Assembly (NCBI GenBank): GCA_026647025.1
Contig: JAPKHH010000004.1
Location: forward strand, 12,743 to 76,742
Source of the DNA: Giesbergeria sp.
Lineage (GTDB): Bacteria > Pseudomonadota > Gammaproteobacteria > Burkholderiales > Burkholderiaceae_C
Reading direction: 5' to 3'
Length of the DNA stretch: 64,000 nt
Positions 1 through 64,000 of the stretch are shown here, one piece after another. The notes under the pieces are model-generated. The model was not told the DNA's origin. It was given only the letters and a program-made list of their open reading frames with translations, and did not search any database. Made by a program: the position numbers and the translations under genes. How positions within the stretch are numbered: the first letter of the stretch is position 1; each line of letters opens with the position of its first letter.

Positions 1-885
1 GGTGCCGGGAAAGCCCGCCACGCCGCCGGTGTTCTTCACATGCAACTGCAGCGCAACGGCATCCATGCCGCCTTCACAGACGATGGTGCCGGTGTGGTCC
101 TGCACCGCGACCAGGCGGGCGCCCACGTCGCAAAACAGCTTGGCCGCTGTGCCGCCCACATTGCCGAAACCCTGCACCGCAATGCGCGCGCCTTCGATCT
201 TCAGGCCCGTGTGGTGCGCCGCTTCCAGGCCCACAGTGAACACACCCCGGCCCGTGGCTTCGCGCCGGCCGAGCGAACCGCCCAGGTCCACCGGCTTGCC
301 GGTGACCACGCCCGTGGCAGTCTCGCCGGTGTTCATGGCGTAGGTGTCCATCATCCAGGCCATGATTTGCTCGTTGGTGTTGACGTCGGGCGCGGGGATG
401 TCCTTGGTCGGGCCGATGATGAGGCCGATCTCGCTGGTATAGCGCCGTGTCACGCGCTCGAGTTCGCTGCGCGAGAGCGTTTTGGGGTCCACGCGGATGC
501 CCCCCTTGGCGCCGCCGTAGGGCACGTTGACGGCGGCCGTCTTGACCGACATCCAGGCCGACAGCGCCATCACTTCGGACAGCGTCACATCCTGGTGAAA
601 GCGCACACCGCCCTTGCCCGGTCCGCGCGAAAGGTTGTGCTGCACCCGGTAGCCTTCAAAGTGGGCGATGGTGCCGTTGTCCAGTTCAATGGGCACGTCC
701 ACAATCAGAATGCGTTTGGGGCGCTTGAGCGTTTCGACCCAATGCGAGAGATGCCCCAGGTAGGGTGTGACGCGGTCCACCTGCTTGAGGTAGTTGCCCC
801 AGGGGCCGAGGTGGTCGGCCTGCAGATACGAGGGCAGGGCGTGCGTGGAAACGGGGGTGCCGGGCGTTCCGGTGGGATGCTGCAT
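1..885 (-). CDS. gdhA: Glu/Leu/Phe/Val dehydrogenase (glutamate dehydrogenase), 5' part; runs off the left edge
   Basis: Own translation from the ATG at 885: ...[20 protein letters not shown]...[13 protein letters not shown]...DIPAPDVNT...[22 protein letters not shown]. Not in the ORF track because it has no stop in the window. Confidence 0.93.
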
Positions 886-1041
886 GGCGAAAGTTCCTTG
901 TGGGAGATCGAATCAAGCCGCGAAGCATAGAACTGCGGCTGCAGGCTGTCCAAGGCCGGAGTGTTACGAAACTATGCGGCGCACGCATAACGGCTCCAAA
1001 TCCACACCGCTCCATGCACACGCCCGGTGGCGATGCCTGCG

Positions 1042-1926
1042 TTATTCGACTGTGAAATGGGCCAGTTCCGGGTCCCCGGTCGGGTAGCGCAGATCCAGGT
1101 TCTGCAGCACCTCGCGCAGCAGGGTGGCGATCATCAGGTTGCGGTGCGTCTTGGAGTTGGCCGGAACAATGGTCCACGGTGCCCAGGGCGTGTGCGTGGC
1201 GCCCAGCAGCGTGTCGTAGGCCTGGCGGTAGTCGCTCCACTGCTTGCGCACCGCAATGTCGCCCATGCTGAACTTCCAGTGCTTGGCCGGGTCGTCCAGG
1301 CGTTCCTGCAGGCGCTCGCGCTGCTCGTCCAGGCCAATGTGCAACAGAAACTTGAGCACGATGGTGCCGGTCTCGCTCAGCATGCGCTCGAAGTCGTTGA
1401 TATGGGCCAGGCGCTGCTGGTGCTGCGCGGGCGTGATCCAGCCGTTGACCACGGGCACCAGCACATCCTCGTAGTGGCTGCGGTTGAACACGGTGATGTC
1501 GCCCGCCTGGGGCACCTGTTGGTGGATGCGCCAGAGGTAGTCGTGGTCGCGTTCGGTTTCGGTGGGCGCCTTCCAGCCCACGGCGTGCACGCCTAAAGCG
1601 CTCATCCGGCCAAACACGCCGCGGATGGTGCCGTCCTTGCCCGACGTGTCGGTGCCCTGCAGCACCACCAGCAGCTTGTAGCGGCGGTCGGCGTAGAAGA
1701 GGTTCTGCAGCGCGTCGAGTTCCACGGCCAGCGCTTCGACCGCGTCCTTGTCGTCGGACTTGTCGCCGATGGAAAAGGGCTTGTCGCCGGGGTCGAGGTC
1801 CTCGAGGGTAAAGGGCTTGCCCTTGCCGGACTGCCCCGGCGCGCGTACAGGCCCGGGTTGCCAGCCCGCCCAGCGCTGTGCAAGCGCCTTGTCGCGGGCC
1901 ACGAAAGGGGGTGCGGTGTCTGGCAT
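1042..1926 (-). CDS. ppk2: Polyphosphate kinase 2 family protein (polyP:nucleotide phosphotransferase)
   Basis: LVVLQGTDTSGKDGTI (Walker A), FNRSHYEDVLV, WKFSMGD. Start placed at MPDTAPP. Confidence 0.9.
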   Translation of the reverse strand: MPDTAPPFVARDKALAQRWAGWQPGPVRAPGQSGKGKPFTLEDLDPGDKPFSIGDKSDDKDAVEALAVELDALQNLFYADRRYKLLVVLQGTDTSGKDGTIRGVFGRMSALGVHAVGWKAPTETERDHDYLWRIHQQVPQAGDITVFNRSHYEDVLVPVVNGWITPAQHQQRLAHINDFERMLSETGTIVLKFLLHIGLDEQRERLQERLDDPAKHWKFSMGDIAVRKQWSDYRQAYDTLLGATHTPWAPWTIVPANSKTHRNLMIATLLREVLQNLDLRYPTGDPELAHFTVE

Positions 1927-2109
1927 GAAAGGCTCCTGGTGTGTGGAAAACAGGGTCCGGCCCGGCGGGTCCCGGCGTCTGGCCCGTAGCATGCCGGAAA
2001 GCGCCTGTGCCTGCCACCGTGCGCACGCCTGCGGGCGTGACTGCCAGGCGCGCCTGCCGCCTGGTGTGGTGTTGCTACCGGTGTGAAGTCGCTGTCGCCA
2101 CTATTTTTT

Positions 2110-2163
2110 GCTATTGAAAATATAGCTGTCAGCGCTTGATGGATAAGCGTCAGAGGCCAATTT
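2110..2163 (+). repeat. Dispersed bipartite palindromic repeat, copy 1
   Basis: GCTAT-N7-ATAGC, then GCGCTTGATGGATAAGCG hairpin, then GAGGCCAATTT. Confidence 0.85.
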
Positions 2164-2200
2164 CACTCGCCAATTCAAATAGTCCCGGTGCCTGCGGATG

Positions 2201-3133
2201 TCAGGGCGCGTGCGTTGCGCTCTCGCGCATCAGCGCCACAAAGCGTGCGGCGCCCAGGCCCAGCGGCCGCTCCTTGGACCACACCACGTCCACCCAGAGC
2301 GCGGTGCCGTTGCTCAGGTTGTCGAACGGCATCTCCACCAGGCGTCCGGCCTCGATGCGCGGCTCCACCAGGGCGCGCGGCTGCCAGCCCCAGCCCAGCC
2401 CGGCCTCGATCAGGCCCAGGGCGGCCAGGTGGTTGTCGGTGCGCCAGTGGTGGCGGGCAAACACAAAGCGCGGATCGGTCTGCGCCAGGTCGCGGCTGGC
2501 CACCACGATCTGGCGCGTGGTGGTCAGGTGTTCCTCGCGCAGCAGGGCGCAGGCGGGGGGCTCGCCCCGGGCCGAGGCGGTTGCGCGTGCTTCGAGCAGC
2601 ACTGGGTGATCGGGGGCCATGACAGCCACCAGCGTCTCGGTGCCGACTTCCTGGAAACCCTCGCGCCCGTCGATGCTGGGCCGCTCGAACACCAGCGCCA
2701 GTTGCGCGCGGCCCGAGTGCAGCAGTGCCAGCGCATCACCCTGCGGGGCGGTCAACACCTCCACCTGCAGCAGCGGGTATTCCTGGGCCAGCGTGGCCAG
2801 CGGCCCCGTCCAGCGGGCGGCCAGCAGTTCGGGGGCAATGGCCAGCGTGAGGCGCTCTTCCAGCCCCTGGGTGAGTGCCAGGGCCTGCGCATTGAGCTGC
2901 TGCAACTGGCCCGCCAGCAGGCGGGCCTGGGGTTCGAGGGCGCGCGCCGCTGCGGTGGGGCGGGGTTCGCGGCCGCTGCGGTCAAACAGTGCCATGTCCA
3001 GTTCGGCTTCCAGATGGCCCATGGCCATGCTCACGGCCGAGGGCACCCGGCCCAGTGCCCGCGCTGCGGCAGAGAAGGAGCCTTGGTCGAGCACGGCCAG
3101 AAAGAGCTGCACGCTGTCGGAGGAGAAGGCCAT
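2201..3133 (-). CDS. LysR-type transcriptional regulator, divergent from the PACE transporter (AceR-like arrangement)
   Basis: N-terminal HTH SFSAAARALGRVPSAVSMAMGHLE, followed by a LysR substrate-binding domain. Confidence 0.92.
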   Translation of the reverse strand: MAFSSDSVQLFLAVLDQGSFSAAARALGRVPSAVSMAMGHLEAELDMALFDRSGREPRPTAAARALEPQARLLAGQLQQLNAQALALTQGLEERLTLAIAPELLAARWTGPLATLAQEYPLLQVEVLTAPQGDALALLHSGRAQLALVFERPSIDGREGFQEVGTETLVAVMAPDHPVLLEARATASARGEPPACALLREEHLTTTRQIVVASRDLAQTDPRFVFARHHWRTDNHLAALGLIEAGLGWGWQPRALVEPRIEAGRLVEMPFDNLSNGTALWVDVVWSKERPLGLGAARFVALMRESATHAP

Positions 3134-3195
3134 CTATCAATAAATCTGAAATAAGCTGACTTTAATTATCAACCAGGAGCCGCTAAATTGGCGCC

Positions 3196-3660
3196 ATGGA
3201 AGCCCCGCCCCTCATCCCCGGCCTGCACGGCGTGCGCCGCCGCGTCGTCTACGTCAGCATTTACGAATTGATTGCGATTGCCGTTGCCACCCTCGGGCTG
3301 GCACAGTTCTCCAGCCACGGTGTGGCGCATGCCGGGGTGATGGCCGTGGTGTCGTCGGGCATCGCCGTGGCCTGGAATTTCATTTTCAACACCTTTTTCG
3401 AGCGCTGGGAGGCCCGCCAGGTCGTGCGCGGGCGCAGCCTGCGCCGCCGTGTGGCCCATGCGGTGGGGTTTGAGGGCGGGCTGGTGTTCACGCTGGTGCC
3501 GCTGTTTGCCTGGTGGTTCGAGATCACCCTGTGGCAGGCGCTGGTGATGGACCTGGGGCTGGTGGTGTTTTTCCTGTGCTACACCTTTGTCTTCAACTGG
3601 GGTTTCGACCGGGTTTTTGGCCTGCCCGCTTCGGCTTGTGCGGCCGAGCCCGCAGCCTGA
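3196..3660 (+). CDS. PACE-family (AceI-like) efflux transporter
   Basis: Two repeated halves: RRVVYVSIYE...WNFIFN and RRVAHAVGFEGG...FNWGFD; 4 TM. Confidence 0.88.
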   Translation: MEAPPLIPGLHGVRRRVVYVSIYELIAIAVATLGLAQFSSHGVAHAGVMAVVSSGIAVAWNFIFNTFFERWEARQVVRGRSLRRRVAHAVGFEGGLVFTLVPLFAWWFEITLWQALVMDLGLVVFFLCYTFVFNWGFDRVFGLPASACAAEPAA

Positions 3661-3691
3661 GTGCGGGGATCGCCAATCCCGGTAAAATCGG

Positions 3692-3766
3692 CGCCTCCCA
3701 AGGAGCGTTGCAGCGGCCCACGCCGCCAGGCTTGGGCCCTAGACCACCCGCAACGACGCTCACCTG
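3692..3766 (+). ncRNA. SAH riboswitch upstream of metH
   Basis: CCAAG-GAGCGTTGC-AGCGGC...GCCGCCAGG-CTTGG...CAACGACGCTCA matches the SAH riboswitch core (P1 CCAAG/CTTGG, GAGCGYUGC, CCAGGCU, AACGRCGCUCA). It lies directly 5' of metH. Confidence 0.88.
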
Positions 3767-3796
3767 CTTGCGGGTTTGTTTGCACAGGTGAGGCGC

Positions 3797-6532
3797 ATGT
3801 CTGAAATCTCTCTTCCCCCCATGAGGCTGTCGGGCCTGGAGCCCGTCACCATCGGCAACGATGCGTTGTTCGTCAACGTCGGCGAGCGCACCAACGTCAC
3901 CGGCTCCAAGGCGTTTGCGCGCCTCATCCTGAACGGCCAGTTCGAGCAAGCCCTGGCCGTGGCGCGCCAGCAGGTGGAAAACGGCGCCCAGGTCATTGAC
4001 ATCAACATGGACGAGGCCATGCTCGACAGCAAGGCGGCCATGGTGCGTTTCCTGAACCTGATTGCCTCGGAGCCGGACATCGCGCGTCTGCCCATCATGG
4101 TGGACAGTTCCAAATGGGACGTCATCGAGGCCGGGCTGCGCTGCATCCAGGGCAAGCCCATCGTCAATTCGATTTCGATGAAAGAGGGTGTGCAAGCCTT
4201 CAAGCAACAGGCCAAACTGGTGCGCCGCTATGGCGCCGCCGCTGTGGTGATGGCCTTTGACGAGCAAGGCCAGGCCGACACCTACGAACGCAAGATCCAG
4301 ATTTGCGAACGCGCCTACCGCATCCTGGTCGACGAAGTGGGTTTCCCGCCCGAAGACATCATCTTTGACCCCAACATCTTTGCTGTGGCCACGGGCATCG
4401 AGGAGCACGCCAACTACGCGGTCGAGTTCATCGAGGCAACGCGCTGGATCAAGCAGAACCTGCCGGGCGCCAAGGTGTCGGGCGGCGTCTCCAACGTCTC
4501 CTTCAGCTTCCGTGGCAATGACCCGGTGCGCGAGGCCATCCACACGGTTTTCCTGTACCACGCCATCCAAGCCGGCATGGACATGGGCATCGTCAACGCC
4601 GGCATGGTGGGCGTGTACGACGACCTGGAGCCCGCGCTGCGCGAACGTGTGGAGGATGTCATCCTCAACCGCCGCCCCGACGCGGCCGAGCGCTTGCTCG
4701 AAGTGGCCGAGACTGCAAAAAGCGGTGCCAGGGACGAGAGCAAGAAACTCGAATGGCGCGGCACGCCCGAGGCCCCCAAGTCCGTGGGCGAGCGCCTGTC
4801 GCACGCGCTGGTGCATGGCATCACCGACTTCATTACCCAGGACACCGAGGAGGCCTACCGGGAGATTCTGGCCCGGGGCGGGCGCCCGCTGCACGTCATC
4901 GAAGGTCCGCTGATGGACGGCATGGGCATCGTCGGCGATCTGTTTGGCGCCGGCAAGATGTTCCTGCCCCAGGTGGTGAAGTCTGCGCGCGTGATGAAGC
5001 TGGCCGTGGCGCACCTGATCCCCTATATCGAGGAGGAAAAGCGCCAGGACGAGCTGGCCGGGCGCGACGTCGCTACCCGCGGAAAGATCGTCATTGCCAC
5101 CGTCAAGGGCGATGTGCACGACATTGGCAAGAACATCGTCACCGTGGTCCTGCAGTGCAATAACTTCGAGGTCATCAACATGGGGGTGATGGTGCCCTGC
5201 CACGAGATCCTGGCGCGCGCCAAGGCCGAAGGGGCGGACATCGTGGGCCTCTCGGGCCTGATCACGCCCAGCCTGGAGGAGATGCAGTACGTGGCGGCCG
5301 AGATGCACAAGGACGACCACTTCCGCATCAAGAAAATCCCGCTCTTGATCGGCGGCGCCACCTGCAGCCGCGTGCACACCGCCGTGAAGATTGCGCCGCA
5401 CTATGACGGCCCGGTGGTCTACGTGCCCGATGCGTCGCGCAGCGTGGGTGTGGCGCAAAGCCTGCTGGGCGAGGGCGCCGAGGCCTTCCTGGCGGAGGTC
5501 AGTGCCGACTACGACAAGGTGCGTACGCAGCACGCCAACAAAAAGCAGACGCCGATGTGGACGCTGGCGCAGGCGCGTGCCAACCGCACCGCCATCGATT
5601 GGATGGCCTTTCAGCCCACGCCACCGCGCGCGCTGGGCCGCCGCGTTTTCAGGAATTTTGATCTGAACGAGCTGGTGCCCTTCATGGATTGGGGTCCGTT
5701 TTTCCAGACCTGGGATCTGGCAGGCAGCTACCCCGCCATCCTGCAGGACGAGGTTGTGGGGGCCGAGGCAACGCGCGTGTTCGCCGACGGCCAGGCCATG
5801 CTGAAGAAAATCATCGAAGGCCGCTGGCTGCAGGCCAGTGGCGTGATGGCGCTGTACCCCGCCAACAGCGTGGGCGACGATATCGAGTTCTACACCGACG
5901 AGAGCCGCAGCGAAGTGCTCACCACCTGGTACGGCCTGCGCCAGCAGACCGAAAAGCATGCGGTCGATGGCGTCATGCGTCCCAGCCGCTGCCTGGCCGA
6001 TTTCGTCGCCCCCAAGGACAGCGGCATCGCCGACTACGCCGGTCTGTTTGCGGTGACGGCGGGTCTGGGTGTCGAGAAGAAGGAAAAAGCCTTTCTGGAA
6101 GACCTGGACGACTATTCCGCCATCCTGTTCAAAAGCCTGGCCGACCGCCTGGCCGAGGCCTTTGCCGAGTGCCTGCACCAGCGGGTGCGTACCGACCTCT
6201 GGGGTTACGCGAAGGACGAAGCCTTGTCCAATGAGGCGCTGATCGCCGAAAAGTACCAGGGCATCCGTCCCGCGCCTGGCTACCCGGCCTGCCCGGACCA
6301 CAGCGCCAAGCGCGAGCTGTTCCGTGTGCTGCAGTGTGGGGAGATCGGCATGGAACTGACCGACAGTCTGGCCATGGCACCGGCCGCCAGTGTCAGCGGG
6401 TTCTACCTGGGCCACCCGGACAGTACCTATTTCAGCGTCGGCAGGATCGGGGAAGACCAGCTCAAGGACATGGCGCAGCGCCGCGGCATGGACGAGGCCG
6501 CATTGCGCCGCCTGCTGGCCCCCTGCCTGTAG
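3797..6532 (+). CDS. metH: Cobalamin-dependent methionine synthase, pterin/cap/B12/activation part (no Hcy-binding domain)
   Basis: [23 protein letters not shown] (B12 His), [22 protein letters not shown]. Start placed at MSEISL behind the SD-like AGGTGAGG. Confidence 0.95.
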
Positions 6533-6643
6533 GCAGATCAAACCCTTGCGGGATGGCGTTGCACATCGTCCCGGAGGATGGTGGTTTGGTATTGACGGGG
6601 TGCGCCGCGGGCGCCAGACTGGCGCGTCCTTTCGGATGCCCGC

Positions 6644-8719
6644 ATGACAGACACCTCTGACCAACCCCTTGACGCGCAGCAGCTCTTGCAGCTGCTGTGC
6701 ACCGCGGCGTCGCTGCCGGAGGAGGACTTGCACGCCGGGGTCGTGCGCGCACTGGGCACCCTGCACGGTGTGCTGGAGGCCCGTTTCACGGCGGGCTTGC
6801 CCGGGGGTGAAGACATGCAGGATGCGCGGTGGCTGTGCCTGCCGCTCGGGTCCGGAAGCGCAGATGGCGCCCTGTGCCTGCGCGCCCAGAGTGCGGCGCT
6901 GTGGGAAACCCATGGCACGGCGTTGCGGCACTTCGCCACGGCGCTGGCGCACTTGCTGGACGCGCGCCGCCTGCGCACATGTGCCCAGCAGGCGCAGGCC
7001 CAGGCGCAAGCCCTGCAGCGCAGCGAGAAACGGTTTCGCGACCTGTTCGACAACTCGCCCGATCCCTGCTGGCTGATCGAGAACGGCGTCTTCATCGACT
7101 GCAACCGTGCGGCGATCCATATGCTGGGCTACACGCGGCGTGAAGACATCCTGCAGCATCCTTCGCGGCTCTCTCCCGAGAAGCAGCCCGACGGCAGGCT
7201 GTCCTTTGAGAAGGCCGAAGAGCTGATGCAACGCGCCCTGCAGGAGGGCATGGTGCGTTTCGAGTGGGAGCATTGCCGGGCCGATGGAACCTTTCTCTCC
7301 GTCGAGGTCACGCTCGCGCGGCTGGAATTGCAGGGCCATGCCGTGCTGTACTGTGTGTGGCGCGATGTCACCGACCGCAAGCGAGCGCAGGAAGAGGCCT
7401 ACCATCTGGCATTCTTTGATCCGTTGACGGGCCTGCCCAACCGCCGTCTGCTGCTCGACCGTCTGCAGCAGGGCATGGCCGCCAGCTCGCGCAGCGGCAA
7501 GCACCGGGCTGTGCTGTACCTCGACCTGGACCATTTCAAGAACCTTAACGACACGCGCGGCCACGCGATGGGTGACCGCCTGCTGGTCGAAGTGGCGGCC
7601 CGGTTGCGTGCCTGCGTGCGCGAGGGTGACACCGTGGCACGCCAGGGCGGTGACGAGTTCGTGCTGCTCATCCAGCAGCTGGGCGAGGACCTGGAGACTG
7701 CGGTATCCCAGGCGGGGGGCGTGGCAGAAAAAATCGTTACCCGCCTGTCCGAGCCCTGCAACCTGGGGGGCGCGGTCTATCAGGGCACGACCAGTGTGGG
7801 CATCGCCCTGTTTGTCGGCCAGGCGGTTCCGGCCGACGAATTGCTGCAGCGTGCCGACCAGGCCATGTACCAGGCCAAGGCTGCGGGGCGCAACGCCGTG
7901 CGGTTTTTCGAGCCCGCCCTCCAGGAACGGATCAATGCCCGCGCCGCGATGGAGAGCGAGCTGCGCCGCGCCGTGGAGCGCAATGAACTGGTGCTGCACT
8001 ACCAGCCGCAGGTGGACCCCCTGGGCCGCTGTACCGGCGTGGAAGCCCTGGTGCGCTGGAACAGCCCCCTGCGGGGCCTGGTGTCTCCCCTTGATTTCAT
8101 CGGGCTGGCCGAGGAAACCGGGCTGATTCTGCCCATCGGGCACTGGGTATTGGCCGAGGCCTGCCGCACGTTGAAAGCCTGGCGGTTCGACCCGCTGACC
8201 GCCCATCTGGGCATCGCCGTGAACGTAAGCGCACGCCAGTTGCGCGAGGGTGATTTTGTCCAGCAGGTTCGGGCCTTGCTGTACGGCCATGGCATCCGGC
8301 CGGGGCAGCTCAAGCTGGAGATCACGGAAAGCATGCTGGTGGACGATATCGAACAGACCATCGCCACCATGCGTGCGCTCAAGGACCTGGGGGTCCGCTT
8401 TGCGCTTGATGATTTCGGCACGGGCTATTCGTCCCTGTACTACGTCAAGCGCCTGCCGCTCGACCAGATCAAGATCGACCAGTCCTTTGTGCGCGACATT
8501 CTGGTGGACCCGAACGACGCGGCGATCTGCCGCGCCGTGGTGGCCCTGGGCCACAGCCTGGGCCTGGTCACCATGGCCGAAGGGGTGGAAACGCCCGCGC
8601 AATGGGCCTTTCTGGCCAATGAGCGTTGTGACGGGGCGCAGGGCTATCTCTATGCACGACCCATGCCCGTTGCCGAACTGCTGGTGTGGCTGCGCCAGCG
8701 CAGTGCGGTGGTTTCCTAG
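6644..8719 (+). CDS. PAS-GGDEF-EAL diguanylate cyclase/phosphodiesterase
   Basis: PAS (FRDLFDNSPD...FEWEHCRADG), REGD-x5-GGDEF (I-site present), EAL, LDDFGTGYSSL. Confidence 0.93.
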   Translation: MTDTSDQPLDAQQLLQLLCTAASLPEEDLHAGVVRALGTLHGVLEARFTAGLPGGEDMQDARWLCLPLGSGSADGALCLRAQSAALWETHGTALRHFATALAHLLDARRLRTCAQQAQAQAQALQRSEKRFRDLFDNSPDPCWLIENGVFIDCNRAAIHMLGYTRREDILQHPSRLSPEKQPDGRLSFEKAEELMQRALQEGMVRFEWEHCRADGTFLSVEVTLARLELQGHAVLYCVWRDVTDRKRAQEEAYHLAFFDPLTGLPNRRLLLDRLQQGMAASSRSGKHRAVLYLDLDHFKNLNDTRGHAMGDRLLVEVAARLRACVREGDTVARQGGDEFVLLIQQLGEDLETAVSQAGGVAEKIVTRLSEPCNLGGAVYQGTTSVGIALFVGQAVPADELLQRADQAMYQAKAAGRNAVRFFEPALQERINARAAMESELRRAVERNELVLHYQPQVDPLGRCTGVEALVRWNSPLRGLVSPLDFIGLAEETGLILPIGHWVLAEACRTLKAWRFDPLTAHLGIAVNVSARQLREGDFVQQVRALLYGHGIRPGQLKLEITESMLVDDIEQTIATMRALKDLGVRFALDDFGTGYSSLYYVKRLPLDQIKIDQSFVRDILVDPNDAAICRAVVALGHSLGLVTMAEGVETPAQWAFLANERCDGAQGYLYARPMPVAELLVWLRQRSAVVS

Positions 8720-9273
8720 GAATCCGCGGGCGGGTGTGCGCCGTTGCCCCGGGCGCTGGCGGCCATTTCCAGCTGCATCATCACCATGTTGACCAGGGTG
8801 CTGACCGTGGGCCGCCCGGTCTCGATCACATAGTGCGCGGTTTCGCGGTACAGGCCATCGCGCTGGGCGTAGAGTTCGCGCAGCCGCTCCAGCGGGTTGC
8901 CCACCTGCAGCAGCGGGCGCGTGCGGTCGTGCCGGACGCGGCGGTAAATGTCCTCGGGCGAGGCGCGCAGGTACAGCACGCTGCCAAAGTGGCGCAGTGC
9001 CTGCCGGTTCTCGCTGCGCAGCACGGCCCCCCCGCCTGTGGACAGCACCATGCCGCCGGGCTGTGCGGCGACCTGGGCCAGTACCTGGGCTTCCTGATCG
9101 CGAAAGCGCTCTTCGCCCTCGGTTTCGAAATACTGGCGGATGGAGGTTCCCAGCGTCTGTTCAATGCGGTGGTCGAGGTCCACAAAAGGCAATCCAAGCC
9201 GGTGGGCCAGTTGTCGGCCCACGGTGGTTTTTCCCGAGCCGGGCATGCCGACCAGTGCACAGCGAATCTGCAT
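8716..9273 (-). CDS. aroK: Shikimate kinase
   Basis: GMPGSGKTTVG, FVDLDHRIE, STGGGAVL, TRPLL. Confidence 0.9.
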   Translation of the reverse strand: MQIRCALVGMPGSGKTTVGRQLAHRLGLPFVDLDHRIEQTLGTSIRQYFETEGEERFRDQEAQVLAQVAAQPGGMVLSTGGGAVLRSENRQALRHFGSVLYLRASPEDIYRRVRHDRTRPLLQVGNPLERLRELYAQRDGLYRETAHYVIETGRPTVSTLVNMVMMQLEMAASARGNGAHPPADS

Positions 9274-9400
9274 AGGTTTGGATACGGTAGTGAGACATTG
9301 CGTGCCCGGAGCGGCCCGCTGGAGCCCGAGTTTACGGGGCCGTGCGGTCGCTTCCCCGAAAGGGGTGTGCGGCGCCCGCCGTGCCGTCTTCATGCGCGGG

Positions 9401-10222
9401 TCAGGCGCGGCCCTGCGCCTGTGCCAGCAACAAGGCCACCAGTGTTTCGGCTGCAGTGAGCACGATCTCGCTCAGGGCGGCCACCCGGTCGGCCTCTTTG
9501 CGCATCTGCGCGGGGTTCTGGCTTGCGAACAGAACTTGCTCGTAGGGCGCCCATACGCGCCGCACTTCTGCCGCCTGGGTCTTGACCGGTTCCGAGACAA
9601 AGGGCGAGTTTTCGATCGCGGGCAGTACGGCAGTGAAGTGGGCCCGGCTGAGGTGCAGCTCCATGTGGGCGGGAGCATCGTAGAGCCCCCAGGTGCGGTA
9701 GAAGTAGAACTTGGCCATGCGCTGCGTCAGCATGCGTTGGCGTCCGGCGATACCGATCAGATGGTCGAGTGGCGCACCGACCACGTTTTCGTAGGCCACC
9801 GTGTTGCGGTGCGCCGCCTGCTGCAGGGCCTCGTTGGCGTCGTAAAGCAGGTTGGCCGCTTGCCGGCCGGGGGGCTCGGCCAGCTGTGTCCGGAAGTGGG
9901 CCCACTGGGTTGCAAGGGGGGCCATGGCATTGCGCACCGCAGGGGTGGGCTGGAATCCACGCAGGGTGCCCAGGTGCGACTCGAATTGTTCGATCGATGC
10001 CTGCCACAGGCGGGTGGCCTGTTCAGGGGCAATGGATTGGCCAACCTGCAGATAGGTCTTGACGATGCGCTGGGACAGCATGCGCAACCGGCCCGCCAGG
10101 TCCACGGCCGAGGCCGTGTCCAGCCGGGGAGCCGTGGGGGCCGACTGCGCAAGAAGCGATGCGGGCCACGCAGCAACGCCGGACCCTCCCAGAAGCCACA
10201 CGCAGAATTGGAATCGGTCCAC
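9401..10222 (-). CDS. Exported protein with two PilJ/NarX-like sensor repeats and no output domain
   Basis: N-terminal signal-like segment. Repeats AVDLAGRLRMLSQRIVK and IGIAGRQRMLTQRMAK resemble the NarX P-box. Confidence 0.75.
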   Translation of the reverse strand: MDRFQFCVWLLGGSGVAAWPASLLAQSAPTAPRLDTASAVDLAGRLRMLSQRIVKTYLQVGQSIAPEQATRLWQASIEQFESHLGTLRGFQPTPAVRNAMAPLATQWAHFRTQLAEPPGRQAANLLYDANEALQQAAHRNTVAYENVVGAPLDHLIGIAGRQRMLTQRMAKFYFYRTWGLYDAPAHMELHLSRAHFTAVLPAIENSPFVSEPVKTQAAEVRRVWAPYEQVLFASQNPAQMRKEADRVAALSEIVLTAAETLVALLLAQAQGRA

Positions 10223-10360
10223 GAATGACCTCCTGCAAAGTCACGAAAAAAGGGGGCTGTGCATGCGCCCTTTGATCCCGCCGTGGGCGGATGGACCGGC
10301 CTGTGCCCGTTCCGGATCAAAGTCCGGAATGAGTATAGGGGTTTGCCTGCGCGCTGCGGT

Positions 10361-11134
10361 CTACTTTTCGACGAAGGCCCGCTCGATGACGAAATCACCT
10401 GGCTTGGTGGTGTTGCCTTCCTCGAAGTCGCGCTTTTCCAGCAGCGTCTTGAGCGAGGCGAGCATCTCGGGGCTGCCGCAGAGCATCACGCGGTCGGTCA
10501 GCGGGTCCAGCGGGGGCACGCCCAGGTCGGTGAACAGCTTGCCGCTCTCGATCAGGTCGTTGATGCGGCCCTGGTTCTTGAAGGGTTCGCGCGTCACCGT
10601 GGGGTAGTACTTGAGCTGCTGGCTCACCATCTCGCCCAGGATCTCGTGGGCGGGCAGTTCCTGGGTCAGGTAGTCGTGGTAGGCCAGCTCGTTCACCTGC
10701 CGCACACCGTGCACCAGGACCACTTCCTCGAACTTCTCGTAGGTCTCGGGGTCGCGGATCACGCTCAGGAACGGTGCCAGCCCCGTGCCTGTGGACAGCA
10801 GGTACAGGCGCTTGGCCGGCAGCAGGTAGTCGATCAGCAGGGTGCCCGTGGGCTTCTTGCCGACGATGATGGTGTCGCCCACCTGGATGTGCTGCAGGCG
10901 CGAGGTCAGCGGGCCGTCGGGCACCTTGATGCTCAGGAACTCCAGGTGTTCCTCGTAGTTGGCACTGACGATGCTGTAAGCGCGCAGCAGGGGTTTGTCG
11001 TTCACCTTCAGGCCGATCATGGTGAAGTGCCCGTTGGAGAACCGCAAGGCCGGGTCGCGGGTGGTGGTGAAGCTGAAAAGGCGGTCGGTCCAATGGTGAA
11101 CCGACAGCACGCGTTCTTCAAGAAAAGCGCTCAT
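10361..11134 (-). CDS. fpr: Ferredoxin/flavodoxin-NADP+ reductase
   Basis: RAYSIVS, STGTGLAPF, MLCGSPEML, FVIERAFVEK. Confidence 0.95.
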   Translation of the reverse strand: MSAFLEERVLSVHHWTDRLFSFTTTRDPALRFSNGHFTMIGLKVNDKPLLRAYSIVSANYEEHLEFLSIKVPDGPLTSRLQHIQVGDTIIVGKKPTGTLLIDYLLPAKRLYLLSTGTGLAPFLSVIRDPETYEKFEEVVLVHGVRQVNELAYHDYLTQELPAHEILGEMVSQQLKYYPTVTREPFKNQGRINDLIESGKLFTDLGVPPLDPLTDRVMLCGSPEMLASLKTLLEKRDFEEGNTTKPGDFVIERAFVEK

Positions 11135-11312
11135 GGTGTATTGGCAGGGATGTTGGAAACAGGTGCGCGCAGCGCGTCGCGGCGGAATGGAACCAGAGGC
11201 GACGCGCGATGCGGGTATTCCCCGTATTGTCCCGCAAAGCGCCGCACCGGTTCTGGCGGGGATCAAACCGGGGTGATTTCTGTGCTTGTGTGCGTGCCCC
11301 AGGACCGTGGAA

Positions 11313-12446
11313 TCAACGGTACTGCGCCAGATAGCGCCGCTCGAACCCGCGCTTGGCCCAGTGCATCAGGCGCAGGGGCGGCAGCAGCAGATTGCGCCGC
11401 TCGGTGCGCCAGACCAGGGTGCCGGTGCCCAGCGCGTCGATGATGCAGGCCAGCTCGACCTTGAAACCCGTGGTTTGCGGCCGTCCGGCCAGGCCGTCGA
11501 TCAGGTTCTGTGCAGCGGCGGCAGCCTGCAGGTCGGCCATGTGGGCTTGCTTGGGCATCCAGTCGGGGCCAGGAAAGCTGCCCGAGTCACCGACCACATA
11601 GACACGCTCCAGGCCGGGTACCCGGCACTGGGCGTCGGCCTGCAGCAGGCCGCCGGGCGAGCGCGGCAGGGTGGTTTGGTCGAACCAGGCGTTGCCGGTC
11701 ATGCCGGGCATGAACAGGATCAGGTCGGCGGCAAATTCACCGCCTTCGGTCACCACCTTGTCGGCCTCGAAGCGCAGCATCTTGTGGCCCAGGTGCGTGG
11801 TGATGTTGCGGCGTTCCATCTCGGCCAGCAGGTGGGCCACGGCCTTGGCGCCCAGGCGGGCGCCGGGTTCCTTGGAAGGGTTGAAGAACACCAGCTCGAA
11901 CTTGTCGCGCCGTCCCTCGCGGCGCAGCTGCGCGTCGATGCCGAACAGAAACTCGAACATCGGCCCGCCGCGCACCGCTGTCGGTTCGTTGGGGTTGCCG
12001 GCAAAGCCTACGGCAATGGTGCCGCCTTGCAGGGCCCGCAGCCGGTCGCGGATCTGCTCGGCTGCCGCAATGCCTTCGCAGGGCGTGATGGCGTGCCCGA
12101 TGCCGGGCAGTTTCTTGATGAAGCGCCCGCCGGTGGCGATCACCAGCGCGTCGTTGGCCACTTCGCCCGCCGTGGTCTGCACGCTGCGGGCGTCGGGCGT
12201 GAGGCCGGTGACCTCGGCGGCCAGGTGCTGCACGTCCATCCGTGCAAAGAATGGCGCCAGCGGCATGATGAGCTGCTCGCGCGTGCGCAGGCCGCTGGGA
12301 ATCCAGATGATGCCGGGCAGGTAGTGCAGTTCGCTGCGCGGGGAGATAAGGGTGATGGCGTCTTTGCAGCCGCGTGCGCGCAGTTCGCGCACGGCCGATA
12401 GCGCGCCAAAGCCGCTGCCCAGGATGGTGATGTGCTGGCCCGCCAT
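11313..12446 (-). CDS. sqrF: Sulfide:quinone oxidoreductase, type VI (SqrF)-like
   Basis: GSGFGA FAD motif; Cys123 (ITPCEG), Cys274, Cys334 (ELACIID); AVRGGPMFE lacks the second catalytic Cys of other SQR types. Confidence 0.75.
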   Translation of the reverse strand: MAGQHITILGSGFGALSAVRELRARGCKDAITLISPRSELHYLPGIIWIPSGLRTREQLIMPLAPFFARMDVQHLAAEVTGLTPDARSVQTTAGEVANDALVIATGGRFIKKLPGIGHAITPCEGIAAAEQIRDRLRALQGGTIAVGFAGNPNEPTAVRGGPMFEFLFGIDAQLRREGRRDKFELVFFNPSKEPGARLGAKAVAHLLAEMERRNITTHLGHKMLRFEADKVVTEGGEFAADLILFMPGMTGNAWFDQTTLPRSPGGLLQADAQCRVPGLERVYVVGDSGSFPGPDWMPKQAHMADLQAAAAAQNLIDGLAGRPQTTGFKVELACIIDALGTGTLVWRTERRNLLLPPLRLMHWAKRGFERRYLAQYR

Positions 12447-12447
12447 G

Positions 12448-12861
12448 TCAGTGGCCCTGGCCGCCCAGGGCCGTCACGACCCGCAGCAGGGCGGTGCGTG
12501 CGCCTTCCAGCGCCTCGCGCACGGCGGGGTTCTGGCTGGCGCTGGCTGCCAGGATCACGCGCGGGTCCTGCAGCAGCACGCGCGTCTGGCCGGGGGTGGC
12601 CTCGTGCGCGCTGGCGCCGCAGGGCAGCAGTGCGGCGATGTCGGGCTCTGCCGTGACCAGCGCGTGCGCCACCTTGGGCGAGCACACGCCGAGCAGGCGC
12701 TGGGGTGCGCTGTCGATGCCCAGCTTGGCTTTCAGTGTGGCCTGCATGTCCACCTCGCTGACGATGCCCATCTGCTCGGCGGCCAGGGCTGCCCGCAGGG
12801 TGTCGATGGCGGCGGACAGGGGCTGCGCAAGGGTGATGGCAAAGGCATAGGAGGGGGACAT
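12448..12861 (-). CDS. DUF302 domain protein
   Basis: GIVSEVDMQATLKAKLG...LGVCSPKVA...LLPCG pattern. Confidence 0.82.
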   Translation of the reverse strand: MSPSYAFAITLAQPLSAAIDTLRAALAAEQMGIVSEVDMQATLKAKLGIDSAPQRLLGVCSPKVAHALVTAEPDIAALLPCGASAHEATPGQTRVLLQDPRVILAASASQNPAVREALEGARTALLRVVTALGGQGH

Positions 12862-12886
12862 GGCCGGTCTTTCCGAAATATGAATA

Positions 12887-12940
12887 AAAACTGCCTCTGG
12901 CACTTGATGGTCAAGCGCCATTAGCTATCAACTAAATAGC
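12887..12940 (-). repeat. Dispersed bipartite palindromic repeat, copy 2
   Basis: Minus strand: GCTAT-N7-ATAGC, GCGCTTGACCATCAAGTG, GAGGCAGTTTT. Confidence 0.85.
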
Positions 12941-12947
12941 AAACTGG

Positions 12948-15658
<2,711 letters not shown>

Positions 15659-15736
15659 GGTGTTATCTCCCACGGGTCAGCAGGGATTGCAGCCAGCGCA
15701 CAAAATTTGCGCCGTGCCGCGCCCAGCAAGGACACG

Positions 15737-16099
15737 TCATGCCGTGGCCTTTACGGCCAGGGTGCTGAATTCTTCAAAGGCGGCCGATGCCTTGGCGGCG
15801 TACATCAGCGACGGCCCGCCCCCCATGTAGACCGCCATGCCCAGCGTTTCTGCGACTTCTTCGCGGGTGGCGCCGAACTTGACGAGCGCCTGGGCGTGGT
15901 AGCCCACGCAGGGGTCGCAGCGCGCGCCCACCGAGAGGGCGAGGGCAATCAGTTCCTTGGTTTTCTTGTCGAGCACGCCGTCCTTGCCGGCCGCCTGGGC
16001 CATGGCGGAGAAGCCGCGCAGGGTGTCGGGGATGTCCGCACGCAGCTGTGCGAGCTGGGCCGAGGTTTCTTGCGTCAGGGTGAGGTAGCTGGTGGTCAT
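15737..16099 (-). CDS. Carboxymuconolactone decarboxylase/AhpD-family protein with CxxC
   Basis: LDKKTKELIALALSVGARCDPCVGYH...MGGGPSLMYA. Confidence 0.88.
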   Translation of the reverse strand: MTTSYLTLTQETSAQLAQLRADIPDTLRGFSAMAQAAGKDGVLDKKTKELIALALSVGARCDPCVGYHAQALVKFGATREEVAETLGMAVYMGGGPSLMYAAKASAAFEEFSTLAVKATA

Positions 16100-16111
16100 G
16101 GTTTTCTAAGT

Positions 16112-16166
16112 AAAAATGGCTTCCAGCGCTTATGGAGCAAGCGCTGATAGCTATGAAGTTGATAGT
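16112..16166 (-). repeat. Dispersed bipartite palindromic repeat, copy 3 (overlaps the RND stop codon)
   Basis: Minus strand: ACTAT-N7-ATAGC, GCGCTTGCTCCATAAGCGC, GAAGCCATTTTT. Confidence 0.85.
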
Positions 16167-19100
16167 TCTTCATCCCGTGTCAGTGCGCCCAGGCGCTTGC
16201 GGTAGGCCGCGTAGTACAGGGTGGGGATGACCACCAGCGTGAGCACGGTGGAGACGGCGATGCCAAAGATCAGCGAGATCGCCAGCCCGTTGAAGATCGG
16301 GTCGTCCAGGATGAAGAAGGCGCCCAGCATGGCGGCCAGCCCGGTCAGCACGATGGGCTGCGCGCGCGTGATGGCCGAGTTGACGATGGCCTGCTTGAAA
16401 TCCATGCCGCTGCGCACCTGCAGGTTGATGAAGTCCACCAGCAGGATGGAGTTGCGCACGATGATGCCGGCCAGCGCAATCATGCCGATCATGCTGGTGG
16501 CGGTGTACTGCGCGCCCAGCAGCGCGTGGCCGGGCATCACGCCGATGATGGTCAGCGGAATCGGCGCCATGATGATGAGCGGCGTGAGGTAGCTGCCAAA
16601 CTGCGCCACCACCAGCAGGTAGATCAGGACCAGGCCCACGGCATAGGCGGCGCCCATGTCGCGGAAGGTCTCGTAGGTGATCTGCCACTCGCCGTCCCAC
16701 TTGAGGGCGTAGCCGCGCCAGGCGTCCTGCGGCTGGTGGATGAAGTATTCGTCCAGCGTGCCGCCGTCCGGCATGGGTAACTGGGCGATGTCGCCGCGCA
16801 TGGCAAACATGCCGTAGAGCGGGCTGTCGATCTTGCCTGCCATGTCGGCGACCACGTAGTTCACGGGCAGCAGGTCCTTGTGGTACACGGGCTGCTCGCG
16901 CAGCGTGTCGCTCACGGTGACCAGTTCACGGATAGGCACCAGCGCCCCCGAGGCCGAGCGCACCGTGAGCTGCAGCAGCGCGGCCAGGTTGCCCTGCTGC
17001 TCCGGCGGCAGCTGCAGCATGGCGGCGGCGGGGTATTTGCTTTGGTCGTGCACATAGGCCGTGGCTTCGCCGGCCAGCCCGGCGCGCAACGTGGTCACGA
17101 TGGCCTGCTGCGGCACGCCCAGCATGGCGGCCTTGCGCCGGTCGACCAGCAGCACGGTGCGCGGGGCGTCGGCAATGCTGCTGTCGTCCACATCCACCAG
17201 GCCTGCGGCCTTGTCGAACACGCCGCGCACCGCCTTGGCCACCTGGCGGCGGCCTTCGGCCTCAGGTCCATAGATTTCGGCCACGATGGGCGAGAGCACG
17301 GGCGGGCCGGGCGGCACTTCCACCACCTTCACGTTGCCGCCAAAGCGTTTGGCAATTTCCTGCAGCGGCGCTCGCACGCGCGTGGCAATGGCGTGGCTCT
17401 GGTCGGCTCGTGCGTGCTTGTCCACCAGGTTGACCTGGATGTCGCCCACCTCGCCCCCGGCGCGCAGGTAGTACTGGCGCACCAGGCCGTTGAAGTTGAT
17501 GGGTGCAGCCGTACCCGCGTAGGCTTGGTAGTCGGTCACTTCGGGCACCGTCACCAAATAGGCGCCCAGCTCGTGCATCAGCGCTGCAGTGCGCTCCACG
17601 GGCGTGCCCGCGGGCATGTCCACCACCACCTGGAATTCGGACTTGTTGTCAAAGGGCAGCATCTTGAGCAGCACCAGCCCGGTGGCTGGCAGTGCCACAG
17701 AGAGGGCGATCAGCAGCGCCACGCCCAGGCCCAGCAGGCCCCGGTTGCGTCCGCCGCGCTTTTCATCGAGCAGGGGCGTGAAGATGCGCGTGAACAGCGG
17801 CGTGATGCGCCGCGCCATGCCCGAGGGTTGGGCGTGGCCTTCTTCGGTGCCGCCGTGGTGCGCCTTCATCCACAGGCGCGCCAGCCAGGGCGTCACGACA
17901 AAGGCAATCGCCAGCGACAGCAGCATGCCCATGCTGGCGTTGATCGGGATGGGGCTCATGTACGGGCCCATCAGCCCCGAGACAAAGGCCATGGGCAGCA
18001 GTGCGGCGATCACGGTGAGGGTGGCGAGGATGGTGGGGCCACCCACCTCATCGACTGCGCCGGGAATGAGTTGCGCCAGCGTCTTGTCGGGCTCTAGCTT
18101 CTGGTGGCGGTGGATGTTCTCGACCACCACGATGGCGTCATCCACCAGGATGCCGATGGAGAAGATGAGTGCAAACAGCGACACCCGGTTGAGCGTGAAG
18201 CCCCAGGCCCAGGACGCAAACAGCGTGGCGGTGAGGGTGAGTACCACGGCCGTGCCGACGATGGCCGCCTCGCGCCGCCCCAGTGCGATGAACACCAGCG
18301 CCACGACCGAAGCGGTGGCGAACAGCAGCTTCTGGATCAGTTTTTGCGCCTTGTCGTTGGCTGTTGCGCCGTAGTTGCGCGTTTCGGCCACCTGCACTGC
18401 CGCGGGAATCACGGTGTTCTTCAGGGTCTCGACCCGTGCCATGACTGCGTTGGCGACGTCGATGGCGTTTTCGCCCGGCTTCTTGGTGATGGCGATGGTG
18501 ACGGCCGGGTACTCTGCCGCCTTTTCGCCCGCCGTGCCATGCCACACATAGCGGCTGGCGGGCGGCGCACCATCGCGCACCTGGGCGACTTCGCGCAGGA
18601 ACACCGGTTTGCCACTGCGTACGCCCACCACCAGATCGGCCACATCCTGGGCGCCCTGCAGGAAGGGGCCGGACTCGATGGCCACGGAGCGGTTGCCACC
18701 CAGCAGCTCGCCCACGGGCAGGCCCAGGTTGGCCGATTGCAGCGCCATGCGCAGGTCGGCCACGGTGACGCCCATGCCCGCCATGCGGGCAGGGTCCAGT
18801 TCCACCATCACGGCGCGGCCGGGGCCGCCGATGGTGGTGACTTCGCGCGTGCCGGGCACGCGCTTCAGATCGGCTTCCACGCTGTGCGCCACGCGCTCGA
18901 GGTCAAAAGCGCCGGTGTCCGGCTGGTCGCTGAACAGGGTGAGCGAGACGATGGGCACATCGTCAATACCCTTGGGCTTGATGATCGGGTCCAGCACGCC
19001 CAGGCCCTGGGGCAGCCAGTCGGCGTTGGAGTTGACCGTGTCGTACAGGCGTACCAGCGCCTCGGTGCGCGGCACGCCCACCTTGAACTGCACCGTGAGA

Positions 19101-19402
19101 ATGGCCACGCCAGGGCGCGAGAGCGACATCACATGCTCGGCGCCGGTGATCTGCGAGAGCACCTGCTCGGCCGGAATGGTCACCATCTGTTCCACGTCGC
19201 GCACGCTGGCGCCGGGGAATGGAATCAGCACGTTGGCCATGGTGACGTTGATCTGCGGCTCTTCCTCGCGCGGCGTCACCAGCACGGCAAACGCGCCGAG
19301 CAAAAAGGCCACCAGCGCCAGCAGCGGGGTGATCTGTGCCCCCTGGAAAAACGCCGCAATGCGCCCCGAAATGCCCATGCCCTTGTGTTTCTGTTCTTGC
19401 AT
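16151..19402 (-). CDS. RND efflux permease (AcrB/CusA superfamily)
   Basis: PREEEPQI, GILVDDAIVVVENI, GIIVRNSILLVDF, TRAQPIVLT; ~1080 aa. Confidence 0.93.
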   Translation of the reverse strand: MQEQKHKGMGISGRIAAFFQGAQITPLLALVAFLLGAFAVLVTPREEEPQINVTMANVLIPFPGASVRDVEQMVTIPAEQVLSQITGAEHVMSLSRPGVAILTVQFKVGVPRTEALVRLYDTVNSNADWLPQGLGVLDPIIKPKGIDDVPIVSLTLFSDQPDTGAFDLERVAHSVEADLKRVPGTREVTTIGGPGRAVMVELDPARMAGMGVTVADLRMALQSANLGLPVGELLGGNRSVAIESGPFLQGAQDVADLVVGVRSGKPVFLREVAQVRDGAPPASRYVWHGTAGEKAAEYPAVTIAITKKPGENAIDVANAVMARVETLKNTVIPAAVQVAETRNYGATANDKAQKLIQKLLFATASVVALVFIALGRREAAIVGTAVVLTLTATLFASWAWGFTLNRVSLFALIFSIGILVDDAIVVVENIHRHQKLEPDKTLAQLIPGAVDEVGGPTILATLTVIAALLPMAFVSGLMGPYMSPIPINASMGMLLSLAIAFVVTPWLARLWMKAHHGGTEEGHAQPSGMARRITPLFTRIFTPLLDEKRGGRNRGLLGLGVALLIALSVALPATGLVLLKMLPFDNKSEFQVVVDMPAGTPVERTAALMHELGAYLVTVPEVTDYQAYAGTAAPINFNGLVRQYYLRAGGEVGDIQVNLVDKHARADQSHAIATRVRAPLQEIAKRFGGNVKVVEVPPGPPVLSPIVAEIYGPEAEGRRQVAKAVRGVFDKAAGLVDVDDSSIADAPRTVLLVDRRKAAMLGVPQQAIVTTLRAGLAGEATAYVHDQSKYPAAAMLQLPPEQQGNLAALLQLTVRSASGALVPIRELVTVSDTLREQPVYHKDLLPVNYVVADMAGKIDSPLYGMFAMRGDIAQLPMPDGGTLDEYFIHQPQDAWRGYALKWDGEWQITYETFRDMGAAYAVGLVLIYLLVVAQFGSYLTPLIIMAPIPLTIIGVMPGHALLGAQYTATSMIGMIALAGIIVRNSILLVDFINLQVRSGMDFKQAIVNSAITRAQPIVLTGLAAMLGAFFILDDPIFNGLAISLIFGIAVSTVLTLVVIPTLYYAAYRKRLGALTRDEELSTS

Positions 19403-19412
19403 GGCGGGCCTT

Positions 19413-20450
19413 TCAGCGTGCGCGGGTGGCAGACAGCGGATCGAGCACCACGGCATCTCCGGGGGCTACGCCACTGAGCACCTCGACGCGATCACCTTCC
19501 ACCCGGCCCAGGCGGACCTGGCGCAGCAGCGGCTTGCCGCTCCCGTCCTGCACATACAGACCGGTCATTTCGGCACGGCGCACGATGGCGGAAACCGGCA
19601 CCGTCACCCGCTGGCCCTGGTCCGCAGCCCCTGCGGTCGGCAGCCACAGGCGGGCAAACATGCCGGGCACCACTCCCTGCACGCTGGCGGGCAGCTCGGC
19701 GCGTACCTGCACGGTGTGTGTCGCGGCGTCGACGGTGGGCAGCACCTGCACGCGCGCGGCCTGCGGCCATTGCTGCGCGGCGGGCAGGCCGGGCAACTCC
19801 ACGCGCACGGCATCCGCCTGCACGCGTGGCGCCAGCGACTGCGGCACGGCGGCCGTTACGCGCAGGCTGCCGGGGTCGTAGAGCGAGAGCAAGGTGCGGC
19901 CCGGCATGGCCATGTCGCCCAGTTGTACCGGTACCTCGGCCACGATGCCGGCATAGGGTGCACGCACGATGTTGAGCGCGGCCCCGGTGCGGGCTGCACC
20001 GGCCTGCGCTGCCTGGGCCGCGACCTGGGCGCGGGCCGCCTTGAAGTGGGATTCGGCCTGGTCCAGTGCGGCCTGGCTGATGTATTTCTTCTGGAAAAGC
20101 TGCTTCTGGCGCTCGAATTCGCGCGTGGCCGCGTCCAGCGCGGCGCGGGCGGCCAGTACCTGGGCGTCGCTGGCGGCGGCGCTCTGGTCGGCGGCGCGGG
20201 CATCAATGCGCAACAGCAGTTGCCCGGCCTTGACATGGTCTCCCGCCTTCACGTTCAGCTCGACCACGGCGCCGGGCGTCTGGGCGGCCACCACGGTCTG
20301 GCGCACGGCCTCGACCACACCGTCAAAGCCGGTGCGGCCCTGCAGGGCCGCCGCCTGTGCGGGAGCGGTTTGCAGATCCGCCGCCTGGGCTGTGCCGGTC
20401 AAGGCCAGCGCGACCGCCAGTGCTTTCATGAAGGGGTGAATTTTCAGCAT
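19413..20450 (-). CDS. RND periplasmic adaptor (membrane fusion protein)
   Basis: Signal peptide, lipoyl/barrel-sandwich VKAGDHVKAGQLL, coiled coil, VRAPYAG. Confidence 0.9.
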   Translation of the reverse strand: MLKIHPFMKALAVALALTGTAQAADLQTAPAQAAALQGRTGFDGVVEAVRQTVVAAQTPGAVVELNVKAGDHVKAGQLLLRIDARAADQSAAASDAQVLAARAALDAATREFERQKQLFQKKYISQAALDQAESHFKAARAQVAAQAAQAGAARTGAALNIVRAPYAGIVAEVPVQLGDMAMPGRTLLSLYDPGSLRVTAAVPQSLAPRVQADAVRVELPGLPAAQQWPQAARVQVLPTVDAATHTVQVRAELPASVQGVVPGMFARLWLPTAGAADQGQRVTVPVSAIVRRAEMTGLYVQDGSGKPLLRQVRLGRVEGDRVEVLSGVAPGDAVVLDPLSATRAR

Positions 20451-20535
20451 GGTTTTTTCTTTCGCGCTCCCTGCATTGCAAGGCAGGGGCTGGTCAATCA
20501 GAAGGTGTTGGGCTATTATTTGCGCAAACAACTAA

Positions 20536-20555
20536 ATAGTCAATAAGTTGATTAT
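20536..20555. promoter_or_regulatory. Candidate ArsR operator (imperfect inverted repeat)
   Basis: ATAGTCAA-TAAG-TTGATTAT (7/8 arm symmetry) in the AT-rich gap between the divergent ArsR and MFP genes. Confidence 0.45.
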
Positions 20556-20573
20556 TGCCTTGGCACCCTTACG

Positions 20574-20951
20574 ATGAAGCCCATTCCAGCACCCGTCCAC
20601 TGCGATCGCCTGGACCAGTTGCCTGATGCTGCGCTGGGCCAGGTGGCTGCGTACTTTCGCGCGCTGGGCGAGCCCATGCGCCTGCAATTGCTGCAGTGGC
20701 TGGGCGAGGGCGAGCACACGGTCGGGGAACTGGCGGCGTTGTGTGGCTGCAGCATGGCCAACGTCTCGCGCCACCTCGCGTTGCTCACGCGCCATGGCCT
20801 GCTGCAGCGGGAGATGCGTGGTCACAACGTCTGGTACCGTCGCGCCGATGCCTCGGTGGATGTGCTGTGCGACGGTGTCTGTGGCCACATCAGCCGCCAT
20901 TTCGAGCGGTTGAGCACCGAGCGCAGCTTTCCCCCAGCGGACGTTACATAG
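20574..20951 (+). CDS. ArsR/SmtB-family transcriptional regulator, Cys-rich
   Basis: FRALGEPMRLQLL, TVGELA...SMANVSRHLALL, VWYR; Cys10, 57, 59, 99, 103. Confidence 0.9.
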   Translation: MKPIPAPVHCDRLDQLPDAALGQVAAYFRALGEPMRLQLLQWLGEGEHTVGELAALCGCSMANVSRHLALLTRHGLLQREMRGHNVWYRRADASVDVLCDGVCGHISRHFERLSTERSFPPADVT

Positions 20952-22413
20952 CGCTGCGCCAGCCCGCGCCCACGGCCTGAAACAAGGCCGCGCTGTCGGC
21001 CAGTCGCTGCGCCTGTGCCGCCACCAGGCTGCTGCGCAGTTGCAGGGCCTGCTGCTGGACGACCAGCCATTGCAGATCACTGGCGGCGCCGAGCTTGAGC
21101 TGTTGCTGCGTGGACTGCAGGCCGGCCTGTGCGGCGGTGTCGGCCCGCTCCAGCGTGGCGAGCACCTGCGCATCGGCCTCGATGGCGCGCAGGGCATCGG
21201 CCACGCTGCGCAGGGCGTCGAGCACCACCATCTGGTATTGCGCGGCAGCGGCGTCCAGCGCGGCCAGTGCGGCGCGTTGCTGCGCGGGCAAGGCCGGGTC
21301 GAACAAGGGCTGGGTGAGCTGGGCAATCAGGCCCCACACGGCTGAGCCGCCACCAAACAGGGCACCCGTGGTCAGCGCCTGGCTGCCCAGATTCGCGCTG
21401 AGCCGGATTTGCGGGTACATGCGCGCCACGGCCACGCCATGCTCGGCGCTGGCCACGCGCACCAGCGCTTCGGCGGCCTGGATGTCGGGGCGTTGGCGCA
21501 CCAGTTCAGAGGGCAGCACCTGCGGCAGCTCGGCGGGCAGTGTGAAATCTTCCAGGCTGAACGCGGGCAGCGGCTCGGCGCCCGGTGCGCGCCCGGCCAA
21601 CACGGCCAGCAAGTGCGCGCTTTGCTGCGCCTGCTTGCGCAGCAGCAGCGCGGAGGCGCGGGTCTGCTCCAGCGCCGCCTGCAGGGCCTGCACATCGGCC
21701 GGCATGGCCTGGCCCAGGCGCAGGCGTTCCTGGGCGATGTCGGTTTGCGCCGCCTGGTTGCGGGCGATCGCCTCCAGGGCTTCGGCCTGGCCCGCAATGC
21801 GGGCCTGGGTGATGGCCGTGCTGGCGATGCGTGCGGCCAGGTCGAGGCGGGCCCCGGCGAGCTGGTAGCGGCGGTAGTCGGTGCGTGCCGCCAGGGCCTG
21901 CAGCGCCCGGCGGTTGCCGCCCGACACGTCGAGCTGGTACTGCACGCTGACGCTGGCGCTGTGCAGGCTGAAGGTGCGCCCGTCGCCGGGCAAGCCCTGT
22001 GCGCTGGGCGAGCTGTGCTGGCGCGCGCTGCCCACGCCCAGGTCGGCGCGCGGCCATTGGGTGGCGCGCTCCTGCGCCCCCTGCAGTTCCTCAGCCTGGC
22101 GCAGTTGTGCCTGCGCGGCCGCCAGCGTCGGGCTGGCCTGCAGGGCTTGGTCGATCAGCGCGTCCAGGCTGGGGGAACCGAGCTGCTGCCACCAGGGCGC
22201 TTCGAGGTCGATGTCGGCGCGCCACGCCTGCGCCGCGCCAAAGGCGCTGCTGCTGCCCGGTGCGGTGTTTGCCGGTCGTGGCAGGGCGTTGTCCGCCAGC
22301 GGCGCAGGGGCTTGGTAATCCGGGCCCGCCGCGCAGCCAGCGAGCAGGGCGGTGAGCACCAGGGGCAAGGCGGCGCGCCCGCTGGGCAGCGCGTGGAACA
22401 AAACATTTTTCAT
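20944..22413 (-). CDS. NodT/OprM-family outer membrane factor lipoprotein
   Basis: Lipobox LLAGC, WWQQLGSPSLDALI, LVRQRPDIQAAE. Confidence 0.9.
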   Translation of the reverse strand: MKNVLFHALPSGRAALPLVLTALLAGCAAGPDYQAPAPLADNALPRPANTAPGSSSAFGAAQAWRADIDLEAPWWQQLGSPSLDALIDQALQASPTLAAAQAQLRQAEELQGAQERATQWPRADLGVGSARQHSSPSAQGLPGDGRTFSLHSASVSVQYQLDVSGGNRRALQALAARTDYRRYQLAGARLDLAARIASTAITQARIAGQAEALEAIARNQAAQTDIAQERLRLGQAMPADVQALQAALEQTRASALLLRKQAQQSAHLLAVLAGRAPGAEPLPAFSLEDFTLPAELPQVLPSELVRQRPDIQAAEALVRVASAEHGVAVARMYPQIRLSANLGSQALTTGALFGGGSAVWGLIAQLTQPLFDPALPAQQRAALAALDAAAAQYQMVVLDALRSVADALRAIEADAQVLATLERADTAAQAGLQSTQQQLKLGAASDLQWLVVQQQALQLRSSLVAAQAQRLADSAALFQAVGAGWRSAM

Positions 22414-22832
22414 GGCGTGGTTTCCTGTCGGGCTGCGCGGCCGGGCCGCAGACGCAAGGCCAGGGTGCCAATGCCCAACCACACCACAGTGCGTAATGCC
22501 ATGGCGCCGACGGTGCGCGCCTCAAAGGCGCCGCCCGTCAGCACATGGAGGCCGAAGGCCGCAAACACGAGTGCCGTGGCCAGGCCGATGCCGAGCGCCA
22601 GCCAGGCCGCCCAGCCCAGGCGCCGCCACAGCGCCACGCCCGCCGCCACGTAGGCAAAACCGGCGAGAAAGTTGAACCAGAGCACCCATGGCACATAGGC
22701 TCCGGCCGCGCTGCGTGCGGCGTCGTTGCCGAACAGCACCGTGCCGCCCTCCTTCAGGGTGAGCAGGCCAAAGAGCACAGCGAACACGCTGGCGCCGCGC
22801 AGCCAGCGATTGCGTTGCAGCAAGGGATTCAT
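22410..22832 (-). CDS. Small 4-TM membrane protein of unknown function in the exporter operon
   Basis: Four hydrophobic segments; 4-bp overlaps with both neighbours. Confidence 0.75.
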   Translation of the reverse strand: MNPLLQRNRWLRGASVFAVLFGLLTLKEGGTVLFGNDAARSAAGAYVPWVLWFNFLAGFAYVAAGVALWRRLGWAAWLALGIGLATALVFAAFGLHVLTGGAFEARTVGAMALRTVVWLGIGTLALRLRPGRAARQETTP

Positions 22833-23569
22833 GGAGTGGCTTCCTCTGGAATCTGTGGCGCCCAGGGCGTCTGCCCTTCACCCACTTCTTCGTGCGTGAT
22901 GCCGTCGCGGATGTGGTAAATCCGTTTGAAGGTGGGAATGATCTTTTCGTCGTGCGTGACCACGATCACGGCGGTTTCAAAGCGCTGCGCCATGTCGTTC
23001 AGGATGCGGATCACGGCCAGCGCGCGTTCGCTGTCGAGCGGCGCCGTGGGTTCGTCGGCCAGCACCACCGGCGGGCGGTTCACCAGCCCGCGCGCAATCG
23101 CCACGCGCTGCTGCTCGCCGCCCGAGAGAGCCGAGGGCATGGCGCGGGCGCGGTGGCCCACGTCCAGCGCTTCCAGCAAATCGCGCGCCCGCTTGCGCGC
23201 CTCAGCGTTCGGCACCCCGGCCAGCATGGGCAGCAGGGCGACGTTGTCGGTCACGTCCAGAAAAGGAATCAGGTAAGGCGCCTGGAACACGAAACCAATG
23301 CGGTCGCGCCGCAGCGCGCGCAGGTCGCGAATTTTCCAGCCGTTGTCGTAGATGACCTCGTCGCCCAGCGTCATGCGCCCGGCGCTGGGTTCGATCACGG
23401 CGCCCAGGCATTTGAGCAGCGTGCTCTTGCCAGAGCCGGACGGCCCGATCAGCCCCACCACCTCACCCGGCGCCACCACCATGTTGACGTCCTTGAGCGC
23501 GTCCACGGCGGTGTCGCCCTGTCCGTAGCGCTTGCGCACGCCTTCGATGCGTATTCCGTTGCCTGCCAT
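22829..23569 (-). CDS. ABC transporter ATP-binding protein (LolD/MacB/DevA-like)
   Basis: GPSGSGKST, LSGGEQQRV, LADEPT, VTHD. Confidence 0.95.
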   Translation of the reverse strand: MAGNGIRIEGVRKRYGQGDTAVDALKDVNMVVAPGEVVGLIGPSGSGKSTLLKCLGAVIEPSAGRMTLGDEVIYDNGWKIRDLRALRRDRIGFVFQAPYLIPFLDVTDNVALLPMLAGVPNAEARKRARDLLEALDVGHRARAMPSALSGGEQQRVAIARGLVNRPPVVLADEPTAPLDSERALAVIRILNDMAQRFETAVIVVTHDEKIIPTFKRIYHIRDGITHEEVGEGQTPWAPQIPEEATP

Positions 23570-23570
23570 G

Positions 23571-24809
23571 TCAGCCTCCCACCGCTTCGGCGGGATCGAC
23601 GCGCAACGCGGCGCGAATCGCGACGCCGCTGGCCAGCACGCAGATGGCCAGGATGGCGGCCAGGCCCATCGCCGTATCTTGCGGCACCAGCAGCACGTAT
23701 TTGGGGAAGGCCGGCGCCATCAGCGTGGCCGAGATCTTGCCCACCACGAAGCCAATGACTCCCAGGCCCAGCGCCTGCTGCACGATCATGCCTGCGATGG
23801 TGCGGTTCTTGGTGCCGATGAGCTTGAGCACCGCGATCTCGCGGATCTTGCCCAGCGTCAGCGTGTAGATGATGAAGGCCACGATGGCCGCGCTGACCAG
23901 CGCCAGAATGGCCAGGAACATGCCGATCTGCCGGGCCGATGTGGCGATGAGCTTGCCGATCAGAATGCCCTCCATCTGCGCGCGCGTAGTGGCCGTGAGA
24001 CGCTGCCAGCGCTGGATCGACGCGGCCACTTCCTCGGCGTCGTGTCCTGGCCGAACGCGCACCAGCACGGCGTTGACCGAAGGGTTGCTGCTTTGCGAAG
24101 CAACCACGGCGTCCAGCAGGCCGGGCACGCCAGGGCGGTTGAAAGCGGGGTTGGCGGCGGTGCGGCGGCGGCTTTGCCAGAGCGCATCGTTGTCGCGCAG
24201 AAACTGTGCTGCCTGGGCATCCTTGAGCGGGATGAACACCATGGGGTCACCGCCCGAGGACACCATGCGCCGCGTGAGCCCGACCACGGTGTACACATTG
24301 CGCCGGATCTGGATGCGCTCGCCCAGCGCCAGGCCGCTGGCGATGTCGGCCACCGCCTCGTAGTGGCTGCGCGTGAGCTGCCGCCCGGCCACCAGATAGG
24401 GCGGCCAGCCGGGCGTGCCGCTGCCGCCGGGCGCGATGCCGACCACCATGGCGCGCACGTCGCTGGCGGCACGGGCCGTGCCTGCCGCGCCAGCATTGCC
24501 TGCCAGGCGCTGCACCTGCATCGTCAGGTAGGTGACGTTGGCAGCGTCCTGCACGCCGGGCAGCGCCCGCAGGCTGCGCCAGGTGCTGTCGTTCAGGCTC
24601 GATGGCTCGGCGTACGGGCCCAGCGTGCCCTGCTGCACCACCCAGATGTCGGCGCCGCTGTTGTCCAGCAGGGCGCGCCCGTCGTCCACCATGCCGCGGT
24701 ACACGCCTGCCATGGTGAGCGTGACGCCGATCAGCAGCCCCAGGCCAATGCCCGTGAAGACAAACTTGCCCCAGGCATGGAGGATGTCGCGGCCCGCCAG
24801 GCTGATCAC
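23571..24809 (-). CDS. ABC transporter permease (FtsX/MacB, DevC/HrtB-like)
   Basis: GTG start overlapping the upstream TGA (MISLAGRDILH...); KIREIAVLKLIGT; 1+3 TM layout. Confidence 0.88.
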   Translation of the reverse strand: MISLAGRDILHAWGKFVFTGIGLGLLIGVTLTMAGVYRGMVDDGRALLDNSGADIWVVQQGTLGPYAEPSSLNDSTWRSLRALPGVQDAANVTYLTMQVQRLAGNAGAAGTARAASDVRAMVVGIAPGGSGTPGWPPYLVAGRQLTRSHYEAVADIASGLALGERIQIRRNVYTVVGLTRRMVSSGGDPMVFIPLKDAQAAQFLRDNDALWQSRRRTAANPAFNRPGVPGLLDAVVASQSSNPSVNAVLVRVRPGHDAEEVAASIQRWQRLTATTRAQMEGILIGKLIATSARQIGMFLAILALVSAAIVAFIIYTLTLGKIREIAVLKLIGTKNRTIAGMIVQQALGLGVIGFVVGKISATLMAPAFPKYVLLVPQDTAMGLAAILAICVLASGVAIRAALRVDPAEAVGG

Positions 24810-25957
24810 GGCGCCCCCTTGACGATGCGGTCCACCACATGGGTGTTGCTGCGTGCGGTCAGTTCCTTCTCGCTGTAGACAACGATGCGCGCGCCTTCTG
24901 CAAGGCCGCTGTGCACCTGCACCTGGCCGTCCAGGTCGGCCCGACCCAGTACCAGGGGGGCAAAGCGCAGGCCGTCGGCGCCCAACTCCCACACGCCCAT
25001 CTTTCCGTCCACGCGCCGCAGGGCGGCATTGGGGATGGTGGGTGCAGCGGCGAGTTCGGGCAGGTGAATGGTGACTTCCGCCAGGGTGCCCAGCGGCGGC
25101 AAGGGTGTGGGCAGGGAGGCCAGCACCACCTTCGCCAGGGTTTCTTCGGTCACGGCATCGGCCAGGGGTTCGACACGCAGCACGCGCGCGGCCAGTGGCG
25201 CTCCAACGTCCGAGCGCAGCAGCACCTGCGCGGACAAACCGGCGGCGAGGCCGGCCGCACTGGTCTGGTCAAAGCGCACATTGACCCACAGGCTGTTCGG
25301 GTCCACCAGGTCCACTACCGCCTGTCCGGGCACCACGGTGCTGCCGGGCTCGGCCAGGCGCGCTGTCACCAGCGCGTCGGCCGGGGCGCGCAGGCGCAGC
25401 TGGCCGCGCTGCGTGCGCAGGGCTTCCTGCTCCGCGCGCAGGCGTGCCACTTCGGCCTGGCTGCCCGCCAGAGCAGCGTTGGCGCTGGCCAAGTCCTGCT
25501 GGCGCGCGGTGGCAATTTCTTCGCTGGTGGCACGCACGGCCAGCAACTCGGCGTAGCGCGTAGCCTGGGTCTGTGCCTGCTGCTGGCGGGCCTGTGCGTC
25601 CTTCAGGGCGGCCTGGGCCCGCTGTACGGCGGCAGCCTGGGCGCGCAGGCGCTCGTCAAAGTCCACGGCATCCATTTCGCCCAGCACCTGCCCGGCCGTG
25701 ACGCGGTCGCCTACTTGGACCGACAGGCGCAGCACGCGGCCCGCCACCGTGGGGCCAACGTGGTAGGTGGTGCGCGCCTCCACCGTGCCGATACCGAACA
25801 GGGCGGGGGTGATGGAGCGCTGCTCGGCCGTGGCCACGGTGACGGCCACCGGAGCGAGCGGCCCGGAGCGCAGCACCACATAGACGAACAAGGCCAGCAG
25901 GGGCAGCACGACGGCCAGCAGGGCCAGGGTACGGCGTTGCAGGGGAAGACGGCTCAT
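24806..25957 (-). CDS. Periplasmic adaptor (HlyD/MFP) of the ABC exporter
   Basis: N-terminal TM, VGPTVAGRV...VQVGDRVTAGQVLG, coiled coil. Confidence 0.9.
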   Translation of the reverse strand: MSRLPLQRRTLALLAVVLPLLALFVYVVLRSGPLAPVAVTVATAEQRSITPALFGIGTVEARTTYHVGPTVAGRVLRLSVQVGDRVTAGQVLGEMDAVDFDERLRAQAAAVQRAQAALKDAQARQQQAQTQATRYAELLAVRATSEEIATARQQDLASANAALAGSQAEVARLRAEQEALRTQRGQLRLRAPADALVTARLAEPGSTVVPGQAVVDLVDPNSLWVNVRFDQTSAAGLAAGLSAQVLLRSDVGAPLAARVLRVEPLADAVTEETLAKVVLASLPTPLPPLGTLAEVTIHLPELAAAPTIPNAALRRVDGKMGVWELGADGLRFAPLVLGRADLDGQVQVHSGLAEGARIVVYSEKELTARSNTHVVDRIVKGAP

Positions 25958-26577
25958 GGTGTGCTCCGGATACCGCGCTGATAGATGGCAAACACCCGCG
26001 GCGCATCGCGGCGGATGCGCTCCACGTCGCCCGACAGCATGGACTGCATGACCAGGCCCTGGATGGTGCCGATGAACAGCGTGGCGGCGGCCTCGGTGTC
26101 CAGCGTGGGATCGATTTCGCCCTCGGCCTTGCCCTGTGCGAACAATTGCTGCAGACGCTCGCCGTAGCGCCCCAGCAGCGTGCGCACCATGCGCCGTGGC
26201 AGGCTGTCGCCGGTGCGCTGGAGTTCGCCAAACATCATGCGCGGCACGCCGGGGTGCTCGGCGATGAACCCGGTGTGTGCCAGGAACATGGCTTCAAGCG
26301 CGGCCAGGGGCGTGGCAGCATCCTGCGCTGCACGCTCCACCCGGGCCAGCAACTGCTCGGCCACCCATTCCATCACGGCCTGCAGGATGGCGTCCTTCGT
26401 GGGGAAGTGCCGGAACAGTGCGCCTTGTGTCAGATGCATGTGGCTGGCGATGGCGCTGGTGGTGATGTCGCTGGGGTTCTGCGTGGCGGCCAGTTGCACC
26501 ACCGCCTCCACGGTGGCGGCGCGGCGCTCGTCGGCTGGCAGAGGCTTGGCACGGGTGGTCACGAGGACAGTCTCCAT
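25954..26577 (-). CDS. TetR/AcrR-family regulator
   Basis: ITTSAIASHMHLTQGALFRHFPTKDAIL. Confidence 0.93.
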   Translation of the reverse strand: METVLVTTRAKPLPADERRAATVEAVVQLAATQNPSDITTSAIASHMHLTQGALFRHFPTKDAILQAVMEWVAEQLLARVERAAQDAATPLAALEAMFLAHTGFIAEHPGVPRMMFGELQRTGDSLPRRMVRTLLGRYGERLQQLFAQGKAEGEIDPTLDTEAAATLFIGTIQGLVMQSMLSGDVERIRRDAPRVFAIYQRGIRSTP

Positions 26578-26602
26578 AAGTGAGTAATCAATTACTATCT
26601 TA
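26577..26602. promoter_or_regulatory. Candidate TetR operator
   Basis: TAAGTGAGTAAT-CA-ATTACTATCTTA; arms 10/12 complementary; abuts the tetR start codon. Confidence 0.6.
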
Positions 26603-26755
26603 TGGGGTGAGCGATTTTTGTGCAAGACATGCGGCAAGTCCCCGTGCGGACCAGGGGCGTGTGCGTGGGGTCATGACGACGACGGCAGGCGTTGCCGTGC
26701 GCAGAGACGGCCTTCAGCGCACAGGGCGCCTCGGCAGTGCACGAAATATATGGGA

Positions 26756-26808
26756 AAAATGCCTCGAACGCCCGTCCATCAAGCGCTTGCAGCTATCATA
26801 AAAATAGC
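26756..26808 (-). repeat. Dispersed bipartite palindromic repeat, copy 4
   Basis: Minus strand: GCTAT-N7-ATAGC, GCGCTTGATGGACGGGCG, GAGGCATTTT. Confidence 0.85.
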
Positions 26809-26810
26809 AT

Positions 26811-28106
26811 TCAGCGAATGCGCGGCGTGGCCTGCATCTGCTCAGGGGTGGTGAACCATGCAGCGCTGGTCCCCATCCGGCCCCGCGCCTGGGCGATCTC
26901 ATGGCGGGCCACGCTGCGCAAATGCACCTCGTCCGGTCCGTCCATCAGATGCAGTGCCCGTCCCCAGCTCCAGAACTGGGCCAAAGGGGTGTCCGGCGAG
27001 AGGCCCATGGCACCAAACACCTGCATGGCACGGTCGACCACGCGGCTTTGCAGGCGGGCTGCCACGACCTTGATGGCCGCCACCTGGGCGCGTGTGGTGG
27101 CGATATCGACAGCCTCCCCCTGGTCAAGCAGCCAGGCCGTGTGCAATACCAGCAGGCGTGCCTGGTCGATCTCGATACGGGACTCGGCCAGCCAGTCCTG
27201 CACGTTGGAGAACTCCGATTCGTAGCGCCCGAACATCTGGCGCTCCAGCGTGCGCTCGGCCGCCAGCTGCAAGGCCAGCTCGCACTGCCCAATGGTGCGC
27301 ATGCAGTGGTGCACGCGGCCGGGTCCGAGCCGGGCTTGCGCCATCGCAAACCCCGCACCCCATGCGCCCAGCAACGATGTCTGCGGCACGCGCACGTTCT
27401 GCAGCAGGATCTCGCAATGGCCTTCGGGCGCATGGTGGTGCAGCACCGGAATGTTGCGCAGCACCTGCACGCCGGGTGTGTCCAGCGGCACCAGCACCAT
27501 GCTGTGGCGCCGGTGGGCATCGTCGGCACTGCCGTCCTCCGCCGCGGCATTGCGGCACATCACGATCAACAGCCTGCAGTGGGGGTGCGCCGCCCCCGTG
27601 ATGAACCATTTGCGGCCACTCACCACCAAGGCGTCACCCTCGCGGCGCACGGTGGTCTGCAGGTTGGTGGGGTCGGAGGACGCGACGTCGGGCTCGCTCA
27701 TTGCAAACGCCGAACGGATCTCTCCGTGAAGCAGGGGCTGCAGCCATTGGGCCCGCTGCGCATCGTTGGCAAAGCGGTGGAGCAATTCCATGTTGCCGGT
27801 GTCGGGTGCGCTGCAGTTGAACACTTCCGATGCCCACGGCAGGCGGCCCATGCTTTGCGCCAGTGGTGCGTAATCCAGGTTGGACAAGCAGGTGCCGGGT
27901 TCGTCAGGCTGCAGACCCGGCAGGAAGAGATTCCACAGCCCTTCCTCGCGGGCCAGGACTTTCAGGTCGTCGAGAAAAGGGGGAGGGAAAACGCCGTCCT
28001 GCACGGCGCGGTGCCAGGCGGCGTTGTGGGGCAGGAGGTAGCGCAGCATGAAGGCGTCCAGGCGCAGCTGAAGGTCCCGCGCGCGCGGGGAGAGAGCGAA
28101 GTCCAT
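26811..28106 (-). CDS. Acyl-CoA dehydrogenase family protein (ACAD10/11-like)
   Basis: SAPDTGNMELL, SAFAMSEPDVASSD, GRKWFITGA, LGPGRVHHCMR, LMDGPDEVH. Confidence 0.9.
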   Translation of the reverse strand: MDFALSPRARDLQLRLDAFMLRYLLPHNAAWHRAVQDGVFPPPFLDDLKVLAREEGLWNLFLPGLQPDEPGTCLSNLDYAPLAQSMGRLPWASEVFNCSAPDTGNMELLHRFANDAQRAQWLQPLLHGEIRSAFAMSEPDVASSDPTNLQTTVRREGDALVVSGRKWFITGAAHPHCRLLIVMCRNAAAEDGSADDAHRRHSMVLVPLDTPGVQVLRNIPVLHHHAPEGHCEILLQNVRVPQTSLLGAWGAGFAMAQARLGPGRVHHCMRTIGQCELALQLAAERTLERQMFGRYESEFSNVQDWLAESRIEIDQARLLVLHTAWLLDQGEAVDIATTRAQVAAIKVVAARLQSRVVDRAMQVFGAMGLSPDTPLAQFWSWGRALHLMDGPDEVHLRSVARHEIAQARGRMGTSAAWFTTPEQMQATPRIR

Positions 28107-28136
28107 GCAGCATTGTGGGCGGCCATGCCGCCGCCG

Positions 28137-29147
28137 TCACAACGCAGGCGACAGCCGGGGGGAACGCACCAGAACGGGAATACCCAGCAGCACCGCCAGC
28201 AGCAGCGCCGCTGCCATGTTGTGGGCGAGAGCCGCCGCCAGTGGCAGGCCCAGCGTGACCAGTGCCACCCCCAGCCCGATCTGCGCTGCCAGCAAAGCCA
28301 AAAGCAAGAGTGCGGCAACGCGCAGCCCACCGCGCCAGGCGAAAGCGGCCAGCGGCAGCAGGACGGCCACCACCACCAGTCCGCCGACGCGGTGCAGTAC
28401 ATGCACCCACGCGCCGGCCGGGTGGTTCGGCAGCGCGGCGTTGGTCTGAGGCTCCGCCCAGGGATTGAAGGCGTCCCAGGAGCCAGCGCTCAGGTCGCAG
28501 CCCGTCAGTCCGGTGCAGCTCAGGCCGGCCTGTCCCGCGCTGACCAGCCCACCCAGCGCCACCTGCGCCAGCAAGAGCGCGGCGCCCAGCCAGGCCCAGC
28601 GGGCCAGGCGCGGTGGTGGACCACCGGGGATGGAATCCAGGCGGCCGGTCAGCGCCATCCGCACGCTCACCGCGAACATGACAAAGCCCCCCAGCAGGTT
28701 GCCCAGGGTGACGGCGGGAATGCGGGCATGGGCCGTCCAGCGCCCGAGCACCGCCAGAAAAAGCGCCAGCCCGAGCAAGCCCAGGGCCAGCCGCCCCTGG
28801 GGCCACAACACCGGCCGGGACGCCACCGCCGCCATCACCATGACCAGCACCAGCAAAAGCGCCGACGAGGCGATCACCCGGTGCGCCAGCCGCGCACCGG
28901 CGGTAGCGGCATCGGCTTGCAGGGGCGGCTCGCCCTGCTGTTGAGCGCGCCACTGCTGCCCGTAGCACTGGGGCCAGGGCTCGCAGCCCAGGCCTGCCTT
29001 GGACAGGCGGATATAGGCGCTCAGGCTGGTGATGGCCAGCACCAGCACGGCGCAGATCCAGGCCATGCGCCGCAGCAAAAGCACCCGCCGCTGGACCGGG
29101 TCCGCCGGAGAGGAAAGAAGAGAGGGAGGCATGGCAGGGAGGTTCAT
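28137..29147 (-). CDS. ctaA: Divergent heme A synthase (COX15/CtaA family)
   Basis: GLGCEPWPQC, AHR, GLSCTGLTGC, VLHR, AHN; ~8 TM; divergent from the oxidase operon. Confidence 0.78.
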   Translation of the reverse strand: MNLPAMPPSLLSSPADPVQRRVLLLRRMAWICAVLVLAITSLSAYIRLSKAGLGCEPWPQCYGQQWRAQQQGEPPLQADAATAGARLAHRVIASSALLLVLVMVMAAVASRPVLWPQGRLALGLLGLALFLAVLGRWTAHARIPAVTLGNLLGGFVMFAVSVRMALTGRLDSIPGGPPPRLARWAWLGAALLLAQVALGGLVSAGQAGLSCTGLTGCDLSAGSWDAFNPWAEPQTNAALPNHPAGAWVHVLHRVGGLVVVAVLLPLAAFAWRGGLRVAALLLLALLAAQIGLGVALVTLGLPLAAALAHNMAAALLLAVLLGIPVLVRSPRLSPAL

Positions 29148-29299
29148 GGCGGCGCGAAAAAAGAGCGAAGAAATGCGGCGGCAGCGGAACGCGGCACGGG
29201 CGCGCGAAGGGAATTTTCCCCATCACCCCCCAAATCCTGGAGAAAGTGTCTCTTTCTCCGGAAACTAGGCGTTTACCCTGATTTCAGGGTCCTTAACTG

Positions 29300-29313
29300 T
29301 TGATCGAAATCAT
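29300..29313. promoter_or_regulatory. FNR/DNR/NnrR-type binding site
   Basis: TTGAT-CGAA-ATCAT, 9/10 match to TTGAT-N4-ATCAA, 68 bp (centre) upstream of the ATG at 29375. Confidence 0.65.
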
Positions 29314-29374
29314 GTTTAACTCTCAGTAGTCGATCAAAAATGTCAGGTACTGTCCGCTTTACCAAGGAGAAGAC

Positions 29375-29530
29375 ATGAGCCAGCACGACGACGAGAACGA
29401 AAAAGTTCCGCTTATGCAGCAGTTATTGGACAACCCGTTCCTCCTGCTGTTTTTGGGGGTGATGATTCCCATGATCGTATATTCGCTCTGGGGCGTTATC
29501 GACATTCTGACCATTCCGGTGGCGAAATAA
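29375..29530 (+). CDS. 51-aa single-TM protein, probable small subunit of the heme-copper enzyme
   Basis: SD AAGGAG; MSQHDDENEKVPLMQQLLDNPFLLLFLGVMIPMIVYSLWGVIDILTIPVAK; below the ORF-track cutoff. Confidence 0.8.
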   Translation: MSQHDDENEKVPLMQQLLDNPFLLLFLGVMIPMIVYSLWGVIDILTIPVAK

Positions 29531-29542
29531 GGGGTAACGCAC

Positions 29543-30082
29543 ATGAGCGCCATTCTTCCCCCCTCAGAGCGGTTGTGGTGGAAACACCCGCTGGACCGTC
29601 TCGAAGCCGTCTGGATTGTCATCGCCTTCATCTGGTGCATGGTCATGTTCTTCATGATGGTTTTCTGGCATGTCTACGGCAAGCAGAACCTTGCGACCGA
29701 GACCTACAAGACCACACCCGACAAGTTCACCGCCGCCACCCAGGCCATGGTGGACAAGTACACCGTCCGCACGGAAACCGACCAGAACATTCCGGTGGTG
29801 CGTCCGCCCGAGGGCAGCGACATCTACCTGATTGGCCGCCTGTGGAACTGGTGGCCGATTCTGGAACTGGAAAAAAACAAATCCTACAAGTTGCACCTGA
29901 CCTCGATGGACTACAACCACGGTTTCTCGCTTCAGCCCACCAACATCAACATCCAGGTGGTGCCAGGATATGAGCACGTGATCAAGGTCACGCCCAACGA
30001 GTCCGGCACTTTTTCCATCATCTGCAACGAATTTTGCGGAATCAACCACCACACCATGGTGGGCCGCATGTACGTGAAGTAG
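29543..30082 (+). CDS. Heme-copper oxidase subunit II (B-family type, one TM, CuA)
   Basis: DYNHGF and CNEFCGINHHTM CuA ligands; WNWWP. Confidence 0.92.
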   Translation: MSAILPPSERLWWKHPLDRLEAVWIVIAFIWCMVMFFMMVFWHVYGKQNLATETYKTTPDKFTAATQAMVDKYTVRTETDQNIPVVRPPEGSDIYLIGRLWNWWPILELEKNKSYKLHLTSMDYNHGFSLQPTNINIQVVPGYEHVIKVTPNESGTFSIICNEFCGINHHTMVGRMYVK

Positions 30083-30095
30083 CAGGAGCACCGAC

Positions 30096-31793
30096 ATGAC
30101 TGCAACCACTTACCGTACCTGCCCGCGCTCGGGCCTGCAATTCGAATCCCAGGCGGAAAAGCTGATGATCGCCAATGCCGTCGCCGCCGTCGTGGCGCTG
30201 CTGGTCGGCGGTCTCCTGGCCATTGGTGTCGTGCTGACCCGCTGGCCCGCCGTGCACTGGCTGGCGGCCGACACTTTCTACATGGTGCTCACGGCACACG
30301 GCATCGACATGCTGATCTTCTGGATCATCTTCTTCGAAGTCGCAGTGCTGTATTTCGCCTCGTCGACACTCTTGCGGTGCCGCATTGCCACACCCAAGAT
30401 CGCCTGGGCGGCCTTCGCACTGATGCTGATCGGCGCGGTGATGAACAACCTGACGGTGTTCCAGGGCGGCTCCAGCGTCATGATGACCTCGTACGTGCCC
30501 ATGATGGCGTCGTCGTGGTTCTACCTGGGCCTCATCCTGTTCGCCGTCGGCGCCCTGATTGCGTGTTTTGTGTTTTTCGGCACGCTGGTGGTCGCCAAGC
30601 GCGAAAAAACCTACGAAGGCTCGGTGCCCCTGGTGACGTTTGGCGCCATCACGGCCGCCATCATCGCGGTGTTCACCATTGCCTCCGGCGCGATCATCCT
30701 GATCCCCACCTACATGATGGCCATTGGCCTCATCAGTGAAGTCGATCCGTTGATCTACCGCACCATCTGGTGGGCTTTCGGGCACTCGTCGCAGCAAATC
30801 AACGTGGCAGCGCACATCTCGATCTGGTATGCCGTGGCGGCCATCGCCTTCGGTGCCAAGCCCATGTCCGAGCGCGTCAGCCGTGGCGCCTTCCTGCTGT
30901 ACATCCTGTTCCTGCAGCTTGCCAGTGCCCACCACCTGTTGGCCGACCCCGGCATCAGCACCGAGTGGAAAGTGGTGAACACCAGCTACTTCATGTACTT
31001 CGCCGTGCTGGCTTCGATGATCCATGCGCTGTCCATTCCGGGCGCCATGGAGGTGGCCCAGCGTGCCAAGGGCTACAACAAGGGCCTGTTTGAATGGCTG
31101 CGCAAGGCGCCCTGGGGCAACCCTGCTTTTTCGGGCGTGTTCATCTCGCTCGTGGGCTTCGGCTTCCTCGGTGGCATCTCCGGCGTGATGATGGGTACCG
31201 AACAGCTCAACCTGCTGATCCACAACACCATCTACGTGCCGGGCCACTTCCACGCCACCGTGGTGATTGGTACCACGCTGACCTTCATGGCCCTGACGTA
31301 CTTCCTGATTCCTGTGCTGTTCCGGCGCGAGATGATCTCGCCCGGTCTGGCCAAGATCCAGCCGTACCTCTTCGGCTTCTCGATGTACTTCTTCTGCCTG
31401 GTGATGATGGGCGCCGGTACGCTGGGCGTTTCCCGTCGGCACTGGGACATGGCCTTCAGTGGCGCGGCCCTGGCCTATGAATGGCCCGGCGCGGCGTATC
31501 TGATGATGGGTCTGGTCGGTATCGGGGGGATTGCCGCCATCGTGGGTGGCGGCATCTACATCTACGTCACGGTGGGCTCCATCTTGTGGGGCAAGAAGCT
31601 CGATACCGGCGTCGTGAGCCCCAAGTTCACCCCGGTGGGACGGGCTGCACCCACAGCCGCCGCACAGACCTATGGCTCTGCAGGGTTCGTGGCTCCTGGC
31701 ACCTTCGTGCTGGCCATGTTCTTCCTGGTGTCCTTCGTGCTGTACTACTTCATCAACTGGAAGTACCTGGGCCAGCTCTGGGGCCTGAGCTAA
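30096..31793 (+). CDS. Heme-copper superfamily subunit I with Tyr->Gln; probable eNOR-type nitric oxide reductase
   Basis: TAHG (helix II), GHSSQQIN (helix VI, H+4 = Q rather than Y), SAHHLL (helix VII), GHFHAT (helix X). Confidence 0.78.
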   Translation: MTATTYRTCPRSGLQFESQAEKLMIANAVAAVVALLVGGLLAIGVVLTRWPAVHWLAADTFYMVLTAHGIDMLIFWIIFFEVAVLYFASSTLLRCRIATPKIAWAAFALMLIGAVMNNLTVFQGGSSVMMTSYVPMMASSWFYLGLILFAVGALIACFVFFGTLVVAKREKTYEGSVPLVTFGAITAAIIAVFTIASGAIILIPTYMMAIGLISEVDPLIYRTIWWAFGHSSQQINVAAHISIWYAVAAIAFGAKPMSERVSRGAFLLYILFLQLASAHHLLADPGISTEWKVVNTSYFMYFAVLASMIHALSIPGAMEVAQRAKGYNKGLFEWLRKAPWGNPAFSGVFISLVGFGFLGGISGVMMGTEQLNLLIHNTIYVPGHFHATVVIGTTLTFMALTYFLIPVLFRREMISPGLAKIQPYLFGFSMYFFCLVMMGAGTLGVSRRHWDMAFSGAALAYEWPGAAYLMMGLVGIGGIAAIVGGGIYIYVTVGSILWGKKLDTGVVSPKFTPVGRAAPTAAAQTYGSAGFVAPGTFVLAMFFLVSFVLYYFINWKYLGQLWGLS

Positions 31794-31808
31794 GCAGGAC
31801 ACGGCGCC

Positions 31809-32708
31809 ATGCACACCACCACGATCCATCCCGCCGGGCGCAGTGCGGCACAGTGGACGCGCGACGTCATCTCGCTGTTCAAGCTGCGCATCGGTGTGCT
31901 GATCATGATTACGGCGCTCGTGGGCATGGCGGTCTCGCCAGGCCCGGCGCCCAGTCTGGTGCAGGTGCTCGTGCTTGCGCTGTCGGTGCTGATCGCGTCC
32001 GCCAGCGCAGGTGCGTTCAACCAGTATGTCGAGCACGAGAGCGATCGCCTGATGGCACGCACGCGCAAGCGGGCCTTTGCCACCGGGGCGCTGCCCCACC
32101 ATCCCGCCTGGCTGGCCCTGATGGCCGTGCTGCTGGCGGGGGCGGTGGCATCGGCCTGGCTGGTGCTCAACGCAGCGGCTGCGCTGTATGTGTTTCTGGG
32201 CGCCTTTTTCTACGGAGTGGTCTACACCCTGTGGCTCAAGCGGCGCACGGCGCTCAACATCGTGATCGGGGGGTTGGCAGGCAGCTTTGCCGTGCTGGCC
32301 GGGGCTGCCGCCATTGACCCGACTCTGGGCCCACTGCCCGTGCTGCTGGCCTTGGTGTTGTTCCTGTGGACGCCACCGCATTTCTGGAGCCTGGCAATCG
32401 CCAACAAGGCCGACTATGCGCAGGCGGGCGTGCCCATGCTGCCGGTCGTCGTGGGCACCGAGCGCGCTGCGCACATCGTTCTGGGCAGCACGGTGGCATT
32501 GTTCGTGGCTTCGCTGCTGCCGCTGGGATTTGGCGCCGGCCCGGTGTACGCCGTGGGCGCCCTGGTGGGGGGGCTGCACTTTGTGCACAAGTCGTGGCTT
32601 CTGGTAGCCCAGCCCAGCCGCGCCACCGCCATGGGTTCGTTCTTCGCTTCGCTGATCCAGCTCAGTTTGTTGCTGGTGGCGGCGTGCATCGACGCTTTCA
32701 TGCGCTAG
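31809..32708 (+). CDS. ctaB: Protoheme IX farnesyltransferase (heme O synthase)
   Basis: LFKLRI, FNQYVEHESDRLMARTRKR, YTLWLKRRT, FLWTPPHFWSL. Confidence 0.93.
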   Translation: MHTTTIHPAGRSAAQWTRDVISLFKLRIGVLIMITALVGMAVSPGPAPSLVQVLVLALSVLIASASAGAFNQYVEHESDRLMARTRKRAFATGALPHHPAWLALMAVLLAGAVASAWLVLNAAAALYVFLGAFFYGVVYTLWLKRRTALNIVIGGLAGSFAVLAGAAAIDPTLGPLPVLLALVLFLWTPPHFWSLAIANKADYAQAGVPMLPVVVGTERAAHIVLGSTVALFVASLLPLGFGAGPVYAVGALVGGLHFVHKSWLLVAQPSRATAMGSFFASLIQLSLLLVAACIDAFMR

Positions 32709-32728
32709 GGCCGGGAAGCCGGATTTTT

Positions 32729-33586
32729 ATGCACGCCACAGAACGTATTTCAGCACTGTCTGGGGCCGTGCTGTGTCTGTTCCTTGTTCTGTTGGCGCCA
32801 GCTGTCGTGCAGGCCTCGTCCCACGGGTCTGATCTGGGGTTGGACCGGGAGCAGGCACTGCGCACCAGCCAAGCTGCGTTGGGCCGCAAGATCGCTGACC
32901 ATACCCTGCTGGACCGTGAAGGTCGACCGGTCCGGCTTTCTTCCTACCGGGGCAAACCGCTGCTGGTCAGTTTCATCTACACCGGGTGCTTCCAGGTGTG
33001 CCCGACCACCACGCGGTCGTTGCAGGAAACGGTCGAGGGCTTGCAAAAGACCTTTGGCACCAACCAGTTCAACGTGGTGAGCATCGGTTTCAACCAGCCC
33101 GATGATTCGCCCCAGGCGCTCAAGGCGTTTGCCGCCCAATACCGCATCCATCAGCCCAGCTGGGAATTCTTGAGCCCCTCCATGGCTACCGTGGGGCCGC
33201 TGGCCCGTGATTTTGGGTTTGTCTACGAAGCCACTCCGGCGGGCTTCGACCATGTGCTGCAGGTGTCGCTGGTCGATGCGCAGGGGCGCATCGTGCGGCA
33301 GGTCTACGGGGAGAGCATTCGACCGGGCGATATCGGCGAACCCCTGAAACTGCTGCTCAACGGCACGCCGGTTGAGCCTTCCCTGGCGTTGGAAAGTCTG
33401 ATGGACCGTGTGCGCATCCTGTGCACGGTGTACGACCCCAAGACGGGCCAGTACCGGGTGGACTACACCCTGCCTATCCAGATTGCTGGGGGCATCACCT
33501 TTCTGATCGCCATGCTGGTGTTCTTTCTCAACGAGTGGCGCTCTGTACGGCGCAGTGCCCGCAACAAGGAGGCGCGCCGCGCCTGA
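32729..33586 (+). CDS. SCO-family copper chaperone with C-terminal TM extension
   Basis: FIYTGCFQVCP (CxxxC), FDH; signal peptide; C-terminal TM. Confidence 0.88.
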   Translation: MHATERISALSGAVLCLFLVLLAPAVVQASSHGSDLGLDREQALRTSQAALGRKIADHTLLDREGRPVRLSSYRGKPLLVSFIYTGCFQVCPTTTRSLQETVEGLQKTFGTNQFNVVSIGFNQPDDSPQALKAFAAQYRIHQPSWEFLSPSMATVGPLARDFGFVYEATPAGFDHVLQVSLVDAQGRIVRQVYGESIRPGDIGEPLKLLLNGTPVEPSLALESLMDRVRILCTVYDPKTGQYRVDYTLPIQIAGGITFLIAMLVFFLNEWRSVRRSARNKEARRA

Positions 33587-33601
33587 CGCCCGCCCGTTTT
33601 C

Positions 33602-35188
33602 ATGCCCTTGCCTGGTTCAGCCTTTGTTTCCAAAGGATCTCCTGTTTCGCTGACGCTTCCGCCGGTTCCCCGCAGTGCGGCCCTCTACCGGGCCGTGGAA
33701 CATTCCTTTGACGTACCGTTCGGGGCGGCGCTGAACCCGCTCAAACATCTGGGGGCCCTCGGTTTCCTGTTTTTCTGGCTGCTGGTCGTCACGGGGGTGG
33801 TGCTCTACATCGTGCTCGACACCTCGGTCGGGGGCGCGTACCAATCCATCAACGATCTGGCCCAGGTGCCCTGGATGCTGGGCGTCATGCTGCGCGGCGT
33901 GCACCGCTACGCCGCCGATGGCTTTGTGATCGTCATGTTCGCCCATCTCCTGCGGGAATGGATGCTGGGCCGGTTCAAGGGTTTTCGCCGTGTTCCCTGG
34001 CTGACAGGTGTGCCCCTGGTTGCCCTGGCCTTTGTCAGTGCGATTGGAGGCTTCTGGCTCAACTGGGACCGCCTGGGCCAGTTTTCGGCTGTGTCCACGG
34101 CCGAGTGGCTCGATACCTTGCCGTTCCTGGCGTCGCCCCTGGCGCGCAATTTTCTGGGCGGCGTCAGTCTGAATGCGCGGCTGTTCACCCTGTTCGTTTT
34201 CGTGCATCTGGGTGTGCCGCTGCTGATGGTGTTTGCCCTGTGGTTTCATATCCAGCGCATCAGCCTCGCACGGGTTTTTCCGCCGCGTGCCTTGGCCTGG
34301 GGCACGCTGGCCATGCTGCTGTTGCTTTCACTGGTCCTTCCGGTGCGCAGCCAGGGGCCGGCCGACCTGATGTCGGTGCCCGTTTCCTTGTCACTGGACT
34401 GGTTCTTGTTGTTCATCCACCCCTTGATCGACGCTACTTCGGCGCAAGCGGTGTGGGCGCTCGTGGCCATGGTTTTCGCCGGATTGATACTGTTGCCGTT
34501 CACCCCCGTGCGCGCCGAACCCGTGGCCGTGGTGAACCCCGACCATTGCAGCGGCTGCAGCCGCTGTTTTGCCGACTGTCCCTATTCCGCCATTACGATG
34601 GTGCCCCACCCCAACGGGCGGCGGGGCATGCAACTGGCCGAAGTGCGTGCCGACCTGTGCGCCAGCTGTGGCATCTGTGTCGGCTCCTGCCCGTCTTCCA
34701 CGCCGTTTCGCAGTACCGAGGTACTGCACACCGGCATCGACATGCCGCAGTGGCCCATCGACGACTTGCGCGCCCGTTTGTTGCAGGGCCTGGCTGCCAT
34801 GCCGGGGCCGCGCAGGCTGGTGGTTTTTGGCTGCGATCAGGGCCAGCGCAGCCGCATGGGCGCGCCGGATGTCCTGCATCTGGGCATGGTGTGTGCAGGC
34901 ATGCTGCCGCCTTCCTTTGTCGAGTACGCATTGCGCGGAGGTGCCGACGGCGTGCTCATCAACGGCTGCCGCGAGGGGGGCTGTGAATTCCGCCTGGGCC
35001 AACGCTGGACACAGCAGCGCCTGAACGGTGAGCGCGAGCCGCATCTGCGCACCTCCGTGCCGGCCGAACGCTGGCGTGTCGTCTGGACCGACCCGGGCGA
35101 TGAAAGCCAGCTGGTATCCGCCCTTGAAGACATGCGCACGCATTGCGCACCCGGCGCACCTCACCCATTTTTGGAGAACACCCCATGA
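33602..35188 (+). CDS. Cytochrome b / 2x[4Fe-4S] ferredoxin / MvhD-FlpD-like [2Fe-2S] fusion protein
   Basis: GVHRYAADGFVIVMFAH and FVHLG...WFH (four heme b His); LDWF; CSGCSRCFADCP; CASCGICVGSCP; FGC...CAGM...GCREGGCEF. Start codon uncertain. Confidence 0.85.
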   Translation: MPLPGSAFVSKGSPVSLTLPPVPRSAALYRAVEHSFDVPFGAALNPLKHLGALGFLFFWLLVVTGVVLYIVLDTSVGGAYQSINDLAQVPWMLGVMLRGVHRYAADGFVIVMFAHLLREWMLGRFKGFRRVPWLTGVPLVALAFVSAIGGFWLNWDRLGQFSAVSTAEWLDTLPFLASPLARNFLGGVSLNARLFTLFVFVHLGVPLLMVFALWFHIQRISLARVFPPRALAWGTLAMLLLLSLVLPVRSQGPADLMSVPVSLSLDWFLLFIHPLIDATSAQAVWALVAMVFAGLILLPFTPVRAEPVAVVNPDHCSGCSRCFADCPYSAITMVPHPNGRRGMQLAEVRADLCASCGICVGSCPSSTPFRSTEVLHTGIDMPQWPIDDLRARLLQGLAAMPGPRRLVVFGCDQGQRSRMGAPDVLHLGMVCAGMLPPSFVEYALRGGADGVLINGCREGGCEFRLGQRWTQQRLNGEREPHLRTSVPAERWRVVWTDPGDESQLVSALEDMRTHCAPGAPHPFLENTP

Positions 35189-35688
35189 ACCGAGCCCTCA
35201 ACTGGACAGGGCAAGCCCTGCTCTATGGCAGTTTTGCCCTGGTAGTCGGCGTCTTCTCGCGCTGGCCCAGCTACCATCCTCTGGCGCCGAACGAGGCGCA
35301 GATCAAGGTCAGCTTCATTCACCATGGTGCGCGGATTGCCGAATGCCGCCCCTACACGGCCGAGGAACTGTCCAAACTGGCGCCGAACATGCGCGCGCCC
35401 ATGAAATGCGAACGAGAGCGCTCGCCGGTGCGCATCGAGGTCGAGGTCGATGGCGTGTCCGTCTATGCCCACACGGCCACGCCCTCGGGCTTCTCGCGCG
35501 ACGGTGCCTCCACGGTGTACCAGCGACTCAATGTTCCCTCGGGTGAACATCGCATCACTGTGCGCATGAAAGACAACATGAAGTCGCCCGACTTCCCGTA
35601 TGTGCACGACTCCACCGTCACACTGCAACCCGCGCAGGTCATGGTGATCGACTTCAACCCGGACAAAGGGGAGATCGTTCTGCTATGA
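35185..35688 (+). CDS. Hypothetical membrane-anchored protein with a probable periplasmic beta domain and a Cys pair
   Basis: ATGA-coupled to both neighbours; one N-terminal TM; ECRPY...MKCERERSP. Confidence 0.78.
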   Translation: MNRALNWTGQALLYGSFALVVGVFSRWPSYHPLAPNEAQIKVSFIHHGARIAECRPYTAEELSKLAPNMRAPMKCERERSPVRIEVEVDGVSVYAHTATPSGFSRDGASTVYQRLNVPSGEHRITVRMKDNMKSPDFPYVHDSTVTLQPAQVMVIDFNPDKGEIVLL

Positions 35689-37136
35689 GTGCACTGCCCT
35701 CTCACATGCTTGGCGTGCATGCCGCCGCAGGCCGCCCGTTGCCCGCAGCGATGCCGGGGCTGGACTATGAGCTCACGGTGCCGCAGGACGCCCGGCAGGC
35801 CCTGGCGCGTGGATGGCTCTGGCTGGGTCTTTTGGCGCTGGTGGGTTCGGGACTGTTTTCCATCCTGCTGGTGCTCTCGCGCACGCCGTACGTCAACCAG
35901 TGGTTGCCTGCGGCCAATTTTTTCCAGGTCTCGCTGGTGCTGCATGTCGATTTGTCGGTGCTGGTGTGGTTCGTGGCCCAAGGGGGCATGCTCTGGAGCA
36001 TTCACGGCACCCGGCGCGGCACGCACTGGGGCTGGCTGGCGCTGGCGGTGGCCGCAGTCGGCACATTGGCCATGGCCTTGGCGCCGTTTCTGAACCGGGG
36101 CGATCCCGTCATGGCCAACTACATCCCGGTGCTGGATTCGCCGCTGTTTCTGGGCGGCCTGGTCGTGTTCGGCGCGGGCACGGCTCTGCTGGTACTGCGC
36201 AGCCTGCTGGTCGCGCCCCGGCTGGGACTGGAGTACGACGGCCGCGGTGCGCTGGATTTTGGTCTGAGCAGCGCAGCCATTGCCACGGCCGTCGGTCTGC
36301 TGGCCTTTGCATGGTCCTATGCCGTGCTGCCGACCGCGCTGCATGGCAAGGCCTACTACGAAATCCTGTTCTGGGGCGGTGGCCACGCCTTGCAGTTCAC
36401 CTGGACCTTGCTCATGCTGGTGGGCTGGCTCTGGCTGGCCAGCGCCTGTGGTGCGCGCGTGCCCCTGAGCCCGCGCGTGGTGGTGCTCATGTTCGCGCTG
36501 GCCCTGGTGGGCGTCTTCATCACGCCCTATGCCTACCTGGCGCATGACATCACCTCGGTGGAGCACCGCAATCTGCTGACCTGGGCCATGCGGGCCGGTG
36601 GTGGACCGGCCATCGTGCCGGTGGGCCTGGCCGTGGTCTATGCCATCGCCACCACGCGGCTGGACAGCGACACCCTGCGCCCGCTGCGTGCCGCGCTGCT
36701 GGCATCGGTGCTGTTGTTTGCCGCTGGCGGGGTGATCGGCATCTTTATCCAGGGGAGCAATGTGCGCATTCCCGCGCACTACCATGGCTGCATTGTCGGG
36801 GTCACGCTGGCGCTCATGGGCGTGGTCTACAAGACCTTGCCGGCGCTGGGCTACCGTGCGCCCCAGGGGCGCCTGGCCACCTACCAGCCCTGGCTGTACG
36901 GTGCGGGTCAACTCATGCACATCATCGGGCTGGTCTGGTCGGGTGGCTACGGTGTGCAGCGCAAGGTGGCCGGTGCCGAGCAGGTGCTGCGCAGCACGGC
37001 CGAGGTGGCCGGCATGGGCCTGATGGGCCTGGGCGGGCTGATCGCCATCATCGGCGGACTGCTGTTCGTGGTGGTGGTGGTCCAGGCCATGCGACATACG
37101 CCCGCTGCGGCGGGCTCCAACGGGACGACACGATGA
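35685..37136 (+). CDS. Heme-copper subunit I paralogue lacking the helix VII His-His (CuB/FeB) pair
   Basis: LHVD (helix II), FWGGGHALQF (helix VI), PAHYHG (helix X); ~12 TM; no HH dipeptide in the protein. Confidence 0.75.
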   Translation: MSALPSHMLGVHAAAGRPLPAAMPGLDYELTVPQDARQALARGWLWLGLLALVGSGLFSILLVLSRTPYVNQWLPAANFFQVSLVLHVDLSVLVWFVAQGGMLWSIHGTRRGTHWGWLALAVAAVGTLAMALAPFLNRGDPVMANYIPVLDSPLFLGGLVVFGAGTALLVLRSLLVAPRLGLEYDGRGALDFGLSSAAIATAVGLLAFAWSYAVLPTALHGKAYYEILFWGGGHALQFTWTLLMLVGWLWLASACGARVPLSPRVVVLMFALALVGVFITPYAYLAHDITSVEHRNLLTWAMRAGGGPAIVPVGLAVVYAIATTRLDSDTLRPLRAALLASVLLFAAGGVIGIFIQGSNVRIPAHYHGCIVGVTLALMGVVYKTLPALGYRAPQGRLATYQPWLYGAGQLMHIIGLVWSGGYGVQRKVAGAEQVLRSTAEVAGMGLMGLGGLIAIIGGLLFVVVVVQAMRHTPAAAGSNGTTR

Positions 37137-39052
37137 TCAAACGATTCCAGGCCCTGCTGCAGTGGGTTTTCTTGCGTGTCGAGGGCTTGTTCAATGCGGC
37201 CTTTGGCGACCGCATCAATCCTTTCTACCACCTGGGGGCCATCACCTTCTTCCTGTTCTGGGTGGTTGGCGCCAGTGGCCTGTACCTGTACATCTTTTTC
37301 GAAACCGGTCTGTCTGTTGCGTATTCCTCGGTGGTGGCACTGACCGAAAACCAGTGGTTCGCTGGCGGCATCATGCGCAGCGTGCACCGCTACGCGTCCG
37401 ACGCCATGGTGCTGACCATGGTGCTGCACATGCTGCGCTACTTTGCCTTCAATCTGTACCACGGCTTTCGCTGGTTCTCATGGATCACCGGGGTGATGCT
37501 GATCTGGATGGTGTATGCCACAGGGATCAACGGCTACATGCTGCCCTGGGACCAACTGGCGCAGTTCGTCACCGTGACCAGTTTCGAGTGGCTTGACTGG
37601 CTGCCCAGTTTTGGCGGCACCTTGATGCGCAACTTCATCTACTCCTCGGCCGTGGGCGATCGCTTCTTCACCCTGCTGTCGTTCATGCACCTGGGCCTGC
37701 CCCTGGTGGTGCTGATGGTGATGTGGATCCACGTGCAGCGCGTTCCCAAGGCACGCACCACGCCGCCGCGTCCCATCGTCATCGGCCTGCTGCTGACCAT
37801 GCTGGTGCTGTCACTGGTCCTGCCGGTGCACAGCCAGGGGGGTATTAGCAACCTGGCACAGGCCGTGACGAATGTCGAACTCGACTGGTTCTACCTGGCC
37901 ATCTTCCCACTGCTGACCGAATGGCCGCTGGGCCGGGTCTGGGCGCTGGTGGTGGGCGGCTCGCTGGTGCTGGCGCTGCTGCCCTGGTGGCCCCCGCGCT
38001 TTCGCCGGGGAGCACACACCAGCCACCAGGTGGTGGTGCGCGGCGTGGATGGCGCGAGCGCGGAATTCAGCGTGCGCGAGGACGAAACCATTCTGGATGC
38101 CGGTCTGCGCGAAGGCCTGGCCTTGCCGTATGAATGCCGCAATGGGGGGTGCGGCCTGTGTCTGTGCAGCGTGGAGCACGGCAACATCGACCACCGGCCC
38201 TACCAGCGCAGTGCGTTGCCCGATGCGCAGAAGGCCCAGGGCAAGGCGCTGATGTGCTGCGCTGTGCCGCGTGGCGACGTCGTGATCGACGTGGAGGGTT
38301 TTACCGGTGCCGCCGCCCAGGCCGCCGAGGTGCACACTGCCACCGTGGCGCAACTGGAACGCCTGGCTGACGATGTCATGCGTGTGCTGCTGCAACTGCC
38401 CGAGGGCAAGACGCTGGACTTTGCTGCAGGCCAGTACATCGACATCCTGCTGGACGACGGCCAGCGCCGTGCGTTCTCGTTTGCCAACCGGCCCCATGCC
38501 AGCAGCCAGATCGAGCTGCACATTCGCCTCGTGCCCGGCGGGCGCTTTACGACCCATGTGTTCGAGGCGATGCGGGTGGGCGACGTCCTGCGTTTCGAAG
38601 GCCCGCGCGGCAGCTTCACGCTGCGCGAAAGCACGCACCCCATTTTGTTCGTGGCCGGTGCCACCGGTTTTGCACCGATCAAGAGCATTGTGGAAGATGC
38701 CTTCGAGCGGGGCGTGCAGCGCCCCATGCGCCTGTACTGGGGTGTGCGCCAGCGCAAGGACCTGTACCTGCTGGCGCTGTGCGAGCAATGGGCGCGGGAC
38801 CACACCAACTTCACCGTGGTGCCGGTCGTGTCAGAGCCCGCCGAGGGCGACGGCTGGACGGGCCGCACGGGACTGGTGCACGAGGCCATGCTGGCCGACT
38901 TTCCTGATCTCAGCGGCAACGAGGTTTACCTGTGCGGCTCTGTGAAGATGGTGGAAACTGCCGTCCCGGCCTTCATTGCCCAGGGCCTGGGTGAGGATGC
39001 CTGCTTCTCGGACGCATTCCTGATGGCAGCGCCAGCACAGACACAACAGTAG
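37133..39052 (+). CDS. Cytochrome b / [2Fe-2S] ferredoxin / FAD-NAD(P) reductase fusion protein
   Basis: SVHRYASDAMVLTMVLH; FMHLG...WIH; ELDWFY; CRNGGCGLC...C; RAFSFAN; GGRFT; AGATGFAP; YLCGS. Confidence 0.88.
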   Translation: MIKRFQALLQWVFLRVEGLFNAAFGDRINPFYHLGAITFFLFWVVGASGLYLYIFFETGLSVAYSSVVALTENQWFAGGIMRSVHRYASDAMVLTMVLHMLRYFAFNLYHGFRWFSWITGVMLIWMVYATGINGYMLPWDQLAQFVTVTSFEWLDWLPSFGGTLMRNFIYSSAVGDRFFTLLSFMHLGLPLVVLMVMWIHVQRVPKARTTPPRPIVIGLLLTMLVLSLVLPVHSQGGISNLAQAVTNVELDWFYLAIFPLLTEWPLGRVWALVVGGSLVLALLPWWPPRFRRGAHTSHQVVVRGVDGASAEFSVREDETILDAGLREGLALPYECRNGGCGLCLCSVEHGNIDHRPYQRSALPDAQKAQGKALMCCAVPRGDVVIDVEGFTGAAAQAAEVHTATVAQLERLADDVMRVLLQLPEGKTLDFAAGQYIDILLDDGQRRAFSFANRPHASSQIELHIRLVPGGRFTTHVFEAMRVGDVLRFEGPRGSFTLRESTHPILFVAGATGFAPIKSIVEDAFERGVQRPMRLYWGVRQRKDLYLLALCEQWARDHTNFTVVPVVSEPAEGDGWTGRTGLVHEAMLADFPDLSGNEVYLCGSVKMVETAVPAFIAQGLGEDACFSDAFLMAAPAQTQQ

Positions 39053-39130
39053 AACCCTGGCTCTTGGACGAAAACGGCCATGCATCAATTGCAGCGGCCG
39101 CTTCGCATCTTTCATCTGAACTCTTCGATG

Positions 39131-40138
39131 TCACATGTCTGGATGGGTTTCCGTGCTCTGAATGCGCCTACCTCGCGGTGACTCGCCCGCGAAACGCCGA
39201 AACACGCGCCGAAACGCTGCTGGATCGGCATAGCCAACACGAGCCGCAATTTCGTCGACTGAGACATTGCTGGTTTCCAGCATATGCGTCGCATGCGAGA
39301 CGCGCAACCGTTGGACAAGTTCGTTGGGTGTCATGCCAAGGCCGGCATGCACACGCCGAGCCAGGGTTCTGGATGAAATAGCGGCAGCGTTGGCCAGTTC
39401 CGCCAGCGTAATCTGCCGGTCCAGGTTGTTGATGATGAAACGCTCAACCTTTTGAAGGGCCGGATCGGACACGCGCAGATGCTCCATCACCATGTAACGT
39501 GACTGTGAGGGTCGGTTGTCAAGTACGAGGTAGCGTGCCACCCACTGCGCTAGCGACGGACCAGCGATGCGGGCGATGACCGCCAGCATCAGATCCGCAT
39601 GGGCAAAGGCAGAACCTGCTGTGAGCGCGCCAGGCGCTTCGACCACCATTCGGTCCGCTGCAAGTGAGACGGCAGGAAAGCGTCTCGCGAATGCAGCGGC
39701 AAGCCACCAAGTCGTGGTCGCCTGCTGACCATCCAACGCACCCGTTGAAGCCAACAAAAATGTCGCCGAGCAGGACGCAGCGAGCATGGTTCCTTTGGTT
39801 GCCGCAGATCGCAAAGCCACAGCTCCACGTTGGGTCTCGTCACGGGACAGCAGCTGCTCGATCGAGACTTCGGTGGCGGAGAACCAGCCGGGCACAACAA
39901 GGACATCCGACGCCCCCATGCCACGCAAGCCGAACGCACCATCGACAGCAATGGTGCGGCCAGCCCCGGATCGCACTGGCTGGCCATCAACTGAAACTAC
40001 ACGCTGACGCAGCAGCTTGGCAGCATGCGGCACATCAACCACTCCATTGGCAGCCAAACGCGTTGCCGCACCTACGATGTCGATCCCGACGCCCAGGGAG
40101 CTTTCCGCAACACCGTCGAATATCAGATGCGTAATCAT
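39131..40138 (-). CDS. GlxA-type AraC regulator (DJ-1/PfpI domain + HTH)
   Basis: ASCSATFLLA, ATTTWW, TAGSAFA; C-terminal IAARVGYADPAAFRRVFRR. Confidence 0.9.
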   Translation of the reverse strand: MITHLIFDGVAESSLGVGIDIVGAATRLAANGVVDVPHAAKLLRQRVVSVDGQPVRSGAGRTIAVDGAFGLRGMGASDVLVVPGWFSATEVSIEQLLSRDETQRGAVALRSAATKGTMLAASCSATFLLASTGALDGQQATTTWWLAAAFARRFPAVSLAADRMVVEAPGALTAGSAFAHADLMLAVIARIAGPSLAQWVARYLVLDNRPSQSRYMVMEHLRVSDPALQKVERFIINNLDRQITLAELANAAAISSRTLARRVHAGLGMTPNELVQRLRVSHATHMLETSNVSVDEIAARVGYADPAAFRRVFRRFAGESPRGRRIQSTETHPDM

Positions 40139-40212
40139 TTTGGCAATTATGGACCGTAAATGGTCATTTGTGCCACTGCCAAGAATGTGGCCTACAGCCT
40201 AAGCTTGGGGCC

Positions 40213-41016
40213 ATGACGACCTTTGATGCAAATGTGCGCCTTGCGAGAATCCATGAGGCTTCCACCCCCGGAGCGCTGATGGACCTGGACTCATCGTGGT
40301 GGGGGTTTGGTGGGCTCCATGGCGGATTGGCATTGAGCTTGTTGACAGCCGCCATGCGCAACAGATCACCGGGACGCGTCTTGCGGCAAGTCACTGGTCG
40401 ATTCCAACGCGCCCTGCGGGAGCCGTTCACATTGGACGTATCGGACCCTTCGGCGGGAAGGAATGTGTCCTGGCTGGACGCCTGCGCAGCCGAAGGAAAT
40501 CGCGTGGCCATATCGGCCAACGCGCTGTTCACTATGCCAAGCCAAGGGAGCGGGACGGGCTTCGCACCACAGATGCCGGTTGTGCCGCCGCCATCGCAGT
40601 GCCCGGTTTTCAGCATACCCGCCGCATTCGTGCCGTTCGCCCGGCATACCGAGATTCGGCCCGTAGGCAAAGTCCGACCGTTCAGCAACGCTGTCGAACC
40701 GGAACTCATCGCCTGGGTGCGCCTGGTCGATGACGACCTCCCGCCCGACGATGCCCGGCTGGTCCTGCTGATGGACGCACTCGCGCCGTCCTATTCGGCG
40801 GTCCTGGGCGCACCGGTTCCTATGCCCACCGTCACGTACACGGTGACGCCGGGCAGCGGCCTGGCCCAGGCGTCGTCGCCCTGGGTGCTGCTGTACGCAC
40901 GCACCGATGCCTGCCGAAGTGACGGTTGGATACGGGAACGCCTGGAAGCATGGGCGCCCGATGGCACGCATCTCGGCTCGGCCGAGCAATTGCGCGTCGT
41001 TATGGACAGGACATGA
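40213..41016 (+). CDS. Thioesterase family (double hotdog) protein
   Basis: WWGFGGLHGGL, LLMDALAP, MPTVTYTV, GTHLGSAEQ. Confidence 0.8.
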   Translation: MTTFDANVRLARIHEASTPGALMDLDSSWWGFGGLHGGLALSLLTAAMRNRSPGRVLRQVTGRFQRALREPFTLDVSDPSAGRNVSWLDACAAEGNRVAISANALFTMPSQGSGTGFAPQMPVVPPPSQCPVFSIPAAFVPFARHTEIRPVGKVRPFSNAVEPELIAWVRLVDDDLPPDDARLVLLMDALAPSYSAVLGAPVPMPTVTYTVTPGSGLAQASSPWVLLYARTDACRSDGWIRERLEAWAPDGTHLGSAEQLRVVMDRT

Positions 41017-41045
41017 ATCTTTTGAGCCACTGAAGGAGGCAACCT

Positions 41046-42278
41046 ATGGACAGCTACATCATCGGCGCGGCACGCACGCCGCGCGGCAAGGGAAAGATCG
41101 GCAAGGGCGCACTGACGAGCGTTCACCCGCAAGAACTGCTGGCGACAGTCCTTAGGGCGCTCCCCGGCAGGGCCGGCTTCGACGTACGAGACGTAGACGA
41201 CGCAGTGGTTGGCACCGTTTCACAAATCGGCGCGCAGGGCGCAAACATTGCGCGCAACACGGTCCTGGCTGCCGGGTGGCCCCAGGATATCGGCGGCGTC
41301 TCGCTGAACCGATTCTGCGGTTCGGGCCTGCAAGCCATCCACTTCGCGGCCATGGGCGTCGCCTCTGGTGCGCAACGACTGGTGGTGGCGGGCGGCGTCG
41401 AGAGCATGTCGCAGTTTGGTCTGGGTGCCGACGGCGGTGGCCAGGACGGGGGCAACCCCAAGCTTCGAGAGCGTGTATTCCAGGTGCCGCAGGGCATCAG
41501 CGCCGACTTGATCGCGACCCTTGAGGGCTTCGGTCGGGAGGAGCTCGACGCTTGGGCGTTGCGCTCGCAGCGCCGCGCGGCACTCGCCATCGAGGAAGCC
41601 CGCTTCACGTCCTCACTCGTTCCTGTACATGACCCGCTGACCGGGGACCTGCTACTTGCCAGCGATGAGTTTCCGCGCCCGGACAGCACGGCGCAGGGGT
41701 TGGCGGCGCTGCCGGCTTCCTTTGTGGCACTGGGCGGTGCGACCGCAGGCGCGAATGGTGAAACCTTCGACCAGATTGCCCTGGCCGCCTACCCGCAGGC
41801 GGGAGTGATCCGGCACATCCACACGGCGGGCAATTCCAGCGGTATCGTCGATGGGGCGGCCGCCGTCGCCGTGGCATCGGGTGACTACGTAAAGGCCCAC
41901 GGCCTGCGACCGCGTGCCCGCATCCGCGCCATCGCATCGATCGGCAGCGAGCCGCTGATCATGCTGACCGCTCCTGCGGCGGCGAGCGAGAAGGCCCTGA
42001 AGGCGGCCGGTCTCGCGGCTGGCGACATCGACCTGTGGGAGATCAACGAAGCCTTCGCTGCCGTCGTGTTGCAGACGGTACGCCGACTGGGTATCGACCC
42101 GGAACGCGTGAACGTCAATGGCGGCAGCATCGCCCTGGGGCACCCGCTGGGAGCCACAGGCGCCATCCTGCTCGGCACGGTGCTCGATGAATTGGAGCGC
42201 CGTGATGCATCAACCGCCGTCATCACCATGTGCATCGGCGGCGGTCAGGGGGTCGCCACGGTCATCGAGCGCGTGTAG
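41046..42278 (+). CDS. Acetyl-CoA C-acyltransferase (thiolase)
   Basis: [27 protein letters not shown]. Confidence 0.93.
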
Positions 42279-42294
42279 TTCAAGCAGGCACGCC

Positions 42295-43494
42295 ATGACA
42301 CCGCAAGCCCATCCATCGAAGAACACCGCCCTCGGAGTTCTGGCCTGCCTTGCTGCACTGACCACGCTGGCGACCAACATCATCCTGCCCGCCTTTCCGG
42401 ACATCGGACGCACACTGGCCGTATCCCCCCAGAGCCTGGCCGTCACGCTCAGCGCATTTTTCATCCCCTTCGCGCTGGGGCAGCTGGTGATTGGTCCGGT
42501 TTCTGATCGCCGGGGCCGCAAGGGCCTGATGTTAAGCGGCCTGGCGGTGCTCGCGATCGGAAGCATGGTCTGCGCGCTGGCCACACAGCTGGAGTGGCTG
42601 ATCGTGGGCCGTGCCATCCAGGGGCTGGGGGCCTGCGCACCTTCGGTGCTGGCGCGTTCGATCATCCGCGACCTTTTCGAGGGTGTGACACTATCACGTG
42701 CCCTATCGTTCGTCATGGTCGCGATGGCTGCAGCACCCGGGTTTTCGCCCTTGGTGGGCGGTCTGTTGAGCCACATGGCCGGCTGGCGCAGCACATTCTG
42801 GCTGGTCGCGGCACTGACCCTTCTGCTCGGACTTCTCTACTCCACGCGCATCGGCGAGACACACCTTCCCACCGCACGGAGGGACGCTTTCATCGCGGCG
42901 ACCTTCACCAGCTACGTCCAGCTGCTCGGTGACCGCCGCTTCATGGCACCCGCGATGGGAGTCGGCTTGGCAGTCGGCGGCCTCCTGGCATTCTTCGCGG
43001 CCACCCCTGCCATTCTGATGGGCGGTTTGGGCCTGACCTCGATCGAACTGGGCTACTTCTTCGCGGTTACAGTGTTGGTCGTGTTCGGCGCTGGAATCAT
43101 GGCGCCGAGGCTGGCGACCCGCTGGAGTGCACCGGTCGTCGCGATGGTCGGCTGCACCATCGCGCTGGCCGGAAGCATCGCGTTGCTCGCTGGTTCGGCG
43201 GGGCTACTGCATTTCAGCGTTTCCATGAGCATTTTCCTATTCGGCATCGGATTGCTCAATCCACTGGGAACGGCAATGGCGCTGCAGCCATTCGGCGCTC
43301 GCGCCGGTGCCGCATCCGCCCTGCTGGGCTTCCTCCAGATGGGCGCCGCTTCCCTCGCCATCACCGCAATGGCTGCTGCCGAAGGCCCAGCCAACCGCTT
43401 GCTGGGGGCGGTGCTCGTTGCGTGCATGGGGGTTTCGCTGATCTTCCTGCTGTTGCCCCAAAACAAGGTGCAGGCGCCCGCCACTCCCGTATGA
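42295..43494 (+). CDS. MFS efflux transporter, Bcr/CflA (DHA1) family
   Basis: GPVSDRRGRK, GRAIQGLG, IIRDLF; 12 TM. Confidence 0.9.
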   Translation: MTPQAHPSKNTALGVLACLAALTTLATNIILPAFPDIGRTLAVSPQSLAVTLSAFFIPFALGQLVIGPVSDRRGRKGLMLSGLAVLAIGSMVCALATQLEWLIVGRAIQGLGACAPSVLARSIIRDLFEGVTLSRALSFVMVAMAAAPGFSPLVGGLLSHMAGWRSTFWLVAALTLLLGLLYSTRIGETHLPTARRDAFIAATFTSYVQLLGDRRFMAPAMGVGLAVGGLLAFFAATPAILMGGLGLTSIELGYFFAVTVLVVFGAGIMAPRLATRWSAPVVAMVGCTIALAGSIALLAGSAGLLHFSVSMSIFLFGIGLLNPLGTAMALQPFGARAGAASALLGFLQMGAASLAITAMAAAEGPANRLLGAVLVACMGVSLIFLLLPQNKVQAPATPV

Positions 43495-43655
43495 GTGCTC
43501 TGGCGCGTGGCCGCGCGGACATTCGCCAACATGTGCTGGAGGCTTCGTTGATGACCGAAACATCTTCAGCCATCACGCCCACCGCTTGATACGCCCAAAT
43601 TTCCGGACGGGATGGCGCACCGCCGCATCAATGATTGTTATTGGATGGATGTTTT

Positions 43656-44921
43656 ATGAAGCGAATTGTTGTGACGGGCATGGGTGTTGTTTCGCCGTTG
43701 GGATGCAATGTGGAGCATGTTTGGTCGAGACTTCTCTCCGGCCAGAGCGGAATCATTGAACTCCCACAGGCCATCGTTGATGGCATCGCCGCCAAGGTGG
43801 CGGGTGTAGTACCCGACTATTCCCCACAGAATCCGGAAGGCTTCGACCCCAATAGAGCAACGGAGCCGAAAGAACAGCGAAAGATGGATCGCTTCATTCT
43901 GTTTGCTCTGGAAGCGGCGCAGCAGGCGCTGGAACAAGCGAACTGGAGACCAAGGAGTGATGATGAGCGGTTTCGAACGGCCACAGTGATTGCTTCCGGT
44001 GTTGGCGGATTCGGTGCGATCGCCGATGCAGTCCGCACCACGGAAACTCGCGGGCCTCGCCGCCTGTCCCCATTCACGATTCCGAGTTTTCTTGCCAACA
44101 TGGCGGCGGGTGCCGTTTCAATCCAGCATGGGTTCGGAGGGGCGCTTGGAGCGCCTGTGACGGCTTGTGCTGCTGGCGTGCAGGCTATCGGTGATGCCGC
44201 AAGACTGATTCGAAGTGGCGAAGCAGATATTGCGTTGTGTGGCGGTGTCGAAGCCTGTATCGATCGCGTCAGCATCGGGGCGTTTGCAGCGGCGCGGGCT
44301 CTCTCAACGGACTTCGCTGAGATGCCACACCAAGCATCACGCCCCTTTGATCAGGCACGTGACGGATTCGTCATGGCCGAAGGAGCAGGCTTGCTGGTGA
44401 TCGAGAGCCTCGAACATGCTCTGCGGCGTGGAGCCACACCGATCGTCGAACTGGTCGGCTATGGCACCAGCGCTGATGCCCACCACATGACTTCCACGCC
44501 TGATGACGGTTCCGGCGCTCGCCGCGCAATGGAACTCGCACTCAATCAAGCTGGAATCTCAGCGGGCGAGGTGCAGCACTTGAATGCGCATGCAACATCC
44601 ACCCCAATGGGTGACCGCAGCGAGCTTCGTGCGATCAAGTCCGTCTTTGGCGGCGTTCAAGGACCGGCAGTTTCGGCAACAAAATCGTCCACCGGCCATC
44701 TGCTTGGTGCAGCGGGCGGTATCGAAGCGATCTTCACTGCTTTGGCCGTTCGCGACCAAATTGCTCCCGCAACGTTGAATCTTGAGAACCCGGATACGGA
44801 GTCAGTAGGCGTGAACATCGTTTCTGTCAAGCCACTCTCTTTGGAGATTGACTATGCAATGTCGAATGGCTTTGGTTTCGGCGGAGTAAATGCCAGCCTC
44901 CTGTTCAGAAAATTTCAGTAG
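43656..44921 (+). CDS. fabF: Beta-ketoacyl-ACP synthase II paralogue
   Basis: TACAAG (Cys), HMT, NAHATST, KSSTGHLLGAAGG, SNGFGFGG. Confidence 0.92.
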   Translation: MKRIVVTGMGVVSPLGCNVEHVWSRLLSGQSGIIELPQAIVDGIAAKVAGVVPDYSPQNPEGFDPNRATEPKEQRKMDRFILFALEAAQQALEQANWRPRSDDERFRTATVIASGVGGFGAIADAVRTTETRGPRRLSPFTIPSFLANMAAGAVSIQHGFGGALGAPVTACAAGVQAIGDAARLIRSGEADIALCGGVEACIDRVSIGAFAAARALSTDFAEMPHQASRPFDQARDGFVMAEGAGLLVIESLEHALRRGATPIVELVGYGTSADAHHMTSTPDDGSGARRAMELALNQAGISAGEVQHLNAHATSTPMGDRSELRAIKSVFGGVQGPAVSATKSSTGHLLGAAGGIEAIFTALAVRDQIAPATLNLENPDTESVGVNIVSVKPLSLEIDYAMSNGFGFGGVNASLLFRKFQ

Positions 44922-44924
44922 CGC

Positions 44925-45085
44925 TCGGGTGCTTCTGGATGGCAGCATCCGCGAAACCCGGCTGGCAGTCGCGTATGCCGCTGGCAGATGCCGTACCACG
45001 GCATTTCCTCGTCAAGCCAGATCGTCAGCGACCTTCGTGTCTTGAGTGCGCTGTTCTACGCAGCACAGTGGTGGTCTTGCCGCAG
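44925..45085 (-). pseudogene. IS5-family (IS903 group) transposase N-terminal relic
   Basis: Own translation: AA*NSALKTRRSLTIWLDEEMPWY, then after a frameshift FADAAIQ; resembles the IS903-type N-terminus (YNAALKARGSLTIW...FSDAAIQ). Confidence 0.7.
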
Positions 45086-45107
45086 GACGGGCGCTTCCAT
45101 CTCAGTG

Positions 45108-46592
45108 TCAGAGGTCGAGCGATGTGTACAGTGCGTCCATGCGCGCCGTCACCTCGGCATCCATGGCCATGGTGCGGCCCCATTCGCGCTGGGTCTCGCC
45201 GGGCCATTTGTTTGTGGCGTCCATGCCCATCTTGCTGCCCAGGCCGCTGACCGGGGAGGCGAAGTCGAGGTAGTCGATGGGGGTGTGCTCGATGAGCATC
45301 GTGTCGCGTGCCGGATCCATGCGCGTGGTCATGGCCCAGACGACTTCCTTCCAATCGCGCACGTCCACATCGTCGTCCACCACCACGATGAACTTGGTGT
45401 ACATGAACTGGCGCAGATGGCTCCACACACCCATCATCACGCGCCGCGCGTGGCCGGGGTAGGCTTTCTTGATGCGCACCAGCGCCATGCGATAGCTGCA
45501 GCCCTCGGGCGGCAGATAGAAGTCGATGATCTCCGGGAACTGGCGTTGCAGGAGCGGAATGAACAACTCGTTGAGCGCCACGCCCAGCACAGCCGGTTCA
45601 TCGGGCGGTTTGCCGGTGTAGGTGGAGTGGTAGATCGCATCCTTGCGCAGCGTGATGCGGTCCACCGTGAACACCGGGAACTCGGCGCATTCGTTGTAGT
45701 AGCCGGTGTGGTCGCCGTACGGCCCTTCGAGCGCGTGCTGCCAGCCGCTGGGGTGTGCGGCATCGGCGTAGATATGGCCTTCGAGCACGATTTCGGCGTG
45801 TGCCGGGACGGAGAGCGGCACGCCCAGCGCGGGTGCCACCTCGGTGCGCGCACCGCGCAGCAGGCCGGCAAACTGGTATTCGGAGAGGCTGTCGGGCACG
45901 GGTGTGACGGCGCCCAGGATGGTCGCCGGGTCGGCGCCAATGGCGACGGCCACCGGGTAAGGCTCGCCGGGGTGCAGGCGGCAGTGCTCGGCAAAATCGA
46001 GCGCCCCGCCGCGGTGTGCCAGCCAGCGCATGATGAGCTGGTTGCGGCCCAGCACTTGCTGGCGGTAGATGCCCAGGTTCTGCCGCGCCTTGTGCGGCCC
46101 GCGCGTGATGACCAGCCCCCAGGTGACGAGCGGCGCCACATCGCCCGGCCAGCAGTGCTGGATGGGCAGGCGCGCCAGGTCCACGTCCTGGCCTTCCCAC
46201 ACCAGTTCCTGGCAGGGTGGGCTGCTGCGCTCCTTGGGCGCCATGTTCCACAGGGTCTTGAGCAGGCTGCTCATGCCCACCATTTCCTTGAAGCCCTTGG
46301 GTGCCTCGGGCTCCTTGAGCGAGGCCAGCAGTTCGCCAAAGGGGCGCAGCCCGGCAATGCTGTCCACCCCCATGGCGCGGGCCACGCGCTCGGGCGTGCC
46401 GAACAGGTTGGCCAGTACGGGCATGGTGTGGCCTGTGGGGTTGTCAAACAGCAGCGCCGGGCCACCGGCGCGCAGCACGCGGTCTGCCAGCGCGGTCATC
46501 TCCAGGTGGGGCGAGACGGGCTCGGCAATGCGGCGCAGGTCGCCGGTGTGTTCAAGCTGGGCAAGAAAGCTGCGGAGGTCGTGCGTAGGCAT
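45108..46592 (-). CDS. ubiD: 4-hydroxy-3-polyprenylbenzoate decarboxylase
   Basis: [46 protein letters not shown]. Confidence 0.95.
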
Positions 46593-46609
46593 GGGGGGAT
46601 TTTCAGGCG

Positions 46610-46664
46610 AAATAAGGCTTTTGCGCTGGTGTGGATTGCGGCGCCAGCTACTCTTTTTGATTCA
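46610..46664 (-). repeat. Degenerate copy 5 of the dispersed repeat
   Basis: Minus strand: ...GTAGCTGGCGCCGCAATCCACACCAGCGCAAAAGCCTTATTT; same layout with many substitutions. Confidence 0.5.
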
Positions 46665-46787
46665 TCGCAGAGTAACCCGATGAAGGGGCCGTCCGACCAC
46701 GGTTGTCATAATCAACGGCTTTTGCCCGGCGCGGTTGGGCAGGCCGTGGGACAGACAAACCCCTGTGGCCATTGTTGAAGGAGCATA

Positions 46788-48095
46788 GTGACCGAACGTT
46801 TGAGAGCCGACACGGCGGTGGGTCCCCTGTTGTGGCGATTGTCCACGCTGCTGCTGGGCGCAGGGATGCTGGTGCTGGGTTTGGGCCTGCTGTTTTCCGT
46901 GCTGGGCCTGCGCGCAGGGATGGAGCAATTCTCCAGCATCACTCTGGGGCTGGTGACCTCGGCCTATTTTGTGGGCTTTGTGGTGGGCACGTTTGCCTGC
47001 CCGGTGGTCATCCGCAAGGTGGGGCATATCCGGGCGTTTGCCGCCATGGCTTCGCTGGCTTCCACGATGCCGATCCTGCACGCCTTCTGGATCGACCCCT
47101 GGTTCTGGGGTTTGCTGCGCCTGGTCACCGGGATGTGCATGGTCGGCCTGTTCATCGCGATCGAGAGCTGGCTCAACACCCTCGCGCCCAACGCGCTGCG
47201 CGGGCGGCTGTTTGCCGTGTACATGGCCATCAACTTTGTGGCCATGGCGCTGGGCCAGTGGCTGGTGCTGGTCGGTGGGGGCCTGGGGTTCGTGCCGTTT
47301 GCCCTGGTGTCGGTGATGTTTTCGTTTGCATTGCTGCCCATCACCATGACCGAGGTGGATGAGCCGGAGCCTGTGGAGGCGCCCCGCTTCAGCCTGCGCA
47401 GCCTGTACGAAGCCTCGCCCATGGGCATGGCGGCCGCGCTGGCCTCGGGGCTGCTGACGGGTGCGTTCTACGGCATGAGCGCGGTGTTCGGAAAATCCGT
47501 GGGTTTCTCCGATGCCGGGGTGGCCAGCTTCATGGCCACCGCCATTCTGGGCGGCGCGGCACTGCAGTGGCCCGTGGGCCACTTCTCGGACAGCCACGAC
47601 CGGCGCGTGGTGCTGCTCTGGGTGTGCGTTCTGGGTGCGCTCGTGAGCGCCGTGGGGTACCTTCTGGCCGAAAACGCGGTGGACGCGTTGCTGCCGCTGG
47701 CACTGCTGTTTGGCGGGTTGATCTTCTCCATCTACGGCCTGTGCGTGGCGCACGTGAACGATGTGATCGATTCGTCGCGGCTGGTCGAATTTACCGGTGG
47801 TCTGCTGCTGATCCACGGCGTGGGGGCGGCCGTCGGGCCGATTCTGGCAGGCGCGGTGATGGATGTGGCCGGGCCGTCGAGTCTGATGCTGTTCTATGCC
47901 GCCGTGCTGGCCGCGCTGGCGCTCTATTCGTTCCAGCGCCTCAAGGCTGCGCCGCCGGTGCCGACCGCGCAGAAGGCGGACTTTGTGGCCATGGGCGCTG
48001 GCTCGCAGGCCGTGCTGCAGATGGATCCCCGGGGCCCGGCTGAAGACGGTGGTGCAGGCCCGGAGTCCGAAGCACGGCCCCCGAGCGGCCCCTGA
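46788..48095 (+). CDS. MFS transporter (YcaD-like)
   Basis: IRKVGHIRAFA, IESWLN, QWPVGHFSDSHDRR; 12 TM; GTG start. Confidence 0.88.
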   Translation: MTERLRADTAVGPLLWRLSTLLLGAGMLVLGLGLLFSVLGLRAGMEQFSSITLGLVTSAYFVGFVVGTFACPVVIRKVGHIRAFAAMASLASTMPILHAFWIDPWFWGLLRLVTGMCMVGLFIAIESWLNTLAPNALRGRLFAVYMAINFVAMALGQWLVLVGGGLGFVPFALVSVMFSFALLPITMTEVDEPEPVEAPRFSLRSLYEASPMGMAAALASGLLTGAFYGMSAVFGKSVGFSDAGVASFMATAILGGAALQWPVGHFSDSHDRRVVLLWVCVLGALVSAVGYLLAENAVDALLPLALLFGGLIFSIYGLCVAHVNDVIDSSRLVEFTGGLLLIHGVGAAVGPILAGAVMDVAGPSSLMLFYAAVLAALALYSFQRLKAAPPVPTAQKADFVAMGAGSQAVLQMDPRGPAEDGGAGPESEARPPSGP

Positions 48096-48108
48096 TCCAG
48101 GCCCCTGG

Positions 48109-48717
48109 TCAGGCGGCAGGAGTGGACAGGCCTTCCCAGCGTTTGCTCAAAGGGTGGTCTACGCCCAGCAAATCCAGCACACGCGCCACGCTGGCATCCA
48201 CGATGTCGGCCACGGTTTGCGGGTGCATATAGAACGCGGGTACGGGTGGGCAGACGATGGCGCCCATCTCGGTCACGCTGACCATGTTGCGCAGGTGGCC
48301 CAGGTGCAGCGGCGTCTCGCGCGCCATCAGCACCAGGCGGCGGCGCTCCTTGAGCACCACGTCGGCGGCGCGGGTGAGCAGGTTGTCCGACAGACTGTGC
48401 GCCACCGAGGCCAGTGTGCGCATGGAGCACGGCGCCACCACCATGCCCGCGCACTGGAACGAGCCGCTGGCAATGCTGGCCCCCACGTTGCGGGCGTCGT
48501 GCGCCTGGTGCGCCAGCGCCTCGACGGCGGGGCGCTCCAGGCCCAGCTCATGGCGCAGGGTGCGCCAGCCGGCGTCGGACACCACCAGGTGGGATTCGGT
48601 GCCCGGGCATTCGCGCAGCACCTGCAGCAGGCGCACCCCATAGATGGCGCCGCTGGCGCCCGAGATGCCGACGATGATGCGCTGGGGCACCACGGCGGGG
48701 GCGGCGGTCGTGCTCAT
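48109..48717 (-). CDS. ubiX: Flavin prenyltransferase
   Basis: GISGASGAIYG, IASGS, APCSMRTL, RAADVVLKERR, ARETPL, PPVPAFY. Confidence 0.95.
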   Translation of the reverse strand: MSTTAAPAVVPQRIIVGISGASGAIYGVRLLQVLRECPGTESHLVVSDAGWRTLRHELGLERPAVEALAHQAHDARNVGASIASGSFQCAGMVVAPCSMRTLASVAHSLSDNLLTRAADVVLKERRRLVLMARETPLHLGHLRNMVSVTEMGAIVCPPVPAFYMHPQTVADIVDASVARVLDLLGVDHPLSKRWEGLSTPAA

Positions 48718-49139
48718 GCAACGCGCAAGGCAGAAGCGTCGGTAGCAGGGAGGCCTGCCGGGCCGCCGAGCGGATGCGCCAGCAGATCGGCCTTCACCTG
48801 CTCCAGCACGGTGCTGGCCTGTGCGGGGTCAAAGTCTTCATGGCGGCGTTTTTTGACGCCGTATTGCTGCAATTGGTAGTGCCGGTCGGCCGTGATGCCA
48901 TGGCGCGAGAGGCAGCCCTGCACGCAGTTGAGCGGGCAGCCGTCCAGCGCGATGATGGGGCGGCCCGAGCGTGCGGTGCGCACCAGGCTGGGCACGTCCC
49001 CGCCGACACCGGCAATGCACGACATCTCGGCCACACCCGCGCGGTCCAGGCGCAGGGCGACGTGGTTGGCCAGCTGCGCGGCGCTCGAACACCCGGAGCA
49101 GGAATACACCAGGGGACGGGGGTCGGTGGCGCTGCTCAT
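48714..49139 (-). CDS. DGC-domain putative metal-binding protein
   Basis: VYSCSGCSSAAQLAN, MSCIAGVGG, IALDGCPLNCV; ATGA-coupled to ubiT and ubiX. Confidence 0.82.
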   Translation of the reverse strand: MSSATDPRPLVYSCSGCSSAAQLANHVALRLDRAGVAEMSCIAGVGGDVPSLVRTARSGRPIIALDGCPLNCVQGCLSRHGITADRHYQLQQYGVKKRRHEDFDPAQASTVLEQVKADLLAHPLGGPAGLPATDASALRVA

Positions 49140-49648
49140 GGCCGGGCACCGGGATAGAGTGGGTCGGCAGCGCGCGCGCCGGGGCGCAGCTTTGCCAGGC
49201 GCGCGAGCACCTGGCGCGGTGCCCACTGCTGCAGGTCGAGCACCGGCAGTTCCAGCGCGTCGAGCGTGTTCTTCACCACCAGGCCGAGTTCGGTGTCGCC
49301 TTCCATGACCAGGCGGCGGTTGAAGAACAGCGTGTCCGGGTCTTGCTGGCGCTGGGCCAGCAGCAGAAAGTCGTGCGCTGAGGCCGCAATGCACAGGTCG
49401 GTTTCCACATGGCGCGCGCGGGGCGCAAAGGCGGCGCCGGTCCAGGTGAAGTCGAACGTCACGCGGGCGTCCCGCACCTCGATGCGCAGGCGCTTGCCGC
49501 GCAGCAGGTCGCCCACATCGCGTGGCAGCTGGCGCGCCACACCCACGTTGAGTGCGGTGACCAGCAAGAGCGAGCCCGGGTACGCCGGCAGCCGCCCGGT
49601 AAGCGCCGCCAGCGGTGCGGGCAGGGTGAAGGGGGTGGGGGCGTTCAT
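49136..49648 (-). CDS. ubiT: SCP2-domain ubiquinone accessory protein for the O2-independent pathway
   Basis: QDPDTLFFNRRLVMEGDTELGLVVKNTLD; adjacent to ubiUV. Confidence 0.88.
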   Translation of the reverse strand: MNAPTPFTLPAPLAALTGRLPAYPGSLLLVTALNVGVARQLPRDVGDLLRGKRLRIEVRDARVTFDFTWTGAAFAPRARHVETDLCIAASAHDFLLLAQRQQDPDTLFFNRRLVMEGDTELGLVVKNTLDALELPVLDLQQWAPRQVLARLAKLRPGARAADPLYPGARP

Positions 49649-49673
49649 GGTGTTCCTTTGCTGGGGATGTGTT

Positions 49674-49728
49674 TCATCACATTTGATAGCTGCTTGCGCT
49701 TGATCAGTAAGCGTTAGAGGCTGTTTTT
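49674..49728 (+). repeat. Dispersed bipartite palindromic repeat, copy 6 (left arm decayed)
   Basis: ...TTTGATAGCTGCTTGCGCTTGATCAGTAAGCGTTAGAGGCTGTTTTT. Confidence 0.8.
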
Positions 49729-49757
49729 GCTTGTATTTTCAACGGATTCAAAAAACT

Positions 49758-50666
49758 TCAGTTTGCAACCAGTGCCTCGGCGTCGACCAGGTCCAGGCCC
49801 GGCTGGCCGTGCCAGTAGCCGTTGCAGCTCTGGTCGGGCACCAGGGGCTGGAGTTGCGCGCGGGCATCGTGCGGCGCCAGGGTGCCCCGGCGCACGGCGT
49901 CGAACAGGGCAAGGATTTCGTGCGTGTGCTGCGCCTGTGGGCTGATGCGCGCCACGGCCACGCCCATGCTCTGCATGCGCGGCAGTTCGTCGATCAGGTT
50001 GTGCACACGCGCCGATTGCGTCTGGATGCCGTTGAGCACCAGAAAATCTTCGCTCTCGCGCGTCTTGAGCATCAGGCCGTCGGGGTGGTCCATGCAGCTG
50101 AACTGGCAGTCGTCCTTGGGGAGGTTGCGCTGGCGCGCAGTAAAGCACCGCGCCGAGAAGGCCAGCGGCATGCGGCCATAGGCAAACACTTCGGTCTGCA
50201 GGTTCTGCGGGCCGTCCTGGATGAGGGCGGAAAGGTCCTGGTGCTTCATCTCCAGCGGTGCCACCCAGCGCGTGGCGCCGAGGGACGCCAGCCAGGTGAG
50301 CGAGGGCTGGTTGTAGATGTTCAGGTGCAGGCCGCCCACGAAGGGGCGCTGGCCCGCCAGGCGCTGCACCGCGCCCATGTCGTTGGCCTCAATGAGGTAG
50401 TCGGGGTTGGCGGTGACCTTGTGCATGGCACTCACCTCGACGCCCGATTCGAGCAGCACCTGCGTGGACAGCACGGCCTCCTTGCCCGCGTCGCGCATCA
50501 GGTCGGCAATGTCGATCCAGTCGGAAAAGCGCAGTTCGTGGCGCCGCGAGCACACGGTTTCGCCCAGGTAGACGATGTCCACCGGCGAGGCGGCGATGGC
50601 CTCGTAAAAGTCAAAAATGGTCTGGCGCGGCCAGTAGTACTGCAGCGCACCGAGGGAGAGCTTCAT
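49758..50666 (-). CDS. ubiV: U32-family O2-independent ubiquinone hydroxylase subunit
   Basis: MKLSLGALQYYW, GETVCSRR, SARCFTAR, DDCQFSC (four Fe-S Cys). Confidence 0.93.
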   Translation of the reverse strand: MKLSLGALQYYWPRQTIFDFYEAIAASPVDIVYLGETVCSRRHELRFSDWIDIADLMRDAGKEAVLSTQVLLESGVEVSAMHKVTANPDYLIEANDMGAVQRLAGQRPFVGGLHLNIYNQPSLTWLASLGATRWVAPLEMKHQDLSALIQDGPQNLQTEVFAYGRMPLAFSARCFTARQRNLPKDDCQFSCMDHPDGLMLKTRESEDFLVLNGIQTQSARVHNLIDELPRMQSMGVAVARISPQAQHTHEILALFDAVRRGTLAPHDARAQLQPLVPDQSCNGYWHGQPGLDLVDAEALVAN

Positions 50667-50782
50667 TGTCGGTTCATCCATGGCTTGATTCGTCGTTCGC
50701 GGCTGTCTTGCGCAAAGCCGAGCATGTGCGCCGCTCGTGGGCGTCGAGACGGGCGCGACCCCACCAGGGCAGCCGCGCAAGG

Positions 50783-50872
50783 GCCGCCCCGCCGCGCTGG
50801 CTGCGTCCCCCTGCCCGCAGGCTGCAGGCCTGCGAGAGCGGGGGGAAGCGCCGCAGGCGCTCAGGGGGGTGT
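50783..50872. repeat. GC-rich nested-hairpin (REP/MITE-like) element between ubiU and ubiV
   Basis: CCCCCTG [CGCAGGC/GCCTGCG stem] GGGGGA [AGCGCC-GCA-GGCGCT] CAGGGGG. Confidence 0.55.
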
Positions 50873-50876
50873 TCCC

Positions 50877-51932
50877 TCATTTCCAGGGGCGGTGGTAGGC
50901 GCCCAGGGTGTGCTGCTGGCCCTCGGCGACCTGGTCCAGGCTGGCCATCCAGGTGGTCTTGGGGGCATAGCGCAGCGGGTCGGCCAGGCAGTTGTCGATG
51001 GCTTCGCGCCAGACTTTGGTGACCTGGGCGGCGTAGGCGGGGCTGCGCTGGCGGCCTTCGATCTTGACGGCGCGCACACCGATCTTCATCAGTTCTGGCA
51101 GCAGTTCCAGCGTGTTCAGGCTGGTCGGCTCTTCGATGGCGTAGTAGTTGGTGTCTTCAGCCACGTCGAAGCGCCCCTTGCACAACGTGGGGTAACCGGC
51201 GTTCTCGCCGGGCGCGTAGCGGTCGATCAGCACGCCGTTCAGGCGCGACTCAAGCCCCTTGGGCGTTTCCTGCCAGCGCACGGCCTTGGGCGGCGAGCAC
51301 ACGCCGTGCGTGTTGGGCGACTCGCCTGTCACATACGACGACAGCGCGCAGCGCCCTTCGACCATGACGCACAGGCTGCCAAAACCGAAGACTTCGATCT
51401 CGACCGGCGTGCGGTCGATCACGCGCCGAACCTGCTCCATCGACAGCACGCGCGGCAGCACGGCGCGCACGACGCCGAACTGCTCGCGGTAGAAGTTGAT
51501 CGCATCTGCGCTGGTGGCCGAGCCCTGCACCGACAGGTGCAGGCGCAGTTGGGGGTGGTGCTGCGCGGCGTACTGCATCAGGCCCGGGTCGGCCAGGATG
51601 ACCGCGTCCACACCCAGGTCCACCGCCTTGTCCACGGCCGCACGCCAGGGCGCGGGGTTGGCCGCCTGCGGGTAGGTGTTGAGCGCCATGAACACCTTGC
51701 AGCCCCGGCTGTGGGCGTAGGCAATGCCGCTGGCGATGGCGGCCTCGTCAAAGTTCAGTCCGGCGAAGTTGCGCGCATTGGTGGCGTCGCGCAGGCCCAG
51801 GTAGACGCAGCTGGCACCGTTGTCGACGGCGGCCTTGAGCGCGGGCAGGCTGCCTGCGGGGCAGACCAGTTCAAAGGGTGCCGCTGCAGGATCACTGCCG
51901 GTGGCGAGGGGGGAGGGGGTCAGGGTTTGCAT
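50877..51932 (-). CDS. ubiU: U32-family O2-independent ubiquinone hydroxylase subunit
   Basis: ELVCPAGS, SLCVMVEGRCALSSY, GVCSP, PTLCKGRF, KIEGRQRSP. Confidence 0.93.
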   Translation of the reverse strand: MQTLTPSPLATGSDPAAAPFELVCPAGSLPALKAAVDNGASCVYLGLRDATNARNFAGLNFDEAAIASGIAYAHSRGCKVFMALNTYPQAANPAPWRAAVDKAVDLGVDAVILADPGLMQYAAQHHPQLRLHLSVQGSATSADAINFYREQFGVVRAVLPRVLSMEQVRRVIDRTPVEIEVFGFGSLCVMVEGRCALSSYVTGESPNTHGVCSPPKAVRWQETPKGLESRLNGVLIDRYAPGENAGYPTLCKGRFDVAEDTNYYAIEEPTSLNTLELLPELMKIGVRAVKIEGRQRSPAYAAQVTKVWREAIDNCLADPLRYAPKTTWMASLDQVAEGQQHTLGAYHRPWK

Positions 51933-52014
51933 GCGGTCGGGGGTTCGGACGCGGGCGCACGGACAGGCGCCATCGCACAGCGCGCAACGATACGCCGCGA
52001 CAAATACCCATGTC

Positions 52015-52028
52015 CTGACATTTGTCAA
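52015..52028 (-). promoter_or_regulatory. FNR-family site with class II promoter geometry for ubiU
   Basis: Minus strand TTGAC-AAAT-GTCAG; a -10-like TATCGT at 51992-51987 sits where a -41.5 site predicts. Confidence 0.65.
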
Positions 52029-52125
52029 GGTCACCGGCAATGCCGGGCGGCGCTGTCGGGCATGCTGGCCTGCACGGCGGTGCTGGTGGTTCGTGGTGAA
52101 GTGGCGGACAATATGTGCACACACC

Positions 52126-53307
52126 ATGAACAAGAATCTGTGGCTGCTTGCCCTGTGCCAGGGGCTTTTCCTGACCAACAACGTGGTCTTCATCGCCATC
52201 AATGGCCTGGTGGGGCTGCAGCTGGCGCCTTTTGGCTGGATGGCCACGCTGCCCGTCATGGGCTATGTCGTGGGCGGTGCGCTCTCCACCCCTCTGGTGG
52301 CGCGCAGCCAGGCCTTGTGGGGGCGGCGCGTGTCGTTCCAGCTCGGGCTGGTGGTGGCGTTCCTGTCGGCCGCGCTGTGCGCCTGGGCGGCATTCAGTGC
52401 CAATTTCTGGCTGCTGTGTGCGGCCACGGTGGTGGCAGGGTACTACAGCGCCAACGGCCAGCTCTATCGCTTTGCAGCCGCCGAGCTGGCGGCACCGACG
52501 TTCCGTGAGAAGGCGGTGTCGCTGGTCCTTGCGGGCGGGCTGCTGGGTGCGGTGGCGGGCCCCAACCTGGCCAGCGGCACGCGCACGCTGTTTGCCGTGC
52601 CGTTTGCCGGTGCCTACATCGCGCTGATGCTGGTGGCCTTGTTGTCCATGGCCTGCATGGCGGCCGTGCGTTTTGAATCCAAGGCGCCCCCTGCGCCGGG
52701 TAGCGCGGCGCCGCCTGCGGGACGCTCCCTGGGGGAACTGCTGCGCCAGCCCGCTTTTGCCGTGGCGGTGCTCGGTGCGGCCCTCGGCTATGGGGTGATG
52801 AACCTGCTGATGGCTGCCACGCCGCTGGCCATGCAGGTGTGCGGATTCAGTTTCGACTCGGCCGCGCTGGTGCTCGAATGGCATGTGATCGGCATGTTCG
52901 CCCCCGGCTTCTTCACCGGCCACCTGATCAAGCGCCTGGGCACCTTGCCGGTGATGCTGGTCGGGGTGGTGCTCAACCTGGTGTGCGTGGGCATTGCGCT
53001 GTCGGGCCAGGAGATCATGCATTTCACCGCTGCCCTGTTCCTGCTGGGTGTGGGTTGGAACTTTCTGTTCACGGGCAGCACCACGCTGGCCATCACCGCC
53101 TACCGGCCCGAGGAAAAAGACCGTGCGCAGGGCGCCATCAACTTCTTCGTGTTCGCCACCATGGCGGTCACCTCGCTGGCCTCGGGCGCGCTGGTCACCA
53201 CCAGCGGCTGGTCGTGGCTGAACCTGGCTTCGCTGCCGCCGCTGCTGCTTACCGGGGCTGCCCTGCTGTGGCTCATGGCTCGCCAGCGCCGCGCGGTGGC
53301 GGCCTGA
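52126..53307 (+). CDS. MFS transporter
   Basis: 12 TM; LYRFAAAE, HVIGMFAPG, GVGWNFLF. Confidence 0.9.
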   Translation: MNKNLWLLALCQGLFLTNNVVFIAINGLVGLQLAPFGWMATLPVMGYVVGGALSTPLVARSQALWGRRVSFQLGLVVAFLSAALCAWAAFSANFWLLCAATVVAGYYSANGQLYRFAAAELAAPTFREKAVSLVLAGGLLGAVAGPNLASGTRTLFAVPFAGAYIALMLVALLSMACMAAVRFESKAPPAPGSAAPPAGRSLGELLRQPAFAVAVLGAALGYGVMNLLMAATPLAMQVCGFSFDSAALVLEWHVIGMFAPGFFTGHLIKRLGTLPVMLVGVVLNLVCVGIALSGQEIMHFTAALFLLGVGWNFLFTGSTTLAITAYRPEEKDRAQGAINFFVFATMAVTSLASGALVTTSGWSWLNLASLPPLLLTGAALLWLMARQRRAVAA

Positions 53308-53363
53308 GCGCTGCCCGCCACCGGTTTGAGTCGCGGCGATGGGCCGATGGATGTTTTGCCGGA

Positions 53364-53418
53364 TCTATCTAAAATGATAGCTATCAGCGCTTGTCCATCA
53401 AGCGATTGAAGCCTATTT
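53364..53418 (+). repeat. Dispersed bipartite palindromic repeat, copy 7 (overlaps the hydrolase stop codon)
   Basis: TCTAT-N8-ATAGC, GCGCTTGTCCATCAAGCG, GAAGCCTATTT. Confidence 0.85.
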
Positions 53419-54282
53419 GTTCACTATTTTTGGCGGGAAATGCCCAGCCAGCCACTGGTGCAGCGCAGCGAACACCGGCGCGGCGTCCCGCTCGTTGAAC
53501 AACTCGTGCCAGAGCGCCTCGAAGCACTGCGACTGCACTACGCCGGGTGGCGCTGCGGCAGCGAAGGCGGCGCTGCCTGCGGGCTGCACCAGGCGGTCGT
53601 CACCCGCCCACATGAGCAGCGTGGGCACGCTCCAGTGCGCCGCGCGCGCCACGGTGGCCGGGCCACCGTCGGCGATGAAGCGGGCCAGGCGCGCACTGAT
53701 GCGGTCGTGGCACAGCGGGTCGGCCTGGTAGGCTGCGACCACGGCCGGATCGTGCGAGAGGTACTGGGCGTCGAGCCCGTTGTGGATGCGCAGGTTGGGT
53801 GCGATGCCCGGCAGCGTGGCCAGCAGGGCTTTTTGCACAGCGTTGAGCCCTGGGTCGAGTGCGGGCGAGGACAGCACCAGGGCATCGACCGGCCGCAGGT
53901 GCATGGCCACAAAACGCGCCGCCACCAGCCCGCCCATGCTGTGGCCCAGCAGCACCAGCGGCAGGCCTTCGGGGGTGCGCGCGCGGGTGGCGTCCACCAT
54001 GTCGGCCAGGTCGTCGAGCAGGCGCATGTCGTGGTTCAGTCCGCCACGCGGCCCGCCCGACTGGCCGTGGCCATACTGGTCGTAGGCGCGTACCGCAAAG
54101 CCCCAGGCATTGAGGTGCTGCGCCACGGCGTGGTAGCGCCCTGCATGTTCGCCCAGGCCATGCACCAGGAGCACGGTGCCGCGCTGGGCGCTGCCCTCGG
54201 CCAGGGGCCAGTCGTATACGGCCAGGTTTTCGCCGTCGTTGGCGGTGTAGGCGGTCAGGGTGAAGTCGGCGGTGTCGAACAT
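53413..54282 (-). CDS. Alpha/beta hydrolase (lysophospholipase/monoacylglycerol lipase family)
   Basis: LLVHGLGEHAGRY, GHGQSGG, GHSMGG nucleophile elbow, WHELFNE. Confidence 0.9.
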   Translation of the reverse strand: MFDTADFTLTAYTANDGENLAVYDWPLAEGSAQRGTVLLVHGLGEHAGRYHAVAQHLNAWGFAVRAYDQYGHGQSGGPRGGLNHDMRLLDDLADMVDATRARTPEGLPLVLLGHSMGGLVAARFVAMHLRPVDALVLSSPALDPGLNAVQKALLATLPGIAPNLRIHNGLDAQYLSHDPAVVAAYQADPLCHDRISARLARFIADGGPATVARAAHWSVPTLLMWAGDDRLVQPAGSAAFAAAAPPGVVQSQCFEALWHELFNERDAAPVFAALHQWLAGHFPPKIVNK

Positions 54283-54378
54283 GGCATGCGCGGCAGGGTT
54301 GTGGACAGAGGGAGGCAGGCAGCGGACATGATAGGCGGTTGCGGCCCGGTGTGTCGTCCGCGCCGCCTGCAGCGCGGG

Positions 54379-55434
54379 TCAGGGCCCCGGGCCGCCCGGG
54401 TCCGGCGCGGGCGGCCCTTGCCGGGCCAGCCAGCGCGTGAGGGGCGGGCCGGTGACCAGCACCATCAGAAAGCGTGCCAGCTGCATGGCCATCACAAAGC
54501 TGGTTTCCACCGCGCTGGTGGCAGCAATGACGGCCATGGAATCGGCGCCGCCAGGAGAAGTGGCCAGGTAGGCGCTCAGCGGGTCCAGCCCGGCGGCCCC
54601 GACCAGCACCGCCCCCAGGGCCATGCCCGCGCCCATCAGCAGGCCAATGGCTGCCAGCACCTGGGGCAGGGCACGCCAGGCGTGCAGCAGAACCGCCCGC
54701 GTGAACCGCAGTCCCACGCTCCAGCCAATGGCAGCATAGGCCAGCGCCATCAGGGCGGGCGGCAGGCCCGGCGTCAGGCCCCAGCCCACCTGCACCGCCA
54801 CGGCCGCCACCAGGGGCAGCACCATGGCACCTCCGGGAAGGGTCCAGCGCCGCGCCAGCCAGGCACCGCCCAGCACCAGGGCCGCAGTGACCAGCAGGTC
54901 CGCCGGTGCGCCCATTGCCAGCCATTGCACCGCAGCCGGCTCCATGGGCTGGTGGCCGCCTGCAGCGCGCGCCACCAGGGCCGCGACCAGGGTCACCACC
55001 ACGACGCGGGTGTACTGCATGAAGGCCACCAGGCGCACATCGGCACCACACTGATCGGCCATCACCACCATGGCCGACGCCGCGCCCGGTGCCATGCCCC
55101 AGAGGGCGGTGGTGTCGGGCATGACCTGGCGGCGCATCAGCCACCAGCCCAGGGCGCTGCTGGCTGCGATCAGCAGCACGGTGCCAGCCAGAAAGAGGGG
55201 CCACTGCCGCAGCACCGGGCCCAGCTGTGCGGGGTGCAGGCTCTGCGCCATCAGGCAGCCCAGCAAGCCCTGCCCCCAGCCAAACGCGATGTGGGGAACC
55301 GCCAGTTGCACGCCCCGGGTCGAAAACACCAGGGCGCCCAGCATGCAGCCCAGCAAGACGGCGGCCGGAACATGCAGCGCCAGCAGCGCGGCCGACAGCG
55401 CGGCGCTGACCAGGCCCAGTGCCAGCCAGCGCAT
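54379..55434 (-). CDS. AbrB-duplication membrane protein (AbrB/AidB-regulator-like)
   Basis: Duplicated PGAASAM / PGGADSM motifs; lies downstream of tctA. Confidence 0.8.
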   Translation of the reverse strand: MRWLALGLVSAALSAALLALHVPAAVLLGCMLGALVFSTRGVQLAVPHIAFGWGQGLLGCLMAQSLHPAQLGPVLRQWPLFLAGTVLLIAASSALGWWLMRRQVMPDTTALWGMAPGAASAMVVMADQCGADVRLVAFMQYTRVVVVTLVAALVARAAGGHQPMEPAAVQWLAMGAPADLLVTAALVLGGAWLARRWTLPGGAMVLPLVAAVAVQVGWGLTPGLPPALMALAYAAIGWSVGLRFTRAVLLHAWRALPQVLAAIGLLMGAGMALGAVLVGAAGLDPLSAYLATSPGGADSMAVIAATSAVETSFVMAMQLARFLMVLVTGPPLTRWLARQGPPAPDPGGPGP

Positions 55435-55450
55435 GGCCGAACCCGGCCTC

Positions 55451-56953
55451 TCAGGCGGCTGCCGCACCGCCGCGCGACCAGCGCCGGTACAGCGGGGGCA
55501 GCAGCAGCATGGCGGCCACACCGACCCACAGTCCCACGGTGATGGGACTGCCCCACAGGATGGACAGGTCCCCGTTGGTGATGGACAGTGCACGGCGCAG
55601 GTTTTGCTCCATCAGGTCGCCCAGCACAAAACCCAGGATCAACGGGGCCATCGGCACCCCGGCCTTGCGCAACAGGTAGCCTGCAATGCCAAAGCCCCCC
55701 ATGAGCAGCAGGTCGAACGTGGTGGCATGGATGGAATACACGCCCACGGCGCTGATGGCCAGAATGCCCGGCACCAGCAGCCAGTTGGGCACCAGCAGCA
55801 GCCGCGTGAACACCCCCACCAGCGGAATATTGATGAGCAGCAGCAACGCATTGGCAACGAACATGGAGGCGATCAGCCCCCACACCAGGGCGGGTTGCTG
55901 CGTGAACAGGGCAGGGCCTGGCGTGATGTTGTAGAGCGACAGCGCCCCGACCATGACGGCCGTGGTGCCCGAGCCCGGCACACCCAGTGTGAGCATCGGA
56001 ATGAACGAGCCGTTGGCCGAGGCGTTGTTGGCCGCCTCGGGTGCACTCACGCCGCGGATATCGCCCTGGCCAAAACTGCCGTCCTTGTCGTTCAGGCGCT
56101 TCTCCACCGAGTAGGCCATGGCGCTGGCGATGGTGGCGCCGGCGCCGGGCAGCACGCCAACCACAAATCCCAGCAGCGACGACCGCACGATGGTCCAGCC
56201 GGTCAGCGCCAGCTCCCGGGCATTGAAGATCGTCCGCCCCACCGTGCGAATCAGGCCGCTGGTACTGGCCTGGTGCTCCAGCATGAGCAGGATCTCGCTG
56301 ACCGAGAACAGACCGATCACCACCACGATGAACTGGATGCCGTCGGACAGGTGTACGTTGTCACCCGTGAAGCGGTACACGCCCGAATTGCTGTCCAGCC
56401 CCACCGTGGACAGCGACAGGCCCAGCGCCGCGCCCAGCACTGCCTTGATGGGCTGGTTGCCCATCAGCCCGGTGATGCAGGCAAAGGCAAAGCACATCAG
56501 CGCAAAGTATTCGGCCGGACCAAAGGCCAGCGCCCAGCGCGCCAGCAGCGGCGCAAACAGCACGATGCCGGCGGTGGCAATGGTCGAGCCCACGAACGAG
56601 GCCCAGGCCGAGATCGACAGCGCCACGCCCCCCTGGCCCTTGCGTGCCATGGGATGGCCGTCGATGGCGGTCATGATGGCGCCCGCATCCCCCGGCACGT
56701 TCAGCAGGATGGAAGAAATGCGGCCGCCAAACTCGCAGCCGATGTAGACGGCAGTGAGCAGGATCAGCGCCGTCTCGGGCGGCAGCTTGAGCGCAAAGGC
56801 CAGCGGCATCAGCAAAGCCACGCCGTTGATCGGCCCCAGGCCCGGGAGCATGCCCACGATGGTGCCGATCAGTGCGCCCAGGGCGGCCACCATCAGGTTG
56901 ACGGGCAGCAGGGCGACGCCAAAACCCTGGGCCAGGTGTTGCAGGGTATCCAT
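55451..56953 (-). CDS. tctA: Tripartite tricarboxylate transporter, large membrane subunit
   Basis: GMLPGLGP, LLNVPGD, PEAANNA, LGVPGSGTTAV. Confidence 0.95.
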   Translation of the reverse strand: MDTLQHLAQGFGVALLPVNLMVAALGALIGTIVGMLPGLGPINGVALLMPLAFALKLPPETALILLTAVYIGCEFGGRISSILLNVPGDAGAIMTAIDGHPMARKGQGGVALSISAWASFVGSTIATAGIVLFAPLLARWALAFGPAEYFALMCFAFACITGLMGNQPIKAVLGAALGLSLSTVGLDSNSGVYRFTGDNVHLSDGIQFIVVVIGLFSVSEILLMLEHQASTSGLIRTVGRTIFNARELALTGWTIVRSSLLGFVVGVLPGAGATIASAMAYSVEKRLNDKDGSFGQGDIRGVSAPEAANNASANGSFIPMLTLGVPGSGTTAVMVGALSLYNITPGPALFTQQPALVWGLIASMFVANALLLLINIPLVGVFTRLLLVPNWLLVPGILAISAVGVYSIHATTFDLLLMGGFGIAGYLLRKAGVPMAPLILGFVLGDLMEQNLRRALSITNGDLSILWGSPITVGLWVGVAAMLLLPPLYRRWSRGGAAAA

Positions 56954-56954
56954 C

Positions 56955-57425
56955 TCAGCGCCCTCCCAGCACAAAGGCCAGCACGCCCGTGGGCAGGATC
57001 ACGTCCAGCAGCTTGTCAAACAAAAAGAACAGGCCCAGGCCCAGGCCCAGGCCACCGACCAGACTGGCCCGCAGCGTGCCGCCAAAGGCCCTGCCCACCG
57101 GCAGGGCCATCAGCGTGGTGGCCAGCACAAAGCCGAGCCACTGGAACACCGCGCCATACACCAGCACACTGCCCGCGCACAACAGCACGGCGACCCCGTC
57201 GAGCCGCGAGGTGGGGGCCAGCACGGGCGTGCCACCGGCGGGCGCTGCGCGGCCGGGCGCGACCACCAGCCAGGTGCCCACCAGCGCCAGTACGGCCGCC
57301 AGCAGCAGGGGAAAGGCGCGGGGCCCTACCGGTTCGTAGGAAATTTCAGCGGCGTAGCCGCGTGCGGCCCAGGCCATTGCTGCGCCCAGGGCGAGGCACA
57401 GCGCCCCAAGAATGCGATCAACCAT
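56955..57425 (-). CDS. tctB: Tripartite tricarboxylate transporter, small membrane subunit
   Basis: EPVGPRAFP, LGFVLAT, LDVILPTG; 4 TM. Confidence 0.9.
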   Translation of the reverse strand: MVDRILGALCLALGAAMAWAARGYAAEISYEPVGPRAFPLLLAAVLALVGTWLVVAPGRAAPAGGTPVLAPTSRLDGVAVLLCAGSVLVYGAVFQWLGFVLATTLMALPVGRAFGGTLRASLVGGLGLGLGLFFLFDKLLDVILPTGVLAFVLGGR

Positions 57426-57512
57426 GGTGTGCTCTCAAAAAAAGGCAGGCAGGGACAAAGAGAAACTGCAGGCGCAGCAGGCGCAGCACGCGCAGCGCTG
57501 CACCCGTGCGGC

Positions 57513-58499
57513 CTACTGGGCGACCTTCAGGTGAAAGTCGGCGGCCAGCTGGCGGTACGCCGCCATGCGCTCCTTGATGAACACGTCGAGCTCCTTGCCC
57601 GTCAGCGCAAACTTGAACAGGCCGCGCTCGGCCCGCAGCTTGTCGTACTGGGGGGTGGCCATCATCTTGGCAAAAGTGTCGCTCCACACCTTGAAATCGG
57701 CGTCGCTCACCTTGGGCCCCATGTAGAAGCCGCGGATGATGGGCCACTGCACATCGAAGCCCAGCTCCTTCATGGTGGGCACGCTGCCCATCGAACCTTC
57801 GAGGCGCTTGTCGGCCAGCACGGCCAGCACGCGGATCTTGGCGCCGGCCTTGATCTGCTCCTCGGCCTCGGAGGCGTCGCCCGAGTACACCTGCACATGG
57901 CCGCCCTGCAGCGCCGTAATGGCTTCGCCGCCGCCTTCAAACGCCACAAAGCGCATGCTCTTGGGGTCGAGGCCTGCGGCACGGGCTGTGAGTGCGGCCT
58001 TCATCCAGTCCTGGCTGCCGACGCTGCCACCGGCGCCAAACACCACCTTGCCGGGGTCGGCCTTGATGGCGGCGATCAGATCCTTGATGGATTTGAGGGG
58101 GGAGCTCTCGGCCACGATCACGGCACCGTAATCTGCGCCGATGGCAGCCAGCCAGCGCACATCGTTCTCGTTGTAGCGGCCGAATTTGCCCTGGGCCAGG
58201 TTCAGCAGGGAACCGCCGGAATAGGCCACGATGGTGTTGGCTTCGGCAGGGCGCTGGGCCACCACGGCGTTGTAGGCCACCGCACCAATGCCGCCGGGCA
58301 TGTAGCTGATGCGCATGGGGTCGCTGAGGAATTTGCCCTCCTGCAGCGCGCCCTGCGCCAGCTTGCAGGTCAGGTCAAAGCCGCCGCCGGGCTTGGCCGG
58401 GGCAATGCACTCGGTCTTGTCCAGCGGCCCGGCCTGGGCCATGGAAGCGAGCAAGGCTGCAGCAGCGCCGAGCGCAGCAAAGGAAGTACGCAGTGTCAT
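57513..58499 (-). CDS. tctC: Tripartite tricarboxylate transporter, periplasmic binding protein (Bug)
   Basis: CIAPAKPGGGFD, YMPGGIG, GSVGSQDW, FEGGGEA. Confidence 0.95.
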   Translation of the reverse strand: MTLRTSFAALGAAAALLASMAQAGPLDKTECIAPAKPGGGFDLTCKLAQGALQEGKFLSDPMRISYMPGGIGAVAYNAVVAQRPAEANTIVAYSGGSLLNLAQGKFGRYNENDVRWLAAIGADYGAVIVAESSPLKSIKDLIAAIKADPGKVVFGAGGSVGSQDWMKAALTARAAGLDPKSMRFVAFEGGGEAITALQGGHVQVYSGDASEAEEQIKAGAKIRVLAVLADKRLEGSMGSVPTMKELGFDVQWPIIRGFYMGPKVSDADFKVWSDTFAKMMATPQYDKLRAERGLFKFALTGKELDVFIKERMAAYRQLAADFHLKVAQ

Positions 58500-58761
58500 G
58501 GAGGTCTCCTGTCATTGAATGGGACGCCCCCACTGCGGCGGCAGCGCGCACTGGGGAGTGAGCGCACTGTAGAAAAAAGCGGCTTTCGGGCGGCTTTCAG
58601 AAATGGCAGGGAAATTTGGGGGTTTACCCTGGGTTTGAAGGGTGCCACAGGGCACGGTGGCACAGCTTGCGGGGGCGGAGGGCGAGTGGCCTTGGCGCGC
58701 GAATGGAGGGGCCAGTGGCAGGTGCCGACCCTGGCGTGGCGCAGGGGTTGCGCTAGCCCAT

Positions 58762-58785
58762 GGCGGGTGGGCAGCGGAAGCGGTC
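58762..58785 (+). repeat. Left imperfect inverted repeat bounding the IS91-relic/cassette insert
   Basis: GGCGGGTGGG...GAAGCGGTC mirrors the reverse complement of 60030-60056 (GGCCGGTGGG...GAAGCGGTC). Confidence 0.55.
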
Positions 58786-58842
58786 ATTCATTGCACCAAT
58801 CTACGGAGTGCATCCAACGGGCTGGTGCGAACGACAACGCCA

Positions 58843-59002
58843 GTCGGCCCAGGCGTTCATGGCGCGCGTGGCCAAGATGGATGTGGATGTGTGTCCGTGC
58901 TGTAAGGTGGGGCATTTGCCGGTGATGGCTGTGCTGCTGGGGCGGGTGCGTTTGCTATCCCCGGCGCACCCCAGCGCACCGCTCAATCGGGGGCCGCCAT
59001 GA
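58843..59002 (+). pseudogene. C-terminal relic of an IS91-family transposase
   Basis: SAQAFMARVAKMDVDVCPCCKVGHL...RGPP* resembles the C-terminal Zn-ribbon tail of IS91-like transposases; catalytic part absent. Confidence 0.65.
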
Positions 59003-59250
59003 AGGTGTGCGGATCTTGTCCGTACCGGTTTGCATTGCACAAGCAGCTTGTGGGGGTGTGGCTGTGCCACTTGCCCGCCAAGGAATGCACGGTGTGCAAG
59101 GCGTCACGCGGCAGCAACAGATTTGCGCCCCATTTACGAATCGGCGGCATTGATGCACGCCTGGCGCGGCGGTTCAGCCGTTCATAATTGCATTACACGG
59201 GGGTGCGAAGCTTTCAATCCCCTATTGCCACCGGCAGCGTCGGCGGTTCA

Positions 59251-59333
59251 GTCCAACAAGGTTTATCTGCCGCGGGAGGCGCCATGGATCGTTTCAGCAT
59301 CGCAGCGCGGCAGATAAACGCTATTCGTTAGTT
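59251..59333 (+). mobile_element. attC-like recombination site (atypical), left of the cassette
   Basis: R'' GTCCAAC; perfect 14-bp stem GTTTATCTGCCGCG/CGCGGCAGATAAAC; R' GTTAGTT. Confidence 0.6.
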
Positions 59334-59339
59334 GCACGC

Positions 59340-59945
59340 ATGTCGGCCGCACCGCACTTCTTGTCCGTCCTTGGGCCGATCATTGCCGCTTGCATCGCGG
59401 CAGTGGTTTCGTTTCTTGCCCTCGTCATCTCGAAAGAGAACAAGACGTCTGAATTCCGACAGGCATGGATTGACGGTCTCCGGCAAGACCTTTCGCAGTT
59501 TGCGGCGAACCTTCGGAGGCTAGAGGCACAGCCCACCTATGTGGATTGGAAGGCGCTGACCAGCAGCACTATGAAGGAGACTCTCGACGCTGCGAATGAG
59601 CGCGCGCTCAGGCCTGACTTCTTTGCCGAGAACCGCCTCAGGCTACTTCAGTCACGGTATGCGATCCGCCTTCGCCTGAACCCAGGTGAGGCCAACGGAA
59701 TGGCGCTGTTGGCCCAGGTTGATAAAGCCCTGGAGGCCTACTACTCTTCTGCGGATGTCGAAGCAGAGCTCGAAAGCCTCATGAACTTGGCGCAACCCTT
59801 CTTGAAGCAAGAGTGGGTACGAGTGAAAAAGGGAGAGCCAGTTTTTCGTGCGTCCGTCGTCGTAGCAAAGTGGCTGGCCGCAGTCCTTGCCGCGCTGGTG
59901 CTCGTTGGTGCCTATTTGGTATGGAAGGCCGCGAGCGCAACTTAA
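59340..59945 (+). CDS. Integron-type cassette ORF: 2-TM hypothetical protein
   Basis: Starts 12 bp after the GTT core and stops inside the next RYYYAAC; more A/T-rich than the flanks; N- and C-terminal TM segments. Confidence 0.8.
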   Translation: MSAAPHFLSVLGPIIAACIAAVVSFLALVISKENKTSEFRQAWIDGLRQDLSQFAANLRRLEAQPTYVDWKALTSSTMKETLDAANERALRPDFFAENRLRLLQSRYAIRLRLNPGEANGMALLAQVDKALEAYYSSADVEAELESLMNLAQPFLKQEWVRVKKGEPVFRASVVVAKWLAAVLAALVLVGAYLVWKAASAT

Positions 59946-60029
59946 CATGTCCGTCAACCCGGACGCCTTGCGGCGTCCCGGCGCTGCGCGCCTTCCTGCC
60001 GCAAGTCGCCGGTTACGTCTAAGTTAATC
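59940..60029 (+). mobile_element. attC site
   Basis: R'' ACTTAAC, 5 nt, L'' CGTCAACC (one extrahelical base versus L' GGTTACG), central stem CTTGCGGC/GCCGCAAG, R' GTTAATC. Confidence 0.78.
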
Positions 60030-60056
60030 GACCGCTTCTCCTCGCACCCACCGGCC
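60030..60056 (-). repeat. Right imperfect inverted repeat bounding the insert
   Basis: GACCGCTTC...CCCACCGGCC begins immediately after the attC R' box. Confidence 0.55.
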
Positions 60057-60179
60057 GCTCCCGGCCGAGTCCCGCCCCTAGCTTGCACCCGTGAACACCC
60101 CCCGTGCAGCCCAGGAACACGGACGTTCATGAGTGCCGCACAGCTTCCTGCACGAGCCCTCCCGCCCAGCCGCGCCTGA

Positions 60180-61598
60180 CTACACCGGCCACTGCACCCC
60201 CACCCGCAGGCCCGGCGCGGCCTGCCCCGGGCGGGCTTCTTCCAGCCGCAGGCGCCCGCCGTGGCGCTGGGCGATGGCGTGGGCAATGGCCAGGCCCAGG
60301 CCCAGGCCGCTGCCGCGCGCTTCCTGCGGCGCCGCCGGGTCCGCCACGCGCAGGAAGCGCTCGCCCACGCGGGCGCGGTCGGCGGCGGGCATGCCAGGGC
60401 CGTTATCGGCCACGCACAGCAGGGCCTGGCCGTCCTGCACGCCGGCCTGCACCGTCACCTGACCGCCGGGGGGCGTGTGGACGAGCGCGTTGTGCAGCAG
60501 GTTGGCCAGGGCTTCTTCGAGCAGTGCCCCATGGCCCCGGGCCTGCGTGGGCTCGGCGCCCAGTGGTTCCAGCCCCAGGTCGACGCCTTGCTGGCGCGCC
60601 AGCGGCCACAGGCGGCGGGTGACGCGCTCGGCCAGGGCGTGCAGGTCCAGGGGTTCGACCTGCATTTCCAGCGCATCGGCGCGGGCCAGGGCGAGCATCT
60701 GGTTGGTCTGGCGGATGGCGTCGTCCACCTGGGTCTTGATGGCCTGCAGGGCCAGTTCGCGGTGCGCCGGGTCGGTTTCGCGCAGCGCAAAGCTGATCTG
60801 CGTGGCCAGCGTGGTCAGCGGGGTGCGCAGCTGGTGCGAGGCGTCGTCGATGAACTGGCGCCGGTCGTGCAAGGCCTGCTGGTAGCGCTGGGTGTGCTGG
60901 TTGATGGCGTCCACCAGCGGCTGCACTTCCTGCGGCACCTGGTCCGCGCGGATGGGGGTGAGGTCGTCGCTGCGGCGCTGGGCCACGTCGGTGCGCAGGC
61001 GCTGCAAGGGGCGCAGGCCGGCATGCACGGCCAGCACCACCAGCGCCAGCGCGGCCGCCAGCAAGAGAAGATCACGGGCCACCGCTTCGAGTACCAGGCG
61101 GCGGGTGAAATCCTGGCGGCTTTCCAGCGTTTCGGCCACCTGGATGATGACGCGGCTGGAGTGCGATCCTTGCGACAGCGGGCGGTCCAGCTGGCGCGCG
61201 TAGGTGCCCACGCGCACGGGGATGCCGAAGTAGTCGGCGTCGTGGAACTGGGGCGCGGCGTCTTCCAGGGGCCGGGGGGGCGCGGGCAGCAGGGCGTCGC
61301 CGATTTCCACCAGGCCGTCGCCGCTGGCCACGCGGTAGAACACCTGGCCGCTGGCGGTGAGTTCAAAGAACTCCAGCATGCGGTAGGGCAGCTCTACCGA
61401 CAGGCCGCCGCTGGCGGTGGAAATGTTGGCGTCCATGGCCTTGATGGCGCCCAGCAGCGAGCGATCGAACGCCGCGTTGGCGGCGGCCAGCGCATTGCGC
61501 CAGCTCACCACGATCTCCAGCCCCATGACCGCCAGCAGGCCCGGCAGCAGCACCACCAGCAGGGTGCGGCGCAGGCTCCAGTGGGCCCAGCGCGTCAT
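60180..61598 (-). CDS. tctE: Sensor histidine kinase (TctE/QseC family)
   Basis: FIDDASHQLRTPL, NLLHNAL, ADNGPG, GLGLAI; 2CSK_N-like periplasmic domain; near tctCBA. Confidence 0.85.
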   Translation of the reverse strand: MTRWAHWSLRRTLLVVLLPGLLAVMGLEIVVSWRNALAAANAAFDRSLLGAIKAMDANISTASGGLSVELPYRMLEFFELTASGQVFYRVASGDGLVEIGDALLPAPPRPLEDAAPQFHDADYFGIPVRVGTYARQLDRPLSQGSHSSRVIIQVAETLESRQDFTRRLVLEAVARDLLLLAAALALVVLAVHAGLRPLQRLRTDVAQRRSDDLTPIRADQVPQEVQPLVDAINQHTQRYQQALHDRRQFIDDASHQLRTPLTTLATQISFALRETDPAHRELALQAIKTQVDDAIRQTNQMLALARADALEMQVEPLDLHALAERVTRRLWPLARQQGVDLGLEPLGAEPTQARGHGALLEEALANLLHNALVHTPPGGQVTVQAGVQDGQALLCVADNGPGMPAADRARVGERFLRVADPAAPQEARGSGLGLGLAIAHAIAQRHGGRLRLEEARPGQAAPGLRVGVQWPV

Positions 61599-62284
61599 GG
61601 CGCGGGCGGCGGTGTGGCGCTGTCGGGCTCCAGCACATAGCCCAGGCCGCGCAGGGTGCTGATGCGCACGCCGCTGCCTTCCAGGCGTTTGCGCAGCCGG
61701 TGCACCAGCACTTCCATGGCTTCGGGTTGCACGTCGATCTCGTCGGCAAACACGCGCTCGAGCAGGTCGCGCTTGGACAGGGGCTCACCGCTGTGCTGCA
61801 CCAGGGTGCGCAGCAGCGCATGTTCGCGCGGGGTGAGCTTGAGCGGCTGGTGGCGCAGCAGCAGTTGCTGGCCCACGGGGTCGTACACCAGGGTGCCGCA
61901 GGCAAAGCGCGGGTGCTCGCCGCCGCGCGCACGGCGCACCAGGGCCAGCAGGCGGGCTTCGAGTTCGGCCAGCTCGAAGGGCTTGGCCAGAAAGTCGTCG
62001 GCCCCGGCCTTGAGGGTGTGCACGCGCTCCATGAGCGAGTCGCGCGCGGTGAGGATCAGCACCGGCAGGCCGTGCCCGGCATCGCGCAGGCCGTCGAGCA
62101 CGTCGTGGCCGTCGCGCCCGGGCAGCCCCAGGTCGAGGATCAGCGCGTCGTAGCGCGAGGCCTTGAGGCTGGAGGCCACCAGCCGCCCGTCGTTGACCCA
62201 GTCCACCTGAAAATCCGACTGGCGCAGCGCCTGCACCAGCCAGTTGGCCAGGGCGGGTTCGTCTTCGGCGAGCAGAATGCGCAT
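61595..62284 (-). CDS. tctD: OmpR-family response regulator (TctD-like)
   Basis: MRILLAEDE, LDLGLPG, GADDFLAKPF, TLRGLGY. Confidence 0.88.
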   Translation of the reverse strand: MRILLAEDEPALANWLVQALRQSDFQVDWVNDGRLVASSLKASRYDALILDLGLPGRDGHDVLDGLRDAGHGLPVLILTARDSLMERVHTLKAGADDFLAKPFELAELEARLLALVRRARGGEHPRFACGTLVYDPVGQQLLLRHQPLKLTPREHALLRTLVQHSGEPLSKRDLLERVFADEIDVQPEAMEVLVHRLRKRLEGSGVRISTLRGLGYVLEPDSATPPPAP

Positions 62285-62290
62285 GATGTT

Positions 62291-62344
62291 GCTATTTGTT
62301 TAATAGCTGCTAACGCCCGATGTATAAGCGCTGGAGGCCAAAAA
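62291..62344 (+). repeat. Dispersed bipartite palindromic repeat, copy 8
   Basis: GCTAT-N7-ATAGC, ACGCCCGATGTATAAGCGC, GAGGCCAAAAA. Confidence 0.82.
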
Positions 62345-62357
62345 GGCTTGAAATTGA

Positions 62358-63818
62358 TCAGGGGAAGCTTGCGATCACCTGCGCCACCGCTGCGGTGAGT
62401 TTCTTGGCGTAGGGCACATGCAGAAACTCGTTGGGGCCGTGCGCGTTGCTCTTGGGGCCGAGGACGCCGCACACCATCATCTGCGCCTGCGGAAAGCCCT
62501 GGCTGAGCATGCCCATGAGCGGGATGGTGCCGCCCTGGCCGATGAAGCCGCAGGGCGCGCCGAAATGCGCCTGGCTGGCGGCGTGCAGCGCGCTTTCAAA
62601 CCACGGCGCCGTCGCGGGGGCGTTCCAGCCATTGGCGCCGCTGGCGCTTTCCCAGGTCACCTTGGCCTGGTAGGGGGCGTTGTCTTCGAGCAGGGTTTTC
62701 ATCTCCTGCACGCACTGCGCGGCGTCCACCAGCGGCGGCAGGCGCAGGGACAGCTTGAACGCGGTGTAGGGGCGCAGCACGTTGCCGGCGTCCTGCAGGG
62801 CCGGAAAACCGTCGGCCCCGGTCACGCTGAGCGTGGGCTCCCAGGTGCGCTTGAGCAGTGCCTGCACGGGGTCTTGCGTGGTGGGCAGCGCAAACGCCGT
62901 GGAGCCGCCGCAGTCGTAATGCGCCCAGGGAAAGCGCCGGTACACCTCTTCGCCCAGGATGGCTGCGGTGGCGCGGGCCTGTGCCAGGCGCTCGGCCGGT
63001 ACCTCGCAGTGAAAGCGGGCGGGCAGCAGGCGGCCCGTGGCGCTGTCTTCGAGCCGGTCGAGCACCTGGCGCATGATGCGAAACGACGAGGGCACCAGGC
63101 CCGAGGCGTCGCCCGAGTGGATGCCCTCGGTCAGGATCTCCACCTTGAGCGTGCCGCTGGCCATGCCGCGCAGGCTGGTGGTGAGCCAGAGCTGGTCGTA
63201 GTTGCCCGCGCCCGAATCGAGGCACACCACCAGCGCCACGTCGCCCAGTCGGGTTTTCAAGGCATCGATGTAGGGCAGCAGGTCGCGCGAGCCGCTTTCC
63301 TCGCTGGTTTCGATCAAACCGACGATGCGCGGGTGCGGCACGCCCTGGCGCTTGAGTTCCTGCACGGCGGCAATGCTGGCGTATACCGCGTAGCCGTCGT
63401 CGGCGCCCCCGCGTCCGTAGAGCTTGCCGTCCTCGTACTGGGGCGTCCAGGGACCGAGGTCGCTGCGCCAGCCGGAGAATTCGGGCTGCTTGTCCAGGTG
63501 GCCATACATCAGCACGGTCTGCGGGCTGGCGGCGCGCGTGGCTGCGATCTCGAAGAACAGCACCGGCGTGCGCCCCGGCAGGCGCACCACTTCCAGCGTG
63601 AGGCCGGCCACCTTCTGGTCTTCGATCCAGGCGGCGGCATTGCGCACCACGGTGTCGAGCAAGCCCTGCTGCTCCCAGTCGGGGGCAAACAGGGGCGATT
63701 TGGCGGGGATGCGGATGTAGTCGGTGAGCTGCGGCAGGATGCTCTCGTCCCACACGTGGCCAATGCGTTCCAGCGCGGGGGCCGGTTGCAGGGTGTGGGC
63801 AGGGATTCGGGCGTTCAT
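62358..63818 (-). CDS. M20-family metallopeptidase/dipeptidase
   Basis: YGHLDKQP, YGRGGADDG, SEESGS, CLDSG, AHGPNE. Confidence 0.92.
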   Translation of the reverse strand: MNARIPAHTLQPAPALERIGHVWDESILPQLTDYIRIPAKSPLFAPDWEQQGLLDTVVRNAAAWIEDQKVAGLTLEVVRLPGRTPVLFFEIAATRAASPQTVLMYGHLDKQPEFSGWRSDLGPWTPQYEDGKLYGRGGADDGYAVYASIAAVQELKRQGVPHPRIVGLIETSEESGSRDLLPYIDALKTRLGDVALVVCLDSGAGNYDQLWLTTSLRGMASGTLKVEILTEGIHSGDASGLVPSSFRIMRQVLDRLEDSATGRLLPARFHCEVPAERLAQARATAAILGEEVYRRFPWAHYDCGGSTAFALPTTQDPVQALLKRTWEPTLSVTGADGFPALQDAGNVLRPYTAFKLSLRLPPLVDAAQCVQEMKTLLEDNAPYQAKVTWESASGANGWNAPATAPWFESALHAASQAHFGAPCGFIGQGGTIPLMGMLSQGFPQAQMMVCGVLGPKSNAHGPNEFLHVPYAKKLTAAVAQVIASFP

Positions 63819-63876
63819 TGCAAGGCTCCTCGGAGTTCACAGAACCCTGATTCCAACACAAGCGCCAGCGGCTGTC

Positions 63877-64000
63877 TTAAACCAGCGAGGATGGGCAGGT
63901 CTCTGGCGTGCTGTCGGCCACGCCCTGGCGGGTCACGCGACCCAGGGCTTCCACCGTCTCCACCCGGTTGCGGCCTTCCTGCTTGGCGCGGTAGAGCGCC
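63877..64000 (-). CDS. C-terminal end of a GGDEF diguanylate cyclase; runs off the right edge
   Basis: Own translation ALYRAKQEGRNRV...*. Confidence 0.75.
   Translation of the reverse strand, partial: ALYRAKQEGRNRVETVEALGRVTRQGVADSTPETCPSSLV

Follow-up and report, generated by a model that had tools for sequence, protein, structure and literature searches.

A haem-copper oxidoreductase subunit I paralogue lacking two second-metal ligands in an eNOR-type operon of Giesbergeria

The eNOR, sNOR, gNOR and nNOR families of haem-copper oxidoreductases (HCOs) were described by Murali et al. in 2024 (PMC11214002). The three His residues that bind the second metal are all kept in the described HCO families, the sole exception being gNOR, in which one of them is swapped and which was the first HCO family found to replace any active-site histidine (PMC11214002). 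The eNOR enzymes carry a modified haem a, and many of their operons include CtaA (PMC11214002); a Gln at the position of the cross-linked Tyr is the signature of the family (PMC8756737). Both the transfer of haem a from CtaA to subunit I and the electron donor of bacterial CtaA are unresolved (PMC9145763; bioRxiv 10.1101/2020.03.01.968255). A recent preprint on Ferrigenium straubiae (Becker et al., bioRxiv 10.64898/2026.01.22.701106) reports an operon that comprises eNOR subunits II and I, a haem o synthase, Sco1, two cytochrome b fusions and an extra COX1-like gene. The product of this extra gene was detected in the proteome, and it is referred to there as an “eNOR scaffold protein of unknown function”. 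We found no functional study of a protein of this type in the literature.

The window, by which we mean the whole stretch of 64,000 nucleotides of Giesbergeria sp. DNA that was analysed, encodes an operon of the same kind. It contains an HCO subunit I paralogue without the CuB/FeB site, which we call HCOx, in the following setting:

28137–29147, minus strand: homologue of CtaA (haem A synthase), divergently transcribed, the second CtaA copy of the genome
29543–30082, plus strand: cupredoxin subunit II (COX2 domain) of an eNOR-type enzyme
30096–31793, plus strand: eNOR-type subunit I, with all six His ligands present and GHSSQQ in helix VI
31809–32708, plus strand: CtaB, haem O synthase (TIGR01473, 260.6 bits, above the cut-off)
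32729–33586, plus strand: SCO1/SenC copper chaperone (reading frame open from 32366, likely start ATG 32729)
33602–35188, plus strand: fusion of cytochrome b, 2×[4Fe-4S] and an FlpD/MvhD-like domain (cytb/FeS)
35185–35688, plus strand: small membrane-anchored protein of 167 amino acids from ATG 35185, with one transmembrane (TM) segment and a β-sandwich
35685–37136, plus strand: HCOx, 483 amino acids, 12 TM segments
37133–39052, plus strand: fusion of an N-terminal cytochrome b with [2Fe-2S] ferredoxin, FAD-binding and NAD(P)-binding domains (cytb/FNR)

The last four of these genes are linked by ATGA overlaps, with the small-protein gene overlapping its neighbours at both its start and its stop, and the cytb/FNR start overlapping the HCOx stop. 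The order subunit II, subunit I (eNOR), CtaB, SCO, cytb/FeS, small protein, HCOx, cytb/FNR is fixed, and its genes are kept in 58–78 of 80 GTDB loci. Among these 80 loci the cytb/FeS fusion was found in 78, the small protein in 76, the cytb/FNR fusion in 72, SCO in 71, subunit I in 67, subunit II in 60, CtaB in 58 and CtaA in 39. HCOx itself is present in 48 of 381 Burkholderiales genomes. An eNOR-type subunit I was also found in 46 of these 48, usually on the same contig and at a distance of 5–8 kb from HCOx, and none of the 381 genomes contained an eNOR-type match without HCOx. The small protein lies directly upstream of HCOx almost always in eNOR-type operons, and its β-sandwich domain carries two invariant Cys residues. 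The possibility that it is a degenerate cupredoxin subunit II was rejected, as hhalign against subunit II returned a probability of 0.2%. Its predicted model is a generic β-sandwich with no match to subunit II, and a search against PDB sequences gave no matches.

The HCOx reading frame (35685–37136) translates without a stop into 483 residues. Pfam COX1 (PF00115) matches residues 42–439 with 49.7 bits (cut-off 34.8; E = 3.4e-13), whereas no NCBIfam model matched the protein and a phmmer search of the PDB with the single sequence returned nothing. A profile built from 110 diverse relatives, which was used both for a PDB search and as the AlphaFold2 alignment, identified subunit I of the Thermus thermophilus ba3 oxidase with an E-value of 7e-20. 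The AlphaFold2 model has twelve long helices (pLDDT 91.6, pTM 0.92), and Foldseek returned subunit I of ba3, aa3, cbb3 and NOR as the top matches, with query-relative TM-scores of about 0.6–0.74 and values of 0.67–0.73 for ba3 subunit I. The Pfam match, the model and the Foldseek results place HCOx in the HCO superfamily, with a predicted subunit I fold. As the COX1 match lies above its cut-off and 1,509 family representatives exist at 50% identity, the feature is not a product of chance.

Ligand positions were assigned with two references, T. thermophilus ba3 (profile against PDB) and the family of the neighbouring eNOR subunit I (hhalign). The HCOx family profile aligned with 65 orthologues of this adjacent subunit with an hhalign probability of 100% and an E-value of 2.6e-45. 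A sequence-only reading of the locus had recognised a His in helix II (LHVD), a His in helix VI (GGGHALQF) and an HxH motif in helix X (PAHYHG), and the translation indeed gives H87 (LVLHVDL), H234 (GGGHALQF) and H365/H367 (PAHYHG). The hhalign equivalences are:

HCOx H87 and eNOR H68: helix II haem ligand
HCOx G233-H234 and eNOR G229-H230: helix VI metal ligand (CuB/FeB)
HCOx Q237 and eNOR Q233: first Gln of the QQ motif
HCOx F238 and eNOR Q234: position of the cross-linked Tyr
HCOx A283/Y284 and eNOR H279/H280: helix VII metal ligands
HCOx H365/H367 and eNOR H384/H386: helix X haem ligands
HCOx R426/K427 and eNOR R447/R448: haem-propionate pair

The low-spin haem ligands H87 and H367 and the high-spin haem ligand H365 are kept and are 97–99% conserved, which gives HCOx the bis-His ligation of a low-spin haem and the proximal His of a high-spin haem at its two putative haem sites. 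Of the three His residues that form a CuB or FeB site, one in helix VI and two in helix VII, H234 alone is kept. An HH dipeptide is absent from the entire 483-residue translation, as the sequence-only reading had stated. Its assignment of the string TWAMRAGGG to helix VII has to be corrected: in the AlphaFold model helix VII comprises residues 263–286 and helix VIII residues 292–305, the string (residues 299–307) opens helix VIII, and the equivalents of the HH pair are A283/Y284. When HMMER is used with ba3, the H282/H283 pair of the oxidase aligns to Y284/L285, one residue beyond the hhalign placing, and in either alignment no His is found at the two helix VII metal-ligand positions of HCOx.

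Residue F238 occupies the His+4 position, where Phe replaces the diagnostic Gln (GHALQF compared with GHSSQQ in eNOR), and no migrated Tyr was identified in HCOx. The alignments likewise revealed no alternative set of ligands from which a normal binuclear site could be built. T299 and M302 are conserved close by; a proposed equivalence with a Thr of A-family oxidases, known for its contact with a CuB ligand, was dropped, as the two alignments disagree by 1–2 residues in this region. The eNOR family is invariant in all six His residues, in Q233/Q234, in Y245 and in S307/H310/T313. The positions equivalent to Y245 (249) and to S307/H310/T313 (310, 313 and 316) are apolar and variable in HCOx, which is therefore left without a path resembling the K-channel. 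HCOx thus has neither the cross-linked Tyr nor the conserved proton channel of the catalytic O2 reductases (A, B and C), nor does it show the combination of a Gln at the Tyr position, three metal-binding His and a CuA subunit II that characterises an eNOR.

A word-indexed search with HCOx returned 4,893 matches. The closest relatives are found in Comamonas, Diaphorobacter, Alicycliphilus, [Acidovorax] ebreus, Castellaniella and Ramlibacter, and they are annotated as “cbb3-type cytochrome c oxidase subunit I”. Of the 1,509 representatives at 50% identity recovered by an exhaustive search, 631 have E-values below 1e-30. Across 119 full-length representatives, Y146, W230, G233, H234 and G408 are invariant, and conservation reaches at least 92% at H87, H365, H367, N145, P148, E226, Q237, T299, M302, R426 and K427. 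The positions of the HH pair are hydrophobic or aromatic in the same 119 diverse relatives, with position 284 being Tyr in 62, Phe in 19 and His in 9. The homologues are therefore also without the HH pair, and strain-specific decay, which had been named as a possible outcome, is rejected because relatives show the identical ligand pattern. In a maximum-likelihood tree all HCOx sequences fall into one clade (support 100/99). Its sister group is eNOR subunit I, with the A-type and C-type/NOR paralogues falling outside the two (99/99); as the tree set contained no canonical B-family oxygen reductase, this placement signifies only “on the B-family side”. Judged by these residue patterns, the HCOx family is under strong purifying selection, with the predicted haem pockets kept and the metal site and channel gone. 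Alignments, family conservation and the fold model all support the earlier proposal of a probable two-haem HCO-fold protein without a binuclear centre.

Elsewhere, HCOx is found in other contexts and fusions. It can be fused to an N-terminal cytochrome b (P0122), to a C-terminal UbiA/CtaB domain (P0248) or to C-terminal TPR repeats. In loci L081 and L095 CtaB is adjacent or fused, and the CtaB fusion and an unfused relative both follow an eNOR-like subunit II/I pair. The TPR-fused subfamily comes after genes for a multihaem cytochrome c, ResB and CcsA. Among 401 sampled Pseudomonadota genomes, HCOx lies right next to CtaA in 14 of 29 short loci and 9 of 25 longer ones, and in Mariprofundaceae (L128, L129) the two genes overlap by 4 bp. 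Around a distant HCOx member, 60 of 80 metagenome loci contain at least one partner gene; CtaA or CtaB was found in 40, a cytochrome b fusion in 34 and the small protein in 35 of the 80. Many HCOx genes have neither a cytochrome b fusion nor an eNOR nearby and instead have CtaA, CtaB or ResB/CcsA. Some members lie in other settings, such as pntAB-HCOx-IalB, or amid housekeeping genes.

The same 401 genomes were searched for HCOx, CtaA and the haem a insertion factor Surf1, giving an HCOx-profile match in 95, CtaA in 270 and Surf1 in 184. Of the 95 genomes in which the HCOx profile found a match, 91 have CtaA; in one of the 95 (G190) the match is only a weaker, eNOR-type cross-match. Surf1 was found in 177 of the 179 genomes that have CtaA and no HCOx, compared with 6 of the 91 that have both; in other words, the 270 CtaA-positive genomes possess Surf1 or HCOx in 268 cases, both in 6 and neither in 2. 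Fisher’s test yields a raw p = 4e-60 for this exclusivity, a value that is not meaningful at face value as the genomes with HCOx and without Surf1 are mostly Mariprofundaceae and Magnetococcales. The complementarity may in fact reflect very few events in a few deep lineages (Zetaproteobacteria, Magnetococcales and few others). A renewed search at E ≤ 1 for a hidden Surf1 in 45 HCOx-positive genomes gave nothing above the Pfam cut-off, and a weak match that recurs in Mariprofundus was traced to a TolA/TonB-type protein in a tolQR-ruvABC cluster. Divergent “SURF-similar” proteins that are missed by Pfam are known from the literature. Surf1 and HCOx occur together in the genome of the window, in a Rickettsiales MAG family and in one other family. 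The idea that HCOx is an alternative haem A synthase replacing CtaA is weakened by the divergent CtaA homologue upstream and by the frequency of CtaA in genomes with an HCOx match.

Four functions had been offered for the protein from its sequence. A haem chaperone or loader fits best, in view of the synteny and fusions involving CtaA, CtaB and ResB/CcsA and of the complementarity with Surf1, and an electron wire is viable, given the cytochrome b fusions and the natural fusion protein with an N-terminal cytochrome b; for a new catalytic family and for an NO sensor or buffer, positive support is absent. HCOx does not have two of the three second-metal ligands, the residue at the position of the cross-linked Tyr or eNOR Gln, or the polar residues of a K-channel. 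Our favoured reading, held at about even odds, is that HCOx is no reductase and serves as a haem-binding accessory factor of eNOR/B-family subunit I descent, active in haem a/o delivery or redox poising. Its co-inheritance with haem-a-dependent enzymes and with maturation genes for haem O/A (haem c in one subfamily) argues for such a role. Its work would concern farnesylated haems, and two modes are conceivable. HCOx could take haem o or a from CtaB/CtaA and then hold it or pass it on to the true subunit I, much like Surf1, or it could keep the farnesylated haem, or CtaA, in the correct redox state, in the present operon with electrons from the two translationally coupled cytochrome b fusions, one of which is NAD(P)H-linked. 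In Giesbergeria, the enzyme served would be the eNOR-type NO reductase, whose gene lies 4 kb upstream. The carrier and redox-helper variants may fit alike. At least one of the haems seems to be a working redox cofactor, judging by the cytochrome b partners and by the conservation of the H234/Q237/T299/M302 cluster, and the dedicated redox partners, together with the cytochrome b-HCOx fusion, count against the carrier variant as they point to permanent, redox-active haems and not to cargo. A passive carrier would also have no need of the ligand or metal chemistry implied by the strong conservation of H234, Q237, E226, T299 and M302 at the former metal site. In addition, a protein with 12 TM segments and a bis-His haem would be an unusual chaperone, and the coexistence of Surf1 and HCOx in the Giesbergeria genome and the unrelated contexts of some members also speak against an accessory role. 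We hold only tentatively a more specific form of the accessory-factor proposal, in which bacterial haem A synthase has HCOx as its missing partner. Here, a subunit I mimic would take haem a directly from CtaA and insert it into HCO subunit I, its resident haem being held in the reduced state via the NAD(P)H-linked cytochrome b fusions; it would replace Surf1 in Zetaproteobacteria and Magnetococcales and be eNOR-specific in Burkholderiales. This route for electrons would then correspond, in bacteria, to the mitochondrial chain Arh1-Yah1-Cox15.

The cytochrome b fusions could also be taken to mean that HCOx is a permanent two-haem wire in a respiratory supercomplex, connecting their cytoplasmic NAD(P)H/Fe-S modules with eNOR, or operating in reverse, a direction suggested for NAD+ reduction by the Ferrigenium authors (bioRxiv 10.64898/2026.01.22.701106). 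Translational coupling of HCOx to both fusions, their company in 72–78 of the 80 GTDB loci and 34 of the 80 metagenome loci, the natural fusion P0122 and the detection of all four proteins in the F. straubiae proteome (bioRxiv 10.64898/2026.01.22.701106) speak for such a wire. We nevertheless consider it unlikely, as many HCOx genes have CtaA, CtaB or ResB/CcsA as partners with no cytochrome b fusion or eNOR nearby, a CuA entry subunit is already part of eNOR, and the CtaB fusion and the Surf1 complementarity would be left unexplained. The nearly invariant residues at the former metal site, and the encoded NAD(P)H-linked partner, would also suit a haem-only catalyst with a five-coordinate haem and H234, Q237, T299 and M302 on its distal side, driven by NAD(P)H via the cytochrome b fusions. 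Such an enzyme might make or deliver an oxidant for CtaA under near-anoxic denitrification, which would address the puzzle that haem A synthesis requires O2 while eNOR is made during denitrification (PMC11214002; bioRxiv 10.64898/2026.01.22.701106), or it might detoxify NO or O2. This seems quite improbable to us: proton-channel residues, the second metal site and a precedent in the superfamily are all absent, and the reductase partner is missing for many members. For a gas sensor or an NO/O2 buffer, either signalling to the eNOR system or protecting it, the only points in favour are that the haem site is potentially open and that the gene lies in an eNOR context. HCOx has no output domain and no regulator conserved as its partner (the downstream AraC/DJ-1 gene occurs in 0 of the 80 GTDB loci), and its synteny is with biosynthetic and not regulatory genes, all of which makes this role highly improbable. 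Finally, the loss of catalytic ligands, and the HCOx copy with two in-frame TGA codons in one Burkholderiales genome (G723), might indicate a functionless, decaying duplicate of eNOR subunit I. This is effectively refuted by conservation, as the haem ligands are invariant in a family that counts over 1,500 clusters at 50% identity; the monophyly of the clade (100/99), the high-confidence predicted fold and the detection of the F. straubiae protein argue in the same direction.

The loss of two metal-binding His residues across so large a family, with both haem sites kept, suggests that the HCO scaffold has been reused beyond O2 and NO reduction. HCOx is a concrete, genetically testable candidate for a part in haem a transfer and in electron donation to CtaA. 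The label “cbb3-type cytochrome c oxidase subunit I” on HCOx genes inflates oxidase counts in genome surveys, and mislabelling of the adjacent eNOR as an oxidase hides N2O-producing capacity.

Among known systems, the F. straubiae “eNOR scaffold protein” (IMG 2878407321; “cytochrome c oxidase subunit I”, K02274) is encoded in the same type of operon as HCOx, which is likewise the extra COX1-like gene within an eNOR-CtaB-Sco1-cytochrome b fusion operon. We infer orthology of the two proteins from operon synteny, the gene order being identical in, for example, loci L038, L043 and L048. The putative orthologue was already named in 2026, in a preprint that does not describe the loss of ligands. 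The eNOR subunit I (the Rhodothermus marinus enzyme and the window copy at 30096–31793) is the nearest family by profile and the sister group in the tree. It shares with HCOx the fold, the haem ligands, the Arg/Lys propionate pair and Q237, the first Gln of QQ, whereas HCOx has neither of the helix VII His residues, carries F238 in place of the Gln at the Tyr position, possesses no K-channel-type residues and no cupredoxin partner, and is shorter by about 80 residues at the C-terminus. The B-family T. thermophilus ba3 oxidase (PDB codes 1EHK and 3S8F) is the best match of solved structure, by profile and by fold, but HCOx does not possess its CuB site, cross-linked Tyr or proton path. In gNOR a His of the active site is substituted, as in HCOx; there, however, one His is replaced by Asp in an enzyme still thought to be catalytic, whereas in HCOx two are replaced by non-ligand residues. 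Surf1/Shy1 would be comparable in function and not by homology: it and HCOx are both encoded with ctaA, ctaB or cox genes, yet Surf1 has two TM segments and a periplasmic domain, and HCOx is a 12-TM protein of dihaem type with no match to the Pfam SURF1 domain.

Features of the window in and beside the eNOR operon
28137-29147, minus strand: CtaA homologue (PF02628), a second and divergent copy
29543-31793: subunit II/I pair labelled 'cytochrome c oxidase', with Gln (GHSSQQ) at the position of the cross-link Tyr
33602-35188: cytochrome b N-terminal domain with 2x[4Fe-4S] and FlpD/MvhD
35185-35688: small protein of 167 aa, with one TM segment and a beta-sandwich domain
37133-39052: cytochrome b N-terminal domain with [2Fe-2S]-FAD-NAD(P)

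As read from the sequence of the window, subunit I of the 29543-31793 pair keeps all six His ligands. The Gln in place of the cross-link Tyr is the signature of eNOR, so that the pair probably serves as an NO reductase and not as an O2 reductase. The CtaA homologue, transcribed divergently from the eNOR operon, scores 120 bits against PF02628, versus 256 bits for the copy on contig C145, which belongs to the aa3 cluster. It is kept in 39 of the 80 related loci that carry HCOx, the subunit I paralogue lacking the helix VII His pair.

HCOx also occurs in other gene settings. In a Mariprofundus-like genome (L129), a cytochrome b561 (Ni_hydr_CYTB) gene lies divergent from an HCOx-CtaA pair. Regulator genes of the PAS and cNMP-binding kinds stand next to it, as does a solitary gene for a cupredoxin. 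One lineage (L082-L084) has the order pntAA-pntAB-pntB-HCOx-IalB, in which the last bases of pntB are shared with the start codon of HCOx, and no oxidase or haem gene was found near pntB-HCOx-IalB. A TPR-fused subfamily (L094, L132, L135, L140) directly follows genes for a multihaem cytochrome c of ~800 aa, ResB and CcsA, with a CcmH/CycH-type TPR protein next in some cases; these neighbours suggest that, in Magnetococcales-like genomes, an HCO-fold protein was recruited into a dedicated cytochrome c maturation module.

An HCOx copy in a Burkholderiales genome (G723:C2:44361-45332) has two in-frame TGA codons and a profile match limited to positions 88-408, and is probably a pseudogene in its lineage. 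Another HCOx domain forms the C-terminus (residues ~1115-1499) of a 1,542-aa open frame (L145:5717-10345), whose N-terminal ~1,100 residues gave zero Pfam matches; this could be a true fusion or an ORF-calling artefact.

Where the cytochrome b fusions occur, the 167-aa small protein nearly always adjoins HCOx on its upstream side. Its invariant residues include S25, H46, C54, C75 and several Arg/Asp, and searches of Pfam and PDB returned no relatives. The cytochrome b N-terminal domains of the two fusions are paralogues. Both fusion architectures are kept along with the eNOR operon, and to our knowledge no characterised protein offers a precedent for either of them.

What the first reader, a model, noticed from the sequence alone, without database searches (positions are those of the whole stretch)
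37133..39052. Cytochrome b fused to a [2Fe-2S]-FAD-NAD(P) reductase
Seen: four heme-b His in cyt b helices B and D, and LDWF where bc1 cyt b has PEWY. About six TM are followed by CRNGGCGLC...C and an intact FNR-type module (RAFS, GATGFAP, YLCGS) like oxygenase reductases. Inference: with N-in topology the reductase is cytoplasmic, giving a single-chain NAD(P)H-to-membrane-heme or quinone oxidoreductase unrelated to complex I or NDH-2.
Basis: partly seen in the sequence, partly recalled or inferred. Interest (0 to 1): 0.75.

Follow-up and report, generated by a model that had tools for sequence, protein, structure and literature searches.

The report
Cytochrome b–NAD(P)H reductase fusion beside eNOR
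This is a real, conserved membrane protein that joins a two-haem cytochrome b to a cytoplasmic NAD(P)H-reading flavin/iron-sulfur reductase; in its bacterial order it is found almost only in genomes that carry the eNOR-type nitric oxide reductase, so it is probably that system's link to NAD(P)H rather than a general respiratory enzyme.

Summary
ORF 37133-39052 (639 aa) has a bc-type cytochrome b with six membrane helices. All four haem histidines are invariant, and LDWF aligns with the bc1 PEWY motif. A ~12-residue tether follows, then an intact [2Fe-2S]-FAD-NAD(P) reductase of the BenC/NqrF/Fre type, placed in the cytoplasm.

It is not a free-standing enzyme. It is the last, translationally coupled gene of an FNR-box operon: small TM protein, CuA subunit, eNOR subunit I, haem O synthase, SCO1, cytochrome b-2x[4Fe-4S]-MvhD, 1-TM protein, HCO paralogue without the HH pair, then this gene.

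In an even sample of 401 genomes of the order, 49 had eNOR, 49 had the fusion and 48 had both. Gene order varies, but the set is kept. Outside the order, 48 of 49 eNOR genomes carry the same special cytochrome b, with Fe-S/MvhD ends as far as checked. The Fer2-FNR end is therefore probably a lineage-specific swap.

Most likely function (about 0.45): NAD(P)H to FAD to [2Fe-2S] to haem b(n) to haem b(p), then to quinone or the eNOR/HCO partner. The reverse, bifurcating quinol:NAD+ reading in a 2026 preprint on the orthologous Ferrigenium operon is not excluded. No biochemistry exists for either.

The parts
37133..39052 (+). Whole gene: cytochrome b-[2Fe-2S]-FAD-NAD(P) fusion, 639 aa (P0001)
   Evidence: 77 orthologues from 80 loci
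37133..38017 (+). bc-type cytochrome b part, residues 1-295: helices A-F plus cd and ef surface helices. It has no Cys, hence no haem ci
37385..37429 (+). Helix B haem ligands H85 and H99
   Evidence: aligned with b6 H86/H100; 78/78 invariant
37688..37732 (+). Helix D haem ligands H186 and H200. P205 stands where bc1 has the Qi-site His
37880..37891 (+). LDWF, the counterpart of the Qo-site PEWY motif. D251 and W252 are invariant
   Evidence: hhalign against own bc1 cytochrome b
38045..38269 (+). Plant-type [2Fe-2S] ferredoxin domain (C335, C340, C343, C375), tethered about 12 residues after helix F
38339..38617 (+). FAD-binding domain (RAFS 446-449)
38648..38962 (+). NAD(P)-binding domain (GATGFAP 509-515, CGS 601-603)
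35685..37136 (+). Partner: HCO subunit-I paralogue (P0121). It keeps the helix II, VI and X His but lacks the helix VII HH pair; SVEH 291-294 is conserved
   Evidence: syntenic
35185..35688 (+). Partner: 1-TM protein with a periplasmic domain and two conserved Cys. It is fused to the C-terminus of cytb-Fer4-FlpD in other lineages
33602..35188 (+). Partner: paralogous cytochrome b fused to 2x[4Fe-4S] and an MvhD/FlpD domain (P0123)
32726..33586 (+). SCO1/SenC copper chaperone
31809..32708 (+). Haem O synthase
   Evidence: TIGR01473, 260 bits, above cut-off
30096..31793 (+). eNOR-type HCO subunit I (P0122; GHSSQQ, no cross-link Tyr)
   Evidence: about 70% identical to the Accumulibacter protein that Murali et al. 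2024 class as eNOR
29543..30082 (+). CuA subunit II
29377..29532 (+). 51-aa TM protein, first gene of the operon
29300..29313 (+). FNR/DNR-type box TTGATCGAAATCAT, 64 nt before the first start codon
   Evidence: box at a conserved distance in 41 of 58 loci; background 0.048 per 500 bp
28137..29147 (-). Divergent CtaA (haem A synthase), the only copy found in the genome

Best explanation
The gene encodes the NAD(P)H-linked subunit of a membrane redox module dedicated to the eNOR-type nitric oxide reductase. Shown: a six-helix, two-haem, bc-type cytochrome b. It has no Qi-site His and no haem ci, and no Rieske protein is encoded in the cluster. It keeps an invariant Qo-like pocket (cd helix WDQ, ef-loop DW). 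It carries, on the cytoplasmic side and on a ~12-residue tether, a BenC/NqrF/Fre-type [2Fe-2S]-FAD-NAD(P) reductase. The gene is co-inherited and translationally coupled with a second cytochrome b (ending in 2x[4Fe-4S]+MvhD), a 1-TM periplasmic protein and a CuB-less HCO paralogue, behind an FNR-type box. Inferred: the two cytochromes b pair as bc-type cytochromes b do. Electrons run NAD(P)H -> FAD -> [2Fe-2S] -> haem b(n) -> haem b(p). They leave on the periplasmic half of the membrane, either to quinone in the DW pocket or directly to the haems/CuA of the HCO partner(s). This would give NO reduction an NAD(P)H-fed supply that does not depend on bc1 and cytochrome c, using the same logic as NqrF in Na+-NQR or Fre-MsrQ.
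For: Domains, ligands and motifs are intact and invariant. The closest sequence and fold relatives of the soluble half are all NAD(P)H-oxidising donors: GcoB, BenC, Fre, T4moF, CarAd, NqrF. That half is about 46-53% identical to a soluble Fer2-FNR reductase; 381 of 401 genomes of the order had a match to the query, and the non-fusion hits listed were all of this kind. It therefore looks like a recruited donor module. Topology puts it in the cytoplasm. Synteny with eNOR and the three partners is kept in 80 loci through at least four gene orders. Genome-level co-occurrence is 48 both, 1 and 1 single, 351 neither. The last four genes have ATGA overlaps. Outside the order the same cytochrome b accompanies eNOR in 48 of 49 genomes; in the one f94 operon checked by Pfam there are two paralogous cytb-FeS-MvhD genes side by side, and other f94 genomes also show two adjacent hits. 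This supports a two-cytochrome-b unit. The 1-TM partner is fused to the cytb-FeS protein in other lineages. There is an FNR box. The orthologous proteins were detected in the Ferrigenium proteome under denitrifying conditions (preprint). The NAD(P)H-to-haem direction is thermodynamically downhill (inference).
Against: eNOR has CuA and works with artificial periplasmic donors as a two-subunit enzyme (Murali 2024), so it does not strictly need this module. The invariant Qo-like pocket is more than a simple electron wire needs and fits quinol chemistry. The AF2 domain packing is not confident (pTM 0.44), so the cluster-to-haem distance is unknown. The only published opinion proposes the opposite direction. 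NADH versus NADPH preference is unresolved, because residues 540-542 vary.
Confidence: 0.45

Rival explanations
1. Reverse, bifurcating quinol:NAD(P)+ oxidoreductase. Quinol is oxidised in the DW (Qo-like) pocket. One electron goes to the very high-potential eNOR branch. The other goes through haem b(p), haem b(n), [2Fe-2S] and FAD to NAD(P)+, so that NO reduction pays for NAD(P)H synthesis.
For: The Qo-type elements are invariant in all paralogues. Association with eNOR is strict. The orthologous operon is upregulated in an autotrophic Fe(II) oxidiser that needs reverse electron flow, and its authors propose this function. Similar proposals exist for anammox Rieske/cytochrome b complexes with NAD(P) subunits (abstract). 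The partner's 2x[4Fe-4S]+MvhD module resembles the low-potential end of HdrA.
Against: No Rieske protein or other obvious one-electron acceptor lies beside the pocket. Most hosts are heterotrophic denitrifiers with no evident need for reverse flow. BenC/Fre/NqrF-type modules are known as NAD(P)H oxidisers (own knowledge). By inference, the electron would have to climb about 400 mV and also cross the membrane against the potential.
Confidence: 0.2
2. Free-standing NAD(P)H:quinone oxidoreductase. The chain alone passes electrons from NAD(P)H to quinone, and the link to eNOR is only regulatory.
For: All cofactor sites needed are in one chain, together with a quinone-type pocket. In two loci the gene lies without its partners, next to nirS and NnrS.
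Against: In the order sample the fusion occurs in one eNOR-lacking genome only, although the others presumably all have quinone pools. It is translationally coupled to the HCO paralogue. The partners travel with it through rearrangements. Quinone reduction on the periplasmic side would waste proton-motive force (inference).
Confidence: 0.1
3. Maturation factor. The fusion supplies electrons for cofactor biogenesis of eNOR, for example to the O2-dependent haem A synthase CtaA, as ferredoxin plus ferredoxin reductase do for Cox15 in mitochondria. Alternatively it keeps assembly intermediates reduced, with the HCO paralogue acting as a scaffold.
For: The operon holds haem O synthase and SCO1, and the genome's only CtaA lies divergently next to it. 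eNOR uses a modified haem A. The requirement of eukaryotic haem A synthase for ferredoxin and its reductase is own knowledge. The preprint calls one partner a 'scaffold protein'.
Against: Genomes of the order without eNOR lack the fusion, although many presumably make haem A for aa3 oxidases (not checked). A conserved Qo-like pocket and a second cytochrome b are unexpected for a chaperone. CtaA is absent from the Ferrigenium operon and from many of the loci.
Confidence: 0.1
4. Electron donor to a separate enzyme. The CuB-less HCO paralogue is the catalytic subunit of an NAD(P)H-driven reductase of its own (NO, O2 or another small oxidant). The two cytochromes b serve as its electron-entry subunits in place of a subunit II.
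For: The paralogue keeps both haem sites, one active-site His and a conserved SVEH, but has no subunit II of its own. Three Accumulibacter-related loci lack eNOR within 10 kb; two of them carry the full quartet and the third lacks the paralogue too.
Against: Genome-level co-occurrence with eNOR is nearly complete. The L091-type clusters have eNOR plus cytb-FeS but no paralogue. No metal-site chemistry can be read from the sequence.
Confidence: 0.1

Closest known systems
Cytochrome b of bc1/b6f complexes
   Same: The membrane domain is homologous through helices A-F. The four haem His are in register, the cd helix WDQ is kept, and the ef-loop motif aligns with PEWY.
   Different: No Rieske or cytochrome c1/f partner is encoded in the cluster. 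The Qi-site His is replaced (P205), there is no haem ci Cys, and helices G/H are missing. The chain ends in a cytoplasmic NAD(P)H reductase.
NqrF of Na+-NQR, and the BenC/GcoB/CarAd class of Fer2-FAD-NAD reductases
   Same: The soluble module has the same order and fold ([2Fe-2S] then FAD then NAD). It is membrane-anchored and feeds a membrane redox chain.
   Different: The anchor is a two-haem cytochrome b, not a single helix. The NCBIfam nqrF score is 99 against a cut-off of 295. The partners are HCO-type proteins, not Nqr subunits.
eNOR-operon cytochrome b fusions of Ferrigenium straubiae (bioRxiv 10.64898/2026.01.22.701106)
   Same: The domain description is the same (cytochrome b, Fe-S, FAD, NADH). 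A second cytochrome b-FeS gene and the same eNOR/haem O synthase/SCO1 context are present, and the proteins were seen in the proteome.
   Different: That work is annotation only and proposes quinol:NAD+ direction in an autotroph. Here the host is a heterotroph-type complete denitrifier that also has cNOR.
Anammox Rieske/cytochrome b complexes with NAD(P)-binding Fe-S subunits; 'subfamily H' large cytochrome b proteins of Dibrova et al.
   Same: A bc-type cytochrome b is wired to a cytoplasmic NAD(P)-linked oxidoreductase, and the function is unresolved.
   Different: Those are separate subunits and include a Rieske protein. Whether subfamily H contains this family could not be checked, because no supplement is held.
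NADPH oxidase/ferric reductase family and the Fre-MsrQ pair
   Same: The same logic applies: a cytoplasmic FNR-type NAD(P)H module passes electrons through two stacked b haems to the outer face (own knowledge).
   Different: The membrane domain is unrelated (Pfam finds no ferric reductase domain). Here there is an added [2Fe-2S] step and a Qo-like pocket.

Membership tests
Cytochrome b N-terminal domain (PF00033; bc1/b6f cytochrome b) | Four His in helices B and D that ligate haems b(p) and b(n) | tested here: met
   H85/H99/H186/H200 align with b6 H86/H100/H187/H202 and are invariant in 78 sequences. Pfam score is 70.5 bits against a cut-off of 27.2.
bc1/b6f complex (as a functional complex III) | Qo-site PEWY motif in the ef loop | tested here: inconclusive
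   LDWF aligns with P(E/V)WY. D and W are invariant, but the Pro is lost and Glu is replaced by Asp. Quinol binding was not tested.
bc1/b6f complex (as a functional complex III) | Rieske Fe-S partner and cytochrome c1/f encoded with it | tested here: not met
   No Rieske or c-type cytochrome gene lies in the operon 29377-39052. The genome's bc1 is elsewhere, on contig C113.
bc1/b6f complex (as a functional complex III) | Qi site (His five residues after the helix D ligand) or haem ci Cys | tested here: not met
   P205 (invariant) stands at the Qi His position. There is no Cys in residues 1-300.
Fer2-FAD-NAD reductases (BenC/Fre/NqrF superfamily) | Cys4 [2Fe-2S] motif, RxYS FAD motif, GxxGxxP and CG NAD motifs | tested here: met
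   C335/C340/C343/C375, RAFS 446-449, GATGFAP 509-515 and CGS 601-603 are all conserved. PDB hits are 5ogx at 2e-45 and 1krh at 3e-43, with Foldseek probability 1.0.
BenC, MmoC, AntC, NqrF (NCBIfam equivalogs) | Score above the curated equivalog cut-off | tested here: not met
   BenC 215 against 430, MmoC 212 against 500, AntC 202 against 402, nqrF 99 against 295. No oxygenase or nqr genes are nearby.
eNOR-cluster cytochrome b fusions (as noted in the Ferrigenium preprint) | Cytochrome b + Fe-S + FAD + NAD architecture encoded with eNOR I/II, haem O synthase, SCO1 and a second cytochrome b-FeS gene | tested here: met
   Operon content, synteny in 80 loci, co-occurrence of 48/49 each way, and the description.
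NAD(P)H oxidising activity / electron direction | NAD(P)H-dependent haem or quinone reduction | not testable with these tools
   Needs enzyme assays.

The most novel reading that the evidence does not exclude
The module is a Rieske-less, Qi-less bc-type machine that performs Qo-type electron bifurcation. Quinol oxidised in the invariant DW pocket gives one electron to eNOR (NO/N2O, very high potential). The other goes through the b haems, Fe-S clusters and FAD into cytoplasmic NAD(P)+ (and, through the MvhD-type partner, perhaps ferredoxin). NO respiration would then directly make low-potential reductant.
Probability: 0.17. Interest if true: 0.9.

Novelty: new variant of a known kind. Interest (0 to 1): 0.62.

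Why it matters
eNOR is the NO reductase of Accumulibacter, Gallionellaceae and many other wastewater and sediment denitrifiers, so it affects N2O release. This analysis shows that in sampled Pseudomonadota eNOR nearly always comes with a special Rieske-less cytochrome b whose haem chain ends in cytoplasmic redox modules. In one whole order, one of these modules reads NAD(P)H. If electrons flow from NAD(P)H, these bacteria have an NAD(P)H-fed membrane NO reductase system that bypasses bc1 and cytochrome c. If they flow the other way, this would be a new bifurcating way to make NAD(P)H from quinol. Either result would change how electron budgets and energy yields of denitrification are modelled. 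It would also add a new branch to the bc-complex family. The genes exist in cultivable isolates (Comamonas granuli, Simplicispira, Zeimonas, Castellaniella), so the question can be tested.

Tried and rejected
1. Assembly or annotation artefact: rejected. The same 630-650 aa ORF occurs in isolates and in thousands of database entries.

2. A cytochrome b + flavodoxin + FAD + NAD (CysJ-like) protein, P0152, sits in an eNOR-like operon. I first took it as an independent second recruitment of an NADPH module. It is a singleton among 5.8 billion proteins. Its first 873 nt are 100% identical to the neighbouring cytb-Fer4-FlpD gene, and its nearest relatives are ordinary CysJ. It may be a very recent duplication or a chimeric assembly, so I give it no weight.

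3. AF2 was run to see how the ferredoxin domain docks. pTM is 0.44 and the tether is disordered, so no distance claim can be made.

5. Intrinsic terminator after the gene: none found.

6. Tree of the cytochrome b domains, to place the FNR type relative to the Fer4 type: the base is unresolved. I claim only that the Fer4-type partners from the same loci form one supported clade.

7. Whether Dibrova's 'subfamily H' equals this family: no supplement is held.

8. NADH versus NADPH preference from the residues after strand beta-2 (R/K539 conserved, 540-542 variable): not decidable.
Full report
**1. The observation**

The ORF at 37133-39052 (+) is open and encodes 639 residues. Its ATG overlaps the stop of the upstream gene as ATGA. 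Pfam finds four domains above their curated cut-offs: Cytochrome_B (26-202), Fer2 (305-379), FAD_binding_6 (403-495) and NAD_binding_1 (506-610).

- **Haem ligands.** Against solved structures, residues 26-207 align with cytochrome b6 at E 2.5e-21. H85, H99, H186 and H200 fall on the b6 ligands H86, H100, H187 and H202.
- **Extent of the cytochrome b homology.** A family profile aligns with bc1 cytochromes b as far as residue ~294, that is through helix E, the ef loop and helix F.
- **PEWY counterpart.** Against this genome's own bc1 cytochrome b (contig C113), hhalign (probability 98.5%) places LDWF 250-253 exactly on the P(E/V)WY motif. It places the invariant P205 where bc1 has the Qi-site histidine.
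- **Conservation.** In 78 orthologues the four His, D251/W252, the four cluster Cys (335, 340, 343, 375), RxFS, GxTGFAP and CGS are invariant or nearly so.
- **No haem ci.** The cytochrome b part contains no cysteine.
- **Topology.** The AF2 model (pLDDT 74.6) shows six membrane helices plus the cd and ef surface helices, then a disordered tether (287-295) and the beta-rich reductase. Loop charges follow the positive-inside rule for N-in and C-in. The reductase is therefore cytoplasmic.
- **Fold relatives.** Foldseek's best matches are BenC, GcoB, CarAd reductase, NqrF and Fre.

**2. The surroundings**

The gene is the last of nine co-oriented genes (29377-39052). In order they are:

- a 51-aa TM protein;
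- a CuA subunit II;
- an HCO subunit I with GHSSQQ in place of the cross-link tyrosine;
- haem O synthase;
- SCO1;
- a paralogous cytochrome b fused to 2x[4Fe-4S] and an MvhD/FlpD domain;
- a 1-TM protein;
- a very divergent HCO subunit-I paralogue;
- the fusion itself.

The last four genes overlap by ATGA. A CtaA gene, the only one found in the genome, lies divergently upstream.

The subunit I is about 70% identical to the Accumulibacter protein in syntenic loci. Murali et al. 2024 class the Accumulibacter and Gallionellaceae enzymes as eNOR, a family shown biochemically to reduce NO in Rhodothermus.

An FNR/DNR-type box (TTGATCGAAATCAT, 29300-29313) lies 64 nt before the first start codon. 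A box with at most one mismatch sits at a conserved distance in 41 of 58 related loci, against a background of 0.048 per 500 bp. Camejo et al. 2019 reported an FNR motif before the same operon in Accumulibacter, then called ba3.

The host genome (3.7 Mb, 221 contigs) is that of a complete denitrifier. It has nirS, cNOR, clade I nosZ, NnrS, bc1, aa3 and cbb3.

**3. Linkage to eNOR**

*Synteny.* Eighty loci encoding relatives were fetched. Wherever enough flank exists, the same set is present: eNOR II and I, SCO1, cytb-Fer4-FlpD, the 1-TM protein, the HCO paralogue and the fusion. It appears in at least four arrangements:

- colinear, as in the window;
- the fusion moved to just after SCO1;
- the fusion divergent from the rest, across the FNR-box region;
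- the paralogue on the opposite strand.

A set that is kept while its order is shuffled argues for a functional unit.

*Exceptions.* Three Accumulibacter-related loci lack eNOR within 10 kb. Two of them carry the full quartet and the third lacks the paralogue as well. In two other loci the fusion lies alone, next to nirS and NnrS.

*Genome level.* In an even sample of 401 genomes of the order:

| | Genomes |
|---|---|
| eNOR subunit I (E <= 1e-100) | 49 |
| Full-length fusion | 49 |
| Both | 48 |
| eNOR only | 1 (fragmented assembly) |
| Fusion only | 1 (fragmented assembly) |
| Neither | 351 |

*Origin of the reductase half.* In the same search 381 of 401 genomes had a match. The non-fusion hits listed were all soluble proteins of about 340-360 aa, about 50% identical to residues ~292-635. 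The reductase half therefore appears to be a recruited copy of a widespread soluble Fer2-FNR reductase.

*Breadth of the family.* At 50% clustering the full-length fusion is essentially one cluster, so the family is narrow.

**4. The wider family**

In a phylum-level sample, 49 further genomes outside the order carry eNOR at 48-66% identity. Of these, 48 carry a homologue of this particular cytochrome b (45-53% identical over helices A-F), usually next to eNOR. Their open frames are about 490-605 aa (one of 673 aa). That is the length of the Fe-S/MvhD type, not the FNR type.

In lineage f94 the one operon checked by Pfam reads eNOR II, eNOR I, SCO1, cytb-Fer4-FlpD, a second cytb-Fer4-FlpD, 1-TM protein, HCO paralogue, CtaA. 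Two cytochromes b side by side therefore recur; other f94 genomes also show two adjacent hits. In the Burkholderiales-type order, one of the two cytochromes b carries Fer2-FAD-NAD where f94 has Fe-S/MvhD.

In other lineages the cytb-Fer4-FlpD protein is extended by a TM helix and a domain homologous to the 1-TM protein (BLASTP 2e-31). This fusion indicates that the two proteins interact, and it places that domain in the periplasm.

The HCO paralogue aligns with eNOR I at 99.4% probability. It keeps the helix II, VI and X histidines but not the helix VII HH pair, and it has a conserved SVEH instead.

**5. Mechanism**

Shown:

- cofactor sites for NAD(P)H, FAD, [2Fe-2S] and two b haems, in a geometry where the cluster domain is held at the cytoplasmic end of helix F;
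- a conserved periplasm-side pocket of Qo type;
- no Qi histidine, and no Rieske gene in the cluster;
- dedicated partners.

Inferred: the direction of electron flow. I favour NAD(P)H -> FAD -> [2Fe-2S] -> haem b(n) -> haem b(p) -> quinone or HCO partner (0.45), for three reasons:

- every characterised relative of the soluble module is an NAD(P)H oxidiser, and NqrF does exactly this job for a membrane complex;
- the path is downhill;
- most carriers are heterotrophic denitrifiers.

An NAD(P)H-fed NO reductase system would resemble Hmp or NorVW in logic, and this genome already has cNOR for respiration.

The main rival (0.2) is the reverse, bifurcating quinol:NAD+ reaction proposed for the orthologous Ferrigenium operon. 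The invariant Qo-like pocket and the HdrA-like partner module speak for it. The lack of any Rieske-like acceptor and the energetic climb speak against it.

The other rivals are weaker (about 0.1 each):

- a free-standing NAD(P)H:quinone oxidoreductase, contradicted by the co-occurrence data;
- a maturation role, for example electrons for haem A synthase, weakened because genomes of the order without eNOR lack the fusion;
- a separate NAD(P)H-driven enzyme built on the CuB-less paralogue.

**6. Comparison with known systems, and novelty**

The membrane part is a true homologue of bc1/b6f cytochrome b. The protein nevertheless fails the tests for a complex III subunit: no Rieske partner, no Qi site and no helices G/H. 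The soluble part belongs to the Fer2-FNR superfamily but falls below every NCBIfam equivalog cut-off (BenC, MmoC, AntC, NqrF).

In public records the family is named only 'FAD-binding oxidoreductase' or 'cytochrome b N-terminal domain-containing protein'. [quoted passage not shown] The 2026 Ferrigenium preprint describes the same two fusions in an eNOR operon and reports the proteins in a proteome.

The architecture itself is therefore not a discovery. This analysis adds the following:

- the near one-to-one genome-level linkage to eNOR;
- the phylum-wide association of eNOR with this Rieske-less cytochrome b;
- the likely module swap that created the NAD(P)H version;
- the fusion evidence for the 1-TM partner;
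- the FNR-box conservation;
- the residue-level tests of the Qo and Qi sites.

No member has been studied biochemically. I rate it a new variant of a known kind (a cytochrome b-anchored dehydrogenase), with interest 0.62.

**7. Limits**

The AF2 inter-domain geometry is unreliable. The CysJ-type fusion P0152 may be an assembly chimera and was given no weight. Electron direction, acceptor and nucleotide preference all need experiments.

Noticed in passing
window 35685-37136: HCO subunit-I paralogue. It keeps H87, H234, H365 and H367 but lacks the helix VII HH pair. A conserved SVEH (291-294) could give a His/Glu site. It has no subunit II of its own.
   Followed up: partly
window 33602-35188 and 35185-35688; P0141, P0149: The cytb-2x[4Fe-4S]-MvhD protein and the 1-TM protein are one polypeptide in other lineages (BLASTP 2e-31). 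The periplasmic domain carries a conserved EC...x20...C(P/E)RER pair of Cys.
   Followed up: partly
window 29300-29313: FNR/DNR-type box TTGATCGAAATCAT before the operon. It is conserved in position in 41 of 58 related loci.
   Followed up: yes
L090 3911-4783 and 9935-10807: A perfect 873-bp repeat makes the first 269 residues of a cytochrome b-CysJ-like protein (P0152) identical to the neighbouring cytb-Fer4-FlpD. P0152 is the only protein of this architecture found, so it is either a recent duplication or a chimeric assembly.
   Followed up: yes
L102 8651-11886 (genome G466, lineage f94): Small-genome Pseudomonadota have two adjacent cytb-Fer4-FlpD paralogues in the eNOR operon, where this window has one plus the FNR fusion.
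   Followed up: partly
L054 5564-13116; L058 7338-11310: In two loci the fusion gene lies without its partners, directly next to nirS (cd1 nitrite reductase). In L054 it is followed by NnrS.
   Followed up: partly
genome contig C141:13991-14971: A soluble Fer2-FAD-NAD protein is 46% identical to residues 312-633 of the fusion. The non-fusion hits listed from the order sample (381 of 401 genomes had a match) were similar ~340-360 aa proteins. Its own function was not looked into.
   Followed up: no
window 28137-29147 (-): The CtaA next to the operon is the only haem A synthase homologue that tblastn finds in the genome, so it presumably also serves the aa3 oxidase on contig C145.
   Followed up: partly
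L021-L028, between the HCO paralogue and the fusion (for example L025 7557-8288): Rhodocyclaceae-type loci carry about 1.8 kb of extra DNA here. In L025 one ORF is an OmpW-family outer membrane protein, and the other ORFs gave no Pfam match.
   Followed up: partly

Follow-up and report, generated by a model that had tools for sequence, protein, structure and literature searches.

A single gene cassette behind an IS91-type relic, very probably the last survivor of a decayed chromosomal integron

The window, by which we mean the whole stretch of 64,000 nucleotides analyzed, is part of a 3.7-Mb draft genome of 221 contigs, in which integron-related loci were found on contigs C180, C13 and C141 as well as in the window. 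Between tctC and a tctE-like sensor kinase gene, whose stop borders the interval, lies a 1.7-kb stretch of non-coding appearance that holds a cassette and several relics. The remains of the integron span 58760-60067, between the tctC promoter region and the 3′ end of the tctE-like gene, and the cassette has a GC content of ~57% compared with 65-80% in the flanks. The features are, in order of position:

57513-58499, minus strand: tctC, first gene of the tctCBA tricarboxylate transporter operon
58560-58600: motif upstream of tctC (1150-1195 in locus L035 and 3840-3880 in locus L037)
58760-58787: platform end 'X', 28 nt downstream of the intI stop, common to the integron platform
58788-58825, minus strand: intI relic, stop codon (58788-58790) and last 11 codons, encoding SPLDALRRLVQ
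58822-58843, plus strand: IS91-type tnpA fragment A, 22 nt, 96% identical to the L143 tnpA at -792 to -768 from the hairpin
58844-59002, plus strand: IS91-type tnpA fragment B, last 52 codons and stop
59003-59327, plus strand: 3′ untranslated end of the IS91-type element, with box, terminal hairpin, spacer and final G
59251-59257, inside the IS 3′ end: subterminal box GTCCAAC
59261-59274 and 59306-59319, inside the IS 3′ end: perfect 14-bp stem of the terminal hairpin
59320-59326, inside the IS 3′ end: spacer GCTATTC, followed by the final G at 59327
59328-60023, plus strand: integron gene cassette, 696 bp, from the TT of the left GTT to the G of the right GTT
59340-59945, plus strand: cassette ORF, 201 aa, from ATG at 59340 to the stop TAA at 59943-59945
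59940-60029, plus strand: attC, with R″ ACTTAAC, L″ CGT[C]AAC, L′ GTTACG and R′ GTTAATC
60024-60067, plus strand: platform end 'Y', ~40 nt, after the last attC (TTAATCGACCGCTTCTCC..GGCCGCTCC)
60180-61598, minus strand: tctE-like sensor kinase gene

The cassette opens at the GTT at 59327-59329, leaving 12 nt (59328-59339) ahead of the ATG, and its TAA stop lies inside ACTTAAC (59940-59946). Both ends had been read in this way in the original prediction, which also called the ORF promoterless; in agreement, promoter prediction over 58500-60200 found no sigma-70-like promoter. At its right end, the cassette forms a 90-nt imperfect palindrome that finishes in GTTAATC (60023-60029), with the crossover G|TT at 60023|60024. 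Here, ACTTAAC matches RYYYAAC, and GTTAATC matches GTTRRRY save for position 6, which is T. The CGT[C]AAC segment pairs with GTTACG and two more bulges are located on the same arm; with every bulge on the ″ arm, the extrahelical bases of the bottom strand are G, G and T. This strand folds at -27.0 kcal/mol versus -22.5 kcal/mol for the top strand, with a z-score of -2.96 and one of 200 shuffles folding as well.

We scored attC sites with covariance models built from attCs beside intI genes and in cassette arrays, which replaced a finder based on regular expressions and pairing that gave too much noise at the high GC content of this genome and was overly strict in arrays. These models are home-made from 17-20 hand-picked seeds and are not the IntegronFinder model, and their E-values are rough. 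Using the leave-out model R2, comprising 17 other attCs and omitting the window site together with its two orthologues, an unfiltered search of the whole 64-kb window put the right site at 53.1 bits (E 1e-10) and the runner-up at 10 bits; with model R1 the site scored 72.4 bits. In the 3.7-Mb genome, R1 yielded five attC matches at E<=1, all beside intI or integron relics: the window attC, two by the intact intI on C180, one by a truncated intI on C13 and one on C141, which scored 45 bits without being an R1 seed. Even with the filters off, no second attC appeared in the window at E<=10, which makes the locus a single-attC orphan, one site below the CALIN minimum of two. Score, boxes and fold together indicate that 59940-60029 is a true attC, and the near-canonical site with an extrahelical base in L″ that had been predicted was thus recovered.

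The 201-aa product has 836 homologues at E<=1e-3, among which no Pfam domain is on record, and it yielded no NCBIfam match, the best Pfam (E 0.033) and PADLOC (E 0.021) matches both being sub-threshold. Its all-helical AlphaFold2 model (pLDDT 89.5) comprises an amino-terminal transmembrane helix, a helical bundle of ~130 aa and a carboxy-terminal transmembrane helix. A Foldseek comparison of this model with the PDB gave nothing at E<=1e-3, only generic helical bundles with a best E of 6e-3 and TM<0.5.

Orthologues of the cassette ORF at 74-89% amino acid identity were identified in loci L175 (74%), L172 (75%) and L169 (89%), all of which exhibit the same 5′ boundary and an attC downstream amid different neighbours. 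DNA homology to the window begins at 59330-59332 for both L169 and L175, and for L172 it begins with the ORF, at 59340; for L169 the start at 59330 lies within 2 nt of the cassette 5′ boundary at 59328, and the homology extends to 60067. The orthologous attCs score 62.4, 31.9 and 28.3 bits. In the L175 array, which has 16 attC matches with model R2, a canonical attC lies directly upstream of the cassette, whose start reads G|TTAAATTGCACCGATG there and G|TTAGTTGCACGCATG in the window. Because the orthologues share the 5′ boundary and the attC across different arrays, the segment 59328-60023 is, by this comparison, a genuine integron gene cassette, mobile as a unit.

The left side of the cassette is bordered by a hairpin with the geometry originally described, a perfect 14-bp stem with GTCCAAC and 3 nt on its left and 7 nt and GTT on its right. 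Its fold is more stable than random expectation (z -3.3; none of 200 shuffles as good). Tested as an attC, however, the hairpin (59251-59333) scored 2.3 bits, with an E of 1.2 in a 161-nt search, versus 53-72 bits for the right site; the stem is devoid of bulges, and its spacers of 3 and 7 nt compare with ~5 and 5-6 nt in attCs. We therefore rejected an assignment as attC on score, missing extrahelical bases and spacer lengths.

Upstream of the hairpin, the segment 58841-58999, which translates to 53 aa, aligned by tblastn with the carboxy-terminal tail (residues 353-404) of the IS91-family transposase of plasmid pM216_AC2 (41.5% identity, E 5e-8). At the DNA level, 58842-59331 and the 3′ end of an intact int- and tnpA-bearing element in L143, a Burkholderiales MAG from groundwater, share 95.9% identity over 491 nt, and the terminal ~130 nt exhibit 77-79% identity to the copies on Polaromonas plasmids and on the E. 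coli plasmid pM216_AC2. Homology to the E. coli, Polaromonas and L143 copies ends at CGTTA|G, which places the cassette directly behind an IS91 relic, as first proposed. The relic retains only ~60 carboxy-terminal and internal codons, too few for the NF033538 and PF04986 models, and the genome has no other copy of this transposase and no intact copy of the IS. On these data, the left hairpin is best described as the conserved 3′ terminus of an IS91-family element and not a cassette site. The suggestion that the IS terminus had itself provided an attC-like target was hence right about the terminus, but its attC-like role is not supported. Two other readings of the hairpin were tried and rejected: a terminator or random palindrome, on account of its conservation in at least 123 loci with covarying stem positions, and a gene in the overlapping ORF at 59188-59331 (47 aa), the loop sequence of which is not conserved among copies.

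A pattern scan for the IS terminus returned at least 120 contigs, nearly all from Betaproteobacteria, with at least 123 copies; one copy lies in a clinical E. coli class 1 integron. In this latter case, the IncC plasmid pM216_AC2, a pair annotated as site-specific integrase and IS91 family transposase is flanked by the aac(6′)-IIa attC on one side and the aadA4 cassette on the other; the transposase passes NF033538 with 389.5 bits as well as Pfam Y2_Tnp and Zn_Tnp_IS91. The best NCBIfam match of the IS recombinase is the integron integrase model, at 168 bits and below the cut-off. The hairpin does occur downstream of intact IS91-like elements, where the original prediction had proposed to look for it: 22 of the 61 copies with enough upstream sequence have both int and tnpA, nine are partial like the one in the window and 30 consist of a solo end. 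The distance separating int and tnpA from the hairpin is constant among copies with upstream sequence, and in intact copies the terminus is located 255-290 nt past the tnpA stop. A variable stem position is occupied by C-G in 44 copies, T-A in 41 and A-T in four.

The flanks of this family, here termed IS91-Int, define where it inserts. Intact copies begin with (G)TTGAACTAAACCGC and are preceded either by a complete attC (L064, L080 and E. coli) or by an attI beside a divergent intI (L105, L143 and L090), the left flanks ending at G|TTGAAC. The right end reads ...GATAAACGCTATTCG and is followed by TTRRRY; of 119 copies, 107 have GTT as their right flank and 61 match GTTRRRY exactly. Intact copies thereby fill the exact cassette slot at attI or attC, G|TTGAAC...GCTATTCG|TTRRRY. 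Across 36 IS-bearing loci, all 40 attC matches were co-oriented with the IS and none overlapped the hairpin, which itself was never scored as attC at E<=1e-3 in these loci. Taken together, the family appears to occupy specifically one cassette slot at the integron crossover point. The adjacency of hairpin and cassette in the window follows from this habit, as the IS family inserts at the G|TT of attI and attC sites. The G|TT junction may be made by a Y2 transposase with a GTT target, by the element's own recombinase or by IntI. IS91-family insertion normally takes place beside a GTTC/CTTG-like tetranucleotide at the oriIS end. We found no description of an IS91 element targeting integron att sites in the literature searched.

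One subfamily of the IS carries a near-consensus outward promoter motif, TTGACN-N16-TACAAT, pointing into the downstream cassette. It was detected in 34 of 101 copies (L050, L055, L057, L058, L063 and others) at a constant position 65-68 nt upstream of the hairpin, with no match in either of two control regions. The window counterpart (~59188-59222) exhibits only a weak TTGCAT-N19-TTCAAT. Solo right ends lacking int and tnpA are common (L050, L129, L156, L093 and others, together the 30 of 61 copies given above), and their homology often sets in at the -35 box, ~80 nt ahead of the hairpin. Some of them lie directly after core genes (nuoM-like, pepA) and before cassette-like sequence, as if heading integrase-less arrays. 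An interpretation of the solo ends as MITEs with both ends was rejected, the left-end motif being present within 400 nt in only one of 123. A fourth integron-type fragment of the genome, C141:16159-16314 (minus strand), is located beside an IS1595-like transposase and folK/pcnB, and the 33 nt ahead of its attC are the same as in the loop and right arm of the window IS hairpin.

The window segment 58300-58825 is 93.2% identical to positions 892-1412 of L035 in the congener G004, where X, an intI pseudogene on the minus strand, and then attI and cassettes are located proximal to tctC. Beyond the shared stretch, the G004 frame encodes IntI residues 291-349, 96.6% identical to the IntI encoded on C180, and residues 7-122 at 56% identity with a stop inside. 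Furthermore, window positions 58760-58842 are ~80-86% identical to C13:46871-46954, which lies beside a truncated intI. With 11 codons the intI relic is not significant alone, and its assignment draws on the G004 synteny and the C13 similarity. The TIGR02249 profile had no match on the window's contig, whereas it recognized a full-length intI on C180 at 445.7 bits versus a cut-off of 265 bits, together with an attI and two cassettes. The earlier statement that no intI is present accordingly needs refinement: no intact copy exists in the window, but its last 11 codons and stop persist at 58788-58825 and a full-length gene is found on C180. An attI as in G004 and C13 is absent from the window.

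The opposite end of the platform, Y, is 95% identical to C13:47865-47903 and 71% identical to C180:7877-7968, and has a copy at 4685-4722 in L169. It follows the last attC in four arrays with different last cassettes, and probably represents the distal end of the ancestral integron platform. As a mark of the array end at this very site in G004, Y was rejected, being absent beside tctE there. The differently located C13 relic comprises a truncated intI, an attI, one cassette and Y, with the intI 3′ end and ~28 nt (X) as in the window. As X is common to the window locus and C13, the platform resided at at least two chromosomal sites in one genome.

In a further congener, G018, the tctC/tctE site is empty, with an intergenic region of ~160 nt. 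Congener G015 has another small insert at the same site (L036, G015:C346, 2800-3560, minus strand) comprising a ribbon-helix-helix antitoxin-like ORF and a RelE/ParE-like ORF, apparently frame-shifted, in which no attC was detectable with the model. The intergenic site appears to be an insertion hotspot. All relatives retain the motif TGTAGAAAAAAGCGGCTTTCGGGCGGCTTTCAGAAAT upstream of tctC, regardless of insert; it probably marks the TctD operator/promoter region, with the integron placed distal to it.

With an intI relic 500 bp upstream of the cassette and an integron at the same site in G004, the locus is, on comparative grounds, a decayed integron and not a non-integron site. The single cassette is very probably the last survivor of a chromosomal integron whose intI was deleted, in a course of ordinary integron decay. 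The decay left two junctions, both of which could be mapped to the base. By comparison with L143 and G004, the first joins the intI tail to tnpA position -790 with a 4-nt microhomology, CTGG (58822-58825), and the second joins tnpA positions -768 and -418 with the microhomology AG (58842-58843).

We propose the following course. In the ancestral sedentary integron, a minus-strand intI would have been succeeded by attI and then by plus-strand cassettes. The G|TT crossover immediately upstream of the 201-aa cassette would have been occupied by an element of the IS91 family that codes for a Y2 HUH transposase as well as an IntI-like tyrosine recombinase and terminates in the conserved hairpin. 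A first deletion, at CTGG, would then have fused the last 11 intI codons to the middle of tnpA, with the loss of intI, attI, the IS recombinase gene and most of tnpA, and a second, at AG, would have removed ~350 nt more of tnpA. What remains is the 3′ terminus of the IS including the hairpin, a single intact cassette together with its canonical attC, and the ~40 nt of the distal platform. Anatomy, homologies, attC scores, the synteny with the integron of a relative and the deletion junctions were observed directly, whereas we infer the order of events, an IS insertion at attI and not at an attC, and how mobile and how expressed the cassette is today; with attI gone, the element may originally have sat at attI or at an attC.

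The original prediction had envisaged capture at a non-integron site. Put concretely, an IntI acting in trans, for instance that of C180, would have placed a free circular cassette, by attC x GTT recombination, into the terminal GTT of an IS91 relic. Such an event would have had the means: an intact IntI is encoded in the genome, a GTT beside a hairpin forms the left junction, insertion of cassettes by IntI at genomic GTT sites outside att sites has been reported (bioRxiv 10.1101/2022.09.11.507474), and single attC sites without integrase are recognized (Cury et al. 2016, PMC4889954). Against it stand the intI carboxy-terminal relic 500 bp upstream and the G004 integron at the very same tctC-proximal site, by which this proposal is already largely refuted. 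Moreover, two other integron loci of the genome also have Y behind their last attC, which points to an inherited array end rather than a recent insertion, and all informative intact copies place the IS within an integron att site. We consider such a capture extremely improbable.

A different view takes the locus as an array of two cassettes, in which the IS91-Int element is itself a cassette, the hairpin its functional, atypical attC, and the 201-aa cassette still cleanly excisable by IntI with the hairpin GTT as left partner. The exact slot on both sides, G|TTGAAC ... GCTATTCG|TTRRRY in attC as well as attI, the co-orientation of the IS with the arrays at all 40 attC matches, and the recombinase's affinity to the integron integrase model (best NCBIfam match, 168 bits, below cut-off) would fit it, as would the box GTCCAAC, which would pair at six of seven positions with the GTTGAAC formed on circularization. 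The hairpin does not behave accordingly, with its 2.3 bits, the lack of any match at E<=1e-3 in 36 loci, and a perfect stem with 3/7-nt spacers and without extrahelical bases. The GTT junction could moreover reflect the transposase's own target choice, in line with the tetranucleotide habit of IS91. An array of two cassettes is thus quite unlikely, and we retain integron decay as the preferred reading.

For the present state of the cassette, the loss of Pc/attI together with the lack of a consensus promoter implies that it is probably silent or weakly read through. Its right attC could be usable in trans by the intact IntI of C180; clean excision would further require a partner on the left, a role that the IS hairpin probably does not fill. 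The L169 cassette copy is probably also immobile, its attC (4660-4690) lacking the 3′ spacer and the G of R′ through a deletion of ~7 nt. It is doubtful, though conceivable, that the IS hairpin acts as a working attC analogue (GTCCAAC...GTT, without extrahelical bases and with reversed spacer asymmetry) that IntI or the IntI-like recombinase of the element would read. In that case, the IS would be a self-mobilizing 'cassette' colonizing attI and attC sites, its dead end would still be the left partner here and perhaps a source of read-through transcription, and the orphan 201-aa cassette would stay excisable by the C180 IntI.

A single-attC orphan produced by integron decay is a known kind of locus. 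Orphan cassettes and attC clusters without integrase (CALIN, and single-attC 'SALIN') arise by decay of complete integrons (PMC4889954; PMC9024848), and Cury et al. 2016 (PMC4889954) discuss loss of intI and IS-mediated rearrangement as routes. The window locus resembles these in its canonical attC and promoterless ORF with no functional intI nearby, its intI pseudogene remnant, the neighbouring IS and the intact IntI elsewhere in the genome. In contrast to the CALIN and SALIN reports, the decay path is legible base by base, through two microhomology deletions. The locus thus offers a clean, base-resolved case in which an IS would have entered an att site and microhomology deletions stripped intI, attI and most of the IS, and it cautions that integrase-less cassettes should not be read as captured at non-integron sites before their relatives are checked. 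With the sedentary integrons of Betaproteobacteria it shares a fixed chromosomal location that recurs in a congener, cassettes of unknown function, and 60-115-nt attCs with common L-box motifs (..CCGGTTACG..); it differs from them in the deletion of its integrase, of which the congener retains a pseudogene, and in the presence of X and Y at no fewer than two loci of a single genome.

Of wider interest is the integron-docking IS91 element, which is widespread in Betaproteobacteria and reaches a clinical class 1 integron; the window holds only a dead 3′ fragment of it. Likeness to the IS91 family (IS91, IS801, IS1294 and ISCR relatives) is closest for two-ORF members with an upstream gene of phage-integrase type: the intact relatives of the relic tail match NF033538, Y2_Tnp and Zn_Tnp_IS91, and the hairpin end downstream of tnpA abuts a GTT-containing target with no duplication beyond GTT. 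Unlike other IS91 members, this subgroup is found specifically at attI and attC crossover points, in cassette orientation. If confirmed experimentally, IS91-Int would add a third type to the att-site-specific parasites of integrons and connect two mobility systems, each of which acts on single-stranded DNA. Parasites of integrons that home to attC are represented by the IS1111-attC group and the group IIC-attC introns (see PMC3001079). IS91-Int is likewise a mobile element homing to attC, and, as in group IIC-attC introns, one of its subfamilies carries an outward promoter-like motif; it is set apart from both by its enzymes, an HUH Y2 transposase and a tyrosine recombinase, and by entering at the G|TT crossover itself, with attI used too.
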